Virus record (IMG/VR): IMGVR_UViG_2695420373_000009
Origin: a virus
Taxonomy: Duplodnaviria > Heunggongvirae > Uroviricota > Caudoviricetes
Reading direction: 5' to 3' (one strand)
DNA: 11,334 nucleotides
A program made the translations under genes and the position numbers. This document shows, in pieces, positions 1 through 11,334 of the stretch (within the stretch, counting starts at the first letter, position 1; each line of letters starts with the position of its first letter). The notes beneath the pieces were generated by a model. The model was not told the DNA's origin and ran no database searches. It worked only from the letters and a program-made list of their open reading frames with translations.

Positions 1-77
1 CCATGCTGGGTATCGCCGGTTATCAGGTGATTGAGATTGCCATTCAGCGCCGCTTTAAGGGCAGGGGGAAACAGTAA
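1..77 (+). CDS. Y: Holin, 3' end only (gene starts upstream of the window)
   Basis: Frame open from base 3 (MLGIAGYQVIEIAIQRRFKGRGKQ*) with stop at 75-77 overlapping the ATG of the next gene (TAATG). Position immediately upstream of the endolysin matches the P2 holin-endolysin order. Confidence 0.6.
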   Translation, partial: MLGIAGYQVIEIAIQRRFKGRGKQ

Positions 78-574
78 TGCCGGTAATTAACACGCATCAG
101 AATATCGCTGCCTTTCTCGACATGCTGGCCGTGTCCGAAGGGACGGCGAATCACCCGCTGACGAAAAACCGGGGCTATGACGTGATAGTCACCGGACTGG
201 ACGGGAAGCCGGAAATCTTCACCGACTACAGTGACCACCCGTTCGCACATGGCCGACCGGCGAAGGTGTTTAACCGTCGCGGTGAAAAATCCACGGCCTC
301 CGGTCGCTATCAGCAGCTTTACCTGTTCTGGCCGCACTACCGCAAACAGCTTGCCCTGCCTGATTTCAGTCCGTTGTCACAGGACAGACTCGCCATTCAG
401 TTGATCCGCGAACGCGGTGCACTGGATGACATCCGGGCGGGACGCATTGAGCGCGCCATTTCACGCTGTCGCAATATCTGGGCGTCCCTGCCGGGTGCCG
501 GTTACGGTCAGCGTGAGCATTCACTGGAAAAACTGGTCACCGTCTGGCGTACCGCTGGCGGCGTACCGGCTTAA
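77..574 (+). CDS. K: Phage endolysin (P2 gpK-type lysozyme), 165 aa
   Basis: ORF 77..574; protein MPVINTHQNIAAFLDMLAVSEGTANHPL... recognised as P2 K-type endolysin; followed by LysA/LysB/LysC as in the P2 lysis cassette. Confidence 0.9.
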   Translation: MPVINTHQNIAAFLDMLAVSEGTANHPLTKNRGYDVIVTGLDGKPEIFTDYSDHPFAHGRPAKVFNRRGEKSTASGRYQQLYLFWPHYRKQLALPDFSPLSQDRLAIQLIRERGALDDIRAGRIERAISRCRNIWASLPGAGYGQREHSLEKLVTVWRTAGGVPA

Positions 575-588
575 ACGGAGTAAACACC

Positions 589-1014
589 ATGAAGAAATTA
601 TCCCTTTCACTGATGCTGAACGTGTCGCTGGCGCTGATGCTTGCACTGTCCCTGATTTACCCGCAGAGCGTGACCGTCAGTTTTGTCGCCACCTGGGCGA
701 TTCTGGCGACGGTTATTTGTGTGGTTGCCGGTGGTGTCGGCGTGTATGCCACGGAGTATGTGCTGGAACGCTACGGGCGGGAGCTGCCACCGGAATCGCT
801 GGCCGTGAAGATTGTCACGTCGCTGTTTTTGCAGCCGGTGCCGTGGCGCAGGCGGGCAGCGGCTCTGGTGGTGATGGTGGCGACGTTTATCTCGCTGGTC
901 GCTGCCGGGTGGATTTTTACCGCGCTGATTTATCTCGTGGCGTCGCTGTTCTTCCGGCTGATATGTACGGCCTGCCGTCAGCGTCTTGAGGAGCGGGAAC
1001 CATGTCAAAGCTGA
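589..1014 (+). CDS. lysA: LysA, membrane lysis-accessory protein, 141 aa
   Basis: ORF 589..1014 with GGAG RBS at 578-581; highly hydrophobic protein with several predicted transmembrane stretches; sits between endolysin and spanins as in P2. Confidence 0.85.
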   Translation: MKKLSLSLMLNVSLALMLALSLIYPQSVTVSFVATWAILATVICVVAGGVGVYATEYVLERYGRELPPESLAVKIVTSLFLQPVPWRRRAAALVVMVATFISLVAAGWIFTALIYLVASLFFRLICTACRQRLEEREPCQS

Positions 1015-1427
1015 TGACTGTGCTGGTCGTGTTGTTATCGCTGGCGCTGTCCGGTCTGTTTCTGGTGAAACACAAAAACGCCAGCCTGCGCGCCTCGCTG
1101 GACAGGGCGAACAACGTCGCCAGCGGGCAGCAGGCGACCATCACCATGCTGAAAAATCAGCTTCATGTTGCCCTCACCAGAGCAGACAAAAACGAGCTGG
1201 CGCAGGTGGTACTGCGTCAGGAACTGGAGAACGCCGCGAAGCGTGAAGCACAGCGCGAGAAAACCATCACGAGGTTACTTAATGAAAACGAAGATTTTCG
1301 CCGCTGGTACGGCGCTGACCTGCCTGATGCTGTGCGCCGGTTGCACCAGCGCCCGGCCTGCACCGACGCCAGTGATTGTCCACAACGCCTGCCCGAAAGT
1401 GAGCCTTTGCCCGATGCCGGGCAGTGA
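1002..1427 (+). CDS. lysB: LysB, Rz-like inner-membrane spanin (i-spanin), 141 aa
   Basis: ORF 1002..1427; N-terminal TM helix (LMTVLVVLLSLALSGLFLV) followed by a charged coiled-coil-like region, typical of Rz-type i-spanins; start overlaps the lysA end. Confidence 0.85.
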   Translation: MSKLMTVLVVLLSLALSGLFLVKHKNASLRASLDRANNVASGQQATITMLKNQLHVALTRADKNELAQVVLRQELENAAKREAQREKTITRLLNENEDFRRWYGADLPDAVRRLHQRPACTDASDCPQRLPESEPLPDAGQ

Positions 1428-1572
1428 CCCGGAGACGAACGGCGATTTAAGTGCCGATATCCGGCAGCTTGAGAACGCGCTGGCACGCTGTGCCAGCCAG
1501 GTAAAAATGATTAAACACTGTCAGGACGAAAACGATGCTCAAACCCGACAGCCTGCGCAGGGCGCTGACTGA
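1282..1572 (+). CDS. lysC: LysC, Rz1-like outer-membrane lipoprotein spanin (o-spanin), 96 aa, embedded in the +1 frame of lysB
   Basis: Internal ATG at 1282 in the frame of ORF 1165..1572, preceded by GAGG (1271-1274); product MKTKIFAAGTALTCLMLCAGCTSARP... has a lipoprotein signal with Cys-containing lipobox and a Pro-rich mature part. Confidence 0.8.
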   Translation: MKTKIFAAGTALTCLMLCAGCTSARPAPTPVIVHNACPKVSLCPMPGSDPETNGDLSADIRQLENALARCASQVKMIKHCQDENDAQTRQPAQGAD

Positions 1573-2002
1573 TGCCGTCACGGTGCTGAAAACCAGTCCA
1601 GAGATGCTGCGGATATTCGTGGATAACGGGAGTATTGCCTCCACACTGGCGACGTCGCTGTCATTCGAAAAGCGTTACACGCTCAATGTGATTGTGACCG
1701 ACTTTACCGGTGATTTTGACCTGCTCATTGTGCCGGTGCTGGCGTGGCTGCGGGAAAATCAGCCCGACATCATGACCACCGACGAAGGCCAGAAAAAGGG
1801 CTTCACGTTTTATGCAGACATCAACAATGACAGCAGCTTTGATATCAGCATCAGCCTGATGCTGACCGAGCGCACGCTGGTCAGTGAGGTGGACGGTGCG
1901 CTGCATGTGAAGAATATCCCGGAACCCACGCCGCCGGAGCCGGTCACCCGCCCGATGGAGCTTTATATCAATGGCGAACTGGTGAGCAAGTGGGATGAAT
2001 GA
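1535..2002 (+). CDS. R: Tail completion protein R, 155 aa
   Basis: ORF 1535..2002; recognised as P2 gpR-type; overlaps the lysC 3' end and is translationally coupled to S. Confidence 0.85.
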   Translation: MLKPDSLRRALTDAVTVLKTSPEMLRIFVDNGSIASTLATSLSFEKRYTLNVIVTDFTGDFDLLIVPVLAWLRENQPDIMTTDEGQKKGFTFYADINNDSSFDISISLMLTERTLVSEVDGALHVKNIPEPTPPEPVTRPMELYINGELVSKWDE

Positions 2003-2447
2003 GTTTAAGCGTTTTGAAGACCGGCTGACCGGACTGATTGAATCGCTGTCACCGTCAGGGCGTCGGCGACTGAGTGCAGAACTGGCGAAACGTCTGCGGC
2101 AGAGTCAGCAGCGCCGGGTGATGGCACAGAAAGCCCCGGACGGCACACCCTATGCGCCACGCCAGCAGCAGAGCGCCAGAAAAAAGACCGGTCGCGTTAA
2201 GCGAAAAATGTTTGCGAAACTTATCACCAGTCGTTTTTTGCATATCCGCGCCAGCCCGGAACAGGCAGCAATGGAATTTTACGGCGGGAAGTCACCGAAA
2301 ATCGCCAGTGTGCATCAGTTTGGTCTGTCGGAAGAAACCCGGAAAGACGGTAAGAAAATTGATTATCCGGCGCGTCCTCTGCTCGGCTTTACCGGTGAGG
2401 ATGTGCAGATGATTGAAGAGATTATCCTGGCTCACCTCGACCGTTAG
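1995..2447 (+). CDS. S: Tail completion protein S, 150 aa
   Basis: ORF 1995..2447; the ATG at 1995 precedes and overlaps the R stop (2000-2002); gene order R-S as in P2. Confidence 0.85.
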   Translation: MNEFKRFEDRLTGLIESLSPSGRRRLSAELAKRLRQSQQRRVMAQKAPDGTPYAPRQQQSARKKTGRVKRKMFAKLITSRFLHIRASPEQAAMEFYGGKSPKIASVHQFGLSEETRKDGKKIDYPARPLLGFTGEDVQMIEEIILAHLDR

Positions 2448-2480
2448 TTGTGCCATTCCCGACACCTCATCGTCACATTG

Positions 2481-2500
2481 CCGCCGGTATCACCCGGCGG
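2481..2500 (+). other. GC-rich hairpin in the S-V intergenic region (stem CCGCCGG / CCGGCGG, loop TATCAC)
   Basis: Perfect 7-bp inverted repeat at 2481-2487 and 2494-2500, read directly; no following T-run, so not a canonical intrinsic terminator. Confidence 0.5.
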
Positions 2501-2513
2501 CATCCTTCCCGTT

Positions 2514-3149
2514 ATGAACACTCTCGCAAATATCCAGGAACTCGCGCGCGCACTGCGCAACATGATTCGCACCGGCCTTGTCGTCGAAACCAACCTTAAA
2601 GCCGGTCGCTGCCGTGTGCAGACCGGCGGCATGTGCACCGACTGGCTTCAGTGGCTGACCTGTCGTGCCGGGCGTTCGCGCACATGGTGGGCACCTTCCG
2701 TGGGGGAGCAGGTGCTGATTCTGGCCGTGGGCGGTGAACTTGACACGGCGTTTGTTCTGCCGGGGATTTATTCCGGCGATAACCCCGCGCCGTCTGCGTC
2801 GGCGGATGCCCTGCATATCCGTTTCCCTGACGGGGCGGTGATTGAGTATGAACCTGAAACCAGTGCACTGACGGTAAGCGGAATTAAAACGGCCAGCGTG
2901 ACGGCTTCTGATTCTGTTACTGCCACGGTGCCGGTGGTCATGGTGAAAGCGTCAACCCGCATCACCCTGGACACCCCGGAGGTGGTCTGCACCAACAGAC
3001 TGATTACCGGCACGCTGGAAGTGCAGAAGGGCGGGACGATGCGCGGCAACATTGAACACACCGGCGGTGAACTCTCATCAAACGGTAAGGTACTGCATAC
3101 CCATAAACACCCCGGCGACAGCGGCGGCACAACCGGGAGTCCTCTATGA
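2514..3149 (+). CDS. V: Baseplate spike/hub protein V, 211 aa
   Basis: The six-frame ORF 2448..3149 has no upstream stop, but the start is assigned to the ATG at 2514 (MNTLANIQELARALRNMIRTG...), giving 211 aa, the length recalled for P2 gpV. The upstream extension lies in the intergenic/promoter region. Confidence 0.85.
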   Translation: MNTLANIQELARALRNMIRTGLVVETNLKAGRCRVQTGGMCTDWLQWLTCRAGRSRTWWAPSVGEQVLILAVGGELDTAFVLPGIYSGDNPAPSASADALHIRFPDGAVIEYEPETSALTVSGIKTASVTASDSVTATVPVVMVKASTRITLDTPEVVCTNRLITGTLEVQKGGTMRGNIEHTGGELSSNGKVLHTHKHPGDSGGTTGSPL

Positions 3150-3493
3150 CAGCACGTTATCTCGGAATGAATCGCAGTGATGGCCAGACTGTCACTGACC
3201 TTGAGCATATCAGCCAGAGTATCGGCGATATCCTGCGCACACCGGTCGGCTCACGAGTGATGCGTCGTGATTACGGCTCGTTGCTGGCGTCAATGATTGA
3301 CCAGCCGCAGACCCCGGCGCTTGAGTTGCAGATTAAGGTCGCCTGTTACATGGCGGTGCTGAAATGGGAACCCCGCGTCACCCTGTCATCTGTCACCACG
3401 GCGCGCAGTTTTGACGGGCGAATGACGGTCACGTTAACCGGCCAGCACAACGACACCGGCCAGCCACTTTCGTTAACCATCCCTGTGAGTTGA
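3146..3493 (+). CDS. W: Baseplate wedge protein W (gp25-like), 115 aa
   Basis: ORF 3146..3493; ATGA overlap with the V stop; GGGAG RBS at 3135-3139. Confidence 0.88.
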   Translation: MTARYLGMNRSDGQTVTDLEHISQSIGDILRTPVGSRVMRRDYGSLLASMIDQPQTPALELQIKVACYMAVLKWEPRVTLSSVTTARSFDGRMTVTLTGQHNDTGQPLSLTIPVS

Positions 3494-3497
3494 AACC

Positions 3498-4406
3498 ATG
3501 CCGATTATCGACCTGAACCAGCTACCCGCACCGGATGTGGTCGAGGAGCTGGACTTTGAAACCATTCTTGCCGAACGCAAGGCGACACTGATTTCCCTTT
3601 ACCCGGAAGACCAGCAGGAGGCGGTCGCCCGTACCCTGACGCTGGAATCCGAGCCTCTCGTCAAACTGCTGGAAGAAAACGCTTATCGTGAGCTTATCTG
3701 GCGTCAGCGTGTGAATGAGGCCGCACGGGCGGTGATGCTGGCCTGTGCCGCCGGTAATGACCTTGATGTGATTGGTGCCAATTACAACACCACGCGCCTG
3801 ATTATCACCCCGGCAGATGATTCGACTATCCCGCCGACACCGGCAGTGATGGAGTCTGACACCGATTATCGTCTGCGTATTCAGCAGGCGTTTGAGGGCT
3901 TAAGCGTCGCCGGGTCGGTGGGAGCCTATCAGTATCATGGTCGCAGTGCTGACGGGCGTGTCGCGGATATTTCTGTCACCAGTCCGTCTCCGGCCTGCGT
4001 CACCATCTCTGTGCTGTCACGTGAAAATAACGGCGTCGCATCCGAAGACCTGCTGGCTGTGGTGCGTAACGCCCTTAATGGCGAGGACGTCAGGCCGGTG
4101 GCCGACCGCGTGACCGTGCAGTCTGCCGCCATCGTTGAATACCAGATAAACGCCACGCTTTACCTTTACCCTGGTCCCGAAAGCGAACCCATACGCGCTG
4201 CCGCCGTGAAAAAACTGGAATCGTACATCACGGCACAGCACCGGCTGGGGCGTGACATCCGTCTGTCTGCCATTTATGCCGCTTTGCATGTGGAAGGCGT
4301 GCAGCGTGTTGAACTGGCTTCACCACTGGCCGACATCGTGCTCAACAGTACGCAGGCGTCTTTCTGTACCGAATACCGCGTCGTGACCGGAGGCTCGGAT
4401 GAGTGA
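3498..4406 (+). CDS. J: Baseplate protein J, 302 aa
   Basis: ORF 3498..4406; length and position match P2 gpJ; the downstream gene start overlaps its 3' end. Confidence 0.88.
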   Translation: MPIIDLNQLPAPDVVEELDFETILAERKATLISLYPEDQQEAVARTLTLESEPLVKLLEENAYRELIWRQRVNEAARAVMLACAAGNDLDVIGANYNTTRLIITPADDSTIPPTPAVMESDTDYRLRIQQAFEGLSVAGSVGAYQYHGRSADGRVADISVTSPSPACVTISVLSRENNGVASEDLLAVVRNALNGEDVRPVADRVTVQSAAIVEYQINATLYLYPGPESEPIRAAAVKKLESYITAQHRLGRDIRLSAIYAALHVEGVQRVELASPLADIVLNSTQASFCTEYRVVTGGSDE

Positions 4407-5010
4407 TTCGCGACTGCTGCCGACCGGCTCATCACCGCTTGAAGTCGCTGCTGCAAAAGCCTGTGCGGAAATTGAAAAAACGCCGGTCAGTATTCGTGAG
4501 CTGTGGAACCCGGACACCTGCCCGGCAAATCTGCTGCCGTGGCTGGCGTGGTCATTTTCGGTTGACCGCTGGGATGATAAGTGGCCGGAAGCGACAAAAC
4601 GCGCTGTTATCCGCGATGCGTATTTCATTCACTGCCATAAGGGCACTATAGGCGCAATCCGGCGTGTGGTGGAGCCGCTCGGCTATCTGATTGAGGTGAG
4701 GGAGTGGTGGCAACTCAATGAGGAGCCGGGGACGTTCCGTATCGTTGTTGGCGTGCTTGAGCAGGGTATTACCGAGGAAATGTATCAGGAGCTGGAGCGC
4801 CTCGTTGCTGATGCAAAACCGGCAAGCCGCCATCTGACGGGACTGGCTATCAGTTTAAGTACAACCGGCAACATTTTTGCCGGTGCGGGATGCTATCACG
4901 GCGACGCCCTGACAGTTTATCCCTACACCCCGGAGGCCATTATTGTCGGAGGGGATTATTTCCCGGCCTCGGCCATTCATTTAATTGATAACCTGAGAGT
5001 AAACGCATGA
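4399..5010 (+). CDS. I: Baseplate/tail-fibre attachment protein I, 203 aa
   Basis: ORF 4399..5010 with GGAGG RBS; N-terminus MSDSRLLPTGSSPLEVAAAK... recognised as gpI-type; stop overlaps the H start (ATGA at 5007-5010). Confidence 0.85.
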   Translation: MSDSRLLPTGSSPLEVAAAKACAEIEKTPVSIRELWNPDTCPANLLPWLAWSFSVDRWDDKWPEATKRAVIRDAYFIHCHKGTIGAIRRVVEPLGYLIEVREWWQLNEEPGTFRIVVGVLEQGITEEMYQELERLVADAKPASRHLTGLAISLSTTGNIFAGAGCYHGDALTVYPYTPEAIIVGGDYFPASAIHLIDNLRVNA

Positions 5011-6128
5011 CAGTGAAATACTACGCCATTCTGACTAATCAGGGCGCGGCACGGCTGGCTAACGCGACGATGCTCGGCAGTAAGCTGAATCTGACGCAAA
5101 TGGCCGTTGGTGATGCAAATGGTGTCTTGCCGACACCAGACCCGGCACAGACAAAACTGATTAACCAGAAACGCATCGCGCCGCTGAATCTTCTGAGTGT
5201 TGACCCGAACAACCAGAGCCAGATTATTGCGGAGCAAATCATCCCTGAGAACGAGGGCGGATTCTGGATCCGTGAGATTGGGCTTTATGATGATGAAGGC
5301 GTACTCATTGCGGTGGCGAACTGCCCGGAAACGTACAAACCGCAGTTGCAGGAAGGCAGCGGTCGTACCCAGACTATCCGCATGATTCTGGTTGTCACGA
5401 ATACCGAAGCTATCACGCTGAAAATCGACCCGTCGGTGGTACTGGCGACCCGTAAATACGTGGATGATGAAGTCCTGGAATTAAGGCTGTATGTGGATGA
5501 CCAGATGAGGAACCATATTGCCGCACAGGATCCTCATACCCAGTATGCACAGAAACATAATCCGACATTTACCGGAGAACCAAAAGCGCCGACGCCTGCC
5601 GCAGGAAATAACACCACGCGGATTGCGACCACTGAGTTTGTTCAGGCCGCTATTACCGCTCTGATTAACGGTGCGCCAGCCACGCTGGACACACTGAAAG
5701 AAATTGCCGCAGCCATTAACAATGACCCGAAATTCAGCACCACCATTAACAATGCGCTGTCAGGTAAGCAGCCACTGGATGAGACGCTGACTCATTTGAG
5801 TGGAAAGGATGTTGCCGGTCTTCTCGCATACCTTGGTTTTGGAGAAGGTGCTAACTGGGTTATGTTACCTGGAGGAATGATAATTCAGCGTGTTTATCTT
5901 GGATTTCCTGTTGGCACCAATGTAAGACACATAACTTTCCCCCGGTCGTTTACAACAACGAACTATTCCATCTCAATTAACTGGAATGATATCGGTACTG
6001 TAACAACTGAAACACAATCGCCAGCAAATGTGGCGGTTGTTCATCAAACAAAATCATTAACAGGGGCCAGCATCTGGCAGGCAGGTCCCGGGGGATTTAA
6101 TGTGGACATTATAGCGGTGGGGTATTGA
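5007..6128 (+). CDS. H: Tail fibre protein H, 373 aa: constant N-terminal part (5007-5834) fused in the present orientation to variable C-terminal cassette Sv (5835-6128)
   Basis: ORF 5007..6128; N-terminal region resembles P2 H / Mu S / P1 S constant domains and contains a tail-fibre repeat-like segment ([31 protein letters not shown]). A gix-like crossover site lies in frame at 5821-5846. Confidence 0.85.
5821..5846 (+). repeat. gix/hix-like 26-bp recombination site, left boundary of the invertible segment
   Basis: TTCTCGCATACC-TT-GGTTTTGGAGAA: two 12-bp imperfect inverted half-sites around a 2-bp core, matching the Din-family pattern (TTATCCAAAACC-NN-GGTTT...). Bases 5833-5850 form a 17/18 inverted repeat with 7573-7590. 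Confidence 0.7.
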
Positions 6129-6129
6129 T

Positions 6130-6558
6130 ATGTACGTATGGAGCGCTAAAGCAAATGGCTTTTTCCCCATATCGGAGAAAGAAAAATTTGAGGCATCAGG
6201 TCTGTGGCCTGATGATGGTGTAATAGTCAGTGAGGAAGAACATAAAAAGTTATTTATGGATATTCCACCAGGAAAACAGATTGGAACACTGAATGGAAAA
6301 CCAGCACTGATAGATATTCCTCAGCCGACCAAAAAGGAATTAATAGCTATTGCTGAAGTTAAAAAATCCCAATTACGGGAAAAAGCTGACAGTGAAATAT
6401 CCTGGCGTCAGGATGCTGTTGATGCTGATATCGCAACTGATGAAGAAACTTCAACTCTCACCGAATGGAAGAAATACCGTGTGCTGCTGATGCGTGTTGA
6501 TACTTCAACAGCACCCGATATTGAATGGCCTACGCCTCCGGCAGTTCAGGCCAGATGA
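6130..6558 (+). CDS. Tail fibre assembly protein (Tfa; P2 G / Mu U family), 142 aa
   Basis: ORF 6130..6558 starting 2 nt after the H stop; C-terminal motif ...[26 protein letters not shown] is typical of the Tfa family (compare lambda Tfa ...[22 protein letters not shown]). Confidence 0.8.
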
Positions 6559-7123
6559 CATCCGGCGCGGTGCTGGTATCTGTTGCCGTCACCGCGTCAA
6601 TGTAATCCAGCACGGCGTTAAGTCGGGTTGTTTCTGCCTGAGTCAGTTTCCGTCCGGCCTGTAATTTCAGCTGAATCAGACTAATGGAAGCCATTGCTGC
6701 ATCAATCAGTGACTGGCGCTGTGCTTCTGCTGCTTCTACTGCGGCGTTATGCTGTGCCTCAGTATCTGTCACCCATTTCTCACCATCCCATTTATCATAT
6801 GTCGTTAACGGTGAAAGCGTGACATAACCGTTTTTGATGGCACCGATATAATCCACTGTAACAGCTGCGCCATTTTCTGTTGAGTAAACAGTCTCATTGC
6901 GATGGTCTTCTTCATGGCTCCATCCCTTACCCGTGAATACTGCCACTTGCCCCGGAATGTATTCGCCCGGGTCAATACCAGTGGAACAGGCGGGCATACT
7001 TACGCCAGTATTAATATATTCATCAGACCAGCCCGTATATTCAGACGTTACTGCATCATAATAATAACAACGCATATCACCCGGCACTGTAGCCAGCCCA
7101 TTTTCATCAAAAACAGGTTTCAT
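6530..7123 (-). CDS. Alternative tail fibre assembly protein (Tfa'), 197 aa, partner of the Sv' cassette
   Basis: Minus-strand ORF 6530..7123; C-terminal ...[30 protein letters not shown] carries the same Tfa motif; its start overlaps the Sv' stop (TAATG on the minus strand). Confidence 0.8.
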
Positions 7124-7629
7124 TATGCAGCCCTCACAATATAATTAAAGGCGATGTTACGTGGACGGTTTTCATTAGCTGTTGGCACGACACGAGAGGC
7201 GTCGAATCCAAGGTCATCGGTTTTGCCTATAGCAGTTGTGTTATTCGCCATTGTCGCTGTTCGTGTTCCTGCATCGTAAAAAGCCCCTCTGATTGCATCA
7301 AAAGACATGCCGATCCCGCCATCTGCGAATCCCTCAATATTTCTTATTGCATCCCCCTGTGAAGATAATAATTGTCGCCCGGCATCTACACCACGCCCGT
7401 CATCCCAGCCACGAATAAATTCACCGCGTAAATCAGGCAATTTATTTGTCGGGTAAGCCTTTGCCAGTTCCGGGTATTCTTCAGCAGAAAAAGCCGCACC
7501 ATTGCATTTTAGCCAGCCTGTTGGCGGAGTGGAGGAAGGCCACGGGACAGGCACACCAACGGGTAATGCCGAACCTTCTCCCAAACCAACGTTTATAAAA
7601 ATGCAGAGATAACGGGCAACTGGCATCAT
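7123..7629 (-). CDS. Alternative tail-fibre C-terminal cassette Sv'; silent in this orientation, predicted to fuse to H after inversion
   Basis: Minus-strand ORF 7123..7629; the crossover site maps to its codons 14-19 (VGLGEG) in the same frame as in H; contains a tail-collar-like receptor-binding motif (PWPSSTPPTGWLKCNGAAFSAEEYPELAKAY). The first 13 codons lie outside the invertible segment and have no evident RBS. Confidence 0.7.
   Translation of the reverse strand: MMPVARYLCIFINVGLGEGSALPVGVPVPWPSSTPPTGWLKCNGAAFSAEEYPELAKAYPTNKLPDLRGEFIRGWDDGRGVDAGRQLLSSQGDAIRNIEGFADGGIGMSFDAIRGAFYDAGTRTATMANNTTAIGKTDDLGFDASRVVPTANENRPRNIAFNYIVRAA
7576..7601 (-). repeat. gix/hix-like 26-bp recombination site, right boundary of the invertible segment, inverted relative to 5821-5846
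   Basis: Plus strand TTCTCCCAAACC-AA-CGTTTATAAAAA; the inner half-site matches the reverse complement of the site-1 inner half at 11/12 positions; core AA is the complement of the site-1 core TT. Confidence 0.7.
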
Positions 7630-7656
7630 CTCCGGTTTTTATTCAGGGGGATGCTC

Positions 7657-8250
7657 ATGCTTATTGGCTATGTACGCGTGTCAACAAATGACCAGAACAC
7701 GGAATTGCAGCGTAACGCGCTGGAGTGCGCAGGATGCGAGCGGATTTTTGAGGATAAAATCAGCGGCACGAAGTCCGACCGACCGGGACTGAAAAAACTG
7801 CTCAGAACATTATCAGCAGGTGACACTCTGGTAGTCTGGAAGCTGGACAGGCTGGGGCGTAGTATGCGGCATCTGGTCATTCTGGTTGAGGAACTGCGCG
7901 AACGCGGCGTTAATTTTCGCAGTCTGACGGATGCTATTGATACCAGCACGCCGATGGGGCGTTTTTTCTTTCATGTGATGGGTGCCCTGGCTGAAATGGA
8001 GCGAGAACTCATTGTCGAGCGGACACGCGCCGGACTGGAAGCGGCCAGAGCCAAAGGTCGTATTGGTGGCAGACGTCCGAAACTCACCGCGAGTGAGTGG
8101 GAGCAGGTCGGACGGTTGCTGGCTGCGGGGGAATCTCGTCAACGTGTGGCGCTGATTTTTGATATTGGCCTGTCCACGCTCTATAAAAAATTCCCCTCAT
8201 CAGCGGCAAAGAATAAATTGTGTCATCCCTTAGCCAACCGGGACAAATAG
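7657..8250 (+). CDS. Site-specific DNA invertase, serine recombinase of the Gin/Hin/Cin/Pin (Din) family
   Basis: ORF 7651..8250; protein MLIGYVRVSTNDQNTELQRNALECAGCERIFEDKISG...GRFFFHVMGALAEMERELIVERTRAGLEAARAKGRIGGRRPKL... is near-collinear with recalled Mu Gin, including the catalytic Ser in YVRVS. Start placed at the ATG at 7657 (GGGGG at 7646-7650 gives better spacing than the ATG at 7651). Confidence 0.9.
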   Translation: MLIGYVRVSTNDQNTELQRNALECAGCERIFEDKISGTKSDRPGLKKLLRTLSAGDTLVVWKLDRLGRSMRHLVILVEELRERGVNFRSLTDAIDTSTPMGRFFFHVMGALAEMERELIVERTRAGLEAARAKGRIGGRRPKLTASEWEQVGRLLAAGESRQRVALIFDIGLSTLYKKFPSSAAKNKLCHPLANRDK

Positions 8251-8309
8251 CCTGACATCTCCGGCACAACTGAAAATAACACTCACCCATTAACCACGGA
8301 GTTAAACGG

Positions 8310-9500
8310 ATGAGTGACTATCATCACGGCGTGCAGGTGCTGGAGATTAACGACGGCACCCGCGTCATTTCCACCGTATCCACGGCCATTGTCGGCATGG
8401 TCTGTACGGCCAGCGATGCGGATGCGGAAACCTTCCCCCTCAATAAACCGGTGCTGATTACCAATGTGCAGAGCGCAATTGCAAAGGCTGGTAAAAAAGG
8501 CACGCTGGCGGCATCGTTGCAGGCCATCGCTGACCAGTCAAAACCGGTCACCGTTGTTGTGCGTGTGGAAGACGGCACCGGCGACGACGAGGAAACGAAA
8601 CTCGCGCAGACCGTATCCAATATCATCGGCACCACCGACGAAAACGGTCAGTACACCGGACTGAAAGCCCTGCTGGCGGCGGAGTCGGTAACCGGTGTTA
8701 AACCGCGTATTCTCGGCGTGCCGGGGCTGGATACCAAAGAGGTGGCTGTTGCACTGGCATCAGTCTGTCAGAAGCTGCGCGCTTTCGGGTATATCAGCGC
8801 ATGGGGCTGTAAAACCATTTCCGAGGTGAAAGCCTACCGCCAGAATTTCAGCCAGCGTGAGCTGATGGTCATCTGGCCAGATTTCCTCGCATGGGATACG
8901 GTCACCAGTACCACCGCCACCGCGTATGCCACCGCCCGTGCGCTGGGTCTGCGCGCTAAAATCGACCAGGAGCAGGGCTGGCATAAAACGCTGTCCAATG
9001 TCGGGGTAAACGGTGTTACCGGCATCAGTGCCTCTGTATTCTGGGATTTGCAGGAGTCCGGCACCGATGCTGACCTGTTGAACGAGTCAGGTGTCACAAC
9101 GCTGATTCGCCGTGACGGTTTCCGATTCTGGGGTAACCGTACCTGCTCTGATGACCCGCTGTTCCTCTTTGAAAACTACACCCGCACCGCGCAGGTGCTG
9201 GCCGACACGATGGCTGAGGCGCACATGTGGGCGGTGGACAAGCCCATCACCGCAACGCTGATTCGCGACATCGTTGACGGCATCAATGCCAAATTCCGTG
9301 AGCTGAAAACAAACGGCTATATCGTGGATGGCTCATGCTGGTTCAGCGAAGAATCCAACGATGCGGAAACCCTCAAGGCCGGAAAACTGTATATCGACTA
9401 CGACTATACACCGGTGCCTCCTCTCGAAAACCTGACCCTGCGCCAGCGTATTACCGATAAATACCTGGCAAATCTGGTCACCTCGGTTAACAGCAATTAA
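8310..9500 (+). CDS. FI: Contractile tail sheath protein FI, 396 aa
   Basis: ORF 8310..9500 with GGAG RBS; length and sequence recognised as P2 FI-type sheath. Confidence 0.9.
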   Translation: MSDYHHGVQVLEINDGTRVISTVSTAIVGMVCTASDADAETFPLNKPVLITNVQSAIAKAGKKGTLAASLQAIADQSKPVTVVVRVEDGTGDDEETKLAQTVSNIIGTTDENGQYTGLKALLAAESVTGVKPRILGVPGLDTKEVAVALASVCQKLRAFGYISAWGCKTISEVKAYRQNFSQRELMVIWPDFLAWDTVTSTTATAYATARALGLRAKIDQEQGWHKTLSNVGVNGVTGISASVFWDLQESGTDADLLNESGVTTLIRRDGFRFWGNRTCSDDPLFLFENYTRTAQVLADTMAEAHMWAVDKPITATLIRDIVDGINAKFRELKTNGYIVDGSCWFSEESNDAETLKAGKLYIDYDYTPVPPLENLTLRQRITDKYLANLVTSVNSN

Positions 9501-9512
9501 GGAGCCTGACCG

Positions 9513-10031
9513 ATGGCAATGCCGCGCAAACTCAAGTTAATGAACGTCTTTCTGAACGGCTACAGCTATCAGGGCGTTGCAAAGTCCGTCACGCTGCCAA
9601 AACTGACCCGTAAGCTCGAAAACTATCGCGGTGCGGGGATGAACGGCAGCGCACCGGTAGACCTCGGCCTTGATGACGATGCGCTGTCAATGGAGTGGTC
9701 GCTCGGGGGCTTCCCGGATTCGGTTATCTGGGAGCTTTACGCCGCAACCGGCGTGGATGCCGTGCCGATTCGTTTTGCAGGCTCTTACCAGCGCGACGAT
9801 ACCGGCGAAACGGTGGCCGTCGAAGTGGTCATGCGTGGCCGTCAGAAAGAAATCGACACCGGTGAGGGTAAACAGGGAGAAGACACCGAGTCGAAAATCT
9901 CCGTGGTCTGCACCTATTTCCGGCTGACGATGGACGGTAAGGAGCTGGTCGAAATCGACACCATCAACATGATTGAGAAGGTGAACGGCATCGACCGGCT
10001 GGAGCAACACCGCCGCAATATCGGCCTGTGA
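9513..10031 (+). CDS. FII: Tail tube protein FII, 172 aa
   Basis: ORF 9513..10031 with AGGAG RBS; follows the sheath gene as in P2. Confidence 0.9.
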   Translation: MAMPRKLKLMNVFLNGYSYQGVAKSVTLPKLTRKLENYRGAGMNGSAPVDLGLDDDALSMEWSLGGFPDSVIWELYAATGVDAVPIRFAGSYQRDDTGETVAVEVVMRGRQKEIDTGEGKQGEDTESKISVVCTYFRLTMDGKELVEIDTINMIEKVNGIDRLEQHRRNIGL

Positions 10032-10038
10032 TTTTCAT

Positions 10039-10059
10039 CCGGTCAGCCAGGCTGACCGG
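10039..10059 (+). terminator. Perfect 9-bp stem-loop just after the FII stop (CCGGTCAGC-cag-GCTGACCGG); possible partial terminator or attenuator
   Basis: Inverted repeat read directly 8 nt after the FII stop; followed only by TT, so at best a weak intrinsic terminator. Confidence 0.4.
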
Positions 10060-10087
10060 TTAACCCTGATTCAGAAGTGAGAAAACC

Positions 10088-10363
10088 ATGAACAAAGAAA
10101 ATGTCATTACCCTGGAAAATCCGGTCAATCGTGGTGAGCAGGTCATCGAACAGGTCACGCTGATGAAACCTAACGCCGGGACGCTGCGCGGTGTCAGTCT
10201 GGCAGCGGTCGCGAACTCCGAAGTCGATGCACTGATTAAGGTGCTGCCGCGCATGACGGCACCGATGCTGACCGAGCAGGAAGTCGCCGCGCTGGAACTG
10301 CCTGACCTTGTGGCGCTGGCCGGTAAGGTGGTCGGTTTTTTGTCGCCGAACTCGGTGCAGTGA
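10088..10363 (+). CDS. E: Tail assembly chaperone E, 91 aa
   Basis: ORF 10088..10363; product MNKENVITLENPVNRGEQVIEQVTLMKPNAG...; position between the tube and tape-measure genes. Confidence 0.88.
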   Translation: MNKENVITLENPVNRGEQVIEQVTLMKPNAGTLRGVSLAAVANSEVDALIKVLPRMTAPMLTEQEVAALELPDLVALAGKVVGFLSPNSVQ

Positions 10364-10515
10364 CGTTTCCGAAAAATCTCTCGGTCGATGACCTGATGGC
10401 GGATGTGGCAGTGATATTTCACTGGCCGCCATCGGAACTGTATCCCATGAGCCTGACCGAACTCATCACATGGCGCGAAAAGGCGCTCCGGCGAAGCGGA
10501 AACACGAATGAGTAA
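10088..10515 (+). CDS. E': E+E' fusion produced by -1 programmed ribosomal frameshift at T_TTT_TTG (10336-10342); about 142 aa
   Basis: Slippery heptamer in the E frame (codons TTT 10337-10339 and TTG 10340-10342, preceded by T). The -1 frame is open from 10342 to a TAA at 10513-10515 (VAELGAVTFPKNLSVDDLMADVAVIFHWPPSELYPMSLTELITWREKALRRSGNTNE), ending in an ATGAGTAA overlap with the T start. Confidence 0.75.
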
Positions 10516-11334
10516 CAATGTAAAATTACAGGTATTGCTCAGGGCTGTTGACCAGGCATCCCGCCCGTTTAAATCCATCCGCACAGCGAGCAAATCGCTG
10601 TCGGGGGATATCCGGGAAACACAAAAATCACTGCGCGAGCTGAACGGTCAGGCGTCCCGTATTGAGGGATTTCGCAAGACCAGTGCACAGCTCGCCGTGA
10701 CTGGTCATGCACTTGAAAAGGCTCGGCAGGAAGCCGAAGCCCTTGCCACACAGTTTAAAAACACCGAACGTCCGACCCGTGCTCAGGCGAAAGTGCTGGA
10801 ATCCGCAAAGCGTGCGGCGGAGGACTTACAGGCGAAATATAACCGCCTGACGGATTCCGTTAAACGCCAGCAGCGGGAACTGGCCGCTGTGGGAATTAAT
10901 ACCCGCAATCTTGCACATGATGAGCAGGGACTAAAAAACCGTATCAGTGAAACCACCGCACAGCTTAACCGACAGCGCGACGCGCTGGCGCGTGTCAGTG
11001 CACAACAGGCAAAACTTAACGCAGTAAAACAGCGTTATCAGGCCGGAAAGGAACTGGCCGGAAATATGGCCTCAGTGGGCGCTGCCGGTGTGGGGATTGC
11101 GGCGGCGGGAACGATGGCCGGAGTTAAGCTGCTGATGCCCGGTTATGAGTTTGCGCAGAAAAACTCAGAATTGCAGGCCGTGCTCGGAGTGGCAAAAGAC
11201 TCCGCCGAAATGACCGCACTACGCAAACAGGCGCGCCAGCTCGGCGACAATACCGCCGCCTCGGCGGATGATGCGGCCGGTGCACAGATAATCATCGCGA
11301 AAGCGGGTGGGGATGTTGATGCCATTCAGGCGGC
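10508..11334 (+). CDS. T: Tail tape-measure protein T, 5' part only (runs off the window end)
   Basis: ATG at 10508 (MSNNVKLQVLLRAVDQASRPFKSIRTASKSL...) is open to the end of the window; coiled-coil-like, Ala/Gln-rich sequence typical of tape-measure N-termini. Absent from the ORF track because no stop lies within the window. Confidence 0.85.
   Translation, partial: MSNNVKLQVLLRAVDQASRPFKSIRTASKSLSGDIRETQKSLRELNGQASRIEGFRKTSAQLAVTGHALEKARQEAEALATQFKNTERPTRAQAKVLESAKRAAEDLQAKYNRLTDSVKRQQRELAAVGINTRNLAHDEQGLKNRISETTAQLNRQRDALARVSAQQAKLNAVKQRYQAGKELAGNMASVGAAGVGIAAAGTMAGVKLLMPGYEFAQKNSELQAVLGVAKDSAEMTALRKQARQLGDNTAASADDAAGAQIIIAKAGGDVDAIQA

Follow-up and report, generated by a model that had tools for sequence, protein, structure and literature searches.

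The tail-fibre locus and its invertible segment

The DNA analysed here (the window, 11,334 bp) is identical to the E. coli contig CYFO01000056.1 (GCA_001283745.1) and carries a P2-like (Peduoviridae) tail module. Its genes follow the order V-W-J-I-H ... FI-FII-E-T, with pF upstream of FI, and matches to the Pfam families Baseplate_J, Tail_P2_I, Phage_tail_fib, sheath, and Phage_tube were obtained within the module. The RefSeq annotation of a 97%-identical locus agrees with this assignment. Window positions 5000-5759 are 98% identical to an Escherichia phage P2 record. The switch region summarized in Table 1 is flanked upstream by the P2 genes I and J and downstream by the FI sheath and FII tube genes.

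Table 1. Features of the tail-fibre locus, numbered from the first nucleotide of the window
Feature	Position	Strand	Remarks
Tail-fibre gene H	5007-6128	+	Pfam Phage_tail_fib (1e-62, aa 1-150); 373 aa in the present orientation
Sc, constant part of the P2-type H	5007-5832	+	About 275 codons; fused to whichever tip adjoins the left site
Left 26-bp crossover site	5821-5846		TTCTCGCATACC-TT-GGTTTTGGAGAA; inside the H coding sequence; core dinucleotide 5833-5834
Invertible segment	5833-7589		1757 bp from core to core; in-silico inversion reproduces CYAK01000055.1 base for base across the switch
Tip 1 (Sv), C-terminal 97 aa of H	5835-6128	+	gp53-like C-terminal domain; tip presumably expressed in the present orientation
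tfa, tail-fibre assembly chaperone paired with tip 1	6130-6558	+	142 aa; Pfam Caudo_TAP (1e-33)
tfa', chaperone paired with tip 2	6530-7123	-	197 aa; Pfam Caudo_TAP (5e-28)
Tip 2 (Sv'), silent alternative C-terminus	7123-7587	-	About 154 aa; Pfam Collar (1e-15; tail-collar domain)
Silent tip ORF containing the right site	7123-7629	-	
Right 26-bp crossover site	7576-7601		TTCTCCCAAACC-AA-CGTTTATAAAAA; inside the silent tip ORF; core dinucleotide 7588-7589
Din-family serine DNA invertase	7657-8250	+	197 aa, intact; 199 aa if started from the alternative ATG at 7651
Candidate recombinational (Fis) enhancer equivalent	7675-7746		Inside the 5' end of the invertase gene; assigned by homology
Equivalent of the activator-binding site of P2 late promoter pF	8213-8241	+	Inside the last 13 invertase codons; right junction between module and P2 backbone

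An earlier note on this DNA had described inverted 26-bp sites bounding a segment of roughly 1.75 kb, and both the sites and the length were recovered. The sites have a 12-2-12 layout and are mutually inverted; since the AA core of the right site reads TT on the other strand, the two core dinucleotides are identical, as is typical of Din-family sites. Their half-sites match those of e14, cix, and gix. The left site is translated as ..LAYLGFGEG.. and is identical to the left site of genome GF8, at which an exact natural inversion breaks. The right site ends 55 bp upstream of the invertase ATG and matches the e14 site of K-12 (TTCTCCCAAACCAACGTTTATGAAAA) except for 1 nt. When up to 2 mismatches are allowed, TTCTCCCAAACC is matched by three of the four half-sites and nowhere else in the window; the chance expectation is 0.86 matches, and at least 3 were obtained in 13 of 200 shuffles. 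The remaining half-site, on the outer side of the right site, is degenerate.

The segment holds a tip with its chaperone gene on the plus strand and a second, oppositely oriented pair on the minus strand; here too the coordinates and the Pfam assignments agree with the earlier reading. The alternative fibre C-termini are each followed by a Caudo_TAP gene, and both are in frame with Sc, which lies outside the segment. The 3' ends of the two chaperone genes share 29 bp. The tfa product is 100% identical to Tfa of the e14-like element of strain CDF6, and the tfa' product is 63% identical to K-12 TfaE. Tip 2 is 60% identical to K-12 StfE and about 70% identical to the C-terminus of HK97 Stf, and it is related to the collar regions of T4 gp37 and gp12. 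In RefSeq, the ORF equivalent to tip 2 is labelled "incomplete, missing N-terminus".

Tip 1 gave a weak Pfam match to Gp53-like_C (E 1.7e-4; 22.5 bits, under the 24.9 cut-off). Its homologues come from E. coli only, at 95-100% identity, and some of them carry a precomputed PF21882 match. The suggestion that the tip sequences might be new did not hold: both tips are present in many E. coli assemblies, at 95-100% identity. A tblastn search of 50,697 phage records did return no match to tip 1. The latter is thus confined to prophages so far, which says nothing about its function. A sequence search of the PDB with H and tip 1 matched the shaft region alone and returned no solved structure for tip 1, and NCBIfam was uninformative, none of its models reaching cut-off for the invertase, H, tip 2, or either Tfa protein. 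Tip 1 is also carried by a Mu-like prophage.

The recombinase gene, previously proposed to encode a Gin/Hin-family invertase directly downstream of the segment, does so: its product aligns end to end with the Gin structure 3UJ3 (E 2.3e-94, residues 1-184), and the Gin structure 4M6F is likewise a full-length match (E ~1e-94). It is a small serine recombinase, within the range of about 185-200 aa usual in the family, with an N-terminal catalytic domain (Pfam Resolvase, 8e-53), Ser9 within the motif MLIGYVRVS9, and a C-terminal helix-turn-helix (HTH_7, 5.5e-13). Identity amounts to 86% with e14 PinE, 79% with Mu Gin, and 78% with P1 Cin. Residues of Fis/enhancer-dependent invertases have been described in Hin as K47, K/R48, and K/R51 of helix B and Q151, R154, and L155 of helix 1 of the DNA-binding domain (PMC3798978), and the window invertase carries this set. 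Its R42, K46, K47, and R50 correspond to Hin R43, K47, R48, and K51; K46/K47/R50 align with Gin KRALK and EQVGRLL with Gin EQAGRLL, and Cin aligns likewise, so that the EQxGRLL patch is kept.

The candidate enhancer is identical at 56 of 72 positions, in the same codons, to the annotated P1 enhancer (cin nt 19-90), a conservation that is confounded by coding constraint. Two candidate Fis cores (7679-7693 and 7727-7741; 15 bp each, 48 bp apart) could be read from the sequence, such hand-matching to the consensus being unreliable. A simple and crude sigma-70 scan predicted no promoter upstream of the invertase or inside the segment, and the lack of an internal promoter fits a scheme in which the fibre genes would be expressed from the upstream late operon alone.

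The invertase sits at the P2 Z/fun position, just upstream of FI. The annotated pF activator site of P2 (17555-17583) maps to 8213-8241 with 19 of 29 positions identical. Identity to P2 is exact from 8230 onward, and the pF region and the start of FI are identical or nearly so.

Both orientations in public assemblies

Inversion of the segment in silico at the central TT/AA yields an in-frame 430-aa fibre, H', with tfa' directly downstream; the ATG of tfa' then overlaps the H' stop codon (TAATG). This predicted H' exists exactly as WP_053881279.1/CTT53360.1. Contig CYAK01000055.1 (GCA_001283925.1) agrees with the window flipped in silico over 7594 bp, save for mismatches at 8384, 8393, and 8405. 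All three lie in FI, none in or near the switch, and both recombined sites are exactly as predicted, the left one reading ...GGTTTGGGAGAA. The inverted orientation that the earlier note had anticipated is therefore found in a second public assembly, as the same prophage flipped.

The same rearrangement was seen in other pairs. The genomes GF8 and GF75 differ over 9382 bp only in that the stretch between the same sites is exactly reverse-complemented. Two further loci both encode exactly this invertase; a 1873-bp middle part is inverted between them, with 100% and 99.9% identity in the flanks. At a coverage of at least 80%, the present arrangement was matched in 18 and the flipped one in 25 of 5426 complete E. 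coli genomes. Both orientations are thus represented across separate assemblies. At related loci of the same layout, namely e14 and two P2-like prophages of EPEC E2348/69, coexisting orientations have been detected by paired-end sequencing and PCR (PMC4272514).

Such differences would carry little weight if assemblers had resolved a repeat arbitrarily with no biological inversion behind it, and the source contig and CYAK01000055.1 are indeed short drafts (11.3 and 10.8 kb). The inverted repeats, however, are only about 20-26 bp long, below typical assembly k-mers, which makes an arbitrary flip by the assembler impossible. Closed complete genomes (GF8/GF75; strains 613/774 versus 571) show the same exact inversion, the breakpoints coincide exactly with the central dinucleotide of Din-type sites, and a PCR-verified inversion has been published for homologous loci (PMC4272514). 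We regard an assembly artefact as extremely improbable. The chance that the recombinase is a resolvase or integrase with another function, next to a coincidental inverted repeat, seems practically negligible. This idea draws on Pfam and NCBIfam, which give only the general resolvase/serine recombinase superfamily, with no NCBIfam model at cut-off. Against it, the protein is 78-86% identical to four classical invertases and matches resolvases at about E 1e-33; the invertase-specific residues are present, the sites match cix and the e14 sites, and the in-frame fusion together with the observed natural inversions speaks against coincidence.

The switch might also be a fossil or locked, its architecture surviving with no meaningful inversion rate and the orientation differences recording old events, for instance through degeneration of the outer half of the right site or lack of invertase expression. 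Only 7 of 12 positions in that half-site agree with the consensus, and it carries an A where e14 and most relatives carry a G; no complete E. coli genome, whichever its orientation, has this G-to-A change relative to e14. The three nearest long contigs recovered at first (99.2-99.4% identity) all share the window orientation, and the promoter scan gave nothing for the invertase. Nonetheless, three flipped relatives, CYAK01000055.1 among them, share the A variant, and the change was therefore rejected as a lock; functional gix half-sites, too, can have T or A at this position. No key residue of the invertase is missing, and its ORF is intact. Since CYAK01000055.1 differs from the flipped window at 3 nt only, none of them at the switch, its inversion is younger than almost any point mutation. 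A locked switch is accordingly judged very unlikely.

The arrangement is not a chance one, since natural inversion breakpoints in near-identical DNA fall exactly at both sites. We conclude that positions 5833-7589 very probably form an active Din-type (Pin/Gin/Cin/Hin) site-specific inversion switch in the tail-fibre region of a P2-like E. coli prophage.

Proposed switching and its consequences

By analogy with characterized members of the family, invertase dimers would bind both sites and assemble with host Fis on the enhancer in the 5' end of the invertase gene, and strands would be exchanged through a Ser9 phosphoserine intermediate and subunit rotation. Exchange at the central dinucleotides inverts 5833-7589. 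In the present orientation, Sc is fused to the gp53-like domain of tip 1 and followed by its chaperone tfa; in the flipped orientation, it is fused in frame to the collar-domain tip 2 and followed by tfa'. Only the cassette adjoining Sc would presumably be expressed, because transcription would enter from the upstream P2 late operon. If the two tips bind different receptors, as is assumed from the family, a lysogen population would release virions of two host ranges.

A switch of this type is already known, and the find is real but ordinary, given that both orientations of the prophage are already in public assemblies. In line with the earlier statement that the mechanism is not new, inversion switches of the same type have been described and experimentally demonstrated in P2-like prophages (PMC4272514; bioRxiv 10.1101/2024.10.15.618418). 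Its importance beyond correct annotation is small. The switch explains why RefSeq labels one tail-fibre ORF as partial and missing its N-terminus, why H differs in length among near-identical prophages, and why an invertase is frequent at the Z/fun hotspot of P2-like phages. When host range is predicted from the prophage, or P2-type particles are engineered from it, both fibre variants must be considered.

The 2.3-kb unit seems to travel among P2-like, Mu-like, and e14-like tails. It is a rather unlikely, speculative extension that this unit of site, cassettes, site, and invertase is a self-contained, portable host-range module and that tip 1 uses a receptor of no characterized coliphage. In the window, the 3' end of the invertase gene is fused onto the pF activator site of P2, which could couple the two.

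Relation to known systems

Canonical P2 shares the gene order and a backbone of 97-98% nucleotide identity, including the pF promoter and the start of FI. It differs in having one fixed H (669 aa) and G followed by fun(Z), and in the window a 2.4-kb switch module replaces the 3' end of H, G, and Z/fun. The P2 record bears out the earlier description of this canonical order, as fun(Z) lies there on the opposite strand and immediately precedes the pF promoter and FI.

The Mu G segment, which switches host range via alternative fibre tips, resembles the window in its Fis-dependent serine invertase (79% identity), its Sc-Sv-U / U'-Sv' layout, and the position of the invertase 55 bp past the right site. 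However, the G segment measures 3.06 kb, its gix core is TC/GA, and its tips and U chaperones far exceed those of the window in size; U resembles tfa in its C-terminal part alone (43% over 63 aa). The earlier classification of the window switch as of Mu G-segment type thus did not hold, as its core is TT/AA rather than TC/GA, its length 1.76 kb rather than about 3 kb, and its invertase closer to PinE than to Gin. P1 is similar in Cin (78%), the TT/AA core of cix, and the annotated enhancer within cin, and its S constant region has a 61-73% identical repeat in common with H aa 184-266. Unlike the window, P1 has a C segment of 4.26 kb in a different phage backbone, and its cin gene is placed, with respect to the fibre gene, at the opposite side of the segment.

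The P2-like loci of EPEC E2348/69 (Goldberg et al. 2014, PMC4272514) occupy a position like that in the window, one between tail-fibre genes and FI and the other adjoining tail genes. They share the cassette families, i.e., a collar tip, a gp53-like tip, and two Caudo_TAP genes, as well as similar sites (TTCTCCCAAACCAACGTTTAAGAAAA), and their invertases are 80-81% identical to that of the window. Their tip sequences differ; one of the loci has three repeats and four states, and the other is a truncated remnant.

The closest layout is that of e14 (K-12 pinE, stfP-tfaP / tfaE-stfE), which runs in the same order of Sc, site, tip-tfa, tfa'-tip', site, 55 bp, and invertase. Its core is TT/AA, its segment is about 1.8 kb long, and its two tfa genes also have a 29-bp 3' overlap. 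In an e14-like/Mu-like prophage of strain CDF6, window positions 5822-8117 are matched at 94% nucleotide identity. On the other hand, e14 is a defective element, whereas the window carries a complete P2-type contractile-tail module in which Sc is the N-terminus of P2 H. The StfP tip has no detectable BLAST similarity to tip 1, and the window invertase is 13 aa longer than PinE at its C-terminus, reading into the P2 pF promoter. Judged from these sequence comparisons, the tail-fibre switch is functionally like the Mu G segment, yet a member of the e14/Pin branch.

Late-region layout and crossover sites

Pfam matches and an E. coli locus of 97% identity annotated in RefSeq identify the window as a P2-type late region, in which the lysis genes and R, S, V, W, J, I, and H are followed by FI, FII, E, and the beginning of T. 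All of the elements listed in the earlier note, i.e., H, two Caudo_TAP genes, a collar-domain tip ORF, a recombinase gene, and FI, were found. The window spans all 11,334 bp of contig CYFO01000056.1 (E. coli assembly GCA_001283745.1); the ends of this contig probably reflect repeats common to other P2-like prophages in the genome.

Features of the inversion switch and its flanking genes
Feature	Position	Strand	Details
H, tail-fibre gene	5007-6128	+	373 aa in present state
Left site	5821-5846		TTCTCGCATACC-TT-GGTTTTGGAGAA
tfa, Caudo_TAP chaperone gene	6130-6558	+	Pfam
tfa', second Caudo_TAP gene	6530-7123	-	Pfam
Tip 2 ORF, collar domain	7123-7629	-	Pfam
Right site	7576-7601		TTCTCCCAAACC-AA-CGTTTATAAAAA
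Invertase, resolvase/HTH_7 recombinase	7657-8250	+	Pfam; alternative ATG at 7651
FI sheath gene	starts 8310		Pfam

A repeat finder run on the window returned one long inverted pair (5830-5849 with 7573-7592), each arm of which belongs to a 26-bp site with a 12-2-12 layout. When up to two mismatches were allowed, the half-site TTCTCCCAAACC had just three matches in the whole window, all within the left and right sites. The central dinucleotides of the two sites are identical when read in inverted orientation, and the invertible segment measures 1757 bp from core to core. Paired sites, matching cores, and segment length together confirm the proposed switch segment between inverted sites.

The borders of the module could also be located. 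Near-identity to Escherichia phage P2 records stops at ~5759 and identity to the e14-like module begins at 5822, the ~60 bp just upstream of the left site (5760-5821) forming a separate mosaic linker between the two. On the other side, the invertase ORF extends 13 codons past the PinE end into the P2 backbone (8213-8250), and here the inserted module has its right-hand recombination junction; identity to P2 is exact from 8230 onward, and the FI ATG follows the invertase stop after just 59 bp. The equivalent of the annotated activator-binding site of pF, the P2 late promoter upstream of FI, lies inside the last codons of the invertase ORF (19/29 identical), an overlap that might link the 3' end of the invertase gene to late-activator binding.

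Occurrence of both orientations

To obtain the alternative arrangement, 5833-7589 was inverted in silico with exchange at the central dinucleotide. The collar-domain tip then continues the reading frame of the 276 constant H codons, and the resulting 430-aa protein ends at a stop codon that overlaps the tfa' ATG. Exact-sequence look-up found this predicted protein verbatim in NCBI (WP_053881279.1/CTT53360.1, E. coli), and the present 373-aa H likewise. An exact look-up of tfa' led to two contigs: the source contig CYFO01000056.1, 100% identical to the window over 7594 bp of the locus, and a sister contig with the flipped gene order, CYAK01000055.1 (GCA_001283925.1). Compared with the in silico flipped window, the latter is equal over 7594 bp except for three substitutions, all in FI (8384, 8393, and 8405), and both of its recombined sites are exactly as predicted for central-dinucleotide exchange. 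Three more contigs (L027, L031, and L033) are flipped. Over 9382 bp, two complete E. coli genomes, GF8 and GF75, differ solely in that the stretch between the same sites is exactly reverse-complemented, and two related loci that both encode the exact window invertase (L011 and L014) differ by inversion of a 1873-bp middle. At a coverage of at least 80%, the present arrangement was matched by 18 of 5426 complete E. coli genomes and the flipped one by 25. Both states occur naturally, and their breakpoints lie at the core dinucleotide.

At position 7597 (position 22 of the right site), the window has A (TATAAAAA), and e14, GF8, EPEC, and every complete E. coli genome that was searched have G. The A variant is limited to this phage lineage (window, L010, L015, L018, L027, L031, and the sister contig, L028). 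That this G-to-A change in the right outer half-site locks the present copy was rejected because flipped contigs have the same A; as it is present in both orientations, the variant does not block inversion.

Invertase, tips, and chaperones

Alignment of the invertase with the Mu Gin crystal-structure sequences 3UJ3 and 4M6F (E ~1e-94) covers its whole conserved length; its matches to resolvases are far weaker. When annotated reference records were translated for comparison, its identity was 86% with K-12 PinE, 79% with Gin, and 78% with Cin. It carries the nucleophilic Ser9, basic residues in helix B, and a Q/R/L patch in helix 1 of the DNA-binding domain; such residues are described as conserved among invertases that depend on Fis and an enhancer, though not among resolvases (PMC3798978). 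The Cin enhancer is annotated in the P1 record at cin nt 19-90; the same codons in the window (7675-7746) are identical at 56/72 positions and contain two candidate Fis cores 48 bp apart. Because this stretch is coding sequence and coding constraint confounds its conservation, it is only a putative recombinational Fis enhancer.

The invertase gene is intact, the sites are correctly oriented, and the alternative fusions are in frame, each directly followed by its own chaperone gene. By analogy with the family, synapsis would depend on Fis and the enhancer, and Ser9 would mediate double-strand exchange with subunit rotation. The upstream late operon would then express only the cassette proximal to the constant part of H; a promoter scan detected no promoter-like site within the invertible segment. 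Receptor specificity would presumably differ between the two tips.

The suggestion that the tip sequences may be new did not hold. Tip 2 and tfa' are members of a widespread family, the collar-domain Stf/Tfa proteins. The identity of tip 2 is ~70% to HK97 Stf and 95% to phage SKA5, and it is related to the T4 gp37 and gp12 collars. Tip 1 (97 aa; 5835-6125) gave a weak Pfam match to Gp53-like_C. Since its homologues are found in E. coli only (95-100% identity), with no tblastn match among 50,697 phage records and no solved structure found, tip 1 is uncharacterised yet not an unseen sequence. In databases it is most often represented by the 111-aa ORF that is silent in the flipped state (P0001, 543 member sequences), and it also occurs on Mu-like (L024 and L025) and e14-like (L005) tails. 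At their 3' ends, the convergent tfa and tfa' genes have 29 bp in common (6530-6558), and on opposite strands they encode a similar C-terminal ...DTSTAPD(I/V).WP... motif.

Comparison with known inversion systems

The finding is real and was rightly interpreted, but the element is of an already known kind, and near-identical copies in both orientations are already public. The closest system is e14 Pin, which shares the layout, segment size, core dinucleotide, and length of the tfa overlap (tfaP/tfaE in K-12); TfaE is 63% identical to the tfa' product and StfE 60% to tip 2. The right site differs by 1 base from the e14 site adjoining pinE. The TT/AA core is common to the window, e14, and P1 cix, whereas that of Mu gix is TC/GA, and Mu U and U' do not overlap; the 55-bp gap from right site to invertase ATG is equal in Mu, e14, and the window. 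The designation "Mu G-segment type" thus describes how the switch works but not its membership, as neither the gix core, the 3-kb size, nor Gin as nearest relative was found.

An e14-like/Mu-like prophage of strain CDF6 shares 94% nucleotide identity with window 5822-8117. Together with the presence of tip 1 on Mu-like tails, this argues that sites, cassettes, and invertase behave as a portable module. The same switch type is present in a different P2-family backbone in E. coli APEC37 (L020) and EPEC E2348/69 (L023), where the genes that follow the invertase (tail protein and tape measure) lie on the opposite strand; the module can therefore also reside elsewhere than at the H-FI junction. E. 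coli elppa4 (L004, NZ_CP083512.1) carries the same two cassettes (97% identical) in flipped orientation, a longer H (504 aa), and, between right site and invertase (L004 5816-6458), ~640 bp of extra DNA with an additional minus-strand ORF, which may represent either a third cassette or a shufflon-like variant with multiple sites, comparable to the four-state locus of EPEC. In sequenced phage records, for instance Escherichia phage pro483, tail-fibre, tail-fibre assembly, and DNA invertase genes are annotated under a partial match (63% of the query). The Z/fun hotspot of P2-like phages, upstream of FI, often contains a DNA invertase with adjacent genes inverted (2024 preprint, bioRxiv 10.1101/2024.10.15.618418). 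Finally, orientations coexist at two loci in P2-like prophages of EPEC E2348/69, one per prophage, as Goldberg et al. (2014, PMC4272514) showed with paired-end sequencing and PCR; these loci have the same layout as the window and encode invertases 80-81% identical to its own.

Follow-up and report, generated by a model that had tools for sequence, protein, structure and literature searches.

Introduction

Host-range variation by site-specific inversion, in which alternative receptor-binding tips are set on a constant fibre shaft, is a textbook mechanism. In the G segment of phage Mu, inverted by Gin (S-U / U'-S'), the constant part Sc lies outside the segment, the variable parts Sv and Sv' lie inside it with the chaperones U and U', and gin sits to the right of the segment. 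The locus described here, which lies in a stretch of 11,334 nucleotides (hereafter the window), shares this arrangement. Like the window's sites, the Mu site (gix) is 26 bp long; it places its 2-bp core at positions 2-3 of a Leu codon ahead of G-L-x-E, with both S and S' reading N-L|GLQET. Mu differs in its core, which is TC and not TT, in the size of its G segment (~3 kb, with larger tips), in having S' annotated from a GTG leader, and in belonging to a Mu-like transposable phage.

The C segment of P1, inverted by Cin, is closer in some respects. Its cix sites have a TT core, and the S junction, Y-L|GLREL, shares both its register and its Tyr-Leu with the tail-fibre gene H of the window. The 5' end of cin contains an annotated enhancer, to which a stretch of the window is homologous. 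The P1 segment differs in measuring 4.2 kb and in having cin on the opposite side relative to S. The Salmonella Hin system, which inverts the H segment, uses a recombinase of the same family and likewise has 26-bp sites (hix) and a Fis enhancer; in the Gin, Cin and Hin systems alike, the Fis-dependent enhancer lies within the 5' end of the invertase gene. Hin flips a promoter and splices no alternative C-termini onto an open reading frame, so it carries no reading-frame constraint.

The P segment of e14, a cryptic prophage of E. coli K-12, is inverted by PinE (stfP-tfaP / tfaE-stfE) and has a constant part, two convergent tip and chaperone cassettes, and the invertase directly to the right, as in the window. 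Its sites, CTCTCGAAAACC-TT-GGTTTGGGAGAA and TTTTCATAAACG-TT-GGTTTGGGAGAA, are almost identical to those of the window, and its junction peptides, N-L|GLGEG in StfP and N-V|GLGEG on the StfE side, place the core at codon positions 2-3 in the same way. The e14 inverted repeats have been given as TTGGTTTGGGAGAAGG (PMC12529663), the same sequence as the inner arm of the window's second site. e14 differs in that its constant part and virion module are unrelated (a YmfQ/gp46/gp47 baseplate, versus P2 J/I/H in the window). Further, the K-12 StfP tip is another allele than the window tip, and the window invertase has a C-terminal tail 13 aa longer than that of PinE.

Switches of this type have also been described in P2-like phages. 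In the P2-like prophages of EPEC E2348/69, fibre-tip inversion was shown by sequencing and PCR, with two variants at one locus and three sites and four variants at another (PMC4272514). Inversion of the fibre gene of Salmonella Fels-2, by Fin, was inferred from a comparison of LT2 and LT7 (PMC7953296). The EPEC prophages, Fels-2 and pro483 are of the same phage type as the window and likewise have the switch between H and FI; the three-site EPEC locus differs from the window's two sites, and the tip alleles of other P2-like prophages differ as well. The feature in the window is a standard invertible tail-fibre switch whose mechanism is already known, with many copies in public genomes and in the literature.

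Results

Two convergent tip cassettes between a pair of predicted crossover sites

The window corresponds to the late region of a P2-like prophage of E. coli. Its gene order fits the P2 type, R-S-V-W-J-I-H-(G)-FI-FII-E/E'-T, with the switch between H and FI, and Pfam matches were found to LysC, GpR, Phage_tail_S, the V spike, gp25/W, Baseplate_J, Tail_P2_I, Phage_tail_fib, the FI sheath, the FII tube, the E chaperone and P2 GpE. FI, FII, E/E' and the start of T lie downstream of the invertase. At the nucleotide level the window is 96-98% identical to pro483 and other P2-type E. coli phages, and 97-99% identical to prophages of many complete E. coli genomes. With positions 5000-8300 as the query, the best match in a phage collection was pro483 (96% identity over 63% of the query). 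The features on which the argument draws are these:

3498-4406: J, P2-type late gene
4399-5010: I, P2-type late gene
5007-6128, plus strand: H, the tail-fibre gene in its present form, 373 aa
5007-5834, plus strand: constant N-terminal stretch of H, residues 1-276, not included in the invertible segment; equivalent to Mu/P1 Sc
5821-5846, no strand: predicted left 26-bp crossover site, with outer half-site TTCTCGCATACC, core TT (5833-5834) and inner half-site GGTTTTGGAGAA
5835-6128, plus strand: tip 1, a gp53-like C-terminal domain of 97 aa that starts GFGEG and is now fused to H
6130-6558, plus strand: tail-fibre assembly chaperone for tip 1, 142 aa (Pfam Caudo_TAP, E=1e-33)
6530-7123, minus strand: tail-fibre assembly chaperone for tip 2, 197 aa (Pfam Caudo_TAP, E=5e-28)
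7123-7587, minus strand: tip 2, a collar-domain receptor-binding tip of 154 aa plus stop that starts GLGEG and is at present unjoined to H
7576-7601, no strand: predicted right 26-bp crossover site, on the plus strand with inner half-site TTCTCCCAAACC, core AA (7588-7589) and outer half-site CGTTTATAAAAA
7588-7629, minus strand: 14-codon leader, MMPVARYLCIFINV, from the ATG at 7629, in frame with whichever tip sits at the right end
7657-8250, plus strand: Gin/Cin/Pin-type serine DNA invertase, 197 aa if translated from the ATG at 7657 and 199 aa if from the in-frame ATG at 7651
7675-7746, no strand: candidate recombinational enhancer stretch in the 5' end of the invertase gene, homologous to the enhancer annotated in P1

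The first, sequence-only reading of this DNA had proposed a crossover site at 5821-5846 with an inverted partner, and our search returned exactly such a pair. The left site reads TTCTCGCATACCTTGGTTTTGGAGAA; the right site, read on the minus strand, is TTTTTATAAACG-TT-GGTTTGGGAGAA. Both have the Din-family form, being inverted, 26 bp long and built of imperfect 12-bp half-sites (..AAACC) around identical 2-bp cores. The four half-sites are TTCTCGCATACC, TTCTCCAAAACC, TTCTCCCAAACC and TTTTTATAAACG, with TT as the core in both sites. Of these half-sites, TTTTTATAAACG, on the outer side of site 2, departs most from the consensus. The two inner half-sites differ by one base, GGTTT[T/G]GGAGAA, which is the F/L difference in the encoded peptide.

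We searched the whole 11.3-kb window with CCTTGGTTTKGGAGAAGG, an 18-nt pattern of core plus inner half-site, allowing up to three mismatches. The only two matches were the sites at 5821-5846 and 7576-7601, in inverted orientation; 0.03 matches were expected by chance, and none of 200 shuffles reached two. A repeat finder recovered the same pair as an inverted repeat of 20 nt at 90% (5830-5849 / 7573-7592). No third or cryptic crossover site was found in the window by the pattern search at this threshold. A multiple-inversion system of the p15B Min or R64 shufflon type, which has at least three sites and more than two arrangements, was considered and rejected, as only two sites are present in the window.

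Between the predicted cores lies a 1753-bp segment (5835-7587) that holds two convergent tip and chaperone cassettes, the two chaperone genes overlapping by 29 nt. The layout is that of the Din family: a constant 5' part outside, and opposed 3' parts inside, each with its own chaperone and in frame both ways. Upstream of the segment, H residues 1-150 match the Pfam Phage_tail_fib N-terminal domain (E=1e-62), positions 5000-5759 are 98% identical to P2-type H DNA, and at 5580-5755 the constant region resembles repeated elements of P1 Sc (76% identity). Tip 1 matches Pfam Gp53-like_C at E=1.7e-4, slightly short of the curated cut-off, and the same tip in inverted-state loci is named 'gp53-like domain-containing protein' in RefSeq. 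Tip 2 matches Pfam Collar (E=9e-16, 7126-7587) and, among solved structures, the receptor-binding regions of short and long tail fibres (a short tail fibre, PDB 9cuy, E=6e-32; T4 gp37, 2xgf, E=2e-15).

A full-length serine invertase adjoins the right-hand site

The invertase gene is full length and directly adjoins site 2. Its product carries the Pfam Resolvase (E=8e-53) and HTH_7 (E=5.5e-13) domains and an intact GYVRVST motif with the catalytic Ser, and it matches the Gin crystal structure 3uj3 (E=2e-94) and the Hin DNA-binding domain (E=3e-9). It is 78% identical to P1 Cin, 77% to Mu Gin, 86% to e14 PinE and 99% to the invertase of fEC.1.

The P1 record places the enhancer at cin nt 19-90, and the equivalent stretch of the window, 7675-7746, is 78% identical. 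This stretch may be a Fis-bound enhancer assisting inversion; its conservation is inseparable from protein-coding constraint. Third-codon-position identity in the stretch versus the rest of the gene was 0.46 versus 0.34 against cin and 0.38 versus 0.53 against gin; the two comparisons revealed no consistently raised third-position conservation. Candidate G-N13-C pairs for Fis lie 49 nt apart within the stretch, an ambiguous fit to the 48-nt spacing of the Fis sites in the enhancer. A simple promoter and terminator scan of 5700-8350 gave one weak promoter-like match, which was below the shuffle count, and no sigma-70-like promoter for the invertase.

The reading frame is kept across the junction in either orientation

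At both sites the TT core makes up the second and third letters of a codon, CTT (H residue 276) and, on the minus strand, GTT, in agreement with the sequence-only reading. The junction peptide is Y-L|GFGEG in H and N-V|GLGEG in the window's Sv', where the minus-strand peptide around site 2 runs ...CIFINV-GLGEG-SALP. That reading had further predicted that inversion of 5835-7587 would yield a single 430-aa open reading frame from 5007. We obtained this frame on reverse-complementing 5835-7587 in silico (or 5833-7589, or 5834-7588): tip 2 comes into frame with H, and the inverted junction shows neither a frameshift nor a stop. The proposed swap from 373 to 430 aa thus held, but the pentapeptide had been counted in addition to tips of 97 and 154 aa. 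GFGEG and GLGEG fall inside those lengths (373 = 276 + 97; 430 = 276 + 154).

A comparison of junction peptides, suggested by the same reading, showed that Mu S, P1 S and e14 StfP hold the core in the same codon positions. Because Mu, P1, e14 and the window all put the core at codon positions 2-3 before G-(L/F)-x-E, the frame-exact coupling is a conserved design of the Gin/Cin/Pin family. The coupling had been put forward as strong evidence that the repeats are functional. That they are functional is supported, but agreement of frame by itself is weak evidence, having a chance of 1 in 3. The case for site function is instead supported by the 154-codon open frame, the domain matches and the natural inversion pairs described below, and the broader claim, that these are functional recombination sites switching the tips of H, is backed by the 430-aa frame, the domain matches, the adjacent invertase, the natural pairs and the shared codon register.

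The G-(L/F)-G-E-G peptide largely mirrors a DNA consensus, ..ACC-NN-GGTTT..GA.., read in a fixed frame. HK97 Stf reads ...TNL-GLGEG-SALPVGVPVPWPS... over ..CACAAACC-TT-GGTTTGGGAGAA, at a locus where no invertase is annotated. Because this protein carries the peptide over an intact-looking site without an annotated invertase, the peptide is not restricted to active switches and also marks a module boundary or a fossil site. For the same reason, we rejected, as its sole explanation, the idea that it is a mere by-product of an active site.

Both orientations occur in natural prophages

We queried complete E. coli genomes with a 2353-nt stretch of the locus, both in the window state and inverted in silico, at a coverage of at least 80%. 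The window state was present in 13 genomes and the inverted state in 18; the two orientations are about equally common. Strain assemblies with such prophages record just one of the two states, and the prediction of host range or receptor for P2-like phages needs both tips.

Near-isogenic pairs of prophages differ by this inversion. When the P2-like locus of NH-21 is inverted in silico between the predicted cores, 2943 of 2944 nt agree with that of Res13-Lact-PEB08-01; after the same treatment of the E2 locus, 2942 of 2943 nt agree with the P2-like locus of NMBU-W12E19. Within each pair the invertases share one accession (WP_134874293.1 in NH-21 and Res13, WP_000905108.1 in E2 and NMBU-W12E19), and the chaperones also have identical protein accessions. 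In the e14-like prophages of GF8 and GF75, identical flanks of 3027 and 3312 nt enclose a 1725-nt middle that is exactly reverse-complemented. The segment thus inverts at the predicted sites in near-identical prophages, as distinct from this physical copy.

Among the E. coli genomes searched, none carried an exact inverted-state counterpart of the window, with its own two tips, at a P2-like locus. The closest inverted-state P2-like locus with this tip pair is that of elppa4 (98% coverage, 96.7% identity), which lacks the leader ORF. We used near-isogenic pairs as evidence of inversion because the elppa4 copy, the best of its kind, falls into three pieces with extra DNA, 3162 nt of the record corresponding to the 2353-nt query. 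LR-45 and NCTC8623 were rejected as simple inversions of the window: the collar tip is fused to H in both, but the second cassette is different.

Loci whose two inner half-sites differ, one having T and the other G, are informative as to where strands are exchanged. T travels with the gp53-like tip in all eight such loci, in four of which this tip is on the left and in four on the right, and in every locus the outer half-sites keep their place, ..CATACC to the left and ..TAAACG to the right, whichever way the segment lies. Because the T/G polymorphism moves with the tip and the outer half-sites stay fixed, exchange is confined to 7 nt, TT-GGTTT, which include the canonical 2-bp core. This confinement is consistent with site-specific cleavage at the core and argues against homologous exchange spread across the entire 16-20-nt repeat.

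Annotation pipelines miscall the other of the two states: in several inverted-state genomes, PGAP makes 'pseudogenes' out of an intact 427-aa H. It splits inverted-state H into two pseudogene fragments in E2, ws5-3, Z1323PEC0008, NH-21 and AST81, and in E2 we read the H frame as intact at 427 aa.

A proposed mechanism and its alternatives

Very probably, the sequence at 5821-5846 serves as the left recombination site in an inversion switch of the Din family (Gin/Cin/Pin/Hin type), carried by a P2-like prophage of E. coli; we found nothing in the window that speaks against this reading. Dimers of the invertase (7657-8250) would bind the two inverted 26-bp sites, and, by analogy with the family, an enhancer within the 5' part of the invertase's own gene, bound by Fis, would assemble the invertasome. 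All four strands would then be cut with a 2-nt stagger at the central TT/AA, as is expected from related enzymes, one half-site and subunit pair would rotate by 180 degrees, and the matching TT/AA overhangs would religate. The 1753-bp segment 5835-7587 would flip as a result, always leaving H residues 1-276 fused in frame to the facing tip, because at both sites the core fills positions 2-3 of the codon that precedes G-(L/F)-G-E-G. Two forms of H are predicted: H-373, which ends in the gp53-like tip, and H-430, which ends in the collar tip, each with its matching chaperone gene immediately downstream. The constant part of H would be transcribed with the late operon, and only the H-facing cassette lies downstream of that operon; because of this, one tip and its own chaperone would be expressed per state. 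A population of lysogens would release phage of two presumed receptor specificities, a form of host-range bet-hedging.

The alternative that survives best is that this copy is a fossil or locked switch that no longer inverts, with the invertase silent or inactive, the enhancer damaged or site 2 degenerate, so that H is fixed at 373 aa. Locked relatives are known. SRY149 is a locked derivative in the window orientation whose invertase gene is reduced to a 108-nt remnant, and HK97 Stf retains a complete-looking site at a locus without an annotated invertase; the simple scan, moreover, gave the window's invertase no sigma-70-like promoter match. Against this, the window's invertase is of full length and nearly matches its fEC.1 counterpart (99% identity), invertases of identical accession (WP_134874293.1 and WP_000905108.1) stand beside segments in both orientations, both window cores are TT, and the outer half-site of site 2 is one base off those of loci seen in both states. 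We consider a locked copy improbable.

Exchange might instead proceed by RecA-type homologous recombination between the short inverted repeats and not at a site-specific core. The arms do share a 20-nt inverted repeat at 90%, and the comparative data alone narrow the exchange only to a 7-nt interval. However, a dedicated serine invertase lies adjacent to the repeats, a 20-nt repeat is far below the homology length that RecA normally needs, and exchange on the outer side of position 6 of the inner half-site, which excludes about 9 nt of the shared repeat, was seen in 8 of 8 informative loci. We hold this route to be very improbable indeed. Finally, that the repeats are a chance palindrome with a coincidental likeness and frame can be dismissed with near certainty. 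Frame agreement by itself has a prior of 1 in 3, but two pattern matches arose in 0 of 200 shuffles, 154 stop-free codons have a probability of roughly 6e-4 under uniform codon usage ((61/64)^154), the alternative tip has fibre-domain matches, and exact natural inversions end at these sites.

The right-hand junction carries a conserved leader

The site-specific switch also has a right-hand junction, where the 14-codon leader runs into the tip that faces away from H. With tip 2 it forms a 168-aa open reading frame (7123-7629), and after inversion it would form one of 111 aa with the gp53-like tip. Of 15 related loci, P2-like and e14-like, 14 keep the leader and its ATG-ATG. This leader is the counterpart of the start of e14 stfE, a short leader ORF being common to both. 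According to a recent report (PMC12529663), phage T2 is kept from adsorbing by StfE2, the e14 inversion product made of the leader and a gp53-like tip.

By analogy, the right junction could be purposeful too, the switch toggling a free-standing tip protein made from the leader (168 aa or 111 aa); we regard this as unlikely. If true, the 'silent' side of the switch could serve the prophage for receptor masking or superinfection exclusion, as e14 would suggest. A functional free tip protein of the kind claimed for e14, made from this in-frame leader, is the one forward-looking angle that the locus offers.

The switch as a portable module

Positions 5822-8195 of the window align with the e14-like prophage of GF75 as one 2375-nt block at 93% identity, and no similarity between the two loci was detected beyond this block. 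Because the block is common to an otherwise unrelated e14-like prophage, with no similarity beyond it, the tips and invertase make up a portable module of ~2.37 kb, bounded on the left by the crossover site (5822) and on the right by the 3' end of the invertase gene. The crossover site may, on this comparison, also be the point at which the whole switch is spliced in when it is transferred horizontally.

The collar tip (~7165-7572) is a different allele from that of the fEC.1 and E2 prophages, which are otherwise 97% identical, and the boundaries of this allele fall near the tip/chaperone junction and at site 2.

A switch module shared with an unrelated prophage

DNA comparison aligned window 5822-8195 with positions 3001-5373 of L007, the e14-like prophage GF75, as a single 2375-nt block of 93% identity that takes in the entire invertible segment together with the invertase gene. 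The GF75 prophage backbone is e14-like, with a YmfQ/gp46/gp47 baseplate, and is unrelated to the window's prophage. On its left the block begins exactly at the left crossover site's opening bases; its right limit lies 16 nt short of the pinE stop. The inversion switch acts as a portable module, with the recombination site forming its left edge. At window 8196-8250, the invertase has a C-terminal tail (..SSAAKNKLCHPLANRDK) reaching about 13 aa beyond PinE and Cin, the e14 and P1 invertases. This extra tail is common to other P2-like copies, whereas e14-like copies are without it.

Tip exchange and the right-end leader

Within the segment, the collar tip (window 7165-7572) and the tip of fEC.1 and E2, P2-like prophages that are otherwise 97% identical, are different alleles, with a 'SALP...' tip in the window versus an 'APAI...' tip in the other two. 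The replacement is limited by site 2 and by a point near the tip/chaperone junction, so cassettes are exchanged within the invertible segment. Two further features of the switch are as follows.

6530-6558, opposite strands: 29-nt overlap of two convergent tail-fibre assembly genes
7588-7629, minus strand: 14-codon leader MMPVARYLCIFINV, part of ORF 7123-7629

The overlap is annotated identically in all related loci. The leader reads in frame into either tip, whichever occupies the right end, and its ATG-ATG and frame are kept in 14 of the 15 related loci, P2-like and e14-like. The putative product of ORF 7123-7629 is the counterpart of e14 stfE/StfE2; StfE2 has been reported to block T2 adsorption (PMC12529663).

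Annotation of H in the inverted state

In E2 (L004), RefSeq/PGAP splits H (973-2256) into two 'incomplete' pseudogene fragments, and H is likewise split in L011, L012, L013 and L014; all five are inverted-state genomes. The break between fragments falls near the crossover site. Despite this annotation, the E2 H ORF is uninterrupted at 427 aa. The switch thus gives rise to false pseudogene calls for inverted-state H, an artefact of annotation.

Loci with no complete invertase annotated

The lambdoid phage HK97 (L019) has no annotated invertase within the fetched stretch. Its Stf contains ...TNL-GLGEG-SALP... (stf, approximately 1490-1530, reverse-complement position), and the DNA under this peptide has an intact-looking crossover site, CACAAACC-TT-GGTTTGGGAGAA. 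The HK97 tip and tfa share 92% identity with window 6517-7594. The crossover-like stretch in HK97 stf is a fossil site or a module boundary. In the relative SRY149 (L002), a 108-nt remnant (6114-6221) is all that is left of the invertase gene, and the orientation is the same as the window's; its switch is presumably locked, unless another Pin works in trans.

Other features of the window

Window 5580-5755, a portion of the H constant region, shares 76% DNA identity with P1 (L010) 11878-12053, in the repeated b elements of Sc, the constant part of tail-fibre gene S. This similarity reflects an old mosaic relationship between P2 and P1 fibres. Elsewhere, the E chaperone gene (10088-10363) has a TTTTTTG run (10336-10342) at its end, and after the run comes a GpE-family ORF (10360-10515) that overlaps this gene. 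The run looks like the programmed -1 frameshift site of P2 E/E+E'.

Follow-up and report, generated by a model that had tools for sequence, protein, structure and literature searches.

Does the segment at the end of this tail-fibre gene exchange one receptor-binding tip for another of a different kind when it inverts? A first-pass annotation predicted that it does. We examined this in the window, by which we mean the whole 11,334-nucleotide stretch of viral DNA. The window covers the late region of a P2-like prophage, in which lysis genes are followed by tail-completion genes, the baseplate genes V, W, J, and I, and then the tail-fibre gene H. Past H and the chaperone gene tfa lie two minus-strand ORFs, a recombinase gene, and the genes for sheath, tube, and tape-measure proteins (Table 1). 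Phage pro483 and E. coli chromosomes have homologous loci, where the annotated gene order is the same. We consider it very likely that the element is a host-range switch of a P2-like (Peduovirus) prophage, with unrelated tips and with different adsorption in its two orientations.

The assignment of H to the P2-like fibres is based on both the protein and its neighbors. Its N terminus is the baseplate-attachment domain Phage_tail_fib (PF12571; E = 1e-62), and it lies in P2 late-gene surroundings (J, I, H ... FI, FII). The DNA of I and of the start of H (the first 760 nt of the query) is 98% identical to that of P2. Elsewhere in the window, downstream of lysozyme-like and holin-like genes, two ORFs (1002-1427 and 1165-1572) overlap in different frames. 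This is the layout expected for the lysB/lysC (spanin) genes of P2.

Table 1. Features of the switch, by position in the window.
Feature	Positions	Strand	Details
Tail-fibre gene H	5007-6128	+	Baseplate genes precede; chaperone gene comes next
Constant part of H (residues 1-276), common to both isoforms	5007-5833	+	PF12571; identity to P2
Left crossover site, 26 bp, hix/gix/pix-like, within H	5821-5846		TTCTCGCATACC-TT-GGTTTTGGAGAA; inverted repeat and pattern search
Sv, tip now in frame (97 aa; H residues 277-373)	5834-6128	+	Gp53-like_C / R-pyocin-foot lectin-like jellyroll
Tfa, chaperone cognate to Sv (142 aa)	6130-6558	+	PF02413 (Caudo_TAP), E = 1e-33; phrog_188, tail fiber assembly protein
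Tfa', chaperone cognate to Sv' (197 aa)	6530-7123	-	PF02413, E = 5.3e-28; convergent with Tfa
Hypervariable block, putatively for specificity	6793-7411	-	C-terminal two thirds of Sv' and N-terminal ~110 aa of Tfa'; DNA identity profile
Sv', silent alternative tip (154 aa + stop), tail-collar domain	7123-7588	-	PF07484; PDB sequence matches; phrog_523
Pfam Collar-matched stretch of Sv'	7414-7557	-	Motif of the first-pass annotation at 7453-7545
Right crossover site, 26 bp, just upstream of invertase	7576-7601		TTCTCCCAAACC-AA-CGTTTATAAAAA; inverted repeat and pattern search
Leader (13 codons), outside the invertible segment	7591-7629	-	MMPVARYLCIFIN; gives the silent tip an ATG-started ORF (7123-7629)
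Serine DNA invertase (Gin/Pin/Hin/Cin type)	7657-8250	+	Alternative start at 7651; PF00239, PF02796

The switch and its fusion product

A search of the window with a degenerate pattern for crossover sites gave exactly two matches, as compared to 0.01 expected by chance. The central AA of the right site complements the TT of the left site, as inversion demands. The repeats of the P segment of e14 have the same core (CCTTCTCCCAAACCAA; PMC12529663). A third crossover site, as found in one EPEC prophage, is ruled out because the pattern search gives only these two.

The recombinase has both of the expected domains (PF00239, Resolvase, E = 8e-53; PF02796, HTH_7, E = 5.5e-13) and is 86% identical to PinE from E. 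coli K-12 and 78% identical to Gin from phage Mu. Its N terminus (MLIGYVRVST) keeps the catalytic serine. Because its identity to pinE and gin is high, the gene likely has a Fis-dependent recombinational enhancer in its 5' part.

We propose that the invertase would recombine the two inverted sites. Inversion of the 1.75-kb segment would replace the last 97 codons of H and the downstream chaperone by an alternative 154-codon end with its own chaperone. In the sequenced orientation, the fibre would end in a lectin-like β-jellyroll of the gp53/R-pyocin-foot type; in the inverted orientation, it would end in a tail-collar module of the T4 gp12/gp37 type.

When we simulated an inversion between the central dinucleotides, residues 1-276 of H were joined in frame to the 154 residues of Sv', which gives a 430-residue protein (H'). 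H' is 97.7% identical, across its full length, to the annotated 430-residue fibre of E. coli NCTC8623. In the NCTC8623 prophage, a gp53-like cassette occupies the silent position.

Both arrangements are found in nature. Across 5,426 complete E. coli genomes, the junction of H with Sv' is contiguous in 294 and the window's own junction of H with Sv is contiguous in 17. Sv is flipped and beside the invertase in another arrangement that we found in 83 of these genomes (identity up to 99.3%), so the silent position is commoner for Sv than fusion to the P2 H shaft. Also, the P2-like prophage of E. coli strain 28A18CPO003A has the window's Sv (97% identity) and Tfa (100%) in the silent position. Together with the counts by orientation, this implies that the cassette occurs in both states, as judged by comparing genomes rather than within one culture. 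Inversion of a P2-like prophage segment was demonstrated experimentally in EPEC E2348/69 (PMC4272514), and we infer that it takes place in this particular strain as well.

These results bear on whether Sv' might instead be a decaying gene fragment, in a segment that no longer switches. RefSeq marks the equivalent in E. coli NMBU-W12E19 (locus 3624-4085) as a pseudogene ("incomplete; missing N-terminus"), and stfE from K-12 is likewise annotated as a pseudogene. But Sv' reads through without interruption from the crossover to its stop codon and fuses in frame to H; the cognate chaperone and the invertase are intact; the fused form is annotated as full-length in other genomes (97.7% identity); and both orientations are common. 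We find decay hardly credible, and we rejected the idea of a pseudogene remnant because of the in-frame fusion and the full-length fibre of NCTC8623.

The practical result is a correct domain-level annotation for both fibre isoforms of a common type of E. coli prophage, whose silent cassette is labelled as a truncated pseudogene by RefSeq in at least one genome. The label on the silent collar cassette of NMBU-W12E19 is an instance of a systematic mis-annotation of the half-genes in invertible segments.

Two tips from different families

The first-pass annotation noticed a tail-collar-like motif in the silent cassette, and the profile searches bear this out. The peptide in question (PWPSSTPPTGWLKCNGAAFSAEEYPELAKAY) is encoded on the minus strand within ORF 7123-7629. 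Sv' matches the Collar model of Pfam (PF07484) over its entire length (positions 1-57 of 57), with 57.7 bits (gathering cut-off 24; E = 1.1e-15). Judged by these scores, the resemblance is not due to chance. The extent that was given for the silent tip, 7123-7587, is the portion of the ORF that lies within the invertible segment: the stop codon is at 7123-7125 and the crossover dinucleotide is at 7588/7589.

Sv' also matches phrog_523 ("tail collar fiber protein"; E = 1.2e-75). We used phmmer to compare it to the sequences in PDB, and found similarity to the tip of T4 gp37 (2xgf; E = 1.8e-15), to T4 gp12 (1ocy; E = 1.6e-5), and to 5iv5 (E = 8.6e-5). The best match was to the short tail fibre of phiTE (9cuy; E = 5.8e-32), and this alignment runs almost end to end, with residues 8-153 of Sv' matching residues 154-303 of the fibre. 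The model in 9cuy spans only residues 3-92 of the fibre (PMC11972413). We dropped 9cuy as a structural template because the residues that match Sv' are absent from the model.

The alignment to T4 gp37 is in two parts: residues 7-85 of Sv' match chain residues 27-99 of 2xgf, and residues 134-155 match chain residues 220-242, which are the last 23. This suggests that the chain exits the collar and comes back, as in gp37. An AlphaFold model of the Sv' monomer, built from a shallow alignment (9 sequences, of which 8 were at 92-99% identity), scored a pLDDT of 34.4 and a pTM of 0.23, and we discarded it. In a further search for homologs that was seeded with a diverse alignment, nearly all of the sequences were over 94% identical. 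Because the model scored so poorly (pLDDT 34), the fold of Sv' rests on homology to collar domains whose structures have been solved.

As for the tip that is now in frame, the first-pass annotation stated that it lacks a collar motif. Indeed, a Pfam scan found no collar match in Sv. However, Sv is not motif-less: it has a recognizable lectin-like domain of the gp53/R-pyocin-foot type. If Sv is scanned alone, as 98 residues, it matches Gp53-like_C (PF21882) with 27.5 bits, which is above the threshold of 24.9 bits; when it is scanned as part of the whole H protein, it scores 22.5 bits, which is slightly below the cut-off. All 13 members of Sv's small family match PF21882 (best E = 1.1e-10). Foldseek against viral models also returned gp53-like tail fibres.

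The matches of Sv include the C-terminal domains of the LKA1 and phi297 tailspikes as well as Helix pomatia agglutinin, discoidin I, and SLL-2. Salazar et al. obtained the identical list with the pyocin foot domain; in their interpretation, this domain is a discoidin-like lectin, and its distal loops bind sugars of LPS with a specificity that depends on the subtype (PMC6363177). The fold of Sv is a discoidin-like jellyroll, as it is in AP22 gp53 and in the foot of R pyocins. Compared to the foot of the R-pyocin fibre or the C-terminal domain of AP22 gp53, Sv differs in that it is joined straight to the shaft, without the pyocin's head and shaft domains.

The two families have no detectable homology in a profile-profile comparison (hhalign, probability 0.1%), and BLASTP of Sv against Sv' found nothing beyond the 7-residue junction that is encoded by the crossover site. 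The two tips are unrelated in sequence. The prediction of unrelated distal domains holds at the level of families: both tips match known fibre-tip families, and these are different families (Collar, PF07484, and Gp53-like_C, PF21882). That the tips are also structurally unrelated would follow from the assignment to families rather than from two models.

The gp53-like tip belongs to a rare subtype. When HMMER was run exhaustively on 1.84 billion representative proteins, it yielded 21 relatives of Sv at E = 0.001 or better, and tblastn against 50,697 phage records found no relatives in phage genomes. By contrast, 743 phage records match the collar tip. Because this gp53-like subfamily is so small (and has no members from phage genomes), it might recognize a novel receptor. 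We give little credence to the more unusual outcomes, which are that the rare gp53-like tip uses a receptor that no characterized coliphage uses, or that the silent tip is a leader-fused protein that masks a receptor.

The second of these ideas arises from the leader. In NCTC8623 and 28A18CPO003A, the silent gp53-like tips have this leader in front of them, and it parallels the leader of StfE/StfE2 in e14. The leader-tip fusion from e14 (StfE2) was reported to block the adsorption of phage T2 (PMC12529663). By analogy, the "silent" tip might not be fully silent: a free tip, fused to the leader, could coat a receptor and protect the lysogen. The ATG-started ORF and the conservation of the leader before whichever tip is silent in other prophages, as well as the activity of the analogous fusion from e14 (PMC12529663), fit this scenario. 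However, a promoter scan predicted no σ70-like promoter upstream of the silent ORF on the minus strand; a GGAG directly touches the ATG of the leader, which is poor spacing for ribosome binding; and the function of a tip without the fibre shaft, and possibly without trimerization, is uncertain. Also, the leader region must hold the promoter of the invertase, which on its own could explain the conservation. We consider a protective free tip to be unlikely. If it were made, the switch would toggle a defence encoded by the prophage in addition to the host range.

Related switches and the likely receptors

The nearest system to this switch is the P segment of e14 in E. coli K-12 (stfP-tfaP / tfaE-stfE / pinE), which has the same gene order and the same crossover core. 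As in the window, one of its tips matches Gp53-like_C (StfP; E = 8.4e-16) and the other matches Collar (StfE; E = 1.4e-15). In e14, the tips are on a short fibre stub (~100 aa) and the baseplate is a Mu-like remnant, while the window's tips are on the P2 H shaft. StfP has no similarity to the window's gp53-like tip that is detectable by BLASTP. StfE and the window's collar tip are 61% identical overall but have only the scaffold in common, as the insert of StfE is different and contains HxH. Since the pairing of collar and gp53-like tips is already present in e14 of K-12, our finding is correct but ordinary, and the mechanism is not new.

This pairing is also found in phage pro483, in an e14-like element of E. 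coli CDF6, and in other prophages. Among P2-like phages and prophages, phage pro483 and the prophages of EPEC E2348/69, NCTC8623, and 28A18CPO003A have an identical architecture (I-H-Tfa-Tfa'-Sv'-invertase-sheath). Shuffling is seen in the partner cassettes, where the gp53-like subtype differs in pro483 and NCTC8623, and the subtype of the collar insert differs in 28A18CPO003A. E. coli CDF6 (NZ_CP158429.1, locus 2723-5389) contains the window's whole invertible module, including the tips, the chaperones, and the invertase, at 94.4% identity. There, the module is behind a baseplate of the Mu/e14 type (with genes for gp46, gp47, and YmfQ), and the fibre to which it is fused is only 194 aa long. 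The location of the CDF6 module behind a Mu-type baseplate implies that the module moves between unrelated types of tails.

The G segment of Mu (S/U, S'/U', gin) has the same mechanism and the same logic, with Caudo_TAP chaperones that are switched along with the tip. The C segment of P1 shares this mechanism and logic as well. The alternative tips of Mu likewise belong to different Pfam families: S has Gp34_trimer and a fibre repeat, while S' has gp37_C. At ~335 and ~320 aa, the variable parts of Mu far exceed those of the window in length; they are from other tip families, and BLASTP found no similarity between them and either of the window's tips. Because the ends of the Mu fibre are in different families, switching between unrelated tips is an established pattern and not an exception. 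For Mu, P1, and e14, it is textbook knowledge that invertible fibre tips come from unrelated families.

What might the two tips bind? Because the ends are unrelated in sequence and, presumably, in fold, virions of the two orientations should adsorb via different surface structures. These would most likely be different epitopes of LPS or of other carbohydrates. The first-pass annotation had suggested that the two orientations target different receptors, and this is plausible by analogy to the G segment of Mu, the C segment of P1, and the subtypes of R pyocins. We infer that the receptors of the two orientations differ.

Nevertheless, both types of tips are found on LPS-binding fibres, so the class of receptor might be the same. 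LPS is the target of the S/S' fibres of Mu, of the S/S' fibres of P1, and of T4 gp12. In many E. coli prophages, tips of the collar type and of the gp53 type are swapped onto the same shafts. Furthermore, gp53 and the pyocin foot have a sugar-binding fold of the lectin type, and core LPS is bound by R pyocins (PMC6363177). On the other hand, collar-containing tips can bind the porin OmpC, as T4 gp37 and lambda Stf do. It is possible, although we lean against it, that the tips differ in structure but recognize one class of receptor (the sugars of the LPS core or of the O antigen) with differences in fine specificity, in which case the switch would tune the host range among types of LPS instead of shifting it between receptors of unrelated kinds.

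Chaperones and the hypervariable block

Our preferred reading, that the two orientations differ in adsorption, raises the issue of which part of the collar tip sets its specificity. The first-pass annotation treated the collar itself as a receptor-binding motif, and here we disagree. In T4 gp37, a long HxH needle and a small head that contacts the receptor are inserted between two collar segments, and the collar forms the base (PMC12609058). The collar is therefore better described as a scaffold than as a receptor-binding site. In the window, conservation within the tip falls on the collar, which is probably a handle for recombination as well. We set aside the "collar domain" of Ur-lambda Stf (PMC12617516) as a comparator, since it is an unrelated N-terminal structure.

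The variation between related cassettes is concentrated in one block. We compared the DNA to that of K-12 e14, 28A18CPO003A, and pro483. From the crossover to about 7412, the identity is 89-100%; from 7411 to 6793, it drops to 7-67%; and from 6792 to the end of Tfa', it is back above 89%. This ~600-bp block, which is replaced as a whole from one collar subtype to another, looks like a cassette that homologous recombination in the conserved arms has exchanged. From these profiles, the hypervariable insert is the more probable seat of specificity; it is swapped along with the N-terminal domain of the chaperone. The Sv' module would then comprise a conserved collar scaffold and a variable insert of ~50-60 residues that closes onto the collar via the conserved C-terminal RPRNIAFNYIVRAA.

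The chaperones have a corresponding organization. Each of the Tfa genes is immediately downstream of its tip, and each chaperone has a variable N-domain and a conserved C-domain, as in other Caudo_TAP proteins. Tfa and Tfa' have in common only the last ~64 residues (36% identity). Tfa' is 63% identical to TfaE from K-12, and the divergence is limited to the N-terminal ~110 aa. The N-terminal half of the chaperone co-varies with the tip, which is consistent with a modular model for these chaperones. In the model of North et al. (2019), as PMC9608196 sums it up, the variable N-domain binds the fibre and the conserved C-terminal helical domain drives trimerization.

The 3' ends of the two chaperone genes overlap by 29 bp (6530-6558). 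The identical 29-bp overlap is found in K-12 e14 (tfaP/tfaE), pro483, NCTC8623, CDF6, and 28A18CPO003A, which means that the point where the two half-cassettes meet is also conserved. The compact swap unit described above (~600 bp for the insert of the tip and the N-domain of the chaperone, with conserved flanks) could guide the engineering of tail fibres or tailocins.

Finally, the inserts are not all of one kind. Sv' contains no histidines at all, including in the insert (7168-7353, residues 80-141), and so it differs from T4 gp37 both in this respect and in the small size of its insert. The corresponding inserts of K-12 StfE (DHAHG), 28A18CPO003A (SHGHW), and Klebsiella phage Kp4849-2 (DHSHN) all contain HxH. 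Unlike these HxH-bearing subtypes, Sv' aligns across its full length with phiTE and with gp12-like proteins. From these alignments, it seems that one collar scaffold supports inserts of two structural classes. The HxH of the other collar-tip inserts resembles the metal-binding needle of T4 gp37.
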